64,000 bases of DNA from an uncultured Nitrospiraceae bacterium (GCA_963706325.1 CAVPLT010000004.1:480001-544000); one strand, 5' to 3'. Positions 1 to 64,000 are shown, numbered from the stretch's first letter. The notes: generated from the sequence alone by a model not told the origin. Translations and numbers: made by a program.

Positions 1-2
1 TT

Positions 3-1217
3 CAGAATCGTCACCACTCGTTCTACGATTCGGTCTCCCCGCTCTTTTCAGAGTACGAGAATGTCCTCCTCCGACGAGCCTCGGTCTCAAAAAATCCTGA
101 AGAGAGCGAACAGTGGTTGGTACAGGTGAAAGATACGGTCGAAACGTCTCATGCCGCCGAGTTGCAAGACTATTTCCAGGAGGATTGCGTGGGAGCCGTG
201 CGAACCCAAGGGCAGAGAACGATGATTCCCCACGGCACAGCGGTGCTCTATCCCATTTCGTTTCCAGATCGACTTGAATTGGTAATGGAAACCTCGGACG
301 GCCTCAAGCAAGTCACGGTTCCCGTCAGCGGAGAGAAGTTGACGAAAGAAATTCGAACGTTCAGACGACAGATCCAAGACCCTCGTTCGCAGAATTATTT
401 GCCCGCCGCGCAGGCTTTGCATGGATGGATCCTGGCGCCACTTGAGCGGAATTTTCAAGCAGCCAGCATTACCACCCTGGTGATGGTGGCTGGGGGGCCA
501 TTCAGGACGATTCCCGTAGGAGCCTTACATGACGGCCGGCAACATGTCGTAGATAAGCTGGCAATCGCCGTGACACCAAGTCTGAAATTGACCGATTTTC
601 CATCCACTCCTCGGAAAAAAGGGACGCTGTTGTCGGTTGGCTTGACCGAGTCGGTCGAAGGCATGCCTGCCCCGCGCCATGCTGACGCGGAAGTTCAGGC
701 CATTAGAACGCTGTACGGTGGGAAGCTCTTGATGAATAAGCAGTTCTCTGCGCCGTTACTCGAAGAGGAGATCAAAGATCAGGGAGTGGGAATCGTACAT
801 GTGGCTTCGCATACGGTAGTCGCGAACGATCACAAGAATTCGTTCGTGCTGGCGCATGACGGCCGGATCAGCATGGATCGATTGTCCCAACTCGTTGGGT
901 TACAGCAGTATCGGCAACAGCCGTTGGACCTCTTGACCCTCAGCGCCTGTGAAACTCCCGAGGAAGACGATCGTGCCGCGCTCGGTCTCAACGGTGTAGC
1001 CGTGAAGACCGGCGCAAGGACAGCCTTGGCCACGTTATGGATTACCGAGGACGAAACGACGTCCGAACTCGTTTCCGAATTTTATCGTCAACTGCAGGAC
1101 CCGGCGCTGTCCAAGGCGGTGGCGCTGCAGCGGGCGCAGCAGAAGATTCTTGCACAACGTGGGCGCAGCCACCCCAGTTATTGGGCAGCCTTTCTCTTGA
1201 TCAACAACTGGATGTGA
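3..1217 (+). CDS. CHAT (caspase HetF-associated with TPR) domain protein, 5'-truncated by the window edge
   Basis: The frame is open from position 3. It has CHAT motifs IVHVASH, LLTLSACET, LATLW and the C-terminal HPSYWAAFLLINNW. Confidence 0.9.
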   Translation, partial: QNRHHSFYDSVSPLFSEYENVLLRRASVSKNPEESEQWLVQVKDTVETSHAAELQDYFQEDCVGAVRTQGQRTMIPHGTAVLYPISFPDRLELVMETSDGLKQVTVPVSGEKLTKEIRTFRRQIQDPRSQNYLPAAQALHGWILAPLERNFQAASITTLVMVAGGPFRTIPVGALHDGRQHVVDKLAIAVTPSLKLTDFPSTPRKKGTLLSVGLTESVEGMPAPRHADAEVQAIRTLYGGKLLMNKQFSAPLLEEEIKDQGVGIVHVASHTVVANDHKNSFVLAHDGRISMDRLSQLVGLQQYRQQPLDLLTLSACETPEEDDRAALGLNGVAVKTGARTALATLWITEDETTSELVSEFYRQLQDPALSKAVALQRAQQKILAQRGRSHPSYWAAFLLINNWM

Positions 1218-1363
1218 AGATGGGATTGTTTTGACTGCTGCGGAGAGAGGCTACCAGGTTTGATCTTAAGGCCACAATCGGGGTGAAGATGTGGCCCTTT
1301 ATAGTTGAAGGTACGGATCAAGCGAAAGGAACCGGGCAGCTGGTAGAGGGGGTATTTGAGACC

Positions 1364-2047
1364 TTACAATTTCCTCCCCGTCATGATCTCATACGCCTCA
1401 TCAAGCGTGTCTACTTCTCTGACCAATACCTTGGATTCAAGACTGAGCGCAACTCGATTGATTCGAGGGGCATAAAATTGGCCTCGCGGGACCAATAGGA
1501 TACGATATCCTCCGCGCGCCGCCGCAGTGGTTTTCTCAGCCACCTGAGTAACCTGACCAATCGTGCCGTCGCGTTCCAGCGTACCCGTGATAGTGATTTC
1601 CTTGCTTAATGAATCTCCTTTGAGCAAGGCGAGAAAGCCAATAGCCAAGGCAGCTTCCGCAGCCGACCCTTCTGTACTGAGCGGTCCAACAAAAGTGGCG
1701 TACAAGGATAAGATGCCGCTCGGACGAATCGATGGCGCGAGACGCGCTACCGCAAAACTGAAGGCGCGGTGAATCGAGCCCATCCCGGCGCCTCTGACGG
1801 GCACTTGACTCCTCCCCCATCGCAAGGCCAGTGAGGTTGGCTGGCTAGCCTCGTCCCATTTCATCACGAACGCCGGAAGTCCCACTTGCTGGTCGGTGGT
1901 TAGAGCCACAGAGATCGGCACCGTGACCGTACGGCTTGCAAGGGCTGTTGATGGAAGGCAACCCAGCAGGCCTGCCAATGATGCAACAAGGGTGATGAGT
2001 AGCGGAGAGATCGAATAGGTGTGGTTGCGTGTGGTGTGTGCGTGCAT
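1364..2047 (-). CDS. Stand-alone Lon protease C-terminal (S16-like) domain protein with predicted signal peptide
   Basis: ITITGTLERDGTIGQV..VAEK..AA...G...LLVP resembles Lon_C. The N-terminus is hydrophobic and ends in ALA. Confidence 0.75.
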   Translation of the reverse strand: MHAHTTRNHTYSISPLLITLVASLAGLLGCLPSTALASRTVTVPISVALTTDQQVGLPAFVMKWDEASQPTSLALRWGRSQVPVRGAGMGSIHRAFSFAVARLAPSIRPSGILSLYATFVGPLSTEGSAAEAALAIGFLALLKGDSLSKEITITGTLERDGTIGQVTQVAEKTTAAARGGYRILLVPRGQFYAPRINRVALSLESKVLVREVDTLDEAYEIMTGRKL

Positions 2048-2256
2048 GAGTCAAGTCTAGATGAGGGTCGTCGTTTGTCAAATCGACCCGACCAGCAGCC
2101 TCCTATTTCCTCCTGCCCATTCCCTACTGAGAAGTTGCGAGGGCGACGCATGACACTCCATGCTGTCTCTTACGACATGCGCATGGTACTCTGGGGCCGT
2201 TTCATCGACGGCCAAGGACAATACAGAGGCCGGGCCGATCAGACGAAAGGGTGCTG

Positions 2257-3120
2257 ATGTCAGCAGAGCGCTCGGTGGTTATTACCGGAGCGTCATCGGG
2301 AATTGGCGCCGCTTGCGCGCGTTATCTCGATGAGCGTGGATTCACCGTCTGGGCGGGTGTCCGACGACCAGAAGATGGTGACGAGCTGGCGCGCCGGTGC
2401 TCAAGTCGCCTTCGTGTGCTCAGTCTGGATGTCACGAAATCGGAATCGATCTCTGCGGCCGGCCGGATGTTGACCGAAATTACGGGCGAGAGTGGATTGT
2501 GGGGCTTGATCAATAATGCCGGCATCTCAGTCGCCGGTCCGCTGGAGCTTCTGCCGCTCGATGACGTGCGATCCCAGTTCGAGGTCAATGTCATCGGGGC
2601 GCTCGCCGTCACCCAGGCCCTTCTGCCGTTGCTGCGACGAAGACGGGGTCGTATTGTCAATATCAGTTCCATTGCAGGACTCACTGCCACGCCTTTTCTC
2701 GGGGCCTATTGCAGTTCGAAGTTTGCCTTGGAAGCCATGAGCGATGCATTGCGATTGGAGCTAGTCCCTTGGGGCATCACGGTTTCCTTGGTTGAACCAG
2801 GCGCGGTTCAGTCCCAGATTTGGCAACGCGCGACGATGTCCGCGACTCACATGTTGAGGCAGGTGACACCCGCGTCGCGCGCGCTCTATGACGAACCGCT
2901 TCGTCGCATCCAGGAGGTTGTTGAGCGGGCGGCGAAGCGTGCGATTCCAGCCGCAGTGGTCGCTCGCTCCGTGGCTGATGCGTTAACCGCGCCACGTCCA
3001 CGCGCGCGGTATCTAGTCGGCAAGGATGCGCGTTTAAGGGCGTTGATGAAGTGGATGTTGCCCACTCGCGCGCAGGATCGGGTGTTGGCGTGGTTCCTGG
3101 GACTGGAGTACCGTGATTAG
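2257..3120 (+). CDS. Short-chain dehydrogenase/reductase (SDR)
   Basis: TGASSGIG, NNAG, catalytic YCSSK (YxxxK) and VEPG motifs. Confidence 0.95.
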   Translation: MSAERSVVITGASSGIGAACARYLDERGFTVWAGVRRPEDGDELARRCSSRLRVLSLDVTKSESISAAGRMLTEITGESGLWGLINNAGISVAGPLELLPLDDVRSQFEVNVIGALAVTQALLPLLRRRRGRIVNISSIAGLTATPFLGAYCSSKFALEAMSDALRLELVPWGITVSLVEPGAVQSQIWQRATMSATHMLRQVTPASRALYDEPLRRIQEVVERAAKRAIPAAVVARSVADALTAPRPRARYLVGKDARLRALMKWMLPTRAQDRVLAWFLGLEYRD

Positions 3121-3235
3121 CAGGATGCTGAAAAAGCCGGCCAAATTTGTTTGTTGCATCATTCATAGACTCACATACTTAGTACGCGGCGCTCTCCATC
3201 TATCGGGACGCGCATCTGGATGCGGCCCTGTGGGA
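3121..3235. repeat. Degenerate copy of the ~120 bp intergenic inverted-repeat element
   Basis: Starts CAGGATGCTGAAAAAGCCGGCCA, 22/23 identical to the start of the copy at 39450. The right end is decayed and the end coordinate is approximate. Confidence 0.7.
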
Positions 3236-3386
3236 CAGGGTTCTGAAGTTCCACGGAAGTGTATTCTTGATGCCACTCAGCATAACAGGGAATTCTGTGG
3301 CAGCTCACTCTCGGCGTTTCGGTGAAGATGACAGTTGCAGATGTCATTAAGTGGAGCGATGGTATTGCAACGAGTCGGAGCATGTC

Positions 3387-3809
3387 ATGCCTGAACCAGG
3401 GCTAGTCCGGTCTGCGGGCGGAGTCGTGCTCCGGCAGCAGGACGTGTTGTTGATTCGTGTCTCTGACAGCAGGGGGCGCCCGATATGGTCATTTCCTAAG
3501 GGACGGCTGGACGCGGGCGAAACTCCGGCCCAGGCTGCGGTGCGGGAGGTGTTGGAAGAAACAGGCTGGCGTTGCCGAATCGAGGCAGACTTGTCGATCA
3601 CCGAATATTGGTTTCAGCGCGAGGGGCGGCGATTTCGTAAAACGGTAGTCTGGTTCAAAATGACGCCCATCGAACAGGGCGGTGTTCCTGATGGGGAAGT
3701 CGAGGACGTACAGTGGGTCGATCATCAGGAAGCGCTTGGTCGACTGAGTTATGCGTCGGATGTGGCCTTGTTGTCTCAAGCCATTGCGCACGGGTTGGCT
3801 GCGTCCTGA
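3387..3809 (+). CDS. NUDIX hydrolase
   Basis: Nudix box [22 protein letters not shown] and SAGGVV; GGAG lies upstream of ATG 3387. Confidence 0.93.
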
Positions 3810-3838
3810 CGGAGCGGCATTGTCGCGCCCTGTCCGCC

Positions 3839-3867
3839 TTGACAAGTCTGGCCCCCTTTACTAGACT
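3839..3867 (+). promoter_or_regulatory. Sigma70-type promoter for the histidine kinase operon
   Basis: TTGACA (3839-3844), a 17 nt spacer, then TAGACT (3862-3867). Confidence 0.7.
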
Positions 3868-3996
3868 CGCGTTGATTGTTGTCTCGTGCCTCATCTTGCA
3901 CGGCAGGGCCGTGCAAGTACGCGCCTCTCCTCACGACTCTGCATCAACAGACGAACGTCAATCACGGCGCGTTCGGCACCACACAGAGGCTCGCCC

Positions 3997-6900
3997 GTGT
4001 ATAGTCTGGCTCGCTTCTCTTTGCTGGAAATGACTGAATGTTCGGCTGTGCTTCGGCAGCTGGGTGAGCAATCACGCTCACTGCGCGATGTTGCTGCGCG
4101 CGCGGTTGACTATCTCTATGCTTCTCTCGGCGATCCGCATACGGGCGCGCGTGATTGCGTTCTGGTTCGATGCTTCAAGACGGTACCCTATGGTCGGCTC
4201 GACCCGTCGATTCAGCGGTTGGCCCGAGAAAAGTTGGGGGGTATCCCTCCGCTCCCAGACCTGAAGTGCTTTACGCTCATGGCCACGGCTGGGGAGGAGC
4301 CGGACTGGAACCATGTGGAATTGTCTCATCGCTATCGCGTCATTCCCATGGTGAATGCGGACTTCGTGAAACAGTTTCCCATGTTCTCACAGCTCCTGCA
4401 TCAATTCGGAGTGTCCACGGCGTTTGACGTGACGCCGAAAGGCGAATGGCTCGTGGATGTGGAAGAGAAAACCTATAACGTGTTTTACGTGCCGGATGCT
4501 TTGCACAATCCTTATGTGCCGGTCCAGAAAGAGTTTGTCCGAAAGTTTGGAGTGGCATCGGTCTTATGTTTTGGCGGCATGCTGCCCTCCCGTGATTTAT
4601 TCGCCGTCATTTTGTTTTCCAGAACACCTGTGCCGAGAGACACCGCTATGCTGTGTAAGTCTCTGGCGCTGAGCCTGAAAGCTTCGCTGCTGGCATTTGA
4701 TGAAACGGCTGATGCCGAAACGGAGAGGGCCGCTCAACCGGCGGCAAAAGCGGTCGGTGCGTTGGCGGAACAGCTCGAGACGACGAGGCATCAGTCTCGC
4801 CTTGCCGTCAGTGAGCAGCTGTTGCAGGTATACGAAAATGCGGTACGCACGCAATCAGCTGGAATTGCGCAGGCTCAGCAAGCGTTTCGGGAACGCGCCG
4901 ATGCTCTTGAACGATCAGAACGCGCACTGCACGAGCAAACCAGAATTGTCAACTCGATATTGCGAAGTATGGGCGACGGCGTCGTTGTGACCGATGGAGA
5001 GGGCAAGTTGGTGGTCGCTAATCCCGCCATCGAAAGCATTCTCGGCTTTTCACCTGGCGGTGTGCCCCCCGCGGAGTGGCCCCTGCATTATCAATTTTTC
5101 CATGACGACACGGTGACCCCTTTCCAACGCCACGAATGGCCGCTGGTCCGCGCATTAGAAGGGGAGAAAATAGACTGGCTTGAGGTCTACATGCGCGCCT
5201 CTCACGATGCGCCTGGCCGCTGGATTAGCATCAATGCCAGGTCCGTGAAAGACGATGACGGCGCGCTGCGTGGCATCGTGGCGGTGTTTCATGACATCAC
5301 CTGGCTCAAACGGGCGCAGGACGCCTTGTTTGAGTCGGAAGATCGCTACCGTAGTGTGGTCGAAGGAGCGCGAGATATTATTTTCACCATTTCGGTGGAC
5401 AGCACGCTCACGTCGTTGAATCCGGCCTTTGAATCAGTGACCAATTGGTCGCGCTCGCAATGGATCGGAGAGCCGTTTGTGGGCCTCTTGCATCCCGATG
5501 ATGCCGGCTTCTGTCAGGATGTCGTGCAGGCGATCCTGGAGCGCGGGGCGCCGTTGACCTGTTCTATGCAAATCGGCATGAAACAGGGCGGATACATTAC
5601 AGGAGAATTCGTCGGGACCCCGCAGATTCGTCAAGGCCGGGTGGTCGGTGTGCTGGGCATTATTCGTGATGTGACCGAACGGCGTCGGATCGAAGACGCG
5701 TTGCGCGTCAGCGAGGAACGGGTGCGTTCCATCGTACAGTCGACCACCGATGCCATTGTATTAGTCAACGCGCTCATGAAAGTGGCCTTCTGGAACAGGG
5801 GAGCCGAGGAGACGTTTGGCTATGCGGCCGAGGAGATTATTGCGCAGCCTGTAACCATGATTATTCAGGATCGCCATCACGAGCAGTTGGAGCGCCATGT
5901 GCAACGGGTTCGGCTGCTGGGTGGCCCCCACGTCGCGAACAAGACGTTGGAACTGGCCGGTCGGCGAAAGGACGGCATCGAATTTCCGTTAGAGTTGAGT
6001 GTGACCTCATGGCAAGGCAAGTCCGACCTGTTTTTTACGATCATCATGCGCGACATCAGCGAACGACGGTTGGCCGAAGAGCAATTGGATCGTTTGCATC
6101 ACCACAATCAGGTTGTGCTGAACTCCGCCGGAGAAGGGATCTACGGGGTAGATCGGGAGGGGAGGCTCACGTTCGTCAATCCGGCGGCGGCCAAGATGTT
6201 CGGTTGGGAGGCGGAAGCACTGATCGGTCAGTCTCTCCATGCGCTGGTGCACCAGACCGATCTCAGGGGCATGCCATTCACGGAGGAGCACTGCCTCATT
6301 GGGGAGACGATTAGGGGGGGCGAGTTGCGAGAACATGTCGATAGCGTATTTTGGCGTAAGGACGGGACGAGTTTTCCAGTTGAGTACGTCAGCACGCCGA
6401 TTCAGGAGCGAGGGGAGATCGTGGGCGCGGTCGTGGTGTTCAAAGACACCACGGATCGAAAACGCGCGGAAGAACAATTGCAGGATTCCTTGCGGCGTTT
6501 GCGAAAGCTGTCCGGTCGGATGGAAGGGATTCGCGAAGAAGAGCGGGGGAGAATCGCGCGTGAATTGCATGACGAACTGGGCGTGGGGTTGACGTGCCTC
6601 AAAATCGATCTGTCGCGTCTGGGCGGCCTATTCGGGGAACGGCTGCCGATGCAGGACCGTGCCAAGATCGACGAGAAAGTTCGCGGCATGAAGGAGCAGG
6701 TAGATAGTACCATTACCTCTGTTCAGCGCATTGTGGCGGAGTTGCGTCCCGGTGTGCTCGATGATCTGGGACTGGTAGCGGCGATCGAATGGCAGTGCCG
6801 TGATTTTCAGCGCCGCACCGGTATTGCCTGTCGATGTATCGTCAGTCATGAAGATTTACGCGTGGATCCGGAACATGCCACCGCAGTCTTTCGAATTTGC

Positions 6901-7152
6901 CAGGAGGCGTTAACGAATGTGACGCGGCATGCCCAGGCGACACAGGTCCAGGTACAATTGGATGATCAAGGCGTGGGTTTACAGCTGCAGGTAAGCGATA
7001 ATGGACGAGGTATTCCGCAGGATCGGCTCGCGGATGCGAGGTCATTCGGACTGTTGGGGATGCGGGAACGCGCCGGGCTTCTTGGTGGAGATGTGCAAAT
7101 CAATACACAGGAAGGCGCAGGGACCACAATCTTGTTACGTTTGCCTCGTTAA
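3997..7152 (+). CDS. Cytoplasmic multi-PAS sensor histidine kinase (HisKA_3/NarX-like) with an uncharacterised N-terminal domain
   Basis: Four PAS/PAC repeats ending in DIT/DVT/DIS/DTT, H-box IARELHDELG, QEALTNV.RHA, DNGRG and FGLLGMRERA. The start is placed at GTG 3997 after GAGG; the ORF track starts at 3886. Confidence 0.92.
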   Translation: MYSLARFSLLEMTECSAVLRQLGEQSRSLRDVAARAVDYLYASLGDPHTGARDCVLVRCFKTVPYGRLDPSIQRLAREKLGGIPPLPDLKCFTLMATAGEEPDWNHVELSHRYRVIPMVNADFVKQFPMFSQLLHQFGVSTAFDVTPKGEWLVDVEEKTYNVFYVPDALHNPYVPVQKEFVRKFGVASVLCFGGMLPSRDLFAVILFSRTPVPRDTAMLCKSLALSLKASLLAFDETADAETERAAQPAAKAVGALAEQLETTRHQSRLAVSEQLLQVYENAVRTQSAGIAQAQQAFRERADALERSERALHEQTRIVNSILRSMGDGVVVTDGEGKLVVANPAIESILGFSPGGVPPAEWPLHYQFFHDDTVTPFQRHEWPLVRALEGEKIDWLEVYMRASHDAPGRWISINARSVKDDDGALRGIVAVFHDITWLKRAQDALFESEDRYRSVVEGARDIIFTISVDSTLTSLNPAFESVTNWSRSQWIGEPFVGLLHPDDAGFCQDVVQAILERGAPLTCSMQIGMKQGGYITGEFVGTPQIRQGRVVGVLGIIRDVTERRRIEDALRVSEERVRSIVQSTTDAIVLVNALMKVAFWNRGAEETFGYAAEEIIAQPVTMIIQDRHHEQLERHVQRVRLLGGPHVANKTLELAGRRKDGIEFPLELSVTSWQGKSDLFFTIIMRDISERRLAEEQLDRLHHHNQVVLNSAGEGIYGVDREGRLTFVNPAAAKMFGWEAEALIGQSLHALVHQTDLRGMPFTEEHCLIGETIRGGELREHVDSVFWRKDGTSFPVEYVSTPIQERGEIVGAVVVFKDTTDRKRAEEQLQDSLRRLRKLSGRMEGIREEERGRIARELHDELGVGLTCLKIDLSRLGGLFGERLPMQDRAKIDEKVRGMKEQVDSTITSVQRIVAELRPGVLDDLGLVAAIEWQCRDFQRRTGIACRCIVSHEDLRVDPEHATAVFRICQEALTNVTRHAQATQVQVQLDDQGVGLQLQVSDNGRGIPQDRLADARSFGLLGMRERAGLLGGDVQINTQEGAGTTILLRLPR

Positions 7153-7170
7153 CCGAAAGGAGAGTGAGAC

Positions 7171-7818
7171 GTGCGAACAACAGCGGCGGTGCGGATTCTG
7201 GTGGTTGATGATCATCCCTCCTTTCGCCGCGGGGTCAAAGATATTCTGGAGGAAGGATTTGAAGGCTCGAGTATGGCGGAATGCGGGAACGCCCAGGAAA
7301 TGCTTGACCACGTGCGGGAGTGTCCCTGCGATCTCGTGGTCATGGACATCAGCATGCCTGGACGAAGCGGGCCGGAAGCGCTCAAGGAGTTGAAACTATT
7401 GGCGCCCACTTTGCCGGTACTGATTTTAAGTATGCACCCTGAGGACCAATATGCCATCCGCATGTTCAAGGCCGGCGCAGCGGGATATTTGACGAAGGCG
7501 AGCGCACCGGAAGAATTAGTGCATGCAGCTAAAAAAGTGTTAGCGGGCGGACAATATGTCAGTGCGTCGGTGGGAGAAGCGCTGGCGCTCACGGTGAGAA
7601 CCGGGGTCGATAAGTTGCCGCATGAACGTTTGTCGGATCGAGAGTACGAAGTGTTGTGCCTCATTGCCTCGGGGAAGACCGTCAGCGATATTGCCGAAGG
7701 TATTCATTTGAGCGTGACCACGATCAGCACCTATCGCGCGAGAATTTTGGACAAGATGAGTTTGAAGAATAATGCCGAATTGACCCGGTATGCATTACAA
7801 CACGGATTGGTGGTCTGA
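7171..7818 (+). CDS. NarL/FixJ-family response regulator (REC + LuxR HTH)
   Basis: VVDDH, MDISMPG, YLTK and LSDREYEVL...G....IA..I.LS..TISTYR; RBS AAAGGAG. Confidence 0.95.
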   Translation: MRTTAAVRILVVDDHPSFRRGVKDILEEGFEGSSMAECGNAQEMLDHVRECPCDLVVMDISMPGRSGPEALKELKLLAPTLPVLILSMHPEDQYAIRMFKAGAAGYLTKASAPEELVHAAKKVLAGGQYVSASVGEALALTVRTGVDKLPHERLSDREYEVLCLIASGKTVSDIAEGIHLSVTTISTYRARILDKMSLKNNAELTRYALQHGLVV

Positions 7819-7932
7819 CTACTTAGTGAAGAGGGTCGAACGAACAATGACAACGCTTCCTGTCTATTTCTGACACAAGAATCGCACACCTGCCGATAGG
7901 CTTCATTCTTCTTCCATTGTAATGTTTGCCGC

Positions 7933-8196
7933 ATGCAAGAGTCGTGGATTTTGGGCGGAGCGACGCTCTTGTCGATCTTCCAGGCCATTCGTGGGAGTAG
8001 CTTGATCGAGCGGTCTTCCTCACTTGAACGCCGGCCACACCTGTCATCTCGACATTGGCCTACGGTCTTAAGTGGATTAACTACTGCGGAAGCTGCCATG
8101 TTGCAAGACTTGGCCTGGTGGGGACCATTGATGGAGAATCGACTGCAACAAATGGCCGGAGTACGCGTCGAACCCGAACCGCTCGGCAGGGGGTGA
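7933..8196 (+). CDS. Hypothetical protein
   Basis: 87-aa ORF co-oriented with and abutting the next gene; no recognisable motif. Confidence 0.35.
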   Translation: MQESWILGGATLLSIFQAIRGSSLIERSSSLERRPHLSSRHWPTVLSGLTTAEAAMLQDLAWWGPLMENRLQQMAGVRVEPEPLGRG

Positions 8197-8200
8197 ACTT

Positions 8201-8596
8201 ATGATGCGAATGACAACCTTGACAGGCCAACGACTGAACAAACGACCGAAGGTTGCGGTGGTCTATGAAGATGTGACGACCGGATTCCGACTGGCTGATT
8301 GGTTTGCGCGGCATGGTTATCAACCCACTTTGACATCTGCCGTTCACCATCTGGAAGGCAATCTACATGAACTCCATCCCGATGTCATCGTGGTTGGTTT
8401 TTCTTCTTCTCCCCCGTCACTCCACAGTACCGTGCCGCGTCTTAGAACGACTTGCCCGCAAGTGCCGATCATCGCCGTGGTAGATCAGCCCCTGAGCACG
8501 CTGCGGGCCGCTTCAAAAGTTGACGGGGCTAACGCGGTTGGAGGGGATGTGTTCATGTGTCACTCACTCGATTCTCCTACGCCCCGGTTTGAGTAG
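8201..8596 (+). CDS. Atypical stand-alone receiver-like (pseudo-REC) protein
   Basis: REC-like pattern KVAVVYED...LADWF..HGY...HPDVIVVG...P.VPIIAV. The phospho-acceptor Asp appears to be replaced by Gly. Confidence 0.6.
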   Translation: MMRMTTLTGQRLNKRPKVAVVYEDVTTGFRLADWFARHGYQPTLTSAVHHLEGNLHELHPDVIVVGFSSSPPSLHSTVPRLRTTCPQVPIIAVVDQPLSTLRAASKVDGANAVGGDVFMCHSLDSPTPRFE

Positions 8597-8695
8597 TTCT
8601 CCTGCAGGCATGTTCCAAACCGCTTCCAGTGACAGCGCGAAGTGGCGCGAGAGCACGATCGTGATTGACTGTCTGAAGATGAAAGGAGCCGCGTT

Positions 8696-10105
8696 GTGAC
8701 CAAGCCGAAAATATTGATTATCGAGGATGATGAGACTATTTCCGCCTCCTTGCAGTCAGCTTTGCGAGATGCATGCGAAGTGTTCGCAATGGGGCAAAGC
8801 TCAGCGACGAGCATGGGGGGACTGGAATCGGAACCCCGTGTGACACTGTTGGATTTGGAATCGCCGGCCAAACCAAATCCGGAGGACGGACTGCGTTACC
8901 TGCAAGAGTGGCGACAGTCGGGACACCGAGGAAGAGTGATCGTCTATACAAGGAGCACTGAGCGAAGCATTGCCGTTGAAGCTGTCCGCTGGGGTGCCAC
9001 AGAGGTGCTCTCGAAACCCCTGGACGTGGCGCTGCTGAGAGGAATTGTATGCCGCGCTGCGCGAATTGACGATCTCGAACACGAGGCGCGGGCAGGCATG
9101 ATGAACAGGAGCCCTGAAGAGTTCGCAGACATGTTGGGCACTAGTCAGAGCATTCATCGAATTTTTGAGGCCGTTCGAAAAGTCTCAACAAACGACGCCC
9201 CCATTTTGATCGCCGGTGAGAGTGGCACGGGCAAGGAGTTAACTGCCAAGGCGATTCATGATCGGAGTTTGCGGAAACATGCGGGATTCGTGCCGATCAA
9301 TTGCGGCGCGATTCCTGAAACCCTGTTAGAGTCTGAGCTGTTCGGATACGAGCGGGGAGCAGGCACGGGCGCGATCGGGCAAACACAGGGCAAAGTCGAA
9401 ATCGCGCAAGGGGGAACGCTGTTTCTGGATGAAGTCGGCGAGTTACCCTCTGCACTGCAGGTCAAATTGCTGCGATGTATGCAGGACCGCACGTTTGGCC
9501 GGGCTGGCGGGCATCAGCGCGTTGAAATGAATGTTCGCATCATTGCCGCTACGAATGTGAATTTACAGGACGCCATTGCGAAGGGCACGTTCCTCGAGGA
9601 TCTGTATTACCGGCTCGCCGCCGTGCAAATAAATTTGCCTCCGCTGCGGGAACGTGGGGAAGATGTGCTACTCATAGCTACGGCGTTTCTGCGTCAGGCT
9701 GCGACCCATTATGGGAAGCCCATTCGCGGTTTTAATAGCGAAGCGCGGGAAGCCATGCGAGCCTATGCCTGGCCGGGGAATGTACGCGAATTGAGAAACA
9801 GGGTCGGTCGTGCTGTGGTCCTGGCGGAGGGTACGTATGTCGGACCGGTCGATTTGGACATTCCCCACGCTCCGCAGCCTGAGGAGACATCGATTTCTTT
9901 TAAATTCAATCAGCAGCGGATCGAGACCGACCTAATCACGAAGGCATTCACGCTGTCACAGGGCAACTTGAGTCGTGCTGCGCATGAGTTGGGTATCAGC
10001 CGTTCGACACTCTATCGTCGCCTCCGTCAGTACGGCATGGACCGCGCTTTAGACACGCGGCGAGCGCTCAGCGCCTCTTCGCGGGCGTGGCTGTCAGAGC
10101 ATTGA
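8696..10105 (+). CDS. NtrC-family (PrsR-like) response regulator: REC + AAA+ sigma54-activator domain + Fis HTH
   Basis: IIEDD, LLDL, Walker A GESGTGKE, Walker B FLDEV, WPGNVREL and HTH GNLSRAAHELGISRSTLYRRL. The GAFTGA loop reads GAGTGA. Confidence 0.92.
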   Translation: MTKPKILIIEDDETISASLQSALRDACEVFAMGQSSATSMGGLESEPRVTLLDLESPAKPNPEDGLRYLQEWRQSGHRGRVIVYTRSTERSIAVEAVRWGATEVLSKPLDVALLRGIVCRAARIDDLEHEARAGMMNRSPEEFADMLGTSQSIHRIFEAVRKVSTNDAPILIAGESGTGKELTAKAIHDRSLRKHAGFVPINCGAIPETLLESELFGYERGAGTGAIGQTQGKVEIAQGGTLFLDEVGELPSALQVKLLRCMQDRTFGRAGGHQRVEMNVRIIAATNVNLQDAIAKGTFLEDLYYRLAAVQINLPPLRERGEDVLLIATAFLRQAATHYGKPIRGFNSEAREAMRAYAWPGNVRELRNRVGRAVVLAEGTYVGPVDLDIPHAPQPEETSISFKFNQQRIETDLITKAFTLSQGNLSRAAHELGISRSTLYRRLRQYGMDRALDTRRALSASSRAWLSEH

Positions 10106-10438
10106 TGGGGTCGCCACTACCTTGGAAAACACGTCTCTCGGCGCGGCCTATGAATAGTTTCGTCTCTCAGGCTGCGTCAGGTCCTAAGTGGATGTTCGCA
10201 AAAACGTTGACCGGCTCACCTCTATTTGTTAAGTACTAGACTCTCAACGACAAAGTTCATTCGGTCGTTCCAAGGGGTTGTGAAGACCATCGCGTGATGG
10301 ATAGGCCTTGGGACGCATTTCCTCTTTTGAATCTACCGTCCAACGGACGATCTATGACCAGCTTTTTGATGCTCCATATGGTGGGAGAGAGGCTTGCGAA
10401 TAGTCGGAAGGGCTCAATTGGCAAGCAGGAGCGAATGA

Positions 10439-11005
10439 ATGGCTCCTGATGCGCCCTTTCTCTGGACTCGACGAGGCCTCTTGAGCACCACGGCGGTGGG
10501 GATGGCTTGGGCGGCAGTCCGCCTGGCCATCCCGTCCGAAACCTGGGCGGCACGACTTCCAGAAGGGCGTGTGAGCATCTACAATCTTCAGACGGATGAA
10601 CGGTTGTCCGTCATTTACCGGACGGATAGCGGAGCCTACGACCAGGGGGCGCTCAATGAGCTGAATTACCTGCTACGCTGTCATCACACCAATGAGTCGA
10701 CAATGATGGATGTGCGGCTCATCGAATTCATTAACCTCGTTCAAAAACGAATCGGGGGTCGTCGGGACGTGTATGTCGTGTCGGGTTATCGTTCTCCGGA
10801 ATATAACGACCAGTTGATCAGGATGGGTACGCGTGCGGCCCGCAACAGCTATCATGTGTTGGGGCAAGCGGTGGATGTGCAGATGCACGGTGTGCCGTTG
10901 CGTACCCTTCGAGAAGTGGCGTTACGATTGGGATGTGGCGGCGTTGGGTATTATCCACGGGGCAAGTTCGTGCACCTCGACTCCGGACCGTTTCGCCATT
11001 GGTAA
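10439..11005 (+). CDS. YcbK/DUF882 (peptidase M15-like, MepK-type) cell-wall peptidase with Tat signal
   Basis: Twin-arginine TRRGLL; SGYRSP, SYHVLGQAVD, GGVGYYP and FVHLDSGPFRHW. Confidence 0.9.
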   Translation: MAPDAPFLWTRRGLLSTTAVGMAWAAVRLAIPSETWAARLPEGRVSIYNLQTDERLSVIYRTDSGAYDQGALNELNYLLRCHHTNESTMMDVRLIEFINLVQKRIGGRRDVYVVSGYRSPEYNDQLIRMGTRAARNSYHVLGQAVDVQMHGVPLRTLREVALRLGCGGVGYYPRGKFVHLDSGPFRHW

Positions 11006-11159
11006 GTGGTCGCTCTTTTGCTCTCGTGGTAGATTGACTCACCAACTGCGGGCGGAATTTCTTCCTCAAATTTCAATGACCCCAACCCCCTCTCGTGATA
11101 GGCTGATCTCGCAGGAAAAGTAGCGCGAGCGCTCTGGGCCTCTGATCAAGGAGTGAAGC

Positions 11160-11636
11160 ATGCTGGTGTCACGTGGAGATGTCGTCTCAGTCGAGTATAC
11201 AATTCGCCTGGCGGACGAGCACGTCATCGAGACAACCAACGGTGATGCACCGTTGATTTACACTCATGGGCAGAACGAAATTTTACGAGGATTGGAAGCA
11301 GGGCTGGATCAGATGGAGCTGGGAGCGTCCAAGATGGTGATAGTTCAGCCTGCCGATGGCTATGGGGACATACATCCTGAGGGATTCTTCGAGGTGCAGA
11401 GGAATCGGGTCCCGGTGGAGGCTCAAAAAATCGGCACAAAACTGGAAGCGACGGCGCCTGATGGAAGGACGGTGTTTCCATACGTGGCGGAGATCAAGTC
11501 GGACGTCGTCGTCCTTGACCTTAATCACCCACTTGCGGGACAGACGCTGCAATTTGAAGTGAGAGTGGTAGATATCCAGCGGGGCGAGCATCAGCTTGTC
11601 ACGGGATCGCCCGCCGGGCGACGCGAAGTGCGTTAA
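11160..11636 (+). CDS. slyD: FKBP-type peptidyl-prolyl isomerase, SlyD-like
   Basis: VSVEY, GLEAGL, P.DGYG and LDLNHPLAGQTLQFEV; RBS AAGGAG. Confidence 0.9.
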   Translation: MLVSRGDVVSVEYTIRLADEHVIETTNGDAPLIYTHGQNEILRGLEAGLDQMELGASKMVIVQPADGYGDIHPEGFFEVQRNRVPVEAQKIGTKLEATAPDGRTVFPYVAEIKSDVVVLDLNHPLAGQTLQFEVRVVDIQRGEHQLVTGSPAGRREVR

Positions 11637-12088
11637 CCGACCAGGTCGGGGTTCATTCGGGCCATGGATTGGACCGATGTGGCCTTGATTTCGTTGTAGA
11701 CGATGGCACGGCCGGCCTGTCGAAGTCGGCTGAATACCCCTTCCACCACCACATAGTCACCTTCCCGAACGTCGGCCTTTCCAAGCCCCACAACTTTTAG
11801 CGTTCCGGCACTGTCCTGCAAGAGGAAGCCAAATGCGGGGTGGCCGTCGCGATTTGTTGCAAGTTGAAAACTGGTTACGCGTCCGCTGACGGTCACTGCC
11901 TGGTGGTCATAGTGGTCAGGATGGGCCAGTAGTTCAGTGACTTCCACAATCGCGGAGGCTGAGAGCGAGAGGGCAGGCACCATCCATCCTAGAAGGGCCA
12001 GTATCCCGAGCATAAGTGTGATGCGAGTGACTCTTGTTCGAATACCGGACCCGCTTGCTAGTTGAACCATAGTAGATGAATTATACAA
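11633..12088 (-). CDS. Exported OB-fold-like protein
   Basis: Hydrophobic signal segment; ELLAHPDHYD...VTVSGRV, F.LQD..G.L.V and EGDYVVVEGVF. The start is uncertain. Confidence 0.6.
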   Translation of the reverse strand: MYNSSTMVQLASGSGIRTRVTRITLMLGILALLGWMVPALSLSASAIVEVTELLAHPDHYDHQAVTVSGRVTSFQLATNRDGHPAFGFLLQDSAGTLKVVGLGKADVREGDYVVVEGVFSRLRQAGRAIVYNEIKATSVQSMARMNPDLVG

Positions 12089-12206
12089 AATTCACTCCGG
12101 GCTTAGAAGCCAGTCAAAAAATAATTAGAACATCAGGATGGGCTTCGGGCGTCCATCCGCGTTCTCCGTTGATCATCCCCGTTGCGGCCCGAGACACGAA
12201 GCCTCT

Positions 12207-13376
12207 TCAGCGTCGAAGATCGTCGTGCAGTTCCCCCATGAAACTCGTCAACACGTGCTGTTTCATTTGACCGATTTCTTCTTCTGTCGGCTGACCGGCT
12301 TCGTCGGTCAGGGCTACGGTATCTTTGGCGACCGGTGCGGTGCGCGTTAGGAGCTCTTCCTCGAGCGCTTCGGGACGGAGGTCGATCTCAGACAACGTTG
12401 CCATAAGTCGCTGTAGGCCGAAGAGAGAGCGAGTATTTTCAGAATGGACGGCATTGGAACTCGCACCATGGACGAGTGACAGCCAGAATTTGGCTTCCAG
12501 GTCTTCCCCCAACGTTCCCCACACAAATAACCGCAATTTTTCCACCAAGGCGTCTTCGGTGCGCTCTAAGCCGTCATAGAGCGCAATGGACCGCTCTACT
12601 GGTCTTTCTCCAAGGACGGCCAGCGTTTCCTTCCAGAGGTCGAGCGTGACGGAGACCGGAAGATCCTTAATCGGAGAACGTTGCAGATTATTTTGGATGG
12701 TTTGGAGATAGTAATGGAGATGTTTCACCTTCCGACCGGCAAGACTTCCGGCCGGAATACCCCAGATGTGACCAATTTCGTGATCTTGCATGGGAGTCGC
12801 GTTAATGGATTTCCACTCGCGCTCTGAAAGTTCAAACCGTTTCCGATATTTGTCTAAGAGACGCAATTGCGTCTGTATTTCGAGTCCCAGTCTAGCTTCC
12901 TGGTAGGCCTCGGCAGAAATGTCGTTCTCATCCCAACGGCGGTCCAACAGCCGGATCGCCGGTTTGGGGACGGCGGCACGTGCCTGCTGTTTAATGACCA
13001 CGATGGCGTCCGGTGCGATCTTGAAGCGAGTCTGCAGGAGATCCGTCGCGGCGCGAACCATCCCCTCTGCGAGCGCGATCATCCCTTTCATGCCTTCCAT
13101 TTGAAGCCAGAGACGCTCTCGTCGCAGCCGAACCCGGCGCCGGTACTCGTCTCGGCGGCTCGTCACATCCCGCAAGGCATCTTGTTTGACAACTTGGTGG
13201 AGAGGCTTGCTGCCGGCCACGCAGCGCGGGTCTGGGCGGTCTGCTGCAATGTGGTTGATTTCTTCCGACGTGATATCAAAATGCTGAAGCAAGAGGAGCT
13301 TGAGCATGATACGAGCTTGGATCGGGGATTGTTCAATCGTGGAGGCGATGAGTTCTGAGGTCAGCAAAGCGGACAT
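12207..13376 (-). CDS. Hypothetical protein (helical, 389 aa)
   Basis: Long ORF; ATG 13376 is preceded by GAGGGG. Confidence 0.75.
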   Translation of the reverse strand: MSALLTSELIASTIEQSPIQARIMLKLLLLQHFDITSEEINHIAADRPDPRCVAGSKPLHQVVKQDALRDVTSRRDEYRRRVRLRRERLWLQMEGMKGMIALAEGMVRAATDLLQTRFKIAPDAIVVIKQQARAAVPKPAIRLLDRRWDENDISAEAYQEARLGLEIQTQLRLLDKYRKRFELSEREWKSINATPMQDHEIGHIWGIPAGSLAGRKVKHLHYYLQTIQNNLQRSPIKDLPVSVTLDLWKETLAVLGERPVERSIALYDGLERTEDALVEKLRLFVWGTLGEDLEAKFWLSLVHGASSNAVHSENTRSLFGLQRLMATLSEIDLRPEALEEELLTRTAPVAKDTVALTDEAGQPTEEEIGQMKQHVLTSFMGELHDDLRR

Positions 13377-13410
13377 GGTGTGGCCCCTCGTGCGACGTAA
13401 AAAGGTTCGC

Positions 13411-13623
13411 TTACGCCGTACCCTGATGGCTGGTTTCAAGGTAGACCGCGACGTATTCTCGGATTTGCTGGATGCTGCCGCTGATGAACATCTCGCGAGG
13501 AATCTCGACGCGAACCAATTTGGCAGGGTCGACGCCTCGATCGATGGCGTACTCCTCATCGATATACAGGGTTACGGAACCATCAGGAAAACGAATGGCA
13601 TAAACCGCATTGTTCTCAGCCAT
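13411..13623 (-). CDS. Small hypothetical protein (70 aa, MAENNAVYAIRFPDGS...)
   Basis: Protein-like composition, GGAG upstream, and co-oriented with 12207-13376. Confidence 0.7.
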   Translation of the reverse strand: MAENNAVYAIRFPDGSVTLYIDEEYAIDRGVDPAKLVRVEIPREMFISGSIQQIREYVAVYLETSHQGTA

Positions 13624-13831
13624 AGGAGCTGCTCCGTCTGTGTTGTTGAGCACTGCAGATACTAGAGGTAACACAGGCTCGGCCCGGCTGTCAAAATGAG
13701 TGGCCTGCTGCCAAACGCTGGTCCTCTCAGGCAGAAAACCTGGGTCTGGGGGCACAATTGACTTAGCGCGAATGCCAATAAAAGGGCCGAGAGGGGGGCG
13801 TAATGTATTGGACGACAGCCTGATTCGGCCT

Positions 13832-13873
13832 ACAAAACAGCATGGTCTTCGGTCACTCGACCGAAGACCATGC
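13832..13873 (-). terminator. Rho-independent terminator downstream of chdC
   Basis: Perfect 15 bp inverted repeat GCATGGTCTTCGGTC-ACTC-GACCGAAGACCATGC (13840-13873) followed by TGTTTTGT on the minus strand. Confidence 0.85.
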
Positions 13874-13894
13874 ATATAGACGCCGGGAATCGCT

Positions 13895-14602
13895 TTAGCC
13901 ACCCAACGTGTCGAGTGTTTCCTTCAGGCTTTTGCGAATGCAGGTAAAAATTGGCGTATCGCGCAAAGTATAACGGCTGCCCTCGGTTTCCCTCAACGCC
14001 ATGACAAGATCCAAGAAGTCTTCGGGCTTATCACTTTCGAACGCCACGACCCATTCCTGGTCGTCCAGACCGAAGGAATAGGTGGTATTGAGCTTGACCG
14101 ACGGGAAGCGATGGCCGACCTCAATGTGTTCATCCATCATGCCCTGCCGCGCGGCTTTGGTGAGCAGGAACCATTCTCGCGTTTTCACGAATGGGTACAC
14201 GAAGATGTACTTGGCCTTGCCCGGAACGACGGTCAGCCGCTTGCTTTCCTGGTTTTCGTGGGTGTGATGGTCGACGTAAATGGAGCGTTTGGTGATGGCC
14301 AAGTATGAATAGGGATTTAGAATATACTTGCCCAATCCAGAAGCCATGATTTTGGTGCTCATTTCCTGGAACAGTTCAAGTTCATAGCTGATACGCCACA
14401 GCATCAGGTCGCAGTCACCTCGGATGCCGACCGTCGTATAGGCGATGACGAGAACTTTGCCCTGGTACTCTTCCACGGCGCGAAGAAACTCTTGTTTGCC
14501 GCGTGTGCGCTCGTCTTCTGGGAGCCGTCGCCAAGCTGGATCGATCTTATAAAAAGTAAAATTGACGTATTGGCGGCGAGGTGGTTGTTCGGGGCTGGAC
14601 AT
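13895..14602 (-). CDS. hemQ: Chlorite-dismutase-family heme protein, likely coproheme decarboxylase (ChdC/HemQ)
   Basis: YPFVK, W..L....R..MM.EH and SFGLDDQEW. The distal Arg of true Cld is absent (VKLNTTYS). Confidence 0.8.
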   Translation of the reverse strand: MSSPEQPPRRQYVNFTFYKIDPAWRRLPEDERTRGKQEFLRAVEEYQGKVLVIAYTTVGIRGDCDLMLWRISYELELFQEMSTKIMASGLGKYILNPYSYLAITKRSIYVDHHTHENQESKRLTVVPGKAKYIFVYPFVKTREWFLLTKAARQGMMDEHIEVGHRFPSVKLNTTYSFGLDDQEWVVAFESDKPEDFLDLVMALRETEGSRYTLRDTPIFTCIRKSLKETLDTLGG

Positions 14603-14758
14603 GACGAACCCTCCAGGCAAGTTCTTGATAATGTAAAAGAATAAGCGTCAGTGTGTTTAGCATTTCATCTCGCAGGCTGTCAACAGAGGCAGCGTTGTGC
14701 GAGAGTCATCGGGGGGTCAATTGACAGGGGAAAATCGATCTGGTACTGCCTGTTTCGT

Positions 14759-15373
14759 ATGAGCGGCCTTCAAAGATTGCCTGCCGGATCCTATTTCATA
14801 CCCAGCCTCTTGGTGCTGGCGAGCTGGATGGTTGCAGTGCCGGCGAGCGGCATCGAGATCCATCCCACGACTGACCACATCCAGAGTACCGTCGAACGGG
14901 GAAAGGAAGCGGCGCGCGAACGCCTCTCTCCCGACCAACTTCATACCTCGTTCGGTTCTTTCGAAGGCCTTGCGCCGCGCGGGTTCATCATGACGAAGTT
15001 GGGGAGTCTTCTGATCATGGCCAACCATCTGGCCTTGCGGGATCTGTCACCGACCGAGCAAGACATTGCTCAGGTCTTGGCGAATGACCTGCTCCTGGTG
15101 AATGTGGTGATCTTCGGCGACCGGGTGAACTTTGCTGCTGATAGTTACGTAGTGATGGAACAAGCTGGTCGAACGATCAAACCGACCTCCGTGCGGTTCG
15201 ACGCGCGAGGCGATCGCACGGCGGTCTGGCCGCAACAGCCGGCCTATCGCGCCAAAGTGATCGCGCAGTTTCCCTATGCGGACCTTGACCTGCGAGCACC
15301 GACCACCCTGATGGTCTTTCCTTCCGGCGGCGGACAAGTCACCTTCGATCTTGATTTCTCTAAAATTGAATAA
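14759..15373 (+). CDS. Exported hypothetical protein
   Basis: Signal-peptide-like N-terminus (..LLVLASWMVAVPASG); TTGACA at 14721 upstream. Confidence 0.7.
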   Translation: MSGLQRLPAGSYFIPSLLVLASWMVAVPASGIEIHPTTDHIQSTVERGKEAARERLSPDQLHTSFGSFEGLAPRGFIMTKLGSLLIMANHLALRDLSPTEQDIAQVLANDLLLVNVVIFGDRVNFAADSYVVMEQAGRTIKPTSVRFDARGDRTAVWPQQPAYRAKVIAQFPYADLDLRAPTTLMVFPSGGGQVTFDLDFSKIE

Positions 15374-15424
15374 CTGCACCTGCTGGCCCCACGGTCTTCA
15401 CTACTATCGCAAGGCTTCGACTTC

Positions 15425-16714
15425 ATGAATAAACCGAGAACCTGGACGGCTGAAACCATCGCTATCGGTTCGGAACTGTTGCTCGGGGGCCGCCTCGACA
15501 CCAACTCGCTGTTTATTGCCGATCAGCTGTCCGCCTGTGGCATCGAACTGCGGTACAAGACGACGGTCGGTGACGACCTACCCGACATCGTAGCCGCATT
15601 GACGACAGCGGTGCGGCGCTCACGCGTGGTGATGATCACGGGTGGGCTCGGTCCCACGGTCGATGACCTCACGCGAGACGCCGTGGCGCGCGCGACCGAC
15701 CGCCGGCTGGTTCGCCGCAAGATTGCATTGGAAGAGATGACTGCCCGCCTGGCCGAATGGGGGCGCAGGCCGACGACCTCGCAGTTTCGGCAGGCCATGA
15801 TTCCAGCAGGTGCGAATGTGCTCTCCAATCGGGTAGGCACAGCGCCGGGCTTTTCATTCGCCTGGAAGGGAACGTTTCTCGCGGCTTTGCCCGGTGTCCC
15901 GCGTGAGATGGAACCGATGTTAAGAGAGGGAGTCTTGCCGAAGCTGCAGGAGTGGTTGTGCAATCAGAAGGCCGTGAGTGTGGCGCCTATGGTCCGACGA
16001 ATGCTCCACACGTCAGGTGTGTCGGAGTCGGTGGTGGATCAGTCGCTGGCTGGTCTCATTCCAAAAGGCAGTCCCATTCAACTCGGTATCTATGCTTCGC
16101 CCATGGAAATCATGGTGTCGCTGACGGGACCGGCGGCAATGCAACGGCAGGGAGGCATGAGTATTGATGCGTTATGTGCTGAGGCGCGCGATCGCCTTCG
16201 TGACATACTCTATGGGGAGGATGGTGACACCATGGAATCGGTGGTCGGCCGATTGCTTGGCGAGCGACAACTGACCGTCGCCGTCGCCGAATCCTGTACG
16301 GGCGGGTTGATCGGCCATCGGCTCACGCAAGTGTCCGGCTCATCGGCCTACCTGGACCGAGTCGCCGTGACGTACAGCAATCGCGCGAAGGTCGACATGC
16401 TGGGTGTGCCAACGGATCTGATCGACCGGCATGGAGCCGTCAGCGCGGAAGTGGCTGCAGCCATGGCCAGAGGAGTTCGTGAACGGAGTGGCGCGTCGGT
16501 TGGGTTGAGCGTGACCGGCATCGCCGGCCCGGGCGGCGCCACTAAGACAAAACCGGTGGGCCTGGTCTATGTGGGCCTGGACGGCGGACCGAACGACTCG
16601 CTCACCAAGGAGTTCCGTTTTCACGGCGGCGACCGTAGCGTAATCAAAATGCGATCTTCGCAAGCGGCCCTCGATGTGTTGCGTCGATGGTTGGTGAAAA
16701 AGGACCGCGGATGA
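15425..16714 (+). CDS. cinA: Competence/damage-inducible protein CinA (MoCF-like domain + PncC NMN deamidase)
   Basis: IGSELLLG...DTN, TGGLGPT.DD.T, LPGVPREM, AESCTGG and TGIAGPGG. Confidence 0.95.
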   Translation: MNKPRTWTAETIAIGSELLLGGRLDTNSLFIADQLSACGIELRYKTTVGDDLPDIVAALTTAVRRSRVVMITGGLGPTVDDLTRDAVARATDRRLVRRKIALEEMTARLAEWGRRPTTSQFRQAMIPAGANVLSNRVGTAPGFSFAWKGTFLAALPGVPREMEPMLREGVLPKLQEWLCNQKAVSVAPMVRRMLHTSGVSESVVDQSLAGLIPKGSPIQLGIYASPMEIMVSLTGPAAMQRQGGMSIDALCAEARDRLRDILYGEDGDTMESVVGRLLGERQLTVAVAESCTGGLIGHRLTQVSGSSAYLDRVAVTYSNRAKVDMLGVPTDLIDRHGAVSAEVAAAMARGVRERSGASVGLSVTGIAGPGGATKTKPVGLVYVGLDGGPNDSLTKEFRFHGGDRSVIKMRSSQAALDVLRRWLVKKDRG

Positions 16715-17322
16715 TCAGGGCGTTTCTTGCCGTCGAGATGCCTCGGGACATCCGCTCGGCGTTGGTCAGCCTCCAGCAGGATGTGAAGCGACAACTTGAA
16801 CGAACGGCCGGTGGCCAGGTGAGGATCAGCTGGGTCCGACCGGCTTCCATGCATCTCACGCTGAGATTTCTGGGCGATATGCCGGACGCATCAATCGACC
16901 CGCTGCAAGTCGCCATCCAACAGGCTGTATCAGTGCACCAGCCCATTCACCTTCCACTCGAACGGCTAGGAGTGTTTCCGAGCTCACCACAACCACGCGT
17001 GCTTTGGGCGGGACCTTCCGAGAGTTGGGAGCAGGGTCCTGATGCGCAGAGATTGAGGGCGCTACATCGAACGGTCGAGGACTGCTGTCAGGCGGCTGAT
17101 TTTGCACCCGACTGTCGCCCATTCAGTCCCCACCTCACTCTCGCAAGGATCAAGGAAGGGGAGCGACAGGTCGGGCTAGCCCTCGCGCAAAGCGGTGTGA
17201 TGGACGAAGCGATGGTGATTGGTACGCTCCCCATCGAGACGATCGTCCTAATGCAAAGCGAGCTGCGTGCGTCAGGATCGGTCTATACGAAGCTCTGGGA
17301 GGCGGCAATTCACGAAACATAG
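16711..17322 (+). CDS. thpR: RNA 2',3'-cyclic phosphodiesterase (2H family)
   Basis: RAFLAV, two HxT motifs (HLTL twice) and PRVLWAG; the cinA-thpR-recA context is typical. Confidence 0.93.
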   Translation: MIRAFLAVEMPRDIRSALVSLQQDVKRQLERTAGGQVRISWVRPASMHLTLRFLGDMPDASIDPLQVAIQQAVSVHQPIHLPLERLGVFPSSPQPRVLWAGPSESWEQGPDAQRLRALHRTVEDCCQAADFAPDCRPFSPHLTLARIKEGERQVGLALAQSGVMDEAMVIGTLPIETIVLMQSELRASGSVYTKLWEAAIHET

Positions 17323-17600
17323 TCCCAGCGGCCTTTTTACTGTCCAACCGTCATGGGCTGACATGCCTGAAAGGAAGAGGTATACGCTCCATCGTGCACG
17401 GCGGTTAGGCGACTCGCACAACGGGGCAATGAATCAGCGGGGAAACGGACGCGCGGGGAAAGTCGATGGAATGCTGGCAGATCAATGGTTATGCGAATCC
17501 ATTCCGAGGCTCAGCACCAGAAAGGTCTTCGCGATGATAAGTCGCACGAGAAAACTCCGTCCCTCACGCGCTAGATGAGACGGTCTCTTCATGACTCGCT

Positions 17601-17852
17601 TTACTGCCCAACGATACATTCTTCGGCACTCTCGCAATCAACGTCTTGAGAGGTCTGTTGCTTGCCCATGGACGATCGAATTCCGGCGTAGACATTCGCT
17701 GCGGACACAGACCAGGCGGGGTTGAAGGGATCACCCCGAAATGCGGCTTCGGCGGCTTTCTTTTCATCATGGGTGAGAGCGCGTCTCTCGTCTGCGTTCT
17801 TCGATTCTGCTATATCGGGTGCGAATTCATCTGCCAGCCTATCTTGTTGCAT
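17601..17852 (-). CDS. Small hypothetical protein
   Basis: GGAGG upstream of ATG 17852; protein-like sequence RALTHDEKKAAEAAFRGDPFNPAWS. Confidence 0.65.
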   Translation of the reverse strand: MQQDRLADEFAPDIAESKNADERRALTHDEKKAAEAAFRGDPFNPAWSVSAANVYAGIRSSMGKQQTSQDVDCESAEECIVGQ

Positions 17853-18183
17853 GAGGCCCTCCACCGCGCTTAATCGAAAGTTTGCCTATGGGACTAAGGA
17901 GCTAGGCTCCAATCAATGCCGATCAATGTCGACAATGGATCTTAGGCGGCCTCGACCGGCAGACCGCTCCTACTGGTAGATTTTCACATGACTCCGCTTC
18001 GCGCCTCCCTCGCGATACCCCTAGGGATGAAACTCTTTTACCCTGGCAAGTCCGTGCCACTTCTGCGCGATGCGGGTGGGCATGGCGGCTTATATCAGAT
18101 GGAAATTTGCTCGCGACAGGCTCGATCCATTCGCTGGCTCTTGCGCCACCCTGTCGGACTAGGTTTATCACTTCCGACTCCGG

Positions 18184-18189
18184 TATAAT
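18184..18189 (+). promoter_or_regulatory. Consensus -10 box upstream of recA
   Basis: TATAAT about 140 nt upstream of the recA start; the -35 is weak. Confidence 0.45.
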
Positions 18190-18325
18190 CCACAGTTCAG
18201 ACCGTTTTTAGTCTGGGCTCGCGCCTCAGTTCATGCTCGGTCAACTCACGGCCGGCTGGTGCGTTGTCTCTCGCAGTTCGCGGTGAGAGACCCTTCACGA
18301 GGCATGCATCTATAAGGAGTGTGGA

Positions 18326-19438
18326 ATGACTGAAAAAGATGAGAAAAAGCGCGCATTGGACCTCGCCCTGGCCCAGATCGAAAAACAATACGGCAAAGGG
18401 GCGGTGATGAAGCTCGGGTCCGACGAGCGCCCGGCTGATGTTCCGGCGATCTCCAGCGGCTCCTTAGGCCTGGATATCGCGCTAGGTGTGGGGGGATTTC
18501 CGCGCGGGCGTGTCATGGAGATCTTCGGTCCGGAATCTTCAGGCAAAACGACCCTGACTCTCCATGCAATCGCGGAGGCGCAAAAGGCCGGTGGGGTGGC
18601 GGCCTTCATCGATGCCGAACATGCGCTGGATCTGACCTATGCCAAAAAACTAGGCGTGCAGACAGATGATTTACTGGTCTCACAACCGGATACCGGCGAG
18701 CAGGCCCTCGAAATTGCAGAAACGCTGGTCCGGAGCGGCGCGATCGATGTCATTGTGGTCGATTCCGTGGCGGCTCTGGTGCCGCGAGCGGAAATTGAAG
18801 GCGAAATGGGTGATGCCCACATGGGATTGCAGGCGCGGCTGATGTCTCAGGCGCTGCGCAAGCTGACGGCGGCCATTTCCAAGTCTCAGACGACCCTCAT
18901 TTTCATCAATCAGATCCGAATGAAGATCGGTGTCATGTTCGGCAACCCGGAGACGACGACGGGCGGCAATGCATTGAAATTCTATTCCTCCGTGCGCCTC
19001 GATATCCGCCGAATTGAATCGATTAAGGATGGTCAGGATGTTACCGGTAGTCGAGTCCGGGTCAAGGTGGTCAAGAATAAGATGGCGCCGCCGTTCAAAC
19101 AGGCGGAGTTCGACATCATGTTCGCGGAAGGTATTTCCAAAGCCGGTGAGTTGGTTGACATGGGCGTAGAGAAACGGGTGGTGGAAAAGGCCGGCGCCTG
19201 GTACTCCTATAAGGGTGAGCGATTGGGGCAGGGGCGCGAGGCAGTGCGCGATTTTCTCAAGACCAACCCGGCTATTGCAAAAGAGATCGAACAAAAGGTT
19301 CGCGACCTGGCTGGTCTGCCCGCTCGCGGGGGCGACAAGAAAATCGATGTGAAGGAAGCCAAGGACGAGAAGCTGGAGAGGAAATCGGAGGGTCGGCAGG
19401 AAGAGAAACGCGGCCATGGGGCTCGAGTGACTACCTAG
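18326..19438 (+). CDS. recA: Recombinase A
   Basis: [36 protein letters not shown] and [14 protein letters not shown]. Confidence 0.99.
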
Positions 19439-19936
19439 GTGGCGGCAGTGCCGAGAGCAACCTCTACTGGACGGCGTACGGCGGCGGCGTCGCATTATGT
19501 CGATTTGGCGATTCGCTACCTGGCGCGCACCGACCGGACAGCGGCCCAGATCGAGCGGTACGTGCAAGGCAAGGGCGCGAGCCGGGCGAAGGGTCGCCTG
19601 ATTGTCCGTGAGTTGGAGCGGCGGGGCTATCTGAACGATCAAGCCTATGCCACGCGGTGGGCCCAAACGAGACTCTTGCGACGGCCAATGGGGCGTGAGC
19701 GGCTCAAGGCCGAGCTGCTTCTGCGTGGATTCGAGGAAAGCGTAACGGAGCGAGCCTTGCGGAAGGCATACGAATCGATTTCCGAGCAAGAGTTAGCCTG
19801 TCAGGCGCTTGAGGGGCGAGTCCGCCGCACGCGTCCGTTGCAATGGGTGCGATTTTTGCGGCAACGCGGCTTCGATGACGACACGATTCAGCAAGTTACT
19901 CAAGTAGATTTGGAGGCGGGATTGGACGAGTTATGA
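19439..19936 (+). CDS. recX: Regulatory protein RecX
   Basis: Directly follows recA; AIRYLAR, GYLND..YA, G..RLK.EL..RG and FLRQRGF. Confidence 0.9.
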   Translation: MAAVPRATSTGRRTAAASHYVDLAIRYLARTDRTAAQIERYVQGKGASRAKGRLIVRELERRGYLNDQAYATRWAQTRLLRRPMGRERLKAELLLRGFEESVTERALRKAYESISEQELACQALEGRVRRTRPLQWVRFLRQRGFDDDTIQQVTQVDLEAGLDEL

Positions 19937-22563
19937 GCCAGAACGTGAACGATCTCCGGCGAGGCTTTACACAGTACTTTGAACAGCAGGGACATCGGGT
20001 CGTGCCCAGCGCGCCGTTAATTCCTCAAGCCGATCCGACGCTGCTCTTTACCAATGCGGGTATGAATCAATTCAAGCGCGTGTTTCTGGGCGAGGAGACG
20101 CGAGGGTACAGCCGCGCCGTAACGGTGCAGAAGTGCCTGCGGGCGGGGGGCAAACATAACGATTTGGAAAATGTGGGGTACACGAGGCGGCACCACACCT
20201 TTTTTGAAATGCTCGGCAACTTCTCCTTCGGCGATTATTTCAAGGAGGAGGCCATCCGATTCGGCTGGGAGTTTCTGACCTCGGTGGTCGGCCTTACCAA
20301 AGAGCGGATGTGGATCACTATTTACCGCGAGGATGACGAGGCTGATCGACTGTGGAGAAAGATCGGGGTCTCACCGAGCCGCATAGTCCGCTGTGGCGAG
20401 AAGGACAACTTCTGGCAGATGGCCGACACGGGTCCCTGCGGTCCCTGTTCTGAACTCCATTTTGATCAAGGCCCGGCCGTGCCGGGCGATGCTACTCCCA
20501 ACGGAGAAGGTGACCGGGTTATTGAGATCTGGAATTTGGTTTTCATGCAGTTCAACCGCGACAGGGCGGGCACTCTCAATCCGCTGCCCAAACCGAGCAT
20601 CGATACCGGCATGGGATTGGAGCGGTTGACCGCGGTGGCGCAGGGGAAACTCAGCAACTACGACAGCGATCTCTTTAGGCCGCTCTTGGCCGCGGTCGGG
20701 ACGCGGGCCGGTGCGCAGTACGGTGAGGAGGAGACCGCCGACCGATCCATGCGAGTCATTGCCGACCACTTACGAGCGATCACCTTCCTTATGGCCGACG
20801 GGGTTTTGCCGTCCAATGAAGGTCGCGGCTATGTGCTCCGCCGGATTCTCCGGCGCGCGGCGCGCCATGGCCGCTTGCTCGGAATCACTGAGCCCTTTCT
20901 CCATGGCCTCACCGCGACGGTTGTCGAACAGATGGGCGGGGCCTACCACGAATTGCGAGGGGCCGCCGGCACGGTGGCCGAGGCCACTCGCGGCGAGGAA
21001 GAGCGGTTCATCGCCACGCTCGATCAAGGGCTCCCGATTCTCACCGACATGCTGAGCAAGGTTCGAGCGGCCGGACAACAGACGCTTTCAGGCGCCGACA
21101 TCTTCAAATTGTATGACACCTACGGCTTTCCGATGGATCTGATCGCCGAAGCCGGTCGTGAGCAAGACATCCGTCTCGATGAGACCGGCTTTGAAGCAGC
21201 GATTGAAGATCAACGGACCCGTGCCAGGAGGACAGGAGGCTTCGAGACGGAAACTGCCCGTCCGGTCTTACGCGAGCTCACGGGTCGTGTTGGAACTACG
21301 GCATTCGTCGGTTATGACCAGTTGAATGCCGAAGGGGTTGTGCAGGTGTTGCTCAAGGGCGATCAGCTCGTAAAGGAAGCTCGCGAAGGCGATGAGATCG
21401 AAGTCGTGTTGGACGTCACGCCGTTTTACGCGGAGGGCGGTGGACAAGCCGGGGATCAAGGTCTCTTGACGGGCACGGATGGGAGCGTCGAGATTCGCGA
21501 AACGACGAGGCCGGTACCCACGTTGATTGTTCATCGGGGCGTGGTCCGTTCCGGCTCGGTTCGGGAAGGCGAACGGTTGCAATTGTCGGTCAACCGCCGT
21601 ACCAGGCAGGATGCAGCCCGCAACCATACGGCCACTCATTTGGTCCATGCCGCATTGCGCGATCTACTGGGACCGCACGTCAAACAGTATGGCTCTCTGG
21701 TGGCGCCGAATCGTCTGCGGTTCGATTTTGCCCATTTCCGGCCGCTGGCCTCACGCGACATCGACGACATCGAAGGCATTGTGAATGAACAAGTCCGGTA
21801 TGACCAGACGGTGCGGACGGATGTGATGGGCGTGCAGGAGGCGGTTGCGGACGGAGCCCTTGCCTTCTTCGGCGACAAATACGGTGATCAGGTGCGGGTT
21901 GTCCGTATCGATACCTTCAGCAAGGAATTGTGCGGCGGTACACATTGTGGGCGGACGGGAGAGATCGGCCTGTTTCGCATCGTCTCGGAAGCGGGTGTGG
22001 CCGCCGGCGTTCGCCGAATCGAATGCCTCACCGGCAGCGGCGCATCGGATTCGGTCAAACGCTTGGAAGCGGATGTCAGAGAACTCTCCGATCTCCTGAA
22101 GGTCGCCCCCTCAGAAGTCGTGTCACGTGCGCGGAAATTGACCGAGCAGCTGAAGGATAAGGAACGCGAACTGGCCGAGGTGAAGTTGAAAATGGCGAGT
22201 GCGTCGTCGGGCGATGCGCAGACTCGGGAGATCAACGGTGTGCAGGTCCATGCACAGCGCACGGACGGACTCGATGTCAACGGCATGAGGGCGCTGGCTG
22301 ATCAGTTACGCGACAAACTTCGCAGCGGAGTGGTGGCGCTGGGCGCGGCGAATGACGGCAAGGTGTCGCTTCTCATCGTGGTAACCAAAGATCTGGTGGG
22401 TCGTCTCAAAGCCGGAGAACTTATTAAGGAGATGGCGACCGACGTCGGCGGGACCGGAGGCGGCCGTCCGGAGATGGCGCAGGCCGGCGGAAAAAATCCC
22501 GAAGGGCTCGGCGCCGCGTTGGAAAAAGTATTTGCTCTGGTCCAGAAGGCCTTGGAGCGGTAA
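19933..22563 (+). CDS. alaS: Alanine--tRNA ligase
   Basis: LLFTNAGMNQFK, HHTFFEMLGNFSFGDYFK, IDTGMGLER, editing motifs HTATH and ELCGGTH, and GGGRPEMAQAGG. Confidence 0.99.
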   Translation: MSQNVNDLRRGFTQYFEQQGHRVVPSAPLIPQADPTLLFTNAGMNQFKRVFLGEETRGYSRAVTVQKCLRAGGKHNDLENVGYTRRHHTFFEMLGNFSFGDYFKEEAIRFGWEFLTSVVGLTKERMWITIYREDDEADRLWRKIGVSPSRIVRCGEKDNFWQMADTGPCGPCSELHFDQGPAVPGDATPNGEGDRVIEIWNLVFMQFNRDRAGTLNPLPKPSIDTGMGLERLTAVAQGKLSNYDSDLFRPLLAAVGTRAGAQYGEEETADRSMRVIADHLRAITFLMADGVLPSNEGRGYVLRRILRRAARHGRLLGITEPFLHGLTATVVEQMGGAYHELRGAAGTVAEATRGEEERFIATLDQGLPILTDMLSKVRAAGQQTLSGADIFKLYDTYGFPMDLIAEAGREQDIRLDETGFEAAIEDQRTRARRTGGFETETARPVLRELTGRVGTTAFVGYDQLNAEGVVQVLLKGDQLVKEAREGDEIEVVLDVTPFYAEGGGQAGDQGLLTGTDGSVEIRETTRPVPTLIVHRGVVRSGSVREGERLQLSVNRRTRQDAARNHTATHLVHAALRDLLGPHVKQYGSLVAPNRLRFDFAHFRPLASRDIDDIEGIVNEQVRYDQTVRTDVMGVQEAVADGALAFFGDKYGDQVRVVRIDTFSKELCGGTHCGRTGEIGLFRIVSEAGVAAGVRRIECLTGSGASDSVKRLEADVRELSDLLKVAPSEVVSRARKLTEQLKDKERELAEVKLKMASASSGDAQTREINGVQVHAQRTDGLDVNGMRALADQLRDKLRSGVVALGAANDGKVSLLIVVTKDLVGRLKAGELIKEMATDVGGTGGGRPEMAQAGGKNPEGLGAALEKVFALVQKALER

Positions 22564-22567
22564 ACTA

Positions 22568-23167
22568 ATGAAAGGCCGACGGATTCTTGCTATCGACCAC
22601 GGGTCCAAACGGATCGGGTTCGCCCTGAGCGACGAGCTGGGGTGGACGGCCCAGCCGCTGGAAACCTTTTATCGCAGGAATCCGGATGCCGACATCCGAC
22701 ATATTCAGGACCTGGTCCGTGAGCATGAGGTGGGCCAGGTTCTCGTGGGCATGCCATTTCGGCTCGATGGTGAGATTGGGCCTGCGGCCAAGGTCGTCCA
22801 GGCATTTATCGAGTTGCTCGAACCGGTTTTGTCGGTCCCGGTGATTACCTGGGACGAGCGAATGACGACCTGTGCGGCAGAGGATTTGCTCATCGCTGCC
22901 GATGTCGGCCGTCAAAAGCGGAAGGGTATTGTCGACCGCATCGCAGCGGCGATTCTATTGCAGAGTTACTTGGCGAGTTTGGAACAGCCGACGGCGACGC
23001 CGGGAGATGCATCGAACGAGTTGGAAGATTCCGATCCCTGGGCTTGGAACGAAGAACCAGTTAATGAAACATCTGAAATCGATCACGGGGCTGATGCTGG
23101 TGGCCGTAATTCTCGCGGGGATCGCAGGGTACCAGGTTCTCCGATGGGCCCAAAGTCCCGTCATTAG
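22568..23167 (+). CDS. ruvX: YqgF/RuvX family (pre-16S rRNA nuclease)
   Basis: ILAIDHGSKRIGFALSD, VGMP, WDERMTT and VDRIAAAILLQSYL; it has a long C-terminal tail. Confidence 0.93.
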   Translation: MKGRRILAIDHGSKRIGFALSDELGWTAQPLETFYRRNPDADIRHIQDLVREHEVGQVLVGMPFRLDGEIGPAAKVVQAFIELLEPVLSVPVITWDERMTTCAAEDLLIAADVGRQKRKGIVDRIAAAILLQSYLASLEQPTATPGDASNELEDSDPWAWNEEPVNETSEIDHGADAGGRNSRGDRRVPGSPMGPKSRH

Positions 23168-24116
23168 CGCGCCGCCTAAACCGCCGTCCAAAATCGTCGT
23201 TGTTCCCGAGGGCAGTACCTACCAACAGGTCGCGAACCTTCTTAAACGTGAGCAGCTGATCCGCAGTGCCTGGGCTTTCTTGCTGCTCGGCAAAACGCGC
23301 GAAATCGATCGAAAGATCCGTCCTGGGGAATATGAGCTTGACGGAAGCATGCCGCCGAAGGAGATTCTTGCCAAGCTGCTGGCCGGCCGAGTTATCCTGC
23401 ACCCTGTCACCATTCCTGAAGGCTACACGCTGGCGCAGATTACCGATGTCCTGTCGGCTCAGAACGTCACGGACACGAATGAATTCTCAAAGTTGGTTCG
23501 CGACCGTGCGTATATCATGACCCTCGGTATTGAAGCCGATTCGCTGGAAGGGTATCTCTTCCCGGAGACCTATTCTTTTGCTCGTGGAACGAAACCGAAG
23601 GACGTCATCAAAACCATGGTGGACGCCCTGCACCATGTGTGGGGGAGCGACCTCCAGGCCCAAGCGGCCAGCATGAACCTGTCTTTGCACCAGGTATTGA
23701 CGCTGGCCTCCGTGATCGAAAAGGAGACCGGGGCCAAGGACGAGCGCGAACTCATTGCGGCGGTCTTTCATAATCGGTTGCGGAAAAAGATCCCGCTGCA
23801 GAGTGACCCCACCGTCATTTATGGATTGTCGGCGTTCGACGGGAACATTCACAAGCGCGATCTCTCCAGCCTCAGTCCGTACAATACCTACCGCGTGCAG
23901 GGTCTTCCGCCGGGACCGATCGGCAGCCCCGGTGCTCACTCGCTTCACGCGGCCTTGTTTCCCGCCCAGACCTCCCACCTGTATTTTGTGTCGCGCAACG
24001 ATGGGACCCATCACTTTTCCTCTACCCTGGCCGAACATAATCAAGCCGTGGAAAAGTATCAAAAACAGCCGTTCCGTAAGCGTGCAAGGGGCAATCTCGT
24101 GGCTCACGGAGCATGA
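23064..24116 (+). CDS. mltG: Endolytic transglycosylase MltG
   Basis: N-terminal TM, TIPEG, LEGYLFPETY, LASVIEKE, LQSDPTV, SPYNTY...GLPPGPI and LYFVS. Confidence 0.96.
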   Translation: MKHLKSITGLMLVAVILAGIAGYQVLRWAQSPVISAPPKPPSKIVVVPEGSTYQQVANLLKREQLIRSAWAFLLLGKTREIDRKIRPGEYELDGSMPPKEILAKLLAGRVILHPVTIPEGYTLAQITDVLSAQNVTDTNEFSKLVRDRAYIMTLGIEADSLEGYLFPETYSFARGTKPKDVIKTMVDALHHVWGSDLQAQAASMNLSLHQVLTLASVIEKETGAKDERELIAAVFHNRLRKKIPLQSDPTVIYGLSAFDGNIHKRDLSSLSPYNTYRVQGLPPGPIGSPGAHSLHAALFPAQTSHLYFVSRNDGTHHFSSTLAEHNQAVEKYQKQPFRKRARGNLVAHGA

Positions 24117-24189
24117 TCGCGTCCTCGCTCTCTCCCTGCGGCCGGTCATTATCCAGTGTTTGACGATCACATGTGAAAGGGACAGTCCT

Positions 24190-24879
24190 ATGGGTGAAAA
24201 ACCCTGGCAAGAGACATTGCCGCAATATCTGGATCATACCGTACTGCGTCCGGAAGCCACGAAGGCCGATGTATTGCGGCTCTGTTCGGAAGCGAAGGAG
24301 CAGGGGTTCGTCGTCATATTTGTTCCTCCCTGTTATGTCGATGAGGCGGTGACGGCCGTTGCAGGGACGGAGGTCCAGGTCGGGATTCCAATCGGGTTTC
24401 CGCTCGGCGGGCACTCGACCCACGCGAAGGTGACCGAAGCCCTTGAGGCAGTGACACATGGCGCCAAGGTGCTGGACATGGTCATCAATATCAGCCGTCT
24501 GAAATCCGGCGACTACGACTTGGTACGGAGTGATATGGCAGCGGTTGTTCAAGCGACGCCGGGCGTGAACCATAAAGTCATTTTGGAGACCTGTCTCTTG
24601 ACGCGCGAAGAAAAAATCACGGCCTGCCGCTTGGCCGTCGAAGCGGGCATGGACTATGTGAAGACCTCGACGGGCTTCAACCAGGCTGGGGCGACAGTGG
24701 AAGACGTGCGGTTGATGAAGGAAGCGGTCGCAGGTCGCGCGAAGGTGAAGGCATCTGGTGGAATCAGAGATTGGAAATCCACGCGCGACTTGTTGGAAGC
24801 AGGCGCAGACCGCATCGGCACCAGCGCCAGCCTCAAAATTCTGAACGAGTGGCGAGCAGCGCGCCTGGTCGGACGCTGA
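24190..24879 (+). CDS. deoC: Deoxyribose-phosphate aldolase
   Basis: DHTVL.P, GFPLG, DMVIN, KVILET, VKTSTGF, KASGGIR and RIGTS. Confidence 0.97.
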   Translation: MGEKPWQETLPQYLDHTVLRPEATKADVLRLCSEAKEQGFVVIFVPPCYVDEAVTAVAGTEVQVGIPIGFPLGGHSTHAKVTEALEAVTHGAKVLDMVINISRLKSGDYDLVRSDMAAVVQATPGVNHKVILETCLLTREEKITACRLAVEAGMDYVKTSTGFNQAGATVEDVRLMKEAVAGRAKVKASGGIRDWKSTRDLLEAGADRIGTSASLKILNEWRAARLVGR

Positions 24880-24935
24880 GCGACTGTACTACGTGAATAT
24901 TTTGCTCGTCCCGGCGGATTTGATATAGTGCGCCC

Positions 24936-26090
24936 ATGATGACTCGAATCGTTCTTCTAGTGCTGGATGGGTTTGGCATCGGTGCTTTGCCCGATGCGGA
25001 GTCCTATGGCGATGGCGGCTGCAACACGCTCCAGCGGTTGGCGGCCATTAACAAAGGATTGGCGCTGCCGAATCTCGAACAGCTCGGACTCGGGCATCTG
25101 GGACAGTTTCAAGGCATTCGACCGATGGTTCAGCCTGAAGGCTGTTTCGGCAGTCTCGGCTTTGCAACGAGGGGAAAGAATTCACTCACCGGACATTGGG
25201 AAATGGCCGGTTACGTGATCGAAACCGACCACGGCCCTTGCGAGACGTTTACCACTGAGCTGACGACGGCGTTGGAAGCCGCGTTGGGCCAGAAGACGCT
25301 AGGCAATTGCAGGGCTGTGAGCCTTGAGCCGATCGCCGAGTTTGGCGGACAGCATCTAAGCTCCGGCGCCCCGATCGCGTGGATCGATACCACGGGCACC
25401 GTTTTTCTGGCGGCGCATGAGCAGGTCATGCCGGTGGATGAACTGTATCGCCTGGCGCGTGAAGCCAGAAAAGTGCTGAAGCAACTCGTGCCCATTGTGC
25501 GCGTCGTGGCCTGTCCCTTCGTCGGTCAGCCGGGCGGATTGACAGTGACGGAGCGACGGCGGGATTTTGCACTCGAACCGCCGGGTCTGACGTTGCTCGA
25601 TCACTTGAGCCGGGCCAGCCAGCTGGTGATCGGGGTCGGGAAGGTCGGCGACTTGTTTAGCGGTCGCGGCGTCACGAGGTCGGTCCCGTTGTTTCAAGCT
25701 GAGGCGGTCATGGATGAAGTCGTCGGGATGTTTAGTAAGGTGCCTCGTGGCTTGATTTACGCCAATTTGCCGATGATCAGCCCGGATCTGAATACCACGG
25801 TGTCGACGTTGCACCAATTCGACCGGCGTCTCCGAGAGCTTCAGGAATGCCTCAAGACGGGTGACGTCTTGATCATTACCGGTGATCATGGCTTTGATTG
25901 CGCCAGGCCGACGCCAGGACATTCGCGTGAGTACGTGCCCTGCCTGGTGACCGGACCTCGCCTCGCGCGTGGGGTGAATTTAGGCACAAGGACGACTGCT
26001 GCAGACCTCGGCCAAACGATTGGAGAGGGATTGGGAGCGACGAGGTTACCATGGGGTGACAGTTTTCTCGATGCGCTGCAGTCGCGTTAG
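24936..26090 (+). CDS. deoB: Phosphopentomutase-like protein (several active-site motifs divergent)
   Basis: LDGFGIG.LPDA..YGD.G.NTL, LPNL..LGLG, GHWEMAG, TGDHG and HSREYVP; follows deoC. Confidence 0.8.
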   Translation: MMTRIVLLVLDGFGIGALPDAESYGDGGCNTLQRLAAINKGLALPNLEQLGLGHLGQFQGIRPMVQPEGCFGSLGFATRGKNSLTGHWEMAGYVIETDHGPCETFTTELTTALEAALGQKTLGNCRAVSLEPIAEFGGQHLSSGAPIAWIDTTGTVFLAAHEQVMPVDELYRLAREARKVLKQLVPIVRVVACPFVGQPGGLTVTERRRDFALEPPGLTLLDHLSRASQLVIGVGKVGDLFSGRGVTRSVPLFQAEAVMDEVVGMFSKVPRGLIYANLPMISPDLNTTVSTLHQFDRRLRELQECLKTGDVLIITGDHGFDCARPTPGHSREYVPCLVTGPRLARGVNLGTRTTAADLGQTIGEGLGATRLPWGDSFLDALQSR

Positions 26091-26113
26091 TTTCGTGAGA
26101 GGAAGGATAGATC

Positions 26114-26578
26114 GTGACAATTGACGCCCAATTGAACACCCTTGGCATCCAGCTGCCGGCTCCTCCAAAACCAGTGGCGAGTTATGTGCCGGCAGTCCTC
26201 GCCGGTGATCTGCTGTATTTGAGCGGCATGTTGCCGTTCCGCGATGGCCAGGTGGTCATCACGGGAAAGCTCGGCGACGACGTCACGGTGGAGCGTGGAG
26301 CCGAAGCAGCCAGATTGGCGCTGCTGAATGCATTGGCGGTGGTGAAGCATGAATTGGGCTCGTTGGATCGTGTGCAACGAATCGTGCGTGTGGTAGGTCA
26401 TGTCGCGTCGGCTGCGGGGTTTGTCCAACAGCCTGCGGTGATCAATGGGGCGTCGGACTTACTGGTGCAAATCTTCGGTGAGAGTGGCCGACATGCCAGG
26501 GTGGCGCTCGGAGCCGCAGAACTGCCGCTGCACGCTTCGATTGAACTCGAATTGTTGGTTCAGGTCAAAAAGTCCTAG
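26114..26578 (+). CDS. RidA/YjgF family protein
   Basis: LGI.LP.PP.P.ASYVP, LSGMLP, VINGASDL and GRHAR.A.G. Confidence 0.92.
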   Translation: MTIDAQLNTLGIQLPAPPKPVASYVPAVLAGDLLYLSGMLPFRDGQVVITGKLGDDVTVERGAEAARLALLNALAVVKHELGSLDRVQRIVRVVGHVASAAGFVQQPAVINGASDLLVQIFGESGRHARVALGAAELPLHASIELELLVQVKKS

Positions 26579-26609
26579 ATGGTGCTTCCGCTGGTACCCT
26601 CCACTTGCC

Positions 26610-26639
26610 TTGACATCAAAAAAATCCGCTTGTTATAGT
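26610..26639 (+). promoter_or_regulatory. Near-consensus sigma70 promoter for the IPT/TIG operon
   Basis: TTGACA (26610-15), an 18 nt spacer with an extended TG, then TATAGT (26634-39). Confidence 0.75.
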
Positions 26640-26804
26640 CCGTCAGTTCCTTGTCTTGACGCCGCGCCCCCATCCGGCCCTTCTGCCTCAGTTGCGTGGG
26701 GTTTCTGTGCCACGTGCGGGGCGCTTGTCTTCATGTACTCATCAGGCCTTGTTCGCATCTCCTGGCCAGGCTCATTGCAGATTTTTGCTAGGGAGTACGA
26801 CCCC

Positions 26805-28481
26805 ATGAAATCCATTGCTCGTCTGATCGCAGGCTTCGCACTTTTGGCGGCGCCTTACCTGTCTGGAGTCGCCCAAGCGGAGGCGCCGGCGCTCCATCCC
26901 GCTGCCGCAGTTCCGGGAGCGACGCTGTCGATTACAGGAAAGGGCTTCGGCCCTTTTAAATCAACGCGCTACAATCAGGTGACGTTCCAAGGAGCGCCCG
27001 CCCTCGTCCAGCGCTGGGAACCCGACCTCATCGAGGTTCGGGTCCCGTCTCAGGCCACCAATGGTCCCGTCGAAGTCATTGTCGGTAAGAAACACCTGAA
27101 AACCGGCCCGTTTACTCGCTTGCAACCGACGATTCACTCCCTGACGCCGACGGAGGCGGAACCGGGGACGATTCTGGAAATCACCGGCGAACATTTCGGC
27201 AATACCGCCGGACCCCGTGATCCCAACACCATTTTTGGCGTGAACAGCGTCGTGGTGGGCGATGTGACGGTACGTGTCCGCAAATGGCGAAATGACAAAA
27301 TCGAGGTCGAACTGCCGGCGAACGCGCAGACCGGCGAGGTTGTCATTCGAATGGCCTCATCCGATCCGCTCGCCGACGGCTCATGTTGCGCGCCCGTTCA
27401 GCATGTGGTCAGTAATGCGATGCCGGTGAAGGTCCTGGCGGCGGTGCGCGTCGATCCGGTCAGCGGTCCGGTGGGAACCAAGGTTGTGCTTTTCGGGAAG
27501 GGGTTTGGCGTGGGAAGGAACCCGGAAGACGGGATCACGTTTGGCGGTCGTCCCGCAACGGTGTCGCAGTGGAACGATACCGCCATCGTGGTGCATGTGC
27601 CGTTGGATGCGCAGAGCGGTTCCGTCGTCATGAAACGCAACGGCCAAGAGCGCACCGTTGGGACCTATACAGTGCAGATCCCGCGCGCAGGGGGCCTCAC
27701 GCCGGCACAGGCTCCGATCGGAACGTTGCTGAAGATTACGGGGGAAAATTTCGGGTTTTATTCCGAAGCCGGAGCAACCCCTTACAACTTTCTGGATTTT
27801 TCGCTGAGTGAAAACAGGGTCGAGATCGGCGGCGTGCCGGCCATTGTCTATCGGTGGGGTAACGACCGCATTGATGTCTGGGTTCCGTACAGCGCAAAAA
27901 GCGGTCCGGTGGTGGTGAAACGCGCCGCCAATACTCCCAAGCCTGACGGCACGTGCTGCGCTGAGCACAAATTACTGGAGACCGAGGTCGGCCTGTTCAG
28001 CGTGATCACTCCGAAGATTGATTCCTACAATCCGATGTCTGGAGGGCTGGATGACGTTGTCACGATTGTGGGAAGCGGGTTTGGGACGTTTCTGAAGACT
28101 GCCGAGCCCAGCAAGGTGATTACAGACAGCGTCTACGCGAGGACAGCACCGGTGCTTGGTGAGAACGTGTCACGCACCGAGGTCCTGTTCAATGGCGTAG
28201 GGGCGATTGTGCTGTCCTGGACAGACCGTGAGATTAAGGTCCGCATCCCACACCGAAATGTTTACGGTATCGGCAAGGCCGGCGAGTTCAATCCCGATCT
28301 TTCGTCCGGCCCCTTGATGGTTCGTCGCGGATCCTGGGATCTCTTGCCGGACGGATCGTGCTGCACGCCGAAAAAATGGGTGACGCTGGAGGCCGGGACG
28401 TTCACGATTCAATCCACCGGGTTGCCTGATGCGAGTTACTGGCGTAACCCTGGCACTGAGAATACTCATCACCAACAATGA
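26805..28481 (+). CDS. Secreted protein with five IPT/TIG-like Ig domains and three DG[S/T]CC motifs
   Basis: Signal peptide ending in AQA; five repeats of G....I.G..FG...W....I.V.[VLI]P; RBS GGGAG. Confidence 0.85.
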   Translation: MKSIARLIAGFALLAAPYLSGVAQAEAPALHPAAAVPGATLSITGKGFGPFKSTRYNQVTFQGAPALVQRWEPDLIEVRVPSQATNGPVEVIVGKKHLKTGPFTRLQPTIHSLTPTEAEPGTILEITGEHFGNTAGPRDPNTIFGVNSVVVGDVTVRVRKWRNDKIEVELPANAQTGEVVIRMASSDPLADGSCCAPVQHVVSNAMPVKVLAAVRVDPVSGPVGTKVVLFGKGFGVGRNPEDGITFGGRPATVSQWNDTAIVVHVPLDAQSGSVVMKRNGQERTVGTYTVQIPRAGGLTPAQAPIGTLLKITGENFGFYSEAGATPYNFLDFSLSENRVEIGGVPAIVYRWGNDRIDVWVPYSAKSGPVVVKRAANTPKPDGTCCAEHKLLETEVGLFSVITPKIDSYNPMSGGLDDVVTIVGSGFGTFLKTAEPSKVITDSVYARTAPVLGENVSRTEVLFNGVGAIVLSWTDREIKVRIPHRNVYGIGKAGEFNPDLSSGPLMVRRGSWDLLPDGSCCTPKKWVTLEAGTFTIQSTGLPDASYWRNPGTENTHHQQ

Positions 28482-29458
28482 GGCGTCGAACGTTGCCCAC
28501 TTTGGCGTTTGCAGTCTGTTTTGTTGTCGCACTGTTTATTTCGGGCAGGGTTGAGGCCGCTTCTCCTGACGCGCGGGTGACCGTGGCTATGCAGAAAAGC
28601 GGTTCCGAGGCCACGCTGCTTGGATTGTTTTTCCACGATCCCCAACTTGGCTGGGCGGTCGGCTCAGGCGGGACGATTCTCAAGACCGTTGACGGCGGCC
28701 GCAAATGGAAGAAAGTGTCCAGTGGAACTTCGGCCCTGCTGACGGCCGTGTATTTTCGTGATGCCCGTCGCGGCTGGGTTCTTGGCGCCAATGGAACGGT
28801 GCGTACGACTCAGGACGGCGGTGAGACCTGGAATGTCATGATCGTGTCGAACCAGGCGCCGTTGTACGGAATCGCATTCGTCTCGGATCTAAAGGGTTGG
28901 ATGGTCGGCGGAAACGGAACGATTCTTCAGACGACTGACGGGGGAGAGAACTGGACGGATCAAGCGAGCGGCACAAGCGCGGCACTCCACTCCATCGCTC
29001 TGACAAACGAGCAACATGGAACCATCGTGGGTGCCTTGGGCACAATCCTCACGACTGCTGACGGCGGCGCCACCTGGGTTCCACAGGTCAGTCAGAGTTC
29101 GGCGACATTTTTTGATGTGGCCTTTGCGGATGAGACGAACGGCTGGGCGGTCGGAAATGCGGGCGCGTTGTTTCAAACCACCGACGGGGGCACCCACTGG
29201 ATCGATCGCACGCTGCCCTGCGGGCGGACCTGCAACAAACTCACCGATCTGATTCGTGTGCGGTTCACCGATGCCCAACAAGGTTGGATTGTAGGAGAAC
29301 ATGGCCAGATTTTGAGCACGAGCGATGCCGGCTATAATTGGGTTGAGAAGAGCAGTCCTGTCAAACGTTCCCTCATGGCCCTGAGCTTTCCGCGCGCGAC
29401 CGCGGGATGGGCGGCAGGCGAGGGAGGAACCATCATCGCTATCAGCTCTGGCAGATAG
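28478..29458 (+). CDS. Secreted YCF48/BNR Asp-box beta-propeller protein
   Basis: Six T.DGG..W-type Asp-boxes and repeated GW.VG..G.I; signal peptide; ATGA overlap with the upstream gene. Confidence 0.9.
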   Translation: MRRRTLPTLAFAVCFVVALFISGRVEAASPDARVTVAMQKSGSEATLLGLFFHDPQLGWAVGSGGTILKTVDGGRKWKKVSSGTSALLTAVYFRDARRGWVLGANGTVRTTQDGGETWNVMIVSNQAPLYGIAFVSDLKGWMVGGNGTILQTTDGGENWTDQASGTSAALHSIALTNEQHGTIVGALGTILTTADGGATWVPQVSQSSATFFDVAFADETNGWAVGNAGALFQTTDGGTHWIDRTLPCGRTCNKLTDLIRVRFTDAQQGWIVGEHGQILSTSDAGYNWVEKSSPVKRSLMALSFPRATAGWAAGEGGTIIAISSGR

Positions 29459-29485
29459 TGGGCTATTCGATTTGACCGCACGGAT

Positions 29486-30223
29486 TTACCCCAAGCGTCC
29501 CAAACGACTCTGCACAATACTAAGCGCCGTCACTGCAGCGGTATCCGCTCGGAGGATGTGGGTGCCTAGACTCACGGCGTGACATCCGTGCGTGAGCGCC
29601 AGGGTGAGTTCTTCCTCTGCCCACCCCCCTTCAGGACCGATGATCAGGGCCACACTTTCCGTCAGGAGACCAGGAAGCGGTACAAGGGACAATGCCGCTG
29701 CCTCTCGGCGTTCGGCCAGGATGAGTGCGCACGTAGCTGTCCTGGTTGAAAAGAAATGGCGCGCATCCAGTGGCTCCAACACATGCGGTGCCTGCCATTG
29801 CTCGGACTGTTGAGCCGCCTCGATCGCGATCCGCCGCCAGCGGGATACCTGCGCGGCGATTCGTCCGGCTTGCGGTCTTACGACGCCATGTCGGGAGACC
29901 AGCGGCAGAATCGTCCGCACGCCCAACTCGCTGGCTTTCTGTACAACCCAATCCATATGGTCGCCTTTGAGCAGTGCCTGGGCGAGGAGCACGGTCGGGC
30001 CGATCTCAGCGGGACCTTCTTGCTGGTCAAGAATGCGGACAGTCAGCTGGTGTTGCGCCACTTCCATCACCTCGACACGATAGCGTCGTCTGTGCTCATC
30101 AGTGAGCAGGAGACATTCTCGTGGTTTGACTCGAAGGCTGGCGCGCAAATGATGGCAGAGATCGCCGGTGAGGGTGATCGCTGTGCCCTGAACGTCGAAT
30201 GAAGGGATGAAAAATGCCGGCAT
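29486..30223 (-). CDS. rsmE: 16S rRNA m3U1498 methyltransferase
   Basis: HHL..SLR, VQKASELGV, EAAQQS, IIGPEGG and LG..ILRADTA; follows dnaJ. Confidence 0.95.
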   Translation of the reverse strand: MPAFFIPSFDVQGTAITLTGDLCHHLRASLRVKPRECLLLTDEHRRRYRVEVMEVAQHQLTVRILDQQEGPAEIGPTVLLAQALLKGDHMDWVVQKASELGVRTILPLVSRHGVVRPQAGRIAAQVSRWRRIAIEAAQQSEQWQAPHVLEPLDARHFFSTRTATCALILAERREAAALSLVPLPGLLTESVALIIGPEGGWAEEELTLALTHGCHAVSLGTHILRADTAAVTALSIVQSRLGRLG

Positions 30224-30256
30224 CGTGGTCGGCGGAATCAGGCAGGTAATGTGGAT

Positions 30257-31363
30257 CTACTCGAAGAACGTTTTCATCTTGTCTAGAAAACCTTCGCCCT
30301 CGGTGTCCTTCGTATAACCACTTTCCTTGGCGAAGTCTTCGAGCAATTCCTTTTGCCGCGAACTCAGCTTCGTTGGAATTTCGACTTTGACGTTGAATAC
30401 TTGGTCTCCGGTAGAACCGCCCTTCAGGTTCGGGAATCCGAGCCCCTTCAGCCGGAGGATTTTATCCGGCTGGGTGCCGGCGGGAACCTTCATGAAGGTG
30501 TTTCCTTTGAGAGTCGGCACTTCCACCCGGCCACCTAGGATGGCAGTGACCAGATTCACCGGAAGATCGCAGGCGACATCCTGGCCTTCGCGGCGAAAGA
30601 TGGGATGCGATTTGACCGTCACCGCGACATACAGGTCCCCTTGCGGGCCGCCTTGGACTCCGTGCTCGCCTTCATTTGCCAAGCGCAGTCTCATACCCGT
30701 TTCGATGCCACCGGGAATCTGCACCGAGAGCATGCGTTCTTTGCGGAGGCGCTGTCGTCCACCGCAGACCTGGCAGGGCTCGGTAATGATTTGCCCTACG
30801 CCTTCGCATTGGCCGCAGGGGCGGCTGACACTGAAAAATCCTTGCTGGAATCGCAACTGACCTTGCCCTTTGCAGGCCGGGCACATCTTAATGGCAGTGG
30901 CTGACTTCGCACCTGTGCCTTTACAGTCGGCACAGGTCTCCCATCGGGGAATTTTCAGCTTCGCTTCCTTGCCGAACACGGACTCTTCGAACGTCAAATC
31001 CAGATTATATTGGAGGTCGTTGCCGCGTTCAGACCGACCTCGGCCACGTGGCTGGCCGAAAAAATCCTCAAAAATATCGTTGAAGATGTCGCCGAATCCG
31101 CCCTGGCCGCCGAAACCTTCCGCGCCTTGCGGCCCGCCTGCATGGCCGAAGGTATCGTACTGTCGCCGTTTGCCCTGATCGCTGATAACCTCATAGGCTT
31201 CGTTGATTTCTTTAAACTTTTCTTCCGCCGTCTTTTTGTGCTCAGGAGAAGCGTGGAGATCCGGATGGTGTTGGCGTGCGAGCTTACGGAATGCTTTCTT
31301 GATCTCGTCGTCAGACGCGGTCCGCTCAATGCCGAGAGTTTCGTAGTAGTCGCGTTTAGCCAC
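30257..31363 (-). CDS. dnaJ: Chaperone DnaJ
   Basis: J-domain HPD, G/F-rich region and four CxxCxGx[G/Q] zinc repeats. Confidence 0.99.
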   Translation of the reverse strand: MAKRDYYETLGIERTASDDEIKKAFRKLARQHHPDLHASPEHKKTAEEKFKEINEAYEVISDQGKRRQYDTFGHAGGPQGAEGFGGQGGFGDIFNDIFEDFFGQPRGRGRSERGNDLQYNLDLTFEESVFGKEAKLKIPRWETCADCKGTGAKSATAIKMCPACKGQGQLRFQQGFFSVSRPCGQCEGVGQIITEPCQVCGGRQRLRKERMLSVQIPGGIETGMRLRLANEGEHGVQGGPQGDLYVAVTVKSHPIFRREGQDVACDLPVNLVTAILGGRVEVPTLKGNTFMKVPAGTQPDKILRLKGLGFPNLKGGSTGDQVFNVKVEIPTKLSSRQKELLEDFAKESGYTKDTEGEGFLDKMKTFFE

Positions 31364-31452
31364 GGAAAGTGTTATCCGGTCTACTGTACGGCACGACCGA
31401 GTTCCACGCTATGGTGGAACCCGGTCGTGCGGACAGTGCTGAGGAGGTTATG

Positions 31453-33384
31453 TTACTTTTTGTCCTTATCCACTTCTTCGAATTCCGCGTCCACGACCTT
31501 TTCATCGGTCTTGGGCTGCGACCCTCCGCTGTCTCCAGCTGCAGAGGCGCCGGCATCCGCACCGCCACCTGCCGCGGCTGAGGCTTTTTTGTACATCTCT
31601 TCGGCCAGCTTGTGCGAGGCTGCCGTCAACGCTTGAGTCGCGGACTCGATGGCGCCTGGCTCATCGCCTTCCATCGCCTTGCGCAGCCCCGTGATCGCCT
31701 CAGTGATCTTGGTTTTGTCATCTTCACCGATCTTGTCTCCATGCTCGCTGAGGTTTTTCTCAGTCGTATACAGGAGCGAGTCGGCCTGATTGCGAGCTTC
31801 TGCCACGCGGCGACGCTTCTTATCGTCTTCCGTATGGGATTGGGCGTCTTTGACGAGCTTGTCAACTTCGTCCTTGCTGAGCCCGCTAGATGCCGTGATC
31901 TTAATAGACTGTTCCTTCTGCGTGGCCAGATCTTTGGCCGCCACATGGACGATACCGTTCGCATCGATGTCGAAGGAGACTTCGACCTGCGGCATCCCGC
32001 GCGGCGCCGGCGGAATTCCGACGAGATCGAATTGCCCCAGCAGCTTATTGTCGTTCGCCATTTCACGTTCGCCCTGGAAGACTCGAATTGTGACGGCGGT
32101 CTGATTGTCAGCGGCGGTGGAGAACACTTGGCTTTTTTTCGTCGGAATCGTGGTGTTGCGCTCGATCAGTTTCGTGAAGACGCCGCCGAGCGTTTCGATA
32201 CCGAGGGACAATGGCGTGACATCCAGCAACAGGACGTCTTTCACTTCGCCTTTCAACACGCCGCCCTGCACGCCGGCTCCGATGGCGACCACTTCATCCG
32301 GGTTTACGCCGCGGTGCGGCTCTTTCCCAAAGAATTCTTTCACGACCTGGATGACTTTCGGCATCCGGGTCATACCACCGACCAGCACCACCTCTTGGAT
32401 ATCTTTGGCGCTCACACCGGCGTCGGCCAGCGCCTTTCGGCAAGGCTCAATGGTGCGCTGAACAAGGTCATCAACGAGCTGCTCAAGCTTGGAGCGGGTG
32501 AGCTTCAGCACCATGTGTTTGGGTCCGCTGGCGTCCGCCGTGATGAAGGGCAGATTGATCTCGCTTTCCTGCGAAGAGGAGAGCTCGATCTTCGCCCGCT
32601 CAGCGGCTTCCTTGAGGCGCTGCAACGCCATGCGATCTTTGCGCAGGTCGATCGCCTGATCTTTCTTAAACTCGTCGACCAGCCAATCCATCACTCGTTG
32701 ATCGAAGTCATCTCCACCGAGAAAGGTGTCACCATTGGTGGATTTTACTTCGAACACGCCTTCGCCGATCTCAAGAACAGACACGTCGAAGGTACCGCCA
32801 CCGAGGTCGTACACGGCGATGCGCTCGTCTTTTTTCTTATCGAGCCCATAGGCGAGCGAGGCCGCTGTTGGCTCGTTGATGATACGAAGTACATTCAGCC
32901 CGGCGATCTGCCCGGCATCCTTGGTAGCTTGACGCTGGCTGTCGTCAAAGTAGGCGGGGACCGTAACGACTGCTTCGGTGACTTTTTCGCCGAGATAGTC
33001 TTCGGCCGTCTGCCGCATTTTCTGCAGAATCATCGCCGAAACTTCCGGCGGGCTGTAACGCTTCCCACGCAACTCGACATGCGCGTCGCCATTGTCTGCT
33101 TCCACTACTTTATAGGGAAGCCGTTTCAGGGCTTCCTGCACTTCCTTACTACGGAACTTGCGTCCCATCAGACGTTTGACCGAGAAGATAGTGTTTTCAG
33201 GATTGGTAATGGCTTGCCGTTTGGCAATTTGCCCGACCAAACGTTCGTTCTTGTCGGTGATGCCGACGACAGAGGGAGTCGTACGGCTTCCTTCCGCATT
33301 GGCGATGACGACCGGGTCTCCACCGCTCATGATGGCGACGCAGGAGTTCGTCGTGCCGAGGTCGATTCCGATGACTTTGCCCAT
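31453..33384 (-). CDS. dnaK: Chaperone DnaK (Hsp70)
   Basis: [31 protein letters not shown] and [20 protein letters not shown]. Confidence 0.99.
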
Positions 33385-33470
33385 TGGTTGGCTCCTTCGC
33401 AAAAGATATCAGTATGTAAACGTGTCAGCTGTTCTTTTGACGGCTGTCATGTCTGCGCGCTGTTCGGTCC

Positions 33471-34016
33471 CTAATTTGGCGCTCCTGTTGAAACGGTCAC
33501 CATTGCGGCCCTGAGAATGCGGTCTTGAAGGAGGTATCCCTTTTGGTACTCTTCCACGACATGATTCTCGGGCACGGTGTCTGATGGCACCTGAGCCACT
33601 GCCTGCTGCGTGGCCGGGTCAAAGGTTTGCCCCACGCTGTTCACAGCAGTGACCCCAAACTTGGTGAGGGCGCCGATAAGCTGTTTGAGGGTCAATTCCA
33701 CGCCTAGCGTCAGGGCATCGACTGGGACCGCACCCCTGGATGACTTGATGGCCCTTTCCAGATTATCGACCACCGGCAGGAGTTCCTTCAGGATCTGTTC
33801 ATTGCCGAACTTGATTTGCTCCCGTTGGTCTCGCTGCGCCAGCCGTTTGTAATTATCAAATTCCGCAGCGAGCCTCAGGTACTTGTCATTGAGAGCATTG
33901 CATTCATCGGACTTGGCGTCCAGCGCCTGCTGAAGTCCAGAAGCCGCTTCTAGAGGCGCCTCGGCTTGACCGTCTAAACTATGGATACTGTGTGTCTTAT
34001 TGTCGTCTTCATTCAT
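33471..34016 (-). CDS. grpE: Nucleotide exchange factor GrpE
   Basis: YLRLAAEFDNYKR, LLPVVDNLERA, FDP and QKGY.L.DRILR.AMV.V. Confidence 0.97.
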   Translation of the reverse strand: MNEDDNKTHSIHSLDGQAEAPLEAASGLQQALDAKSDECNALNDKYLRLAAEFDNYKRLAQRDQREQIKFGNEQILKELLPVVDNLERAIKSSRGAVPVDALTLGVELTLKQLIGALTKFGVTAVNSVGQTFDPATQQAVAQVPSDTVPENHVVEEYQKGYLLQDRILRAAMVTVSTGAPN

Positions 34017-34152
34017 AGTCTGCACCTACACTGGGGAATGAGATAGCCACGTGGAAACCGAAGTCAACGGGGATTGAGGAGAATCATCGTTTTTTCCGAT
34101 TGGTCTATGTCTTGGTGAAGGGAGTGATGCGTACGCGGACCGATATCTTAAG

Positions 34153-34917
34153 TCATTGGTTCCGGTGGTACAGGAGCTCCAATCCCTCCAGCGTCAGGAA
34201 TGGGCGCACTTCGCGGATAGATTCCGTTTCCTGGGCGATGATCGAGGCGAGTCCCCCTGTCGCGATGACGGTGGTGGAATGTCCCAATTCTCGTTCCATC
34301 CGGCGGACGATACCGTCGACCAGGCCCACATACCCAAAGAGGAGGCCGCTCTGAATGCCTCCGACCGTATCGACGCCGATCACGGTTTTAGGTCGAATAA
34401 TTTCCACTTTGGGTAATTTTGCCGTACGGGCAAAGAGGGCGTCGGCTGAAATGCCGAGACCAGGAGCGATGACCCCGCCTAGATATTCCGCAGACTTCGT
34501 CACGACGCAAAATGTCGTCGCCGTCCCGAAGTCGACGATGATCAGGTCCGAACGGTAGCGCGCGTAAGCGGCGGCGGCGTTCACAATGCGGTCGCTGCCG
34601 ATTTCTCTCGGGTTGGCATAACGGATGATCAGCCCGGAGTCGCTTTCAGGACCGACGATCACTGGGGTGTGATGAAAATACGTCTGAACCATTGATTCAA
34701 ACGTCGCAGTCAGCGCGGGCACCACGCTGGAGAAGATACAGCCGGTAATCTGGTCCGGTGTGAATCCAGCGTGCTGAAGCAAATTCAGCAACAGGATACC
34801 GTATTCATTGTCGGTACGCCGGGATTCAGTGGCGAGACGCCAATGACCGCGCAAGATGGAGCCTTCGAAGAGACCCCACACTATGTTGGTATTCCCGATG
34901 TCGATCGCAAGGAGCAT
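34153..34917 (-). CDS. coaX: Type III pantothenate kinase
   Basis: LAIDIGNTN, SSVVP, IGSDR, VDFGTATT, GG.IAPG and ATGG. Confidence 0.97.
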   Translation of the reverse strand: MLLAIDIGNTNIVWGLFEGSILRGHWRLATESRRTDNEYGILLLNLLQHAGFTPDQITGCIFSSVVPALTATFESMVQTYFHHTPVIVGPESDSGLIIRYANPREIGSDRIVNAAAAYARYRSDLIIVDFGTATTFCVVTKSAEYLGGVIAPGLGISADALFARTAKLPKVEIIRPKTVIGVDTVGGIQSGLLFGYVGLVDGIVRRMERELGHSTTVIATGGLASIIAQETESIREVRPFLTLEGLELLYHRNQ

Positions 34918-34948
34918 CGTGTCACCTTATCGCAAACGGGTGCGGAAT

Positions 34949-35827
34949 TCACCTTCGCACATGGACTACTTCCGCGCTTCTGATTTCGAGAAGCGAACCA
35001 GCTAGAGCAGCGTCGGTATCGGACACCACACGGAGACAGAGACAGCCATCCGGGCCGATCGATTCGGCGATGCCCTGAACCACGCCCTGTTCTTCCAACG
35101 TCACACGGACCCTGTGGCCGAGTGTTGAGCAACATTGTGTAAATTCGTCGATCATTCCGGTGGGGCCGTCGAGCAAAAGACGATCCAATCGTTGTTCAAG
35201 CCGGAAGTAGAGGTCGGCAAGAATCGCCACACGGTCGAAGGACCGGCCACCTTCCGCCGCCAGCGAAGTCGCGCCCGTTCTGAGCTCATCAGGGAAACCG
35301 TCGAGAGTGGCATTGATGTTCAGCCCTATGCCAACGACGATGGCCATGGTCTTGTTAGGGATGGAAGTTTGTTCGCAGAGGATCCCGCCGAGCTTCCTCT
35401 CTCCAATCAGGAGATCGTTCGGCCATTTCACGGAGACGGAGAGACCTGTGTGGCTCGACAGGCACTCGGCCACCGCCAGTGCCGAGAACAGCGGGACCCA
35501 AGAGAGCCATGGACCGGGTTGGGTGGTGCCCGGATTCGGGATTACGATCACTGAGCTATAGATGTTGCCGAGAGCGGGTGAGTGCCACGTCCGTCCGCGC
35601 CGTCCTCGTCCCGCCGTTTGGCATTCAGCGAGTATGGCCATTCCATTCAGGCTTGCTGGTTCAGGGTGTTGTTGCAGGAATGCCAATGCATCGGCATTGG
35701 TCGACGCCGTTGACGAGGTGTAGCGCAGCATTTTTCCAAAGGAATGAGTGCGCAGGATGCTTTTAAGACGGTCGAGCTTAAGCTGGTCGGCGGCTGACGC
35801 GACAGGATTGTTAGCGGGTTCGCCCAC
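34949..35827 (-). CDS. birA: Biotin--[acetyl-CoA-carboxylase] ligase (no N-terminal HTH)
   Basis: STN, Q.AGRGRRGR.W, KWPNDL, KLGGIL.E and GIGLN. Confidence 0.95.
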   Translation of the reverse strand: MGEPANNPVASAADQLKLDRLKSILRTHSFGKMLRYTSSTASTNADALAFLQQHPEPASLNGMAILAECQTAGRGRRGRTWHSPALGNIYSSVIVIPNPGTTQPGPWLSWVPLFSALAVAECLSSHTGLSVSVKWPNDLLIGERKLGGILCEQTSIPNKTMAIVVGIGLNINATLDGFPDELRTGATSLAAEGGRSFDRVAILADLYFRLEQRLDRLLLDGPTGMIDEFTQCCSTLGHRVRVTLEEQGVVQGIAESIGPDGCLCLRVVSDTDAALAGSLLEIRSAEVVHVRR

Positions 35828-36692
35828 GGTTGCCTCGTTGCGCAGACAGGTCCAAGCTCAGGTTGGCGGCGGGAGCAGAATGTGTGAGAGCCCCGACTGA
35901 AATAAAATCAGCACCGGTCTGGGCCATCTCTTTGACGGTCTGCAGCGTCATTCCACCCGAGACTTCGACCAGCGCCCGCTTCTTGATGAGAACGACGGCC
36001 TTTCGCACGAGAGCAGGGGACATGTTGTCGAGCAGGATGATATCGGCTTCGCCTGCCAGCGCTTTCTTCACTTCCTGTAACGTCTTAGCTTCCACCTCGA
36101 TGCGCATCCCGTGCGGTGCCGTGGCTCGAGCCCGACGGCAGGCCGCCGCCACATCGATACCAGACAATCCCAATACGGCAAGATGATTGTCCTTGATCAG
36201 CACGCCGTCGCCGAGTGAAAAGCGATGGTTTTTGCCGCCGCCCAGATGCACGGCCCATTTTTCGAGCACCCGCAGTCCCGGCGTGGTCTTGCGCGTATCG
36301 AGAATCTTTGTCGAATAGCCGCGTACAGCGAGGCAAAATTGCGCGGTGAGCGTGGCGATGCCGGAGAGCCGCTGGAGGAAATTCACGGCGACCCGTTCTG
36401 CCATCAGCAGTGATCGCACATCCCCCTGTACGGTGATGACCGAAGTCTCCGCAGGAACGGTGAGCCCATCCTGAATGCACTTGGTGATGCGTAACGACGG
36501 GTTTACGGTTAAAAAGACTTCTCGCGCGACGGCTATTCCGGCCACAGTCATGCGATGATGGGCGACGATCGTGGCCCGCGCCTGAATGGCGCGGGGGAAT
36601 AGGGTGGCCGTCGTGACATCGCCGTGGGCCAGGTCTTCGTCGAGCGCGAGTTGAACCGCGTTCCGAATGGTTTGAACGTTAGGAGCGTTCAA
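35811..36692 (-). CDS. nadC: Nicotinate-nucleotide pyrophosphorylase (QAPRTase)
   Basis: GDVTT, ERVAVNF.Q.LSGIAT, DTRKTTPG.R, NHR, IKDNH, ILLDNM and SVGALTHS. Confidence 0.97.
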   Translation of the reverse strand: MNAPNVQTIRNAVQLALDEDLAHGDVTTATLFPRAIQARATIVAHHRMTVAGIAVAREVFLTVNPSLRITKCIQDGLTVPAETSVITVQGDVRSLLMAERVAVNFLQRLSGIATLTAQFCLAVRGYSTKILDTRKTTPGLRVLEKWAVHLGGGKNHRFSLGDGVLIKDNHLAVLGLSGIDVAAACRRARATAPHGMRIEVEAKTLQEVKKALAGEADIILLDNMSPALVRKAVVLIKKRALVEVSGGMTLQTVKEMAQTGADFISVGALTHSAPAANLSLDLSAQRGNRGRTR

Positions 36693-39441
36693 TGCGTTTT
36701 CGCTCCAGGACGTAAAGCTCTATCTGGTCTAGCGCCTGCTGGAAGAGTCGAATCATTTGAGATTCGCGGTTGAGACGTTCGTGGTGTTCGTTCCGCACAT
36801 CGGGCGGCGCCTTGGCGATAAACTCGGGATTGCCAAGTTTCTTCTCGGTGCGGTCGACTTCCTTCCGAAGTAGTTCAATCTGCTTGCGAACGTTGCTTTC
36901 GGCCTTTTGCAGATCTGCGTCCTCCATCGAAGTTCGCACTTGCACGGAGGTGCCCGTTAAGATCAAAAGGCCGCCTGGGTTACTGACTTCGAAAGTCCCT
37001 GCTACCTGGAGGCCGTCAACGTTCTCCATGTACTCAATCAGTTCGTTATGCTCCTTAAGGGCTGAACCAATTTCACTCGTTTTCCCGTGCGCTTTGAAAT
37101 GTAAGCGTTTGCCCGCGGGATAATTCAGGATCGCGCGCTCCTGATTCATGAGTTCGCGGCATTCTTCGAGCAAAGCGAATTCCTGTTCCGCTTCTTTGTC
37201 ATTCCAGTCTGCCCGGGCGGTCGGATAGGGCTTCCGAACAATGCTGTCTCCTTCGTGGGGCAGGGTTTGCCAGATCTCCTCCGTGATGAACGGCATGAAT
37301 GGATGGAGGAGGCGCATCATGGTCTCAAACGTTTCGGCCAGCGTCTGCCTGGTACTGTTCGCCTGCGTGGACGCCAGGTCTTTGAGCGTAGGCTTGATCA
37401 TCTCAATGTACTTGTCACAGTACTCATGCCAGATGAATTGGTAGAGCGCGCTTGAGGCGCGATCAAATCGATACTGCTCCAATTCCTGGTTGACCGCGCG
37501 AATCGTGGCGTTCAGACGGCTGAGAATCCAGCGGTCAGGAAAGGACCGCTGAGCAGGCGGGACTTCGGCCCGCTCGCCGTCCAGATGCATAAGAAGGAAA
37601 CGGGCCGCATTCCAGATCTTGTTGGTGAAATTACGATAGCCCTCGATGCGTTCTTCCGCCAGCTTGACGTCGCGACCTGGGGACGCCATCGCCGCCATGG
37701 TGAACCGCAGCGCGTCGGTTCCATACTGCTCCATGACATGCAAGGGATCGATGACGTTGCCCTTGGACTTACTCATCTTCTGGCCTTCGGCATCGCGGAC
37801 CAACGCATGGATATACACGTCGCGGAACGGCACCTCGCCCATAAATTTCAGGCCCATCATGATCATGCGGGCGACCCAGAAAAAGAGAATGTCGAGCCCG
37901 GTTACCAAGGCTGAAGTGGGATAGTAGGTTTTCAGTTCCGCGGTCTGCTGCGGCCATCCCAACGTCGAGAAGGGCCAGAGTGCGGAGGAGAACCAGGTAT
38001 CCAGCACATCGGGATCTTGCACCAGCGCATCCGCATGCCCCTTGGCACAGGTAGCGGGTTTGGTTTTGGCGACAATCACGGTCGCGTCGGACGGAATGAG
38101 TGGCGCTCCATCGGAGGATCGACGCAGAAATGCATTTCCATAACAGGTCTCGCAATACCAGGCCGGGATCTGATGGCCCCACCAGATTTGCCTCGAAACG
38201 CACCAGTCCTTGATGTCTCGCATCCAACCGAGATAGTTGTTCTTCCAGGCATCGGGAATGATCCTGACCCGACCATCTTCAACGGCTTGTATCGCAGGTT
38301 CGGCGAGCGGCTTGATTTTGACGAACCACTGGTCCGATAGCAGCGGTTCCACCACCGTTTTACAGCGATAGCATTTTCCGAGGGCCATCTTGTGAGGCTC
38401 GGCTTTCTCAAGCAGGCCTCGTTCGGTCAGCAATTGTTCGATCTTGGGCCTCGCTTTAGCGACGGGAAGCCCTTCGACTATCTGAACGACATTCGATTCT
38501 GCCAACGCACCTTCCAAATGTAGGTTAGCGTGGATATCCATGATCCTGATGCGGGGCAGTGCGTGCCTCTCACCCGCTTCAAAGTCATTGAAGTCATGGG
38601 CCGGCGTGATCTTGACTGCTCCGGTGCCGAACTCGCGATCCACGAGGATCGAATCACCTACGACGGGGATTGCGCGTGTGGTCAGCGGAACCCGGACTCG
38701 TTTACCGATGAGATAGCGATAGCGCTCGTCTTCAGGATGCACGGCCACCGCCGTGTCTCCGAACATGGTCTCGGGGCGGGTGGTGGCGACCAAGAGGAAT
38801 TGCGACGGATCGTCAGCGAGGACATAACGAATCGTGTAGAGTTTTCCGGTGATCTCTTCGTGCTCGACCTCGATGTCTGACAGCGCGGTCAGGCAACGCG
38901 GACACCAATTGATCAGCCGTTCACCGCGATACAGGAGACCGTCCTCGTGCAGTCTGACGAACACTTCTCGGACCGCTTCGGAGAGCCCTTCGTCCATCGT
39001 AAATCGCTGGCGCTCCCAATCGCATGAGGCGCCAAGCCGTTTCAGCTGGGAAATGATGGTCCCGCCGGACTTCTCTTTCCATTGCCATACTCGCTGGATG
39101 AATGCGTCCCGTCCGAGCGTCTCCCGCGAGGCGCCTTCCGCTTGCAGTTGCCGTTCGACTACATTTTGGGTGGCAATGCCAGCATGGTCCATGCCGGGCA
39201 TCCAGAGCGTATTTCGTCCTTGCATACGCCGCCAGCGGATCAAAATATCCTGCAGGGTGTTATTCAGCGCATGGCCCACATGGAGCGAACCCGTCACGTT
39301 CGGAGGTGGGATCACGATGGAATAGGGTTGCCCGGAGTCGGTCGGGTTGGCGTGAAACAACCCGGCGTCGACCCAGCGCTGATACCAGCGATCTTCGACG
39401 TCGTGCGGGCTATAGGTCTTGTCGAGTTGTGGCGTGAGCAT
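36679..39441 (-). CDS. valS: Valine--tRNA ligase
   Basis: PPPNVTGSLHVGHA, DHAGIATQ, WCVSRQIWWGH, DTWFSS and KMSKSKGN. Confidence 0.99.
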   Translation of the reverse strand: MLTPQLDKTYSPHDVEDRWYQRWVDAGLFHANPTDSGQPYSIVIPPPNVTGSLHVGHALNNTLQDILIRWRRMQGRNTLWMPGMDHAGIATQNVVERQLQAEGASRETLGRDAFIQRVWQWKEKSGGTIISQLKRLGASCDWERQRFTMDEGLSEAVREVFVRLHEDGLLYRGERLINWCPRCLTALSDIEVEHEEITGKLYTIRYVLADDPSQFLLVATTRPETMFGDTAVAVHPEDERYRYLIGKRVRVPLTTRAIPVVGDSILVDREFGTGAVKITPAHDFNDFEAGERHALPRIRIMDIHANLHLEGALAESNVVQIVEGLPVAKARPKIEQLLTERGLLEKAEPHKMALGKCYRCKTVVEPLLSDQWFVKIKPLAEPAIQAVEDGRVRIIPDAWKNNYLGWMRDIKDWCVSRQIWWGHQIPAWYCETCYGNAFLRRSSDGAPLIPSDATVIVAKTKPATCAKGHADALVQDPDVLDTWFSSALWPFSTLGWPQQTAELKTYYPTSALVTGLDILFFWVARMIMMGLKFMGEVPFRDVYIHALVRDAEGQKMSKSKGNVIDPLHVMEQYGTDALRFTMAAMASPGRDVKLAEERIEGYRNFTNKIWNAARFLLMHLDGERAEVPPAQRSFPDRWILSRLNATIRAVNQELEQYRFDRASSALYQFIWHEYCDKYIEMIKPTLKDLASTQANSTRQTLAETFETMMRLLHPFMPFITEEIWQTLPHEGDSIVRKPYPTARADWNDKEAEQEFALLEECRELMNQERAILNYPAGKRLHFKAHGKTSEIGSALKEHNELIEYMENVDGLQVAGTFEVSNPGGLLILTGTSVQVRTSMEDADLQKAESNVRKQIELLRKEVDRTEKKLGNPEFIAKAPPDVRNEHHERLNRESQMIRLFQQALDQIELYVLERKRIERS

Positions 39442-39449
39442 AGTATTGG

Positions 39450-39574
39450 CAGGATGCTGAAAAAGCCCGCCAGCGTCGTTCTCGCGTCGCTCTGAAGCTT
39501 CTACGTACAGAATGGAGTACGTGTCGCATCCTCGCTAGCTGTGGCCTTGCTGGACGGCCATTTTGAGCATCCTG
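39450..39574. repeat. Intact ~125 bp MITE/REP-like element with terminal inverted repeats
   Basis: Ends CAGGATGCTGAAAA ... TTTTGAGCATCCTG (13/14 inverted match) with further internal complementarity. Related copies lie at 3121, 57351 and 63436. Confidence 0.85.
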
Positions 39575-39790
39575 TGGGAATGTTTTTCCGTGGTTCCAAA
39601 GGTTTCAACGCGTCCAAGCGCGTCGCGGGCGCATCTTAACATGCGCCGTGGGGGCTCACAAGATAACGGCGAGTCGCCCGTTCTGGTTCAAAAGGTTGTG
39701 GCGGACTGAAGCCCTGTGATATACATCCGACGATTCAGTACGTTGGATTCATATCGCCAGCCTAATCCCATAACCGTTGAAGGAGAGACT

Positions 39791-39910
39791 ATGCCCAGGG
39801 GACGAGAGAAGGATCGCAAGACTCGCAAGAAGCATCGGAAGAACGTGGCGCGTGTGAAGGGGTTGGCTAAGACTCGTCGAGCGGCGGCAAAAAAAGTGAA
39901 GCGAGGGTAG
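39791..39910 (+). CDS. Very basic 39-aa small protein
   Basis: RBS AAGGAGAG before the ATG; MPRGREKDRKTRKKHRKNVARVKGLAKTRRAAAKKVKRG. Confidence 0.7.
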   Translation: MPRGREKDRKTRKKHRKNVARVKGLAKTRRAAAKKVKRG

Positions 39911-39922
39911 GGAAGGGAGATA

Positions 39923-41098
39923 TTAGCCGGCGGTGCTCAATCGTTTGATCTCTGCCCGCACCTGGGTGTCTATTACTTCCGGAACGATCCGCTGAACTGC
40001 CTGCTGGATTTGGTCCTTCGCCATTTGGTGGACAATTTCATCCGCCGCCTGCCGCGCGCAGTTCCCGGCGACTCGCTCAACTTCTTTCTTGACCAGCTGG
40101 TCGATCATGTCCAGATGGGTTTGCAGTGCCTCAGGCAGGTGTGTTTGTACTCCGGCCTCCGCAAGGTCACCCAGTTGTTTTTCCACCGACTGTTCAAGGA
40201 TTGCAGGGGCCAGGTCAGAGACGGCTTGGCGGACTGCGGTTTCGACGCCGGCAAGATGGGCCTGGGATTGACGTCGCAATTCCTCTTGAATGAGATCCCG
40301 CATAGCAGTCTGGAGACGTTCCGGAGCAAGCGCTTCGGTGAGCTGTTTGGCCACTTCTGTCCGCACTGCCGTTTGCACGGCATTGCCCACTTGCCCCGCC
40401 ACTTCCCTGCTAATCGCCGACGGCAGCAGATCTGTTATCTTCCGGTCGGCTTGCAGGACGACCGATTGCAGTAAATGATCGAAGAGTCCCTTCATGAGTG
40501 CGTCGCCGGCCGTCATAGTTGACGCGGCAGAGGAAGGGGACGGATTAGCAGTGTGAGAGGGTGATGGGGACATGGCAGTCGGTTCCTTCTCCGTCTTGTC
40601 GTAGGGGGCATCATCGACGGACCCTTTCGGCGTCGACTCGTCATCCTCATCATTGGTTTCCGTGAAAATGGGTGGCCATGTGCGCGGCTTCGCAGGTTTT
40701 GCGGCGCTCTTTTTTCCCGCGACGTCGTTCAGTATGCCGTTAATTGTATCGAGAAGTTGCTCACGCTGGAACGGTTTCGTAAGAAAAGCGCGGACACCAA
40801 GGGCGCGCAGCTTGCTTTCATCCAGCTTGTCGGATGGGTCTACGAGAGAGATGACCAGCGTTTCCGCCAAATTATCCAGTTTGCTGATCTCCTTGCAGAA
40901 TCCCGAGAAGGTCATGTTCTCAAGGTGAAAGTCGGCGAGTATGAGCGACGGACTGATTTGGCGGGCCGCCTCCAGGGCTTTCGGTCCATCCTGAAACCCG
41001 ATGACCTCATAACCCTCGCGGATAGAAATTTCTTCCACCATGCGACGGACGGCAGGACTGCTGTCGACCACAAAGATACTAGCACCCATCTCGTTCAC
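39923..41098 (-). CDS. RomR-like response regulator (REC + acidic/Pro-rich linker + helical C-terminus)
   Basis: REC motifs VVDSS, LADF and LTKPF; disordered linker; C-terminal AVQRIVPEVIDTQVRAEIKRL; adjacent to valS. Confidence 0.75.
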   Translation of the reverse strand: MNEMGASIFVVDSSPAVRRMVEEISIREGYEVIGFQDGPKALEAARQISPSLILADFHLENMTFSGFCKEISKLDNLAETLVISLVDPSDKLDESKLRALGVRAFLTKPFQREQLLDTINGILNDVAGKKSAAKPAKPRTWPPIFTETNDEDDESTPKGSVDDAPYDKTEKEPTAMSPSPSHTANPSPSSAASTMTAGDALMKGLFDHLLQSVVLQADRKITDLLPSAISREVAGQVGNAVQTAVRTEVAKQLTEALAPERLQTAMRDLIQEELRRQSQAHLAGVETAVRQAVSDLAPAILEQSVEKQLGDLAEAGVQTHLPEALQTHLDMIDQLVKKEVERVAGNCARQAADEIVHQMAKDQIQQAVQRIVPEVIDTQVRAEIKRLSTAG

Positions 41099-41118
41099 CC
41101 CAGTTCATGGCTAGTGCG

Positions 41119-41147
41119 ACGCTAGCAAAGGCCTGGAAAACTGTCAA
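41119..41147 (-). promoter_or_regulatory. Sigma70-type promoter for the RomR-like gene
   Basis: On the minus strand: TTGACA, a 17 nt spacer ending TGC, then TAGCGT. Confidence 0.55.
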
Positions 41148-41293
41148 AGAAAACGCTGAAACCAGCCGGGTGTGCGGTGCTGGATGGTCGGATGCAAAAC
41201 TGGTAGTTGGTTTTACCGTCCTGCTAGAATCCGGCCAGCACACGAACCGTGGGGCTAATCGCTGAGCCGGATTCTAAGGAGCTACAGATCACG

Positions 41294-42019
41294 ATGACCC
41301 AGAGTCGCATTCAAGTGGTGTTCTTTGATGCCGCCGACACGCTGTTCCACATTCACGGGTCCGTTGCGGACATCTACCTGCAGTACGCTGAAAAACATGG
41401 GTTCAAGAAGACCGGTGAGTCGTTGGGAGCCATTAAGGTGGCTTTTGGACGAGCCTTTCGCGATGCTCCCCCCCCGGTGTTTGCCGCGACGGAGCCGATG
41501 GCGATCAAACAATCGGAGCGTTTGTGGTGGTTCGACATCGTGCACAATGTGTTTTATCGCGTTGGGATGTTCGGAGGTTTTGATGAGTTTTTCGAAGAGG
41601 TCTTTGCCGTATTTGAACGACCGGATTCGTGGCGCCTCTTTCCGGAGACGCGAGATGTACTGGCGACGTTAAAAGCGCAAGGATTCGAACTGGGCATCAT
41701 CTCAAACTTCGACTCGCGATTGTTTTCCGTCTTGCGCGGGTTGGGAATTGCCGATCTCTTCGATACCATCACCATTTCGAGTCTGGCCCACGCCGCCAAA
41801 CCCTCTGCGCGCATCTTTCAGCAGGCCTTGGACAAACATGCGGTCGACCCGGCCGATGCCCTTCATGTGGGCGACAGTCAGCGGGACGATGTGAAGGGCG
41901 CCCAGGGCGTCGGACTGACAGGGGTGCTGTTGGCGCGTGCAGGACCGGCGCATCCGTCGAACGGATTTACGATCACCAATCTCGACGACCTTCTGCCGCT
42001 TCTCTCACGTCTCCAGTAG
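41294..42019 (+). CDS. HAD-IA family hydrolase (REG-2-like)
   Basis: FFDAADTL, GIISNFD, AKP and HVGDS..DD..GA..G. Confidence 0.92.
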   Translation: MTQSRIQVVFFDAADTLFHIHGSVADIYLQYAEKHGFKKTGESLGAIKVAFGRAFRDAPPPVFAATEPMAIKQSERLWWFDIVHNVFYRVGMFGGFDEFFEEVFAVFERPDSWRLFPETRDVLATLKAQGFELGIISNFDSRLFSVLRGLGIADLFDTITISSLAHAAKPSARIFQQALDKHAVDPADALHVGDSQRDDVKGAQGVGLTGVLLARAGPAHPSNGFTITNLDDLLPLLSRLQ

Positions 42020-42736
42020 GAGGGGGACAAGGTCTTTTGCGCGGCCCCGAAGCGCTGCATCGACTAAACCGGTGTGGGACGTGGGATCCAGATTGATCTC
42101 CACGACGAAAGCGCCGGCCTGTTTGGCAATCGAGGCGAAGCCCGCCGCCGGATACACCAGCCCAGAAGTGCCGATGATCAGGCAGAGGTCGCTGGACTGC
42201 AAAGCGGTGTAACTCCTCTGAAGGTCTTCCTCGGCGAGTGATTCTCCAAACCAGACGATGTGTGGGCGGAGTAGCCCGCCGCAGATGACGCACAGGGGCG
42301 GAATTGCGATCGGCACGTCACGATTTTCCTTCACGCTGCGGCACTGAGTGCAGCGAACCATCCAGATGTTGCCGTGAATCTCGGACAATTTACGTGAGCC
42401 GGCGTCGCGATGCAGTCCATCCACATTCTGCGTGATCAACCAAAACTGTTCGAACTGCCGCTCCATCTTCGCCACGGCATCATGGGCTGGGTTGGGTCGT
42501 TTGGTGGCGATGAGTTCGCGCCGCCAGTTATACCACTCCCACACGAGCCGGGGATCACGCTCAAAGGCCTCTGGTGTGGCCAGGTCTTCCGCGCGAAAAT
42601 TCTGCCAGAGTCCGTCGGTCCCGCGGAATGTCGGCACGCCGCTGTCGGCAGAAATACCGGCGCCTGTGAGCACGGCCACAGATCTTGCCGAGGAGAGTTT
42701 GCGTTGAATCAGGCTGAGGGTTGATCCGGTTCCCAT
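42005..42736 (-). CDS. cobB: NAD-dependent protein deacylase (sirtuin, class III-like)
   Basis: TGAGISADSG.PTFRG, W.WY..RR, TQNVDGLH, HG, two CxxC, RPHIVWFGE and GTSGLVYPAA. The real start is ATG 42736, not the ORF-track start. Confidence 0.95.
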   Translation of the reverse strand: MGTGSTLSLIQRKLSSARSVAVLTGAGISADSGVPTFRGTDGLWQNFRAEDLATPEAFERDPRLVWEWYNWRRELIATKRPNPAHDAVAKMERQFEQFWLITQNVDGLHRDAGSRKLSEIHGNIWMVRCTQCRSVKENRDVPIAIPPLCVICGGLLRPHIVWFGESLAEEDLQRSYTALQSSDLCLIIGTSGLVYPAAGFASIAKQAGAFVVEINLDPTSHTGLVDAALRGRAKDLVPLLLET

Positions 42737-42826
42737 CGGCGTCGAAGAGAGATGATGTTCCCTGTTTTGGAGGCGCGGCTGCATGCTATAGTACCGTCTT
42801 TTCGAACGCAACGAGTGAGGACTCTC

Positions 42827-44194
42827 ATGAAGCAGATCATGATGGTGGGGGCGGGGTCGGTCGGAGGATTTTTCGGGGCGCATCTGGCCAAAAACAATCC
42901 CAATGTGTCGTTCCTTCTTCGCCCTAGGACCTTGGAGGCGGTGAAGCGCCATGGCTTGATGATCAAAAGCGCCAAGGGCAATTTCACTGTTCATCCTCCG
43001 GCAGCCTCCGATCCGCGACAACTCGCGGCGCCGGATCTCATTATTCTCGGCGTCAAAGCCTACGACCTCGACGAGGTGATGGCGCAACTCGAGCCGGTCA
43101 TGACTGAGGGCACCGTGATTCTTACCCTTCAGAACGGCATCGATACGGAAGATCGGATCATTGCAAGGGTGCACCGCGATTGTGTGGTCGGCGGCGTGGC
43201 GTTCATCTATTCCAAAATCATTGAACCGGGTATCATCGAGCATTACAAGCGGGGTGGCGTGGCGATCGGCGAACTCATGGGCCACCAGAGCGAGCGTCTG
43301 CTGCAGATCGTTGAGGTGTTCAAGCAGGCCGGTATATCCTGCCAACTCAGCGACGATATCCGCAAAAGCAAATGGGAAAAGATGTGCTGGAATTGTGTCT
43401 TCAACCCCGTCACGGTGTTGATCGACGACAAGGTGGCGAAGGCTCTGGACCATCCGGAGATGGCTGGGGTGATTCGGCAGATAGTGGGCGAGGTCGCTGC
43501 CGTGTCGGCTGCGCTGAAAGTCCCCCTTGCCCCGGACATGGCCGAGAAGGTGGTGAAGTGGACACAGGAGCTCCGCGACATCCATACCTCGATGTACGAT
43601 GACTGGAAAGCCAAACGTCCGACCGAGATCGATTATTTGAACGGCTATATCGTCCGCATGGGACGAGAGTTGGGGATTCCCACGCCGGTGAACGAAGCTC
43701 TGACGGCGATGGTGAAGACAGTCACCGAGCGGGAACCCTCGGGTCCCGGCGTCGTCCGGATCGAGGGCGCCGTCGTACAGCCGGTATCCTTGACCCGTTC
43801 GGCGCTGGCACAGCTTCCGAAGGAACAGCTCGTCGAAGATGTCAGCCGGTTGATGCCGTCGATGCGCGGTCGGGCTATTCGAGTGAACGGCCTCCTGGAC
43901 ATTCCGGCCCTCGCGGTCGATGCCGACCATGTCACGTTCCACTCAGTCGACGGCAAGTATGCGGCTACATTGACGCTCCAACAGGCGCGCGACTATGGGC
44001 TGTTGCTCTTCGAGCTCGACGGTCAGCCGCTGCCGGACGATAAGGGCGGCCCCTATCGCTTAATCACGCCTGGGCTGGGCGACCTCTGCGCGAATGTGAA
44101 GAGCGTGGGGAGGATCGAAGTGCGGGCAGGCTCAGGGAAGGATACGCGGCCGTCCGTTCGGCCGCCGGAATGCACGACCGGGGGACAAAGCTAA
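42827..44194 (+). CDS. panE: 2-dehydropantoate 2-reductase fused to a C-terminal molybdopterin-oxidoreductase-like domain
   Basis: GAGSVG, VKAYD, LQNGI, WEK..WN..FN, SM.DD...RPTEIDYLNG and P.N; an extra ~150 aa includes DG.PL...KGGP.RL..P...NVK.V.RIEV. Confidence 0.88.
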   Translation: MKQIMMVGAGSVGGFFGAHLAKNNPNVSFLLRPRTLEAVKRHGLMIKSAKGNFTVHPPAASDPRQLAAPDLIILGVKAYDLDEVMAQLEPVMTEGTVILTLQNGIDTEDRIIARVHRDCVVGGVAFIYSKIIEPGIIEHYKRGGVAIGELMGHQSERLLQIVEVFKQAGISCQLSDDIRKSKWEKMCWNCVFNPVTVLIDDKVAKALDHPEMAGVIRQIVGEVAAVSAALKVPLAPDMAEKVVKWTQELRDIHTSMYDDWKAKRPTEIDYLNGYIVRMGRELGIPTPVNEALTAMVKTVTEREPSGPGVVRIEGAVVQPVSLTRSALAQLPKEQLVEDVSRLMPSMRGRAIRVNGLLDIPALAVDADHVTFHSVDGKYAATLTLQQARDYGLLLFELDGQPLPDDKGGPYRLITPGLGDLCANVKSVGRIEVRAGSGKDTRPSVRPPECTTGGQS

Positions 44195-44200
44195 ATCCGT

Positions 44201-45538
44201 TCATGTTGCGGAGGATCGGAAGACCTGAATAGTTTTCCATCGCTCGGACCGATAGCGCCATAGCATCAGCCCCATGCGCACTGTCCAGTCTACGATCATT
44301 GCCAGCCAGACATATAAGACACCCATCGTCAGCCAGTACCCGAGGATAAAGGCAATCGGGATACGCACGCCCCACATGCCGATCATCGTAGCGATCATGA
44401 TGAAACGGGTGTCACCTGCGCCTCGGAGTGAACCGGCCAACACCATCGTCAAGGCCAACGGCACTTGCAGCAAGGCCACGATTTTGAGAAACACGGTGCC
44501 CAGCTCGATGACGGCTTCATCGTTGGTGAAGGCGCGGAGCAGGACGTAAGGAAAAAAGAAGAAGACGACACCCATTGCCGACATGATATAGGTGGCCAAC
44601 CGGTTCGCTTCCCAGTTTTCGAGTTTGGCCCGAGTATATTTTCCCGCGCCGATACTTTGACCCACCATGGTGGCTGCTGCGATGGCGAAGCCATAACCGG
44701 GCAGGAACGAGAGCGATTCAATCGATAAGCCGACTTGATGGGCCGCGTAGGATACGGTGCCGTAGACCAGGACGATTTTGGTGTAGAGCAGAATTCCGGC
44801 CTGTTGCACGATTCGCTCCCCTGAGACAGGAGCCCCCACCTTCCAGATGGCGCGAATCAGGTCGAGTCGAATCCGTTTCGAAGGTCGGAGAATCGGCCGG
44901 CAACGAGCAAGCAAAAAGAGCGACCCTGCCGCCTCGGCGACCCCCACAGCCACCGCGGCCCCCTTCACGCCGAATGCCGGCAATCCCCATTGGCCATAAA
45001 TCAGCGGATAGGCGATGGCGATGTGAAGGATATTCACCATAATCATGGCGTACATCGGAGTCTTCGTGTCGCCGGTTCCCTGGAGAATTGAGGAGAGGAC
45101 TGCGAGCAGGACCGTGAAGGGAATGACAAAAAAGATCAGGGTGGAATAGGGCAGCGCGAGCGCAATGACCTCCGGCTGCGCGCCAAGCAACACCATAATC
45201 AGTCTGTTCGCCGAGAGGCCGAGTATGGCCAGCGCGAGGGAGACCAATACGGAGAGCCCCAAAAAGTGCCGAGCAGCCTGGCCTGCCTCCGCGTAACGGC
45301 GAGCACCCCACTGTTGCGCGATGATCACGTTGGTGCCCACCGAGAGCCCAGAGACCAATGTCGTGGCGATGAAGGCGAGTAACTGACCCAATCCGACGGC
45401 GGCAATGGGAATCACGCCCAACCCTCCCACGAGAAAGACTGCGACGATGCCTTCCGTCCGCTGCAGCAAGCTGCTGACGGTGACGGGGAGCGCCAGGGTC
45501 ATGACTGATCGTCTGATTTGTGCGACGCCGTTTGCCAT
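44201..45538 (-). CDS. MATE family efflux transporter
   Basis: About 12 hydrophobic segments; LALPV, G.GDTKTPM, RGAGDTR and VGQSIGAG. Confidence 0.93.
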   Translation of the reverse strand: MANGVAQIRRSVMTLALPVTVSSLLQRTEGIVAVFLVGGLGVIPIAAVGLGQLLAFIATTLVSGLSVGTNVIIAQQWGARRYAEAGQAARHFLGLSVLVSLALAILGLSANRLIMVLLGAQPEVIALALPYSTLIFFVIPFTVLLAVLSSILQGTGDTKTPMYAMIMVNILHIAIAYPLIYGQWGLPAFGVKGAAVAVGVAEAAGSLFLLARCRPILRPSKRIRLDLIRAIWKVGAPVSGERIVQQAGILLYTKIVLVYGTVSYAAHQVGLSIESLSFLPGYGFAIAAATMVGQSIGAGKYTRAKLENWEANRLATYIMSAMGVVFFFFPYVLLRAFTNDEAVIELGTVFLKIVALLQVPLALTMVLAGSLRGAGDTRFIMIATMIGMWGVRIPIAFILGYWLTMGVLYVWLAMIVDWTVRMGLMLWRYRSERWKTIQVFRSSAT

Positions 45539-45640
45539 GGGGAGCCATCCTACCAGAACTCAGCCGCAGTCGCGGACGTCCTGTTGCGCAGCCGTGGAGC
45601 TGGACAATCGGATCACTCCTTCTGTAGCCTGCAATATCTT

Positions 45641-47146
45641 ATGGAGATATGGCCTGAATCTGACGCTCGTTCCTCCTATCGGCTGTCCAAATCGAAATAC
45701 CTGTCCGGACTGCAGTGCCACAAGCGTCTGTACCTGGAAATCCATGCCCCGGCGTTGGCGACGAAGCCGGATGCCGCCACGCAGGCAATTCTCAACATGG
45801 GTACCGATATCGGTGAATTGGCTCGCGAACGGTTTCCTGGCGGCCGTCTCGTCAAGGCCGGGTACCGTCAGTCTCAAGAGGCGCTGGATCAGACAGCAGA
45901 GCTGCTTCAGGATCCAACCCTGCCGGCCATATTCGAGGGAGCGTTTCAATATAACCAGGTCCTGGTTCGTGTCGATGTGCTGGAACGGGTCGGGGTGAAC
46001 GAATTGGGACAACCGACCTGGCGCTTGGTGGAAGTGAAATCCTCGACCAAGTTGAAGGCCACGCACCTGGATGATCTCACCATTCAAAGTTATGTTCTGG
46101 AAGGGGTCGGCTTGGCGCTCGTGGATATCTGTCTGATGCATGTGAATACGCAGTATGTCTTCGATGGGAAGCAGCTCGATCTCGGGCAGTTATTTAGTCT
46201 CCGCCCATTGAACGAGATGGTGCGTCCACGATTGCCGGAAGTCCCTGCGCGTCTGGCCGCCATGCACACGATGTTGGCGGAGATGTCTGCGCCGGCCCTT
46301 GTTCCGGATGAGCATTGCCAAAGTCCCTACGAATGTCCATTTTGGGCTCATTGCACGCAGGACAAGCCGCCTCGGTGGATCTATTACCTTCCGGGAAGCA
46401 GCAAGACGGTGACCCTTCTCCGCGAGCTTGGCGTCGAGACCATCGATGACATTCCAGACCATGCGACGTTGACGCCGGTGCAGCGCCGGGTGAAGGACAA
46501 TCGAGAATGGATCGGCGAAGGGTTGAGGACTGCGTTAGCGAAAGTCCGATATCCCGTACATCATCTGGATTTTGAGACCTTCATGCCGGCGGTGCCGAAA
46601 TTTAGTGCGACCAGGCCCTATCAGGTGATCCCGACGCAGTGGTCGAATCATATCGAACAGATCGATGGAACCCTGCGCCATGCAGAGTATCTCTGCCTCG
46701 ATGGACGTGATCCACGCGAAGAGCTGACGGTGAGACTGTTGGAGTCCCTGGGGCAGGAGGGGAGTATCTGTGTGTATTCCAGTTACGAGCGCTCGATTCT
46801 AGAACGGCTCGCCGAAGACTTCCCTTCACTCAAGCAGGACATCAAGGCTGTCATCGCAAGACTGTGGGATCTTCACCTGGTCATCAGGGATCACTATTAC
46901 CATCCGGCATTCGACGGCAGCTACTCGATCAAGGCCGTCCTGCCGGCAGTGGTGCCGTCGTTAAGTTATGGGGATCTGGTCATTGGCGACGGCGGCGTGG
47001 CAGCCTGCGAATACGCTCGTATGATTTTCACCGTCAGTGACTGGATCGAAAAGGCAGAGATTGAAGAAGCCTTACTGCGGTATTGCGAGCGGGATACGCT
47101 GGCGATGGTCGAGCTGCGGAGGGAGTTGAAGAAAAGAGCCGGTTAA
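45641..47146 (+). CDS. DUF2779-like protein (Cas4/RecB-like nuclease + RNase H-like/DEDD domain)
   Basis: LSKSKY..GLQC.KRL, RVDVL...EVKSS, CxxPxxCPFxxxC, LDFET, SYSIKAVLP and YCERDT. Confidence 0.82.
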   Translation: MEIWPESDARSSYRLSKSKYLSGLQCHKRLYLEIHAPALATKPDAATQAILNMGTDIGELARERFPGGRLVKAGYRQSQEALDQTAELLQDPTLPAIFEGAFQYNQVLVRVDVLERVGVNELGQPTWRLVEVKSSTKLKATHLDDLTIQSYVLEGVGLALVDICLMHVNTQYVFDGKQLDLGQLFSLRPLNEMVRPRLPEVPARLAAMHTMLAEMSAPALVPDEHCQSPYECPFWAHCTQDKPPRWIYYLPGSSKTVTLLRELGVETIDDIPDHATLTPVQRRVKDNREWIGEGLRTALAKVRYPVHHLDFETFMPAVPKFSATRPYQVIPTQWSNHIEQIDGTLRHAEYLCLDGRDPREELTVRLLESLGQEGSICVYSSYERSILERLAEDFPSLKQDIKAVIARLWDLHLVIRDHYYHPAFDGSYSIKAVLPAVVPSLSYGDLVIGDGGVAACEYARMIFTVSDWIEKAEIEEALLRYCERDTLAMVELRRELKKRAG

Positions 47147-47277
47147 CGCCTGCCTCTGGTCCTGATCCACTTCACCATCTGTACACAGGTCGTTTCGATT
47201 TTCTCATCCGCCATGAGCGCGACGCCTCCGAGAGCCAAGAGCGTCATCACCACCGCGAATTCAGTTTGTTCAAACAT
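47143..47277 (-). CDS. 44-aa single-TM small protein
   Basis: Strong RBS AAAGGAGG; hydrophobic FAVVMTLLALGGVALMA and a basic C-terminus. Confidence 0.65.
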   Translation of the reverse strand: MFEQTEFAVVMTLLALGGVALMADEKIETTCVQMVKWIRTRGRR

Positions 47278-47631
47278 GCGGTCCTCCTTTGTGGACCAGA
47301 GACTATCCTGGACCGGCGCAAGCGAACAGACCACTAGACGCGGGGGACAGCCCCGCCCCTCGGTAGGTGCTGAGCCAGCAAGTCGCTGGCGCAGAAGGAA
47401 GCAGAAAAGGTGGGGGAGCGTATGGAGAAATTAGGGATAGATATCAGGGCGCTGGGATGGATTGCTGAAAAGTCCCCCCGACGAGCGAGTTGGTATGGCA
47501 ACGGAGGGCTTTTGTGCATCCCTAGTCAGTCTTTTAGGGGAATATTGCGTATCGTTGCAGGAGAGAGTTGGAAGGTGACTTGCGCGTCACCAAGATCTAC
47601 CAGCACGGCTCCGTGGCGGGCGTGTGTGGGG

Positions 47632-47721
<90 letters not shown>

Positions 47722-47905
47722 GCACTAGGGCCCGGCAAGAGGTGCAGCTTAACGTGGTCGATGGCAGGATTCAAATGAAATCATGTGCTTGGATGGGGGA
47801 TTTCTTCCTCCCTTTCGGGTATCGCGCAAGTGAACAAAAGGTGATTCCGTTTTGTAACATACGCATTCCGCCGTAAACTCACCTCGAGACAGGCCACGGT
47901 CGTTT

Positions 47906-50900
47906 GTGTGGCCATCACTTAAGTCATCGACACATCGCCTCTGCGTGCCTCTCGGTCCCACTGGGGTTGAGCATTTTGTGGTCAGACATCCACCGGTAAC
48001 CGTTCCATCCGGCGACACACTACTCGATGTGCTGAAATGGCGGGCTGAGCATGAGCCCGACCAGACGGCTTACGTCTTCCTGCGGGACGGGGTCACCCCT
48101 GACGCCGTCCTGACTTACAAAGAGCTGGACCTCAAAGCTCGCTCCATAGCCGGGTATCTACAGACCCGATTTGCGCCGGGCACATGCCTGCTCCTGGTTT
48201 ATCCTCCCGGTCTTGATTTCGTGCAAGCGTTCTGGGGCGCGCTGTACGCCGGCATGGTCGCCGTACCGGTGCCACCGCCGGACGCCTTTCGATTAAAGCA
48301 GAGTACCGCGAGGCTGCAGCGCATTACCGAGGATGCGCGTCCAGCCGGGGCGTTAAGTACGAGCCAGATCCGTACCATGCTTCATCAACAGGATTTCCCT
48401 GAGCATTTTATCCAACGAGAACGTTGGATAAGTCTCGATGAGGCCGGTTCAGACCTTTCCGAGCATGGGACATTTACAGCGTCCACTTCCGCGACATTGG
48501 CTTATCTGCAATATACTTCCGGTTCCACATCCGCACCCAAGGGCGTCATGGTCAGCCATGGGAATATGACGGCGCAGAGTCGTTGTATTACTGAGGCCGG
48601 CGGCTACGACGGTCAATCCGTCACTCTATCCTGGATGCCGCATTTTCATGACTACGGATTGGTGAAGGGAATCATTCAGCCCGCCTGGATCGGCCGTCCC
48701 GCTTATCTCATGTCTCCGCTCACGTTTCTAAAACGCCCCTTGCGGTGGCTCGAAGCCATTCATCGCTACCGGGTCACTCACAGCGGCGGTCCCAACTTTG
48801 CGTACCGGCACTGCATCGAAGCCATTCCGGTGGAGGATCGCGCGAAGGTGGATCTATCGGGTTGGGAAGTAGCGAGTTGTGGGGCAGAACCCATTGCTTC
48901 CAATACCATTGACCGATTCGCCGAGGCCTTCGCTCCGGCGGGATTCCGGCGCGAAGCATTTTCTCCCGCCTATGGAATGGCAGAATTTACCTTGCTGATT
49001 TCCCTTAAGCGACAGGGCCTGCTACCGACGGTGCAGGCGCTCGACCCGGCTGCGCTGGAACAGGGCGTGGTCTCTGGTGCTAAGCCGGAGGCCGAGCCGG
49101 TCCGGCAGGTCGTCGGGTGCGGAACTCCCGTCGGAGACACCAAGGTAATCATCGCCCATCCCGAGACCCTGTCTCATTGTGCGGCTCAGCAGATCGGCGA
49201 AATTTGGCTGGCCGGGGCCAGCACGGCGCAAGGATATTGGAACAATCCGGAAGAAACTGCGCGCACGTTTGGCGCCAGGCTTCGCGATACTGGGGAGGGG
49301 CCGTTTCTGAGAACTGGTGACCTTGGGTTCGTGAAGGACGGCGAGGTTTTCGTCACCGGGCGGTTGAAAGACCTCCTCATCGTTCGAGGCCGAAATCACT
49401 ATCCTCACGATATCGAACGGACGGTGGAACAGTGCCACGCGTTATTCCGTGTAAGTGGAGCGGCGGCGTTTTCCGTCCAGGAAGCCGGTGAAGAAGCCGT
49501 CGTCGTCGTCCAAGAGGTGGAACGTCAGTCTGCCGCTCTGGCCATCGACGAACTGGCTGCCGCCATTCGCGCGGCGGTGTCGGAGCACCATGACCTCCAT
49601 GTATTCACCATTGTGTTCATCAAGGCGGGCACGCTTCCAAAGACTTCCAGCGGCAAAGTACAACGGCGGGCCTGTCGAGACCAATTTACCAAGGGCGAGC
49701 TTTCGATCATCGGTCAAAGTCTCCTTCAATCGCCGCAGCATCTCGTTTCCTCAACAATGGTCAAGACAGAATCTCTCCGCCTGCTCTCACCCGATGCACG
49801 ACGGCGGCAGGTTGAGCAGTATCTGTGCGTGATGATCGCCGATCGAGTGGGGTGTCTGCCGGATGCCATACACTGCGGCCGACCGGTACAGCTCCTGGGA
49901 CTGGATTCGCTTATGGCGGCGGAGGTGTTGCATGCGGTGGAGGAAACATTCAGGGTCTCGCTCCCGTTACAGACCCTGTTGGGAGGAGCCAGCGTTGCAG
50001 ATCTCGCCGCGACGATCGAGGACGAGATCCTTCACCCAGTCATTGAGGTGACGACTGACCTGCAGCCGGATTCGACCCAGGAGCATCGTGGCTTGCTCTC
50101 CGAGAACCAAGCAGCCCTATGGTTCCTCAGCCAATTGGCGCCGGACAGCGCCGCTGCGAATGTCTCGGTCTTGCTGCATTTCTCAGAGGACGTCAATGCA
50201 AGCCTGTTGAAACAGGGGCTGGAACAACTCGGCGAACAACACGCCACGCTTCGCACCACCTATGAGACGCAGCAAGGCGTTCCCGTCCAACGAATCCACG
50301 AATGTTTGCCTCTTGGCTGGACGATCATCGATGGCTCCACATGGGACTGGGCGCATCTTCGTCAGATGGCGCTCGAGGCCGCAGCTATCCCATTCGATCT
50401 CCAGCATGGGCCCCTATGGAGAGCATCTCTTTATCAACGCCAGGATGATACCTGGTTGCTACTGGTCGCCCACCATATTGCGGTGGACGGTTGGTCGATG
50501 ATGCAGTTGGTAAAAGATCTCAAGCGGCATTATGAGTCGGTGCAGACGGGATCCACCTCTATGCCCGATGGAAGCGGCACTAGACCGGTTCCGTACAGTG
50601 ACTTCGTCACATGGCATCGCTCGCTCTTGGACAGCGTCGAGGGCCAACGTCTGAGGCGCTACTGGAAAGAAAGGTTGGCCGGCGAATTGCCGACCTACGA
50701 CATATTGTATGACCGGCCGCAGACGACCGTCGAGCCGAGCCGGTATGCCTGGCACCCGTTCCATATCGAGGCGGCTTTGGCGGAACGACTCAAGACCTTC
50801 GCCCAGGCTGAAGGTACGACGCTGTATGCCGTCTGTCTGGCTGCGCTCCAGGTCTTGATGTACCGCTACACGAATCAGGAAGACACGGCCATTGTGACTC

Positions 50901-53900
50901 CCGTGTTCGGTCGCAGCCGATCCCGGTTCGCTGGGGCAGTGGGTGACTTCGTCAATATTCTGGTACTGCGGGAGCGCCTTCAGGCGGAGATGACCGGTCG
51001 CGACCTCCTGGCTCAGACGAAGCACGGCCTCCTGGAGGCGCTCGCCCATCAGGATTATCCCTACTCTCGCCTCCTGTCGGACTTGCGACCGTCGCGCGAC
51101 CGTCAACGCGCGCCGTTGGCACAGGTCCTCTTCGTGCTGCAACCATTCAAATTGTTTGCCGAGCTGGATGCATACATGGGCGCATCGTCCTCGTCCTTTC
51201 CGGGCATTAGCCGGCCCGGATGGGAGCCTTACGTCATACCGCAGCAGAGCGGACAGTTTGATCTCTGTATCGAACTTGCGGAATCGGAGCGAGGATTGAG
51301 CGGCTACTTCGAATACAAGGACCAATTGTTTGATCCGGACAGAGTGGCACAGATGCAGGAGCATTTTGTGCGATTACTGCAGGGCTTTGTGAGTGATCCC
51401 GCGGCGCACATCGGCGAGTTGCCCCTCCTGTCTGAGGCTGAGCGACGGGACAGAGTGCTTGCAGGGGATCACCCTCGCGAGCCCGCGAGCGCCTTGTCCT
51501 GTCTCCATCATCAGATCGAAGCGCAGGCTCAGCGAACACCGGACGCGATTGCGGTGCAGCAAGCAGGGCAGACGCTGACCTATCGTGAACTTGATGAGAG
51601 GGCGAATCGGCTGGCCCATTATCTCCGTCGGCGGGGAGTCACTCCTGGGGTCGTCGTCGGGCTCTGTCTCGAACGGTCGCTCAATTTAATGGTCGGCCTG
51701 CTTGGCATTTTGAAATCGGGCGGAGCCTACCTGCCGTTGGACGCCGACTATCCCACCGACCGTTTGGAATATATGCTGCGGGACAGCCAGGTCCGCGTTC
51801 TGGTCACTCAACAGGATCAACTGGCACGTCTGCCGGCGACCAACCCGCATACCATTTGCCTCGACTCCGAATGGGACCAGATTGCGCGTTGTTCGGACAG
51901 CGTCATCGAGGGCGCAGATGCCTTAGACAATCTGGCCTATGTGATCTATACATCCGGGTCCACCGGGCATCCCAAAGGGGTGATGGTCGAACATCGGTCG
52001 ATTGCCAACTATGTGTGCGCAATCGCCGATCTTGTCGAGTTGAAGGCCGCTGACCGGGTACTGCAATTTGCTTCGTTGAGTTTTGATACGGCCGCGGAAG
52101 AAATCTTTCCTTGCCTGGCGACAGGGGCGACGTTGCTCTTGCGCACGTCCAACATGGTCGACTCTGTCTCTGGATTTCTCGACCGCTGTCGTGAATGGAA
52201 GGTGACTATTTTGGACTTGCCGACGGCTTACTGGCACGAGGTCGTGACTCGAATGGAATTGGAGCAGATCGCGTTTCCGCAATCCATACGGACGGTGATC
52301 ATCGGCGGGGAGCGTGTGCTTCCCCAGATCGTGCAACGCTGGGCCAAGTTAACCGGTCGCGCGGTGCGCTTGTTGAACACCTACGGCCCGACTGAAACGA
52401 CGGTGGCCGCCACCTGGGCAGATCTCACCGGCTTCGGCGTCGACGACGAGCTACAAGCCGACTTGCCGATCGGACGGGTGATACGCGGGGCAAGCGCCTA
52501 TGTGTTGGATCCGCAGCGGCAACTGGTTCCACTCGGTGTGGCAGGGGAACTCTATGTCGGCGGGGTGGGAGTCGCGCGCGGGTATCGAGGGCGTCCAGAG
52601 TTGACCGAGGCCAAGTTTATCCCTGACCCGTTTTCAAGTCTGGAGGGGGCACGTCTGTACCGAACCGGTGATATTGTCCGCTGGCGGCCTGACGGGCAAC
52701 TGGACTACCGAGGGCGTGCGGATCGTCAGGTCAAAATCCGAGGATATCGTATCGAATTGGAGGAAATCGAAGCCGTTCTGAACCGGCACCCGGATCTGGA
52801 ACGCGCCGTGGTCGAAGTGCGCGAGGATCAACCGGGAGATAAACGGATCGTGGCGTTCATCGTGCCACGTCCTCAGAACCGGCTGAGCTTGGCGCAATTG
52901 CGCGAACAACTGCGCAGCCAGCTGCCGGCCCACATGCTTCCCTCATCGTTCATCGAACTCGAAGCTCTGCCACTCACGGCCAATGGCAAGGTAGATCGGC
53001 AGGCGCTCCGTGTGGCCGGAGACAGTCGCGCCAGCAAGGTCGATTTGAGCTCAGAGTTTGTTGCCCCGCGCAATTCCACGGAGCAGATGTTGGCCGATAT
53101 CTGGGGCGAAATCCTGCATCTGAAAGACGTCGGCATACACGATAACTTTTTCGAACTGGGTGGGCATTCTCTGCTCGCCACGCAACTGGTATCGCGAGTC
53201 CAGGCTCTGTTTCAGACCGTGCTGCCTCTACGCCAGGTCTTCGAGAAGCCGACGATTGCCACCTTGGCAGCGGCGATCAAGTGGACGCAAGAAGGTGGTG
53301 ATCAAGCTCAAGGGCACGAGGGCCTGGTTATCACGAAGGCCGGACGAGGGGCGCCCTTGCCTCTGTCGTTTGCCCAGGAGCGGATGTGGTTTCTGTATCG
53401 ATTGTCCCCCGGGGCCGCCGCGTACAACATTCCCGCCAGTGTTCGCTTGCACGGTCCGCTCGATAAGGCGGCGTTGCGTTGGAGCGTCGAGGAACTTGTT
53501 CGCCGCCACGAGGCGCTGCGGACCACCTTCACGCAACGGGATGGCCAGGCGCGTCAGATCATCCACACATCCTTGGAGCCGCAGTGGATTGAAGAAGACG
53601 CGCGAAAATTACCGCTGGAGATACGCGAGCCACGGGCGCTGGAATTGGCTACGGCCGAAGCCCGCCGTCCATTCGATCTCGAACAGGGTCCGTTGCTTCG
53701 GATTTTGCTGATCCAGCTGGGGGAAGAAGACCATGTATTGGTGATGAGCACTCACCACATCATTTCCGATCAATGGTCGTATGGTGTGATCGCGCGTGAG
53801 CTGGTGAAGTGCTACAACGCCTTCTGTGCCGGCAAACCTTTTGCGATCCAGCCAGAGCTCCCGATCCAATATGCCGACTTCGCGCTGTGGCAACGCACTT

Positions 53901-56900
53901 GGCTGACTGGGCCGGTATTGGCAGAACAACTGACCCATTGGAAGTCAAAACTGCTGGATCTTCCGGTGCTGACGTTGCCGACCGACCGACCGCGGTTACC
54001 TGTCCATTCCTTCAAAGGGGATCATGTGTCGATGGATGTGCCCTGGGCCTTGGTCAACCGGCTCAAGCAGCTCAGCGTCCGCGAAGGAGTAACGCTGTAC
54101 ATGGTATTCCTGGCCGGATTCTTCGGCCTGTTGCATCGTCTCACGCAACAGCGCGACCTGGTCATCGGCACACCCATCGCGAATCGCAATCGTCTCGAAA
54201 TCGAAGATTTGATCGGCACGTTTGTGAATACGCTCGTGTTGCGGACAGACGTGACAAGCGAGCTGACCTTCCGCGAATTACTGGGGAAGGTCCGCGAACT
54301 GTCTCTCGATGCCTATGCCCATCAAGACATTCCCTTCGAGAAGCTGGTGGAAGAACTGCGTGCGGACCGCAGCCAAGGCGGCTTGCCGCTGGTGCAGGTG
54401 CTTTTCAATTTCGCCAATACGCCCTTCGCGCGCACGGAGTTTCAGCATCTCTCGTGGACGCCGTATGAAGTGAGCCGGGGCGCGGCCCAGCTGGATCTCG
54501 GGCTGTCGATCGATCCGTTCTCGTCACGAAAAGCTTATTTGGAGTTCAATACGGATCTCTTCGATCGCGCGACCGCCGAGCGGTGGCTGGGGCAGTACCG
54601 GGAACTGATGGAAGCGATTGCGGAGCATCCCGAGGAAAAGATCGGACGTGTGGCGATCCTTACGGAACAGGAGCAGCGCCGAATCATTCGAGAGTGGAAC
54701 GCGACGGAGACGATCTTCGACCGTACCGTCTGCTTTCCGCAGCTGTTCGAAGCGCAAGTCTCACGAACTCCCGACGCCATCGCCGTGGTTTATGAAGGGG
54801 TGGAACTCTCATATGCGGAACTAAATCGTCGCGCGAACAGGATGGCTCACCACTTGCGGGATTGGGGCGTGGGGCCGGATATCGTCGTGCCGGTCTTACT
54901 GGAACGGTCGCTTGAATTGCTCATCACGTTACTGGCCGTGATGAAAGCCGGCGGCGCCTATCTTCCCTTGGTGCCTGGGCTGCCGATACGGAGACTGGCT
55001 GTCATGATCGAGGCCAGCCAGGCGGCGCTTCTCGTGACCCATTCCTCGCTCCTCGCGGAGCTTCCTCAGCATCAACTGCCGGTGATCTGCATGGATCTTA
55101 ATGCGGAGACATTGGCGCAATATCCGGATGAAAACCCGCCGCCCCAAGCCGACCCTCAGCATCTGGTGTATGTACTGTTTACGTCGGGTTCGACCGGTCA
55201 GCCGAAGGCGGTCGAAATCGAACATCGCGCACTGGTCAACTTTTTGCGATCGATGCAGCGCGAGCCGGGTATGGCCGCGTCCGATGTCCTGGTTGCCCTC
55301 ACGCCGTTGTCGTTCGATATCGCCGGACTGGAACTGTATCTTCCACTCCTGACCGGCGCGCGCATTGTATTGGCCAATCGTCGACAGGCGATGGACGGAG
55401 TCTGGTTACAGCGAGAACTCGACCAGGGTCGGGTTACCGTCATGCAGGCCACGCCGGCGACGTGGCGAATGGTGTTGCAATCGGGGTGGCAGGGCGGACG
55501 CCAGGTGAAGGTGCTCTGTGGCGGAGAGTCACTTTCACGCGAGTTGGCGCAGGAGCTGTTGTCGAGGGCAGGGTCTGTCTGGAACGTGTATGGACCGACA
55601 GAGACGACCGTCTGGTCGACTCTCGAGCGCGTCCGGTCGGCAGACCGGACCGTTCCGATCGGAAGGCCCATCGCGAATACCCAGGTGTACGTGCTGGATC
55701 CCAATGGTGAGCCGGTGCCGGTGGGGATACCGGGTGAACTCTATATCGGCGGAATGGGCGTCGCTCGAGGATACCGGCATGCTCCCCAGTTGACGGATGA
55801 GCGATTCAACCCTAATCCGTTTCGATCTGGGGAGCGCCTGTATCGCACAGGCGACCAGGTCAAATGGTTGCCTGACGGCAGGCTGGAATATGTGGGACGT
55901 ATGGACTTCCAGGTGAAGCTGCGAGGGTTTCGGATTGAGCTGGGTGAAATCGAGGCCGTTCTGGCAGAAGATCTCACCGTCAAGCAAGCGGTGGTCATCG
56001 TGCGGGAAGATGTTCCGGGGGACAAGCGGCTGGTGGGCTATGTGGTGGCGCGAGAGGGACAGCGTTGTGACCCTCAGGCCCTGCGCCGCGCCCTTCGAGA
56101 CGTGGTTCCGGACTACATGGTTCCAGCTGCGATCGTGCCTCTTCCGGAGTTTCCACTCACCCCCAACGGCAAAATCGATCGAAAGGCCTTACCGATTCCG
56201 GCGGTGGAACCCATTCACGATGGCGCGCAGGCCATCGAGCCGAGGAATCGAATCGAATTGCAGCTAGCGGCGATTTGGGAGCAGGTGTTGGGGATCACGC
56301 CGATCGGCGTTCAAGACAATTTTTTTTCGCTGGGCGGGTATTCCTTGCTGGCGCTACGGATGTTCAGCGCCATCGAGCAGACTTTCGGCACACGTTTGCC
56401 GATGGCCTTGCTCTTTCAGGCACCGACGATCGAACAACTGGCGGATGTCCTGGCCGATGAAGGTTGTACCGTGCGCTGGCGGTCGTTGGTGGCGATTCAA
56501 CCGGAAGGCAAGAATCCGCCATTCTTCGCGGTTCCCGGCGTCGGCGGGAATGTCCTCGTCTTCGCTCGCTTAGCCAAGTTGCTCGGCAACGATCAGCCGT
56601 TTTATGGCTTACAGGCTCGTGGCCTCGATGGAAAAGAAAAGCCATTCATGCGCGTGGAGGACATGGCCGCGCATTACATTGACGAAATTCGTTCGGTCCA
56701 GCCGCAGGGCCCCTATCTCATCGGAGGGACTTGTACGGGTGGGCTGGCGGCATACGAAATCGCCCAGCAGTTGACGGCAAAGGGGGAAGAGGTGGTGCTG
56801 GCCATCATCGAATCCTGGCATCCACGGTCTTACGTAATCCACTGGAATCGGCCGCCCTATTTGCTGTGGCCATTACTATTCGTGGCCATGAAGGTGGCGA

Positions 56901-57349
56901 CGTACTATCGTCTTATGCGCAAACTACCGCGCCAGGAATGGCTGATGTTCTGGAGAGGAAAGTTGAAACGACTCTGGGGTCTCATGCACCATTCTGAAGC
57001 CGCCGAACATCAAGATGAATTTTTATACAAAGACCAAGTCACCTATGCCACCTTTCACGCGGTCGCGCGCTACGACTTGAAGCCGTTTCGAGGGCAGGTG
57101 CTCAATGTGATTGCTTCTAAACATCCGCTCACCAATTCCACCGACGACACGCGATTGGTCTTCGGCGAATCCGCAAGAGGAATGAGCCGAACGATGTACT
57201 TGCCTGCGGAAGATTCCGGCCGCCTTTTCGTCGCCCCGCATGTGCAGGAATTGGCCGTCCAGCTCAAGACATTTTGGCAGGACGCCTGGGCGCAGCTCCA
57301 GCGAAAGCCGGATGATGAGGGAAAGGGGCCGTCATCGAGAGCGGCCTAA
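47906..57349 (+). CDS. Lipopeptide NRPS: FAAL-ACP-C-A-PCP-C-A-PCP-TE
   Basis: FAAL (LQYTSGST, WMPHFHDYGL, GRNHYP.DIE, PKTSSGK); ACP GLDSL; C domains HHIAVDG and HHIISDQ; A domains YTSGSTG and FTSGSTG with YGPTE; PCPs GGHS and GGYS; TE GGTCTGG. The true start may be GTG 47978. Confidence 0.95.
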   Translation: MWPSLKSSTHRLCVPLGPTGVEHFVVRHPPVTVPSGDTLLDVLKWRAEHEPDQTAYVFLRDGVTPDAVLTYKELDLKARSIAGYLQTRFAPGTCLLLVYPPGLDFVQAFWGALYAGMVAVPVPPPDAFRLKQSTARLQRITEDARPAGALSTSQIRTMLHQQDFPEHFIQRERWISLDEAGSDLSEHGTFTASTSATLAYLQYTSGSTSAPKGVMVSHGNMTAQSRCITEAGGYDGQSVTLSWMPHFHDYGLVKGIIQPAWIGRPAYLMSPLTFLKRPLRWLEAIHRYRVTHSGGPNFAYRHCIEAIPVEDRAKVDLSGWEVASCGAEPIASNTIDRFAEAFAPAGFRREAFSPAYGMAEFTLLISLKRQGLLPTVQALDPAALEQGVVSGAKPEAEPVRQVVGCGTPVGDTKVIIAHPETLSHCAAQQIGEIWLAGASTAQGYWNNPEETARTFGARLRDTGEGPFLRTGDLGFVKDGEVFVTGRLKDLLIVRGRNHYPHDIERTVEQCHALFRVSGAAAFSVQEAGEEAVVVVQEVERQSAALAIDELAAAIRAAVSEHHDLHVFTIVFIKAGTLPKTSSGKVQRRACRDQFTKGELSIIGQSLLQSPQHLVSSTMVKTESLRLLSPDARRRQVEQYLCVMIADRVGCLPDAIHCGRPVQLLGLDSLMAAEVLHAVEETFRVSLPLQTLLGGASVADLAATIEDEILHPVIEVTTDLQPDSTQEHRGLLSENQAALWFLSQLAPDSAAANVSVLLHFSEDVNASLLKQGLEQLGEQHATLRTTYETQQGVPVQRIHECLPLGWTIIDGSTWDWAHLRQMALEAAAIPFDLQHGPLWRASLYQRQDDTWLLLVAHHIAVDGWSMMQLVKDLKRHYESVQTGSTSMPDGSGTRPVPYSDFVTWHRSLLDSVEGQRLRRYWKERLAGELPTYDILYDRPQTTVEPSRYAWHPFHIEAALAERLKTFAQAEGTTLYAVCLAALQVLMYRYTNQEDTAIVTPVFGRSRSRFAGAVGDFVNILVLRERLQAEMTGRDLLAQTKHGLLEALAHQDYPYSRLLSDLRPSRDRQRAPLAQVLFVLQPFKLFAELDAYMGASSSSFPGISRPGWEPYVIPQQSGQFDLCIELAESERGLSGYFEYKDQLFDPDRVAQMQEHFVRLLQGFVSDPAAHIGELPLLSEAERRDRVLAGDHPREPASALSCLHHQIEAQAQRTPDAIAVQQAGQTLTYRELDERANRLAHYLRRRGVTPGVVVGLCLERSLNLMVGLLGILKSGGAYLPLDADYPTDRLEYMLRDSQVRVLVTQQDQLARLPATNPHTICLDSEWDQIARCSDSVIEGADALDNLAYVIYTSGSTGHPKGVMVEHRSIANYVCAIADLVELKAADRVLQFASLSFDTAAEEIFPCLATGATLLLRTSNMVDSVSGFLDRCREWKVTILDLPTAYWHEVVTRMELEQIAFPQSIRTVIIGGERVLPQIVQRWAKLTGRAVRLLNTYGPTETTVAATWADLTGFGVDDELQADLPIGRVIRGASAYVLDPQRQLVPLGVAGELYVGGVGVARGYRGRPELTEAKFIPDPFSSLEGARLYRTGDIVRWRPDGQLDYRGRADRQVKIRGYRIELEEIEAVLNRHPDLERAVVEVREDQPGDKRIVAFIVPRPQNRLSLAQLREQLRSQLPAHMLPSSFIELEALPLTANGKVDRQALRVAGDSRASKVDLSSEFVAPRNSTEQMLADIWGEILHLKDVGIHDNFFELGGHSLLATQLVSRVQALFQTVLPLRQVFEKPTIATLAAAIKWTQEGGDQAQGHEGLVITKAGRGAPLPLSFAQERMWFLYRLSPGAAAYNIPASVRLHGPLDKAALRWSVEELVRRHEALRTTFTQRDGQARQIIHTSLEPQWIEEDARKLPLEIREPRALELATAEARRPFDLEQGPLLRILLIQLGEEDHVLVMSTHHIISDQWSYGVIARELVKCYNAFCAGKPFAIQPELPIQYADFALWQRTWLTGPVLAEQLTHWKSKLLDLPVLTLPTDRPRLPVHSFKGDHVSMDVPWALVNRLKQLSVREGVTLYMVFLAGFFGLLHRLTQQRDLVIGTPIANRNRLEIEDLIGTFVNTLVLRTDVTSELTFRELLGKVRELSLDAYAHQDIPFEKLVEELRADRSQGGLPLVQVLFNFANTPFARTEFQHLSWTPYEVSRGAAQLDLGLSIDPFSSRKAYLEFNTDLFDRATAERWLGQYRELMEAIAEHPEEKIGRVAILTEQEQRRIIREWNATETIFDRTVCFPQLFEAQVSRTPDAIAVVYEGVELSYAELNRRANRMAHHLRDWGVGPDIVVPVLLERSLELLITLLAVMKAGGAYLPLVPGLPIRRLAVMIEASQAALLVTHSSLLAELPQHQLPVICMDLNAETLAQYPDENPPPQADPQHLVYVLFTSGSTGQPKAVEIEHRALVNFLRSMQREPGMAASDVLVALTPLSFDIAGLELYLPLLTGARIVLANRRQAMDGVWLQRELDQGRVTVMQATPATWRMVLQSGWQGGRQVKVLCGGESLSRELAQELLSRAGSVWNVYGPTETTVWSTLERVRSADRTVPIGRPIANTQVYVLDPNGEPVPVGIPGELYIGGMGVARGYRHAPQLTDERFNPNPFRSGERLYRTGDQVKWLPDGRLEYVGRMDFQVKLRGFRIELGEIEAVLAEDLTVKQAVVIVREDVPGDKRLVGYVVAREGQRCDPQALRRALRDVVPDYMVPAAIVPLPEFPLTPNGKIDRKALPIPAVEPIHDGAQAIEPRNRIELQLAAIWEQVLGITPIGVQDNFFSLGGYSLLALRMFSAIEQTFGTRLPMALLFQAPTIEQLADVLADEGCTVRWRSLVAIQPEGKNPPFFAVPGVGGNVLVFARLAKLLGNDQPFYGLQARGLDGKEKPFMRVEDMAAHYIDEIRSVQPQGPYLIGGTCTGGLAAYEIAQQLTAKGEEVVLAIIESWHPRSYVIHWNRPPYLLWPLLFVAMKVATYYRLMRKLPRQEWLMFWRGKLKRLWGLMHHSEAAEHQDEFLYKDQVTYATFHAVARYDLKPFRGQVLNVIASKHPLTNSTDDTRLVFGESARGMSRTMYLPAEDSGRLFVAPHVQELAVQLKTFWQDAWAQLQRKPDDEGKGPSSRAA

Positions 57350-57350
57350 C

Positions 57351-57466
57351 GAGATGCTGACGCAGGCCGTCAGCCTGGTTCTCGCCGCGCGCCGTGGCTC
57401 ACTGGAATAAGCACGCCTCACCCCTTTGGTTGCTGCGGCCGCGCTCATTGACCATTGGATCATCCG
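57351..57466. repeat. Degenerate copy of the ~120 bp inverted-repeat element between the NRPS and the exporter
   Basis: GAGATGCTGA...CAGCCTGGTTCTCGC...GCTGCGGCC.CGCT...GATCATCC is collinear with the 39450 copy. Confidence 0.65.
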
Positions 57467-57487
57467 AGACATGACGGAATCAGGACC

Positions 57488-59185
57488 ATGATAAAAATGT
57501 ATCGGTTCCTCCTGTTTCTCTTGCGGGGCGCCAGAAACATGATGGTGCTGATGGTGCTGACCGGGCTTCTGGCCGGTCTCTCCAGTGTGGGACTGCTCGC
57601 GGTCATCAACAAGCTGATCAATGGCGCCGGCTCGGCCTCGGACGTATTCGCGGTAGCGTTCATAGGGCTGGCCATACTGAAAGTGGTCTCAAACTACCTG
57701 TCCCAGTTGCTGCTCGTCACATTTGCGCAGGAAACCATTTTGAATCTGGGCATGGAGCTCTGCTGGAAAGTGGTGCGCGCCCCCTATCGCACATTGGAGA
57801 AACGCGGAGCGCATGAAATTCTAACGACACTGACGGATGACACGAATGCGATGGCCTGGGCGGTGAACGGCTTACCGGGCTTAGCTATTAATGTGGCTAT
57901 TCTGGCCGGGTGCTCGGTCTATCTCGCCTGGCTTTCCTGGCAGGCCTTTCTGGGCGTGATGATCTTAGCGGTGCTGGGGTTGCTGGGGTATCGCCATCTC
58001 TACAATCGAGTCCTGCAGTCGTCTCTCGCCGTGCGCGAGTCCAAAGGCGCGCTCTTCGAGCACTTTCGTAGCCTGACCGAGGGGATGAAGGAGCTGATGC
58101 TGCATCGAGGAAGGCGCGAAACCTTCGTCGCCACGGACATCAAGCATGCCGCCGAGTCGCTCCGTCATCACAACCTCGTGGCGACCAAGCAGTATCTCGC
58201 GACTGACTCATGGACGCAGGTGCTTTTCTACGGGTTGATCGGTGTGATTCTCCTTCTGTTTCCAAAAATTTTGGCGCTGTCAGGTGAGTCGTTAACCGGT
58301 TATGCATTCGCCATGCTGTACATGATCGGGCCCATGTGGGGCTTGCTGGGGATGGTGCCGGCATTGAGTCGAGGACAGGTGGCGCTGGAGAAGATCGAAG
58401 GGCTGGGGTTGGCGTTGGACGAGGGAAAGCGCGAGGGTGGCGCGGAGCGTCCGGTAGCCCAGGGTCCGCAATGCGTGGAGTTTTCCAACGCCAGTTTTTC
58501 CTATGAATCAAAGGGTGAGGGTGAGCGTTCGTTCACGCTCGGACCCTTGGATATGACCTTGGCAACCGGCGAGCTGGTCTTTATCATCGGCGGCAATGGC
58601 AGCGGCAAGTCGACATTTGTGAAGGTGCTTACGGGGCTCTATCTTCCACAGCAGGGAGCCGTGAAGCTCAACGGCGAAACCATTGCGCCTACGACCCAGG
58701 ATTGGTACCGGCAGCATTTTGCGGCGGTTTTTTCGGACTTTTATTTATTCAAGAAACTGTTGGGACTGGATCCTTCGCTGATCGCCAGCCAGGCCGACGG
58801 ATGGTTGAAGACCCTGCAAATCGAGCATAAGGTGAGCATCCAGGACGAGGAATATTCCACCATCAATCTGTCCCAGGGACAGCGCAAGCGGTTGGCGCTG
58901 GTCACGGCGATGCTTGAGGATCGGCCTTTTTATGTGTTCGATGAATGGGCCGCCGACCAGGATCCTCAATACAAGGACGTGTTTTACGGCGAGCTGCTTC
59001 CGGAACTGCAGGCCAGGGGAAAGGGTGTGATTGTCGTGACTCACGACGATCGGTATTTCCATGTGGGCGACCGCGTGTTAAAACTGGATGAAGGCAAGCT
59101 TGTGGATGCTTCCAACGGGATCATCCGGGGTGCCATGCACAGACCCGGCCCGATGCTCAAACCGGTTGCGCGCCCGTCGGCGTGA
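57488..59185 (+). CDS. Cyclic peptide export ABC transporter (PvdE/SyrD/YojI family)
   Basis: N-terminal TM domain; GMKEL.L, F.LGPLD, GGNGSGKST, LSQGQRKRLAL, FDEWAADQDP and THDD.YF. Confidence 0.95.
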   Translation: MIKMYRFLLFLLRGARNMMVLMVLTGLLAGLSSVGLLAVINKLINGAGSASDVFAVAFIGLAILKVVSNYLSQLLLVTFAQETILNLGMELCWKVVRAPYRTLEKRGAHEILTTLTDDTNAMAWAVNGLPGLAINVAILAGCSVYLAWLSWQAFLGVMILAVLGLLGYRHLYNRVLQSSLAVRESKGALFEHFRSLTEGMKELMLHRGRRETFVATDIKHAAESLRHHNLVATKQYLATDSWTQVLFYGLIGVILLLFPKILALSGESLTGYAFAMLYMIGPMWGLLGMVPALSRGQVALEKIEGLGLALDEGKREGGAERPVAQGPQCVEFSNASFSYESKGEGERSFTLGPLDMTLATGELVFIIGGNGSGKSTFVKVLTGLYLPQQGAVKLNGETIAPTTQDWYRQHFAAVFSDFYLFKKLLGLDPSLIASQADGWLKTLQIEHKVSIQDEEYSTINLSQGQRKRLALVTAMLEDRPFYVFDEWAADQDPQYKDVFYGELLPELQARGKGVIVVTHDDRYFHVGDRVLKLDEGKLVDASNGIIRGAMHRPGPMLKPVARPSA

Positions 59186-59225
59186 AGACATCTTCGTTCG
59201 TCATGCGTATTGTGTTGTAGCCGCT

Positions 59226-59993
59226 GTGCTGATTCCCTACACCACGTCAATCCCATCTTCAGATCTCTCTGGGCAGGCGCATGTCTGGTTCTGCGACCTG
59301 TCCCGACATGAGCCTGACCGTGCGGCCCTCGCGGCGCTGCTGTCGACGGAGGAGCAGACTCGCGCCGCTCGGTTCGTCTTCGAGCTGGATCGACAGCGGT
59401 TCCTGCTGTCACATGGGCTCCTGCGGCTGATTCTGGCCCGCTATGTAGGGGACGCGGCCGGGCAGCTTGAGTTTGAAACGGAAGCTCATGGCAAGCCGGT
59501 ATTACTCAGGCGGTCTCGTACCGGACAGCCGATTGAGTTCAGCCTATCCCACTCAGGCCAATATGCCCTGGTGGCGGTGGCGAATGGGCGAGCGGTCGGC
59601 GTGGATATAGAAGTCTGCCGCCCTGATGTGGAAGCGCTCCGGCTAGCCCAGCGATTCTTTGCTCCGGGCGAATCACAGCGGATTGCGCAAGCGCATGGGG
59701 AGGAGCAGCCGCGCATGTTCTATCGTTATTGGACCGGCAAGGAAGCCTATCTCAAAGGGCAAGGAGTGGGACTGTCTTTCGGGTTGGAACGGTTCGAATT
59801 GCTGTTCGATAATCAGGTGATGCAGGCGGAGGTACGTCTGACGGATTCGGGCCTTCTCGACGCTGATTGGTCGGTGCATACTCTACAACTGGGCGAGCAC
59901 CTCGCCGGGGCGATCGCGCTCGAAGGCGAAGGCTGGAAGATGCAATTGTTCGATGCGTCGACGTTAATTGTTACGCGTTCTCCCGCCGTATAG
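59226..59993 (+). CDS. Sfp-type 4'-phosphopantetheinyl transferase
   Basis: LS.EE..RA.RF, HGKP, FSLSHSG, VGVDIE and W..KEAYLK..G.GL. The start is uncertain; the ORF track gives 59088. Confidence 0.92.
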   Translation: MLIPYTTSIPSSDLSGQAHVWFCDLSRHEPDRAALAALLSTEEQTRAARFVFELDRQRFLLSHGLLRLILARYVGDAAGQLEFETEAHGKPVLLRRSRTGQPIEFSLSHSGQYALVAVANGRAVGVDIEVCRPDVEALRLAQRFFAPGESQRIAQAHGEEQPRMFYRYWTGKEAYLKGQGVGLSFGLERFELLFDNQVMQAEVRLTDSGLLDADWSVHTLQLGEHLAGAIALEGEGWKMQLFDASTLIVTRSPAV

Positions 59994-60459
59994 CATCCTT
60001 TCGGAGTTGCCGAAAAAACTCCTGCAAGAGTTGCTGACTGTCCTCGGCGCACAGTCCGGCGACGACCTCGACACGATGATTCAGGCGAGGCTCGAGCGGA
60101 ATGTTCATGATGGACCCGCAGGCGCCGGCCTTGGGATCGGTGGCTCCAAACACCAGTCGTGGAATTCGAGCCAGCACAACGGCGCCGATGCACATGGCGC
60201 AAGGTTCCAGCGTCACATAGAGGGTCGTGCCGGTTAGCCTCCAGCTTTTCGTCCGTCTCGCTCCTTCTTGAATCACCATCAGTTCCGCGTGAGCGGTCGG
60301 ATCCTGTTGGCCTTCCCGACGATTGTGGGCTTCCGCGATCACGAGGCCATCATGCACCAGCAGGGCGGCAATCGGCACTTCACCGGCCAGCGGCGCCGCA
60401 CGAGCCAGCGTCAAGGCCTGTTGCATGAAGCGATAGTCAAGATCGTCGGGAGGAGGCAT
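59971..60459 (-). CDS. tadA: tRNA adenosine(34) deaminase
   Basis: GEVPI.A, DPTAHAE, TLEPCAMC, DPKAGA.GS and LNH. Confidence 0.95.
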   Translation of the reverse strand: MPPPDDLDYRFMQQALTLARAAPLAGEVPIAALLVHDGLVIAEAHNRREGQQDPTAHAELMVIQEGARRTKSWRLTGTTLYVTLEPCAMCIGAVVLARIPRLVFGATDPKAGACGSIMNIPLEPRLNHRVEVVAGLCAEDSQQLLQEFFRQLRKDAIRRENA

Positions 60460-60582
60460 GTGTCGTCGGTTGGTTTCAGGACTGTCCGAAAGCGCCGGCT
60501 GTCAGCAGGAGCTGGGGCATGGTACCACGTGATGTCCGAGGAAAGGCAGGGGAGACCGCATCGGCCTGAGAATTCGCTGCGT

Positions 60583-61599
60583 TTAGATCTGTCCCACGAG
60601 GTAGATGGCGCCGGTGGGCTGCGCAAGGCCGCCATCTGGCTCCATCGTCACGGCGAACTTTTTCATCCGTGAGAACTCATGAAGATTCCTTATCATCATG
60701 CGGCCCTTCTGGCCGGTATCCAGCCCGAAGACCCCGGCGCTGACAGGTTTATCGTCGATCGCCCAGAGTTGGTAGACCTTGCCGTTGGGTAATGCCGGCA
60801 GGTTGAAGGCATAGAGCCAGGCCTTTTTGGTCGCCGGGTCGAACAGCAGGAATGCACCGGCGGACTTGGCCATATCGGATCCCGAAAGCGAGACGACTTT
60901 GGACGCAGGATTTCTGAGGAAACTGGCGGATTCTTCATTCTGGCGTGCCAGCCGTTGCAGTGAGCTCTCGCGCTGGGTCAGCTGCGTGCGTACATCCTCC
61001 AATTCAGCCTCGCGCTGGATCATCTGATCGCGCAGTTCGGAGAATTCAGCGGCGCGATGGTCCAGCTCCGACTTGAGACTGTCCACAGCCTGGTCTCGCT
61101 GCTGCAGATCGGACTGCAGGGTCGTCGCGCGTGCGGTCGCCTGCTGCACCGCGGCTTGCAACTGTTGAATCTCACCTGAGCGCGCAGTCGATTGGGTATA
61201 GGACTGCCAGGCAAGATAGCTGCTTCCAGCCACGAGTGCGCATGCGGCGAAGCCCACCGCGAGTTGGAACGGCAAGGAGCGAGCGGGCGCAATCGGGGGA
61301 AACAGATGGTTCATCCATTCACCTGGTTCCAGACTTGACCGGACAGCGGGCTCGCCCAATTCGAGCGCGCCGGCCAGAGGGGCCGGAGCCGACAGGATGT
61401 TCGTCTTGAGGGTATTGGGCGGCGTGGCCGGAGTGAGACCGAACGGCAGCCGCGATGCTACGGTCTGAAAATCTTTCAAGGCGGCATGGCAGGCCGCGCA
61501 TCCGGACAGCAGATGGGCTTCGATAGCCTGCCGCTCCGAGCGTTCCAGGGCGCCGATTGCGTAAAGAGGGATTGCTTCTTCCAATTCCTCGTGCGTCAT
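60583..61599 (-). CDS. RskA-type anti-sigma factor (zinc-binding N-terminus, TM, coiled coil, RskA C-domain)
   Basis: HLLSGCAAC, a TM helix, heptad repeats, YQLW and FAVT.EP.GG...PTG; ATGA overlap with the sigma gene. Confidence 0.9.
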   Translation of the reverse strand: MTHEELEEAIPLYAIGALERSERQAIEAHLLSGCAACHAALKDFQTVASRLPFGLTPATPPNTLKTNILSAPAPLAGALELGEPAVRSSLEPGEWMNHLFPPIAPARSLPFQLAVGFAACALVAGSSYLAWQSYTQSTARSGEIQQLQAAVQQATARATTLQSDLQQRDQAVDSLKSELDHRAAEFSELRDQMIQREAELEDVRTQLTQRESSLQRLARQNEESASFLRNPASKVVSLSGSDMAKSAGAFLLFDPATKKAWLYAFNLPALPNGKVYQLWAIDDKPVSAGVFGLDTGQKGRMMIRNLHEFSRMKKFAVTMEPDGGLAQPTGAIYLVGQI

Positions 61600-62201
61600 A
61601 ACCCTTCACCCTGCGGCAGCGTTTGTTGCAACGAGGCGCGAAGTTTGGTCATCGCCAGTTTGATACGGGTCTTCACCGTACCTAACGGTTGATTCAACTT
61701 GGCGGCGATTTCCGTATGGGTCAACCCTTGGTAGAAGGCCATTTCGATGGCCTGCTGCTGCGGCAGGGGCAGGTCGAGAATCGCTTTGGCCATCATCTGC
61801 CGCAATTCCGTGTCTTCCTGCGCCTCATAGGGATTAGGGCTGACATCGGGTGTGTGCGAGACCAACGGATGCTCAAGGGAATCGGTCGACGCATGTTGCC
61901 CCCGCGAAGCGCGCGACCGGAGCCGGTCGATCGCGCGGCTCCGCGTCAAGGTCACCAGCCAGGCAATCGGACTCCCTCGGCCCACGTCGTACTTGGCAAT
62001 CTTTCGCCAGACTTCCAGATAGACTTCTTGCAGCAATTCTGCCGCCTCTTCGCGGTCGCTCAGGATTCGGTAGGCGAGCGTGAAGAGCAACGTGCTGGAT
62101 TGATCGTACAGCTGGCCGAATGCCTGCGGATCCCCCTTGGCCACGCGGGTCAAGAGTTTGGGTTCGATGCTCGATGCGGCTTGTCGGGAGGCGGATTCCA
62201 T
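61596..62201 (-). CDS. ECF RNA polymerase sigma factor (SigK-like)
   Basis: GD..AF..LYD, LQEVY..VW, WL....RSRAIDRLR and EIA..L..PLGTVKTRI. Confidence 0.95.
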   Translation of the reverse strand: MESASRQAASSIEPKLLTRVAKGDPQAFGQLYDQSSTLLFTLAYRILSDREEAAELLQEVYLEVWRKIAKYDVGRGSPIAWLVTLTRSRAIDRLRSRASRGQHASTDSLEHPLVSHTPDVSPNPYEAQEDTELRQMMAKAILDLPLPQQQAIEMAFYQGLTHTEIAAKLNQPLGTVKTRIKLAMTKLRASLQQTLPQGEGL

Positions 62202-62348
62202 GCAGTCGGCCTAGGCGCGGGGCACTCCTCTGGGTCTCGGCACGCCACACTATAGCACTCTACGAAGAAACGACCAATTGGATTGCGATTACGTTCTCAT
62301 GATCACGGAGGAGAGCAAGGCTAGACGGGTGAGCGGTCATTCGACGGA

Positions 62349-63431
62349 TCAGAAGTATCGGTTCAAAACCTGCGCGGCGTCCGCAGCGCCTGAGAGCGAT
62401 GGAGGAGGCGCCTGTGGGACGGGTTGACCGAAGGCCTGCCGTATGGCCTGTTCCCAACGTCCATCGAGAAAATCGGACAGCGAGAGTTCCGCGCCTCGGC
62501 CATAATGGTGGAGGTGATCGACTAGTGGTGGCTCATCCGCAAAGTTATACCGGCGCACATAGACCACGGCGGTGCCCAGCGCCACCGCCTCGACGATCGT
62601 TCCATATCCCGGCTTAGTCAGCACCATGTCTACGGAGGCCAACACTTCTCTGAACGGTAGCCCTACGGTGGCGAGTGACACCACGCGGCTGAAACCTGGC
62701 GGCACATGACCGTCGACGAGAAACCGGTAGGGATGCATCTGTTCCATGGCTTCGAACGGGAATCCGTGCAAGGCAATCCCGCCGAAACCGGCGAGAATGA
62801 TTCGATCCAACGGCGCCGCGCCGATGGCCGCGCGGAGTCGGGTGGTCTGTGGGGCGGCAGGCTCCGCGATCGGGCCGATATCAAGTACGTTCCGAAAGGC
62901 CGTCACGATCAGAGCGGGGGCCACGCGCAAAAAGCAGTCGGCCTGCGCATAGGCCTCACGGATCTCTCGAATGATCTCAGCCTGCTCGCCGACGGAGGAA
63001 TCAGCAAGAGGTTCCAGCACCAGATCCCAGGAGAGGGAGGACAGACCGATGGTGGGAATGCCAGCGGCGGCGCCGGCGGCCACGCCCAGGTGGGAGATAT
63101 CGGAGAGCACGCAATTGGGAGCGGCGGCACGGATGAGCGCGGCCTCAGCTTCGACCTTGTGTTTCCAGTCGGCATGCAACGTGCGATGGGCGGCCCAGGT
63201 GCCGGCGACGTCGATCTTCAGGGGGCCATCTTGGATGCAGCCCACATCCTGCTGTGCGGGGCTGACCTGCCAGGGAATGGTCAGGCGGGATTCGAAGAAG
63301 CCAGCTGGAACGGTCGTTCGCAGGACGGCGCTGAAGTTGGGCATCAGCCGTCCCAGCGCATTCAGCACCGGCGCCACTTGCGCGGCATGACCGTAGCCAT
63401 GACCGGAGATGGAACACCAGATCAGCGGCAT
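62349..63431 (-). CDS. GT-B fold glycosyltransferase-like protein (resembles the arabinokinase N-terminal domain family)
   Basis: ISGHGYGHA, DVG..Q.G, SDI, FGG and TKPGYGT..EA. Confidence 0.75.
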   Translation of the reverse strand: MPLIWCSISGHGYGHAAQVAPVLNALGRLMPNFSAVLRTTVPAGFFESRLTIPWQVSPAQQDVGCIQDGPLKIDVAGTWAAHRTLHADWKHKVEAEAALIRAAAPNCVLSDISHLGVAAGAAAGIPTIGLSSLSWDLVLEPLADSSVGEQAEIIREIREAYAQADCFLRVAPALIVTAFRNVLDIGPIAEPAAPQTTRLRAAIGAAPLDRIILAGFGGIALHGFPFEAMEQMHPYRFLVDGHVPPGFSRVVSLATVGLPFREVLASVDMVLTKPGYGTIVEAVALGTAVVYVRRYNFADEPPLVDHLHHYGRGAELSLSDFLDGRWEQAIRQAFGQPVPQAPPPSLSGAADAAQVLNRYF

Positions 63432-63435
63432 GGAT

Positions 63436-63558
63436 GGGGGCTGCAAAAGCCCCACAACATCGTTCTCGGCTTGGAATCATTCTCGCCGTACTTCCGAGTG
63501 AACGTCTCCGGGTCTTCGTCGCCCGCGGCCTCGTTGGATGGCCTTTTTGAGCACCCTG
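63436..63558. repeat. Degenerate copy of the ~120 bp inverted-repeat element
   Basis: GCTGCAAAAGCCC..CA.CATCGTTCTCG ... GCGGCCTCGTTGGATGGCCTTTTTGAGCACCCTG, collinear with the 39450 copy. Confidence 0.75.
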
Positions 63559-63589
63559 AAAGGGCTGTTCGGAAAAATCCCATCCCTGC

Positions 63590-63793
63590 TTAGCTATTCG
63601 ACGACACGTCGGATTCCAATGGGGCAATGTTGTATTGCAGTTCCAGGTCGAATTCATCGATCAACTCGTTGACCGCTTCGTAGCCCATATCCGAGCGGAC
63701 CTCGTTGATCACGAGTTCAATGGCCATGGCTGCGTGCTGCCCGTATTGGCTCATAGCGGATTCGATCCGCTGTCTGGCTGTATCAAGATTCAT
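63590..63793 (-). CDS. Small acidic hypothetical protein (67 aa)
   Basis: RBS CAGGAGG before the ATG; helical composition. Confidence 0.75.
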   Translation of the reverse strand: MNLDTARQRIESAMSQYGQHAAMAIELVINEVRSDMGYEAVNELIDEFDLELQYNIAPLESDVSSNS

Positions 63794-63810
63794 AGGACCT
63801 CCTGAACGAC

Positions 63811-63999
63811 TTATCCAAGCGTGCGTAACAGTTGTTGTAATTCCGGGACGAGATCGACTCCGCCGTTGGAGCGGCCGGAGACGGCGGCATCGATGCCGGC
63901 TTGCAACACCGGCTTGGCGGCGTCCTTCTTGCCAAGTGAAACCAATGCGCGCCCAAGCGCGAGATGCGAGGCCACGTGCGTCGGATCGAGCTGAGTGGC
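63811..63999 (-). CDS. C-terminal end of a TPR-like protein (5'-truncated by the window edge)
   Basis: Minus-strand translation ATQLDPTHVASHLALGRALVSLGKKDAAKPVLQAGI...LLRTLG* has a TPR pattern. Confidence 0.75.
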   Translation of the reverse strand, partial: ATQLDPTHVASHLALGRALVSLGKKDAAKPVLQAGIDAAVSGRSNGGVDLVPELQQLLRTLG

Positions 64000-64000
64000 C

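What the first reader, a model, noticed from the sequence alone, without database searches (positions are those of the whole stretch)
47906..59993. Self-contained lipodipeptide NRPS cluster (FAAL-initiated NRPS + PvdE-type exporter + Sfp PPTase) with no recognisable known product
Seen: one ORF encodes FAAL-ACP-C-A-PCP-C-A-PCP-TE, followed by its own exporter and PPTase, with no tailoring or epimerase genes. Aligning by eye to GrsA positions gives A1 code DTEDIGTVAK and A2 code DILQLGVVWK. Knowledge: DILQLGxxWK codes are Gly-specific, D[A/T]ED[I/V]G-type codes typify basic residues (Lys/Orn/Arg), and FAAL-ACP loads a fatty acid. Inference: the product is an exported fatty acyl-(Lys/Orn/Arg)-Gly, possibly a surfactant, amino-lipid or signal, in a probable nitrifier lineage where I know of few characterised natural products.
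Basis: partly seen in the sequence, partly recalled or inferred. Interest (0 to 1): 0.85.

Follow-up and report, generated by a model that had tools for sequence, protein, structure and literature searches.

The report
Core Nitrospira lipodipeptide synthetase, histidine-less thioesterase
Nearly all sampled genomes of this group of nitrifying Nitrospira bacteria carry an intact three-gene assembly line that is predicted to build and export an undescribed fatty-acid–lysine–glycine molecule, and its release enzyme has cysteine in place of serine and lacks the usual catalytic histidine, so it likely frees the product by unusual chemistry.

Summary
Observation confirmed: FAAL-ACP-C-A-T-C-A-T-TE synthetase, PvdE/SyrD-type exporter and Sfp/HetI PPTase, with codes DTEDIGTVAK and DILQLGVVWK. 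A1 is probably Lys (8 of 10 positions match ScoA, assayed as L-Lys); A2 is Gly. (1) It is no orphan: the TE is in 37 of 38 same-genus genomes and 109 of 250 family genomes, at one chromosomal site, including Ca. N. defluvii; the positional counterpart in N. moscoviensis is steadily transcribed at 0.36× median. (2) Module 2 (Gly) is fixed; module 1 is swapped (Lys-, His/Tyr-, Orn-like and other codes) or absent. (3) The TE has Cys2943 and Ser3104 in the catalytic-His slot, yet is among the most constrained domains (dN/dS 0.035–0.075). It belongs to a broad His-less Cys-TE group that also follows non-Gly modules. Likely product: acyl-Lys-Gly released non-hydrolytically (about 55%) or as free acid (about 30%), an exported surface lipid or signal; no product found in ten literature searches. 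The scan noted this system and its TE before on three other genomes. New variant of a known kind; interest 0.6.

The parts
47852..47879 (+). Promoter-like pair TTGTAA-N16-TAAACT (TAGACT in relatives) upstream of the NRPS
   Evidence: Conserved columns in 14 upstream regions; 8 of 12 to the sigma-70 consensus, under the scanner's threshold, which called none. Inferred.
47951..47971 (+). 9-pair hairpin that covers the ribosome-binding site of the NRPS
   Evidence: Called as terminator-like (shuffles 0.3±0.5); sequence largely kept in 12 of 14 aligned upstream regions. Role untested.
47978..57349 (+). NRPS FAAL-ACP-C1-A1-T1-C2-A2-T2-TE, 3123 aa from the likely start (ORF opens at 47906; residue numbers here count from 47906)
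47993..49720 (+). Fatty acyl-AMP ligase (FAAL)
49793..50035 (+). ACP, attachment Ser668 (LGLDSL)
50078..51415 (+). C1, motif HHIAVDG; predicted to acylate Lys
51488..53020 (+). A1, code DTEDIGTVAK, predicted L-Lys
53063..53290 (+). T1, Ser1755
53333..54700 (+). C2, LCL-like, variant motif HHIISDQW that is fixed in the family
54728..56200 (+). A2, code DILQLGVVWK, predicted Gly
56243..56461 (+). T2, Ser2813
56498..57295 (+). Thioesterase: nucleophile Cys2943 (GTCTG; 56732-56734), Glu2969 at acid position I followed by WHP (His2972), conserved D3081-T-R, Ser3104 (57215-57217) in the catalytic-His slot; cationic, aromatic lid 2978-3030
57488..59185 (+). PvdE/SyrD/YojI-type cyclic-peptide ABC exporter, 565 aa (ORF opens at 57455)
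59226..59993 (+). Sfp/HetI-type phosphopantetheinyl transferase, about 255 aa (ORF opens at 59088); the only hit of its kind in the genome

Best explanation
This is an intact, lineage-wide Nitrospira operon whose synthetase is predicted to join a fatty acid to L-lysine and then glycine, and whose cysteine thioesterase, which lacks the canonical histidine, likely releases acyl-Lys-Gly by a non-hydrolytic step before likely export by the adjacent ABC transporter. Steps: the PPTase primes ACP, T1 and T2 (inferred from family). FAAL adenylates a fatty acid of unknown length and loads the ACP (inferred). C1 acylates Lys-T1, C2 adds Gly-T2 (inferred from codes). The chain moves to Cys2943 as a thioester (inferred). 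With no general-base His in the usual slot (shown) it is probably resolved by a nucleophile better than water: an outside amine or lipid reached through the amphipathic lid, or ring closure on the N-acyl-glycine itself. The chemistry cannot need the first residue's side chain, because module 1 varies or is absent in relatives. The product probably acts at the cell surface (surfactant-like lipid or signal) as routine physiology and not as a siderophore or inducible antibiotic.
For: Architecture and motifs intact. Lys: ScoA code DTEDVGTVVK, assayed as L-Lys and not Orn (10.1101/121228, passages); ours differs at 2 of 10 positions and homolog P0053 carries the ScoA code exactly; best single-domain PDB hit is ApnA A1 (its Arg/Tyr specificity is recalled). 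Gly: best single-A hit 5U89 DhbF (Gly specificity recalled), AB3403 also hit; DILQLGMIWK is listed as Gly in PMC12283262 (passage). TE: Cys in 29 of 29 rows chosen by genome search; His-slot Ser 118, Ala 9, Thr 2 of 129 family TEs; the slot follows strand beta8 in the AlphaFold model (pLDDT 84.5) and is the column where ordinary TEs place His (GDH/GNH/GAH rows). TE dN/dS 0.035-0.075 against 0.075-0.16 for FAAL, C and A domains (11 pairs). The two characterised Cys TEs (ObiF1, SulM) cyclise, and their Cys-to-Ser mutants give hydrolysis product (PMC6668435, PMC11298585, passages). Lid: 10 K/R, 1 D/E, 10 aromatics in 53 residues. Core locus. Steady transcription of the positional counterpart in N. 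moscoviensis. No Fur-consensus match within 3 mismatches in the window, no receptor or hydroxylase beside the unit.
Against: No product has been seen; every chemical step is inferred. In ObiF1 the His-to-Ala mutant lost about 80-fold activity, so a His-less Cys TE needs compensation; His2972 (128 of 129) might supply it and allow plain hydrolysis, and I could not measure its distance to Cys2943. Eight of 129 family TEs have a His elsewhere within residues 3099-3108. Code-based calls are 8-of-10 matches, not assays. Low transcript level (34.9 RPKM, median 97.6) argues against a bulk lipid. Many family genomes lack the locus (g15 31 of 50, g24 20 of 49, g7 10 of 33; 0 in 30 of 39 genera), so it is not needed for nitrite oxidation. 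Some relatives have no adjacent exporter.
Confidence: 0.55

Rival explanations
1. Same assembly, but the TE is a rewired hydrolase (Cys2943 with His2972 and Glu2969 or Asp3081) and the product is the free zwitterionic acid N-acyl-Lys-Gly.
For: His2972 128 of 129, acid at position I D/E 126 of 129, Asp3081 129 of 129. Simplest outcome; no partner enzyme is encoded nearby.
Against: Many His-less relatives outside the Gly clade read WPP or WxP, with no His at that place. Characterised Cys TEs avoid hydrolysis. The D of DTR also occurs in Ser/His TEs (P0259) and may be structural.
Confidence: 0.3
2. C1 acylates both amines of Lys, as ScoA and MmaA do, giving a two-tailed diacyl-Lys-Gly amino lipid for the membrane. 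This concerns the tail number and is compatible with either release mode.
For: ScoA/MmaA share FAAL-ACP initiation and a near-identical Lys code and di-acylate Lys. Core, constitutive locus.
Against: Relatives swap Lys for residues without a second amine or drop module 1. Transcription is low. No Nitrospira amino lipid of this kind was found in print.
Confidence: 0.15
3. The unit makes a precursor for a siderophore or another pathway finished by genes elsewhere, like PvdL and PvdE in pyoverdine synthesis.
For: FAAL start and PvdE-type exporter resemble the pyoverdine system (best NCBIfam model NF004282, under its cut-off).
Against: It has its own TE and is the only multi-module NRPS in this genome. 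No chelating residue predicted, no acylase, no Fur-box match. Relatives keep separate large NRPS clusters with a second exporter paralog.
Confidence: 0.07
4. The TE is catalytically dead and the locus is decaying or releases product by slow solvolysis.
For: Catalytic His missing; ObiF1 H1284A behaves like C1146A.
Against: The TE is under the strongest purifying selection with T2; Cys is kept in 92 His-less TEs among clusters under 50% identical; frames are open in relatives.
Confidence: 0.05

Closest known systems
AB3403 / A1S_0112-0119 (acinetin-505 operon), Acinetobacter baumannii; PDB 4ZXH
   Same: Acyl-AMP ligase to ACP to C-A(Gly)-T-TE with a Cys nucleophile, own PPTase and exporter; best fold match of the TE model (Foldseek E 5.5e-15, 23% identity). 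Linked to surface motility and biofilm; its product was read as an adduct of an electrophilic precursor (PMC5376624, passages).
   Different: Separate proteins, one module, an acyl-CoA dehydrogenase and an RND-type exporter. Ours is fused, adds a Lys module and uses an ABC exporter. I did not check whether AB3403 keeps the His; PMC11298585 describes it as having a triad Asp at position I.
Isonitrile lipopeptide NRPSs ScoA/MmaA/Rv0101 (10.1101/121228)
   Same: FAAL-ACP initiation; Lys code 8 of 10 identical to ScoA.
   Different: They end in a reductase domain and need ScoD/ScoE for the isonitrile; none of these is here; ours has a Gly module and a TE.
PvdL + PvdE of pyoverdine synthesis
   Same: FAAL-ACP-C-A start; exporter of TIGR01194.
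   Different: PvdL is the first of several NRPSs, has no TE, and makes a chromophore precursor (recalled); below the NF004282 cut-off (2408 of 4090 bits).
Cys-nucleophile TEs ObiF1 (beta-lactone) and SulM (beta-lactam)
   Same: Cys at the nucleophile elbow, small products.
   Different: Both keep a Cys-His-Asp triad and need a beta-OH or beta-N on the last residue; ours lacks the His and ends in Gly, which cannot form such rings.

Membership tests
FAAL-initiated lipopeptide NRPS | N-terminal FAAL and ACP ahead of C-A-T modules | tested here: met
FAAL-initiated lipopeptide NRPS | Intact carrier serines, C-domain HH motifs and A-domain core motifs; a PPTase available | tested here: met
   (C2 has DQ for DG)
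FAAL-initiated lipopeptide NRPS | An acylated peptide is actually produced | not testable with these tools
   No metabolite data
Canonical type I NRPS thioesterase | Alpha/beta-hydrolase fold with G-x-(S/C)-x-G elbow | tested here: met
Canonical type I NRPS thioesterase | Catalytic His after strand beta8 | tested here: not met
   Ser3104; 0 of 129 with His in that column; column mapping; model
ObiF1/SulM beta-lactone/lactam-forming TEs | Cys-His-Asp(position II) triad and a beta-heteroatom on the last residue | tested here: not met
   Cys present, His absent, last residue predicted Gly
Isonitrile lipopeptide clusters (ScoA-E) | Terminal reductase domain plus ScoD/ScoE homologs | tested here: not met
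   TE-terminated; no such ORFs in or beside the unit
AB3403/Ac-505 operon | Acyl-AMP ligase, ACP, C-A(Gly)-T-TE(Cys), PPTase | tested here: met
AB3403/Ac-505 operon | Acyl-CoA dehydrogenase, RND exporter, single module | tested here: not met
Acyl-peptide siderophore clusters (pyoverdine type) | Chelating residues or tailoring enzymes, receptor, Fur control | tested here: not met
   iron regulation itself was not tested
MtaG/MelG-type Gly-MOX amide-forming modules | Monooxygenase inserted in the Gly A domain | tested here: not met
   A2 aligns without a gap over about 490 aa, although many relatives share the DILQLGMIWK code that PMC12283262 lists for such domains

The most novel reading that the evidence does not exclude
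Nitrospiraceae share an ancestral family of exported acyl-(X)-Gly lipids with a lineage-specific X, made by a widespread, uncharacterised class of NRPS release domains that work with Cys but no catalytic His and act as transacylases or ring-closers (transfer to an amine or membrane lipid, or azlactone-type cyclisation). This would be a new off-loading chemistry and the first lineage-marking natural product of Nitrospira, possibly tied to their aggregate growth.
Probability: 0.35. Interest if true: 0.85.

Novelty: new variant of a known kind. Interest (0 to 1): 0.6.

Why it matters
Nitrospira dominate nitrite oxidation in treatment plants and soils, and their secondary metabolism is described only as cluster counts (PMC9765116, passages). 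A short, transcribed, near-universal pathway with a predictable product in a cultured strain (Ca. N. defluvii) is directly testable by labelled LC-MS, and the X residue could mark lineages. For enzymologists the TE is an entry into a large group (92 His-less Cys TEs among 134 full-length domains in the top 150 clusters at 50% identity) with no solved or characterised member found; its products cannot be predicted by standard rules.

Tried and rejected
RNA runs: none was listed for 50500-59900; no reads were laid. Literature: ten searches gave no paper on this cluster's product or on a His-less Cys TE; the library lacks most subscription journals, and MIBiG/antiSMASH could not be run. One search term was a locus tag recalled from memory and unverified. 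The supplement of PMC12283262 gave no text hits for our codes (its tables may be pictures); bioRxiv supplements and figshare data of PMC9765116 were not seen. amoA search in the own genome found nothing, but the control rang nowhere, so it is uninformative. ESM Atlas returned only generic thioesterase clusters. Sequence searches of PDB align only the N-terminal half of the TE. The first A1 tree timed out and was rebuilt. No complex prediction was run. Rejected: orphan or recently acquired cluster (GC 0.58-0.59 like the flanks; conserved site); Gly-MOX amidation (no insertion); reading Asp3081 as a proven position-II acid (the motif also occurs in ordinary TEs).

Full report
Observation. Both codes read as stated. 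Likely starts are 47978, 57488 and about 59226, judged from homolog lengths and a conserved RBS. It is the only multi-module NRPS in the 4.2-Mb, 96%-complete genome; the only other FAAL is broken. No MbtH or PvdQ-type acylase was found and the PPTase has no paralog hit, so 'self-contained' holds as far as these tests go.

Host and distribution. Named homologs are Nitrospira/Nitrospiraceae. Ca. Nitrospira defluvii (record FP929003.1, locus L036) has a 3120-aa ortholog with the same A1 code and an 88% identical TE, which places the window in or beside lineage I (inference). T2-TE matched 24 of 24 same-genus genomes and 0 of 16 from other families. In a draw of 250 family genomes the TE matched 109: own genus 37 of 38 (the miss is 66% complete), g13 6 of 6, g15 31 of 50, g24 20 of 49, g7 10 of 33, and none in 30 of 39 genera. 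The exporter matched 105 of the same 250 at E 1e-120, a few only through a paralog. I fetched 20 of the TE-positive genomes, chosen to span genera: the exporter follows the NRPS in 17 by my ORF filter (18), the PPTase in 19, and the anti-sigma gene lies downstream in 17. So this is an old chromosomal locus between MATE/DUF2779/tRNA-Ser and tadA/anti-sigma/ECF sigma, fixed in this genus and patchy elsewhere. Kin are not independent, so these are counts and not a test.

Expression. No RNA run was listed. In the supplement of PMC6606698 (table rows and passages read), N. moscoviensis has a 9288-bp NRPS (NITMOv2_2463), cyclic-peptide exporter and HetI-type PPTase with the same flanking genes; orthology rests on size and gene order, as I did not see its sequence. 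RPKM are 34.9, 39.4 and 88.9 against a median of 97.6, with no significant change over three time points of planktonic growth on nitrite.

Substrates. A1 DTEDIGTVAK differs at two positions from ScoA's DTEDVGTVVK, which activates L-Lys and not Orn (10.1101/121228, passages); relatives include DTEDVGTVAK and the exact ScoA code. Arg is not excluded, since the best single-domain PDB hit is ApnA A1. A2 is Gly by code and by PDB neighbours 5U89 and AB3403. The fatty-acid length cannot be read from my data.

A fixed and a variable module. Among the 120 listed homologs (of 1704 found), 108 share the family's terminal module; 12 with other architectures were dropped. In these and the 20 loci, module 2 is constant (C motif HHxxxD[Q/H]W, Gly code, GxC[T/I]G), while module 1 reads DTEDIGTVAK-type, DGTVIAEVWK-type, DVTAIGEVWK-type, DVGEVGSIDK, DALFIGAVAK, DVQFIAQVVK or DAWLLGFDDK, is absent (about 2020-aa proteins P0051, P0075, P0101, L066, L067) or doubled (4150 aa). 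DGTVIAEVWK matches the His code DSALIAEVWK at 7 of 10 and a recalled Tyr code equally well. L024 and L078 group with the g7/g15 rows in the module-2 tree (98%), but the A1 data reject that group (20 rows, p-AU 8e-6, LG+G4 quick tree; I had seen the FastTree A1 tree first, and long branches meet there). Module 1 has therefore been replaced at least once.

The thioesterase. The elbow is G-T-C-T-G. In 129 family TEs the catalytic-His column holds Ser 118, Ala 9, Thr 2; D-T-R (3081-83) is 129 of 129 and His2972 128 of 129. That set was filtered on the Cys motif, so Cys invariance there is by construction; in the 29 rows chosen by genome search Cys is also invariant. Eight of 129 have a His elsewhere in 3099-3108. 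The AlphaFold model is a confident alpha/beta hydrolase with Ser3104 in the loop after beta8, nearest to AB3403. A profile search of 1.84 billion cluster representatives gave 203 TE stretches in the best 150 proteins; 69 partial ones were dropped. Of 134, 92 have Cys and no His near the slot, 21 Cys with His, 18 Ser with His, 3 other; ordinary TEs put their His in the same column as Ser3104. Of the 92, 41 show no upstream A domain, 27 follow a Gly code and 24 other codes, about ten of them Val-like (recalled). Named non-Nitrospira examples, often with the same exporter type, are L070, L071, L076, L077 and L081. The His-less type is thus not limited to Gly modules. Against 11 same-genus loci the TE has dN/dS 0.035-0.075, T2 0.060, other catalytic domains 0.075-0.16, ACP 0.29 (dS is near saturation), so it is not decaying.

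Mechanism. Shown: genes, motifs, conservation, missing His. Inferred: PPTase priming, fatty-acyl loading, Lys then Gly condensation, transfer to Cys2943, export. Release is the open step. ObiF1 and SulM use Cys to avoid hydrolysis, and their Ser mutants give hydrolysis product (PMC6668435, PMC11298585, passages). Without a base to activate water, and with a first residue that can change or vanish, I favour aminolysis, transfer to a lipid through the cationic aromatic lid, or ring closure on acyl-Gly (about 55%). Against this, ObiF1 needs its His (80-fold loss), and His2972 could rebuild a hydrolytic triad (about 30%). The role is least certain: steady low expression, no iron signature and the AB3403 link to motility and biofilm (PMC5376624, passages) point to a surface-active lipid or signal.

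Known or new. Ten searches found no product or TE description (see Tried and rejected). PMC9765116 notes NRPS clusters only in Nitrospira among nitrifiers and names no product (passages). PMC10510592 was read in passages for TE triads. My His-less reading was in the notebook before I opened the scan's notes, which report the same system on three other genomes; they are not independent support. Added here: core-genome counts, transcription data, the module swap test, selection by domain and the non-Gly members. Verdict: a real, uncharacterised lipodipeptide pathway of a known class with a remodelled release domain; new variant of a known kind, interest 0.6.

Noticed in passing
L113:8707-10190 (G000:C2:52706-54189): A second FAAL, broken into pieces in several frames, beside ORFs that look by eye like an ECF sigma factor, FecR, a TonB-dependent receptor and a PepSY protein: probably the relic of the siderophore NRPS cluster that some same-genus genomes keep.
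   Followed up: partly
L023, L026, L072, L074, L075, L079: All six Nitrospira loci without the adjacent exporter have Asn in place of the TE acid at position I (NSW[H/Q]P) and a degraded DSG motif; L026 lies in a different clade from L023/72/74/79. Export and TE chemistry may be coupled.
   Followed up: partly
L016-L023, L047-L065 (C1 domain): Most relatives with the DGTVIAEVWK-type A1 have HRLxxDG in C1, with Arg in place of the catalytic second His; DVTAIGEVWK-type ones keep His.
   Followed up: no
window 47951-47980: Conserved hairpin over the NRPS ribosome-binding site followed by a T run; possible translational or attenuation control.
   Followed up: partly
window 47632-47721 (-) and 47775-47784: tRNA-Ser(CGA) divergent from the NRPS, kept in relatives; a short palindrome ATGAAATCAT between them is conserved in most of 14 aligned regions.
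   Followed up: no
window 45518-47146 (+): DUF2779 protein with weak RecB-like nuclease similarity, a steady upstream neighbour across genera.
   Followed up: no
L083-L087, L095, L096, L099, L101, L102, L108, L111: Many Acidobacteria loci carry a pair of small T-TE proteins, one with GYC[M/L/G]G and no His (PVYPAG) and one with GYSLG, near a stand-alone adenylation protein and a PPTase: another His-less Cys-TE system.
   Followed up: no
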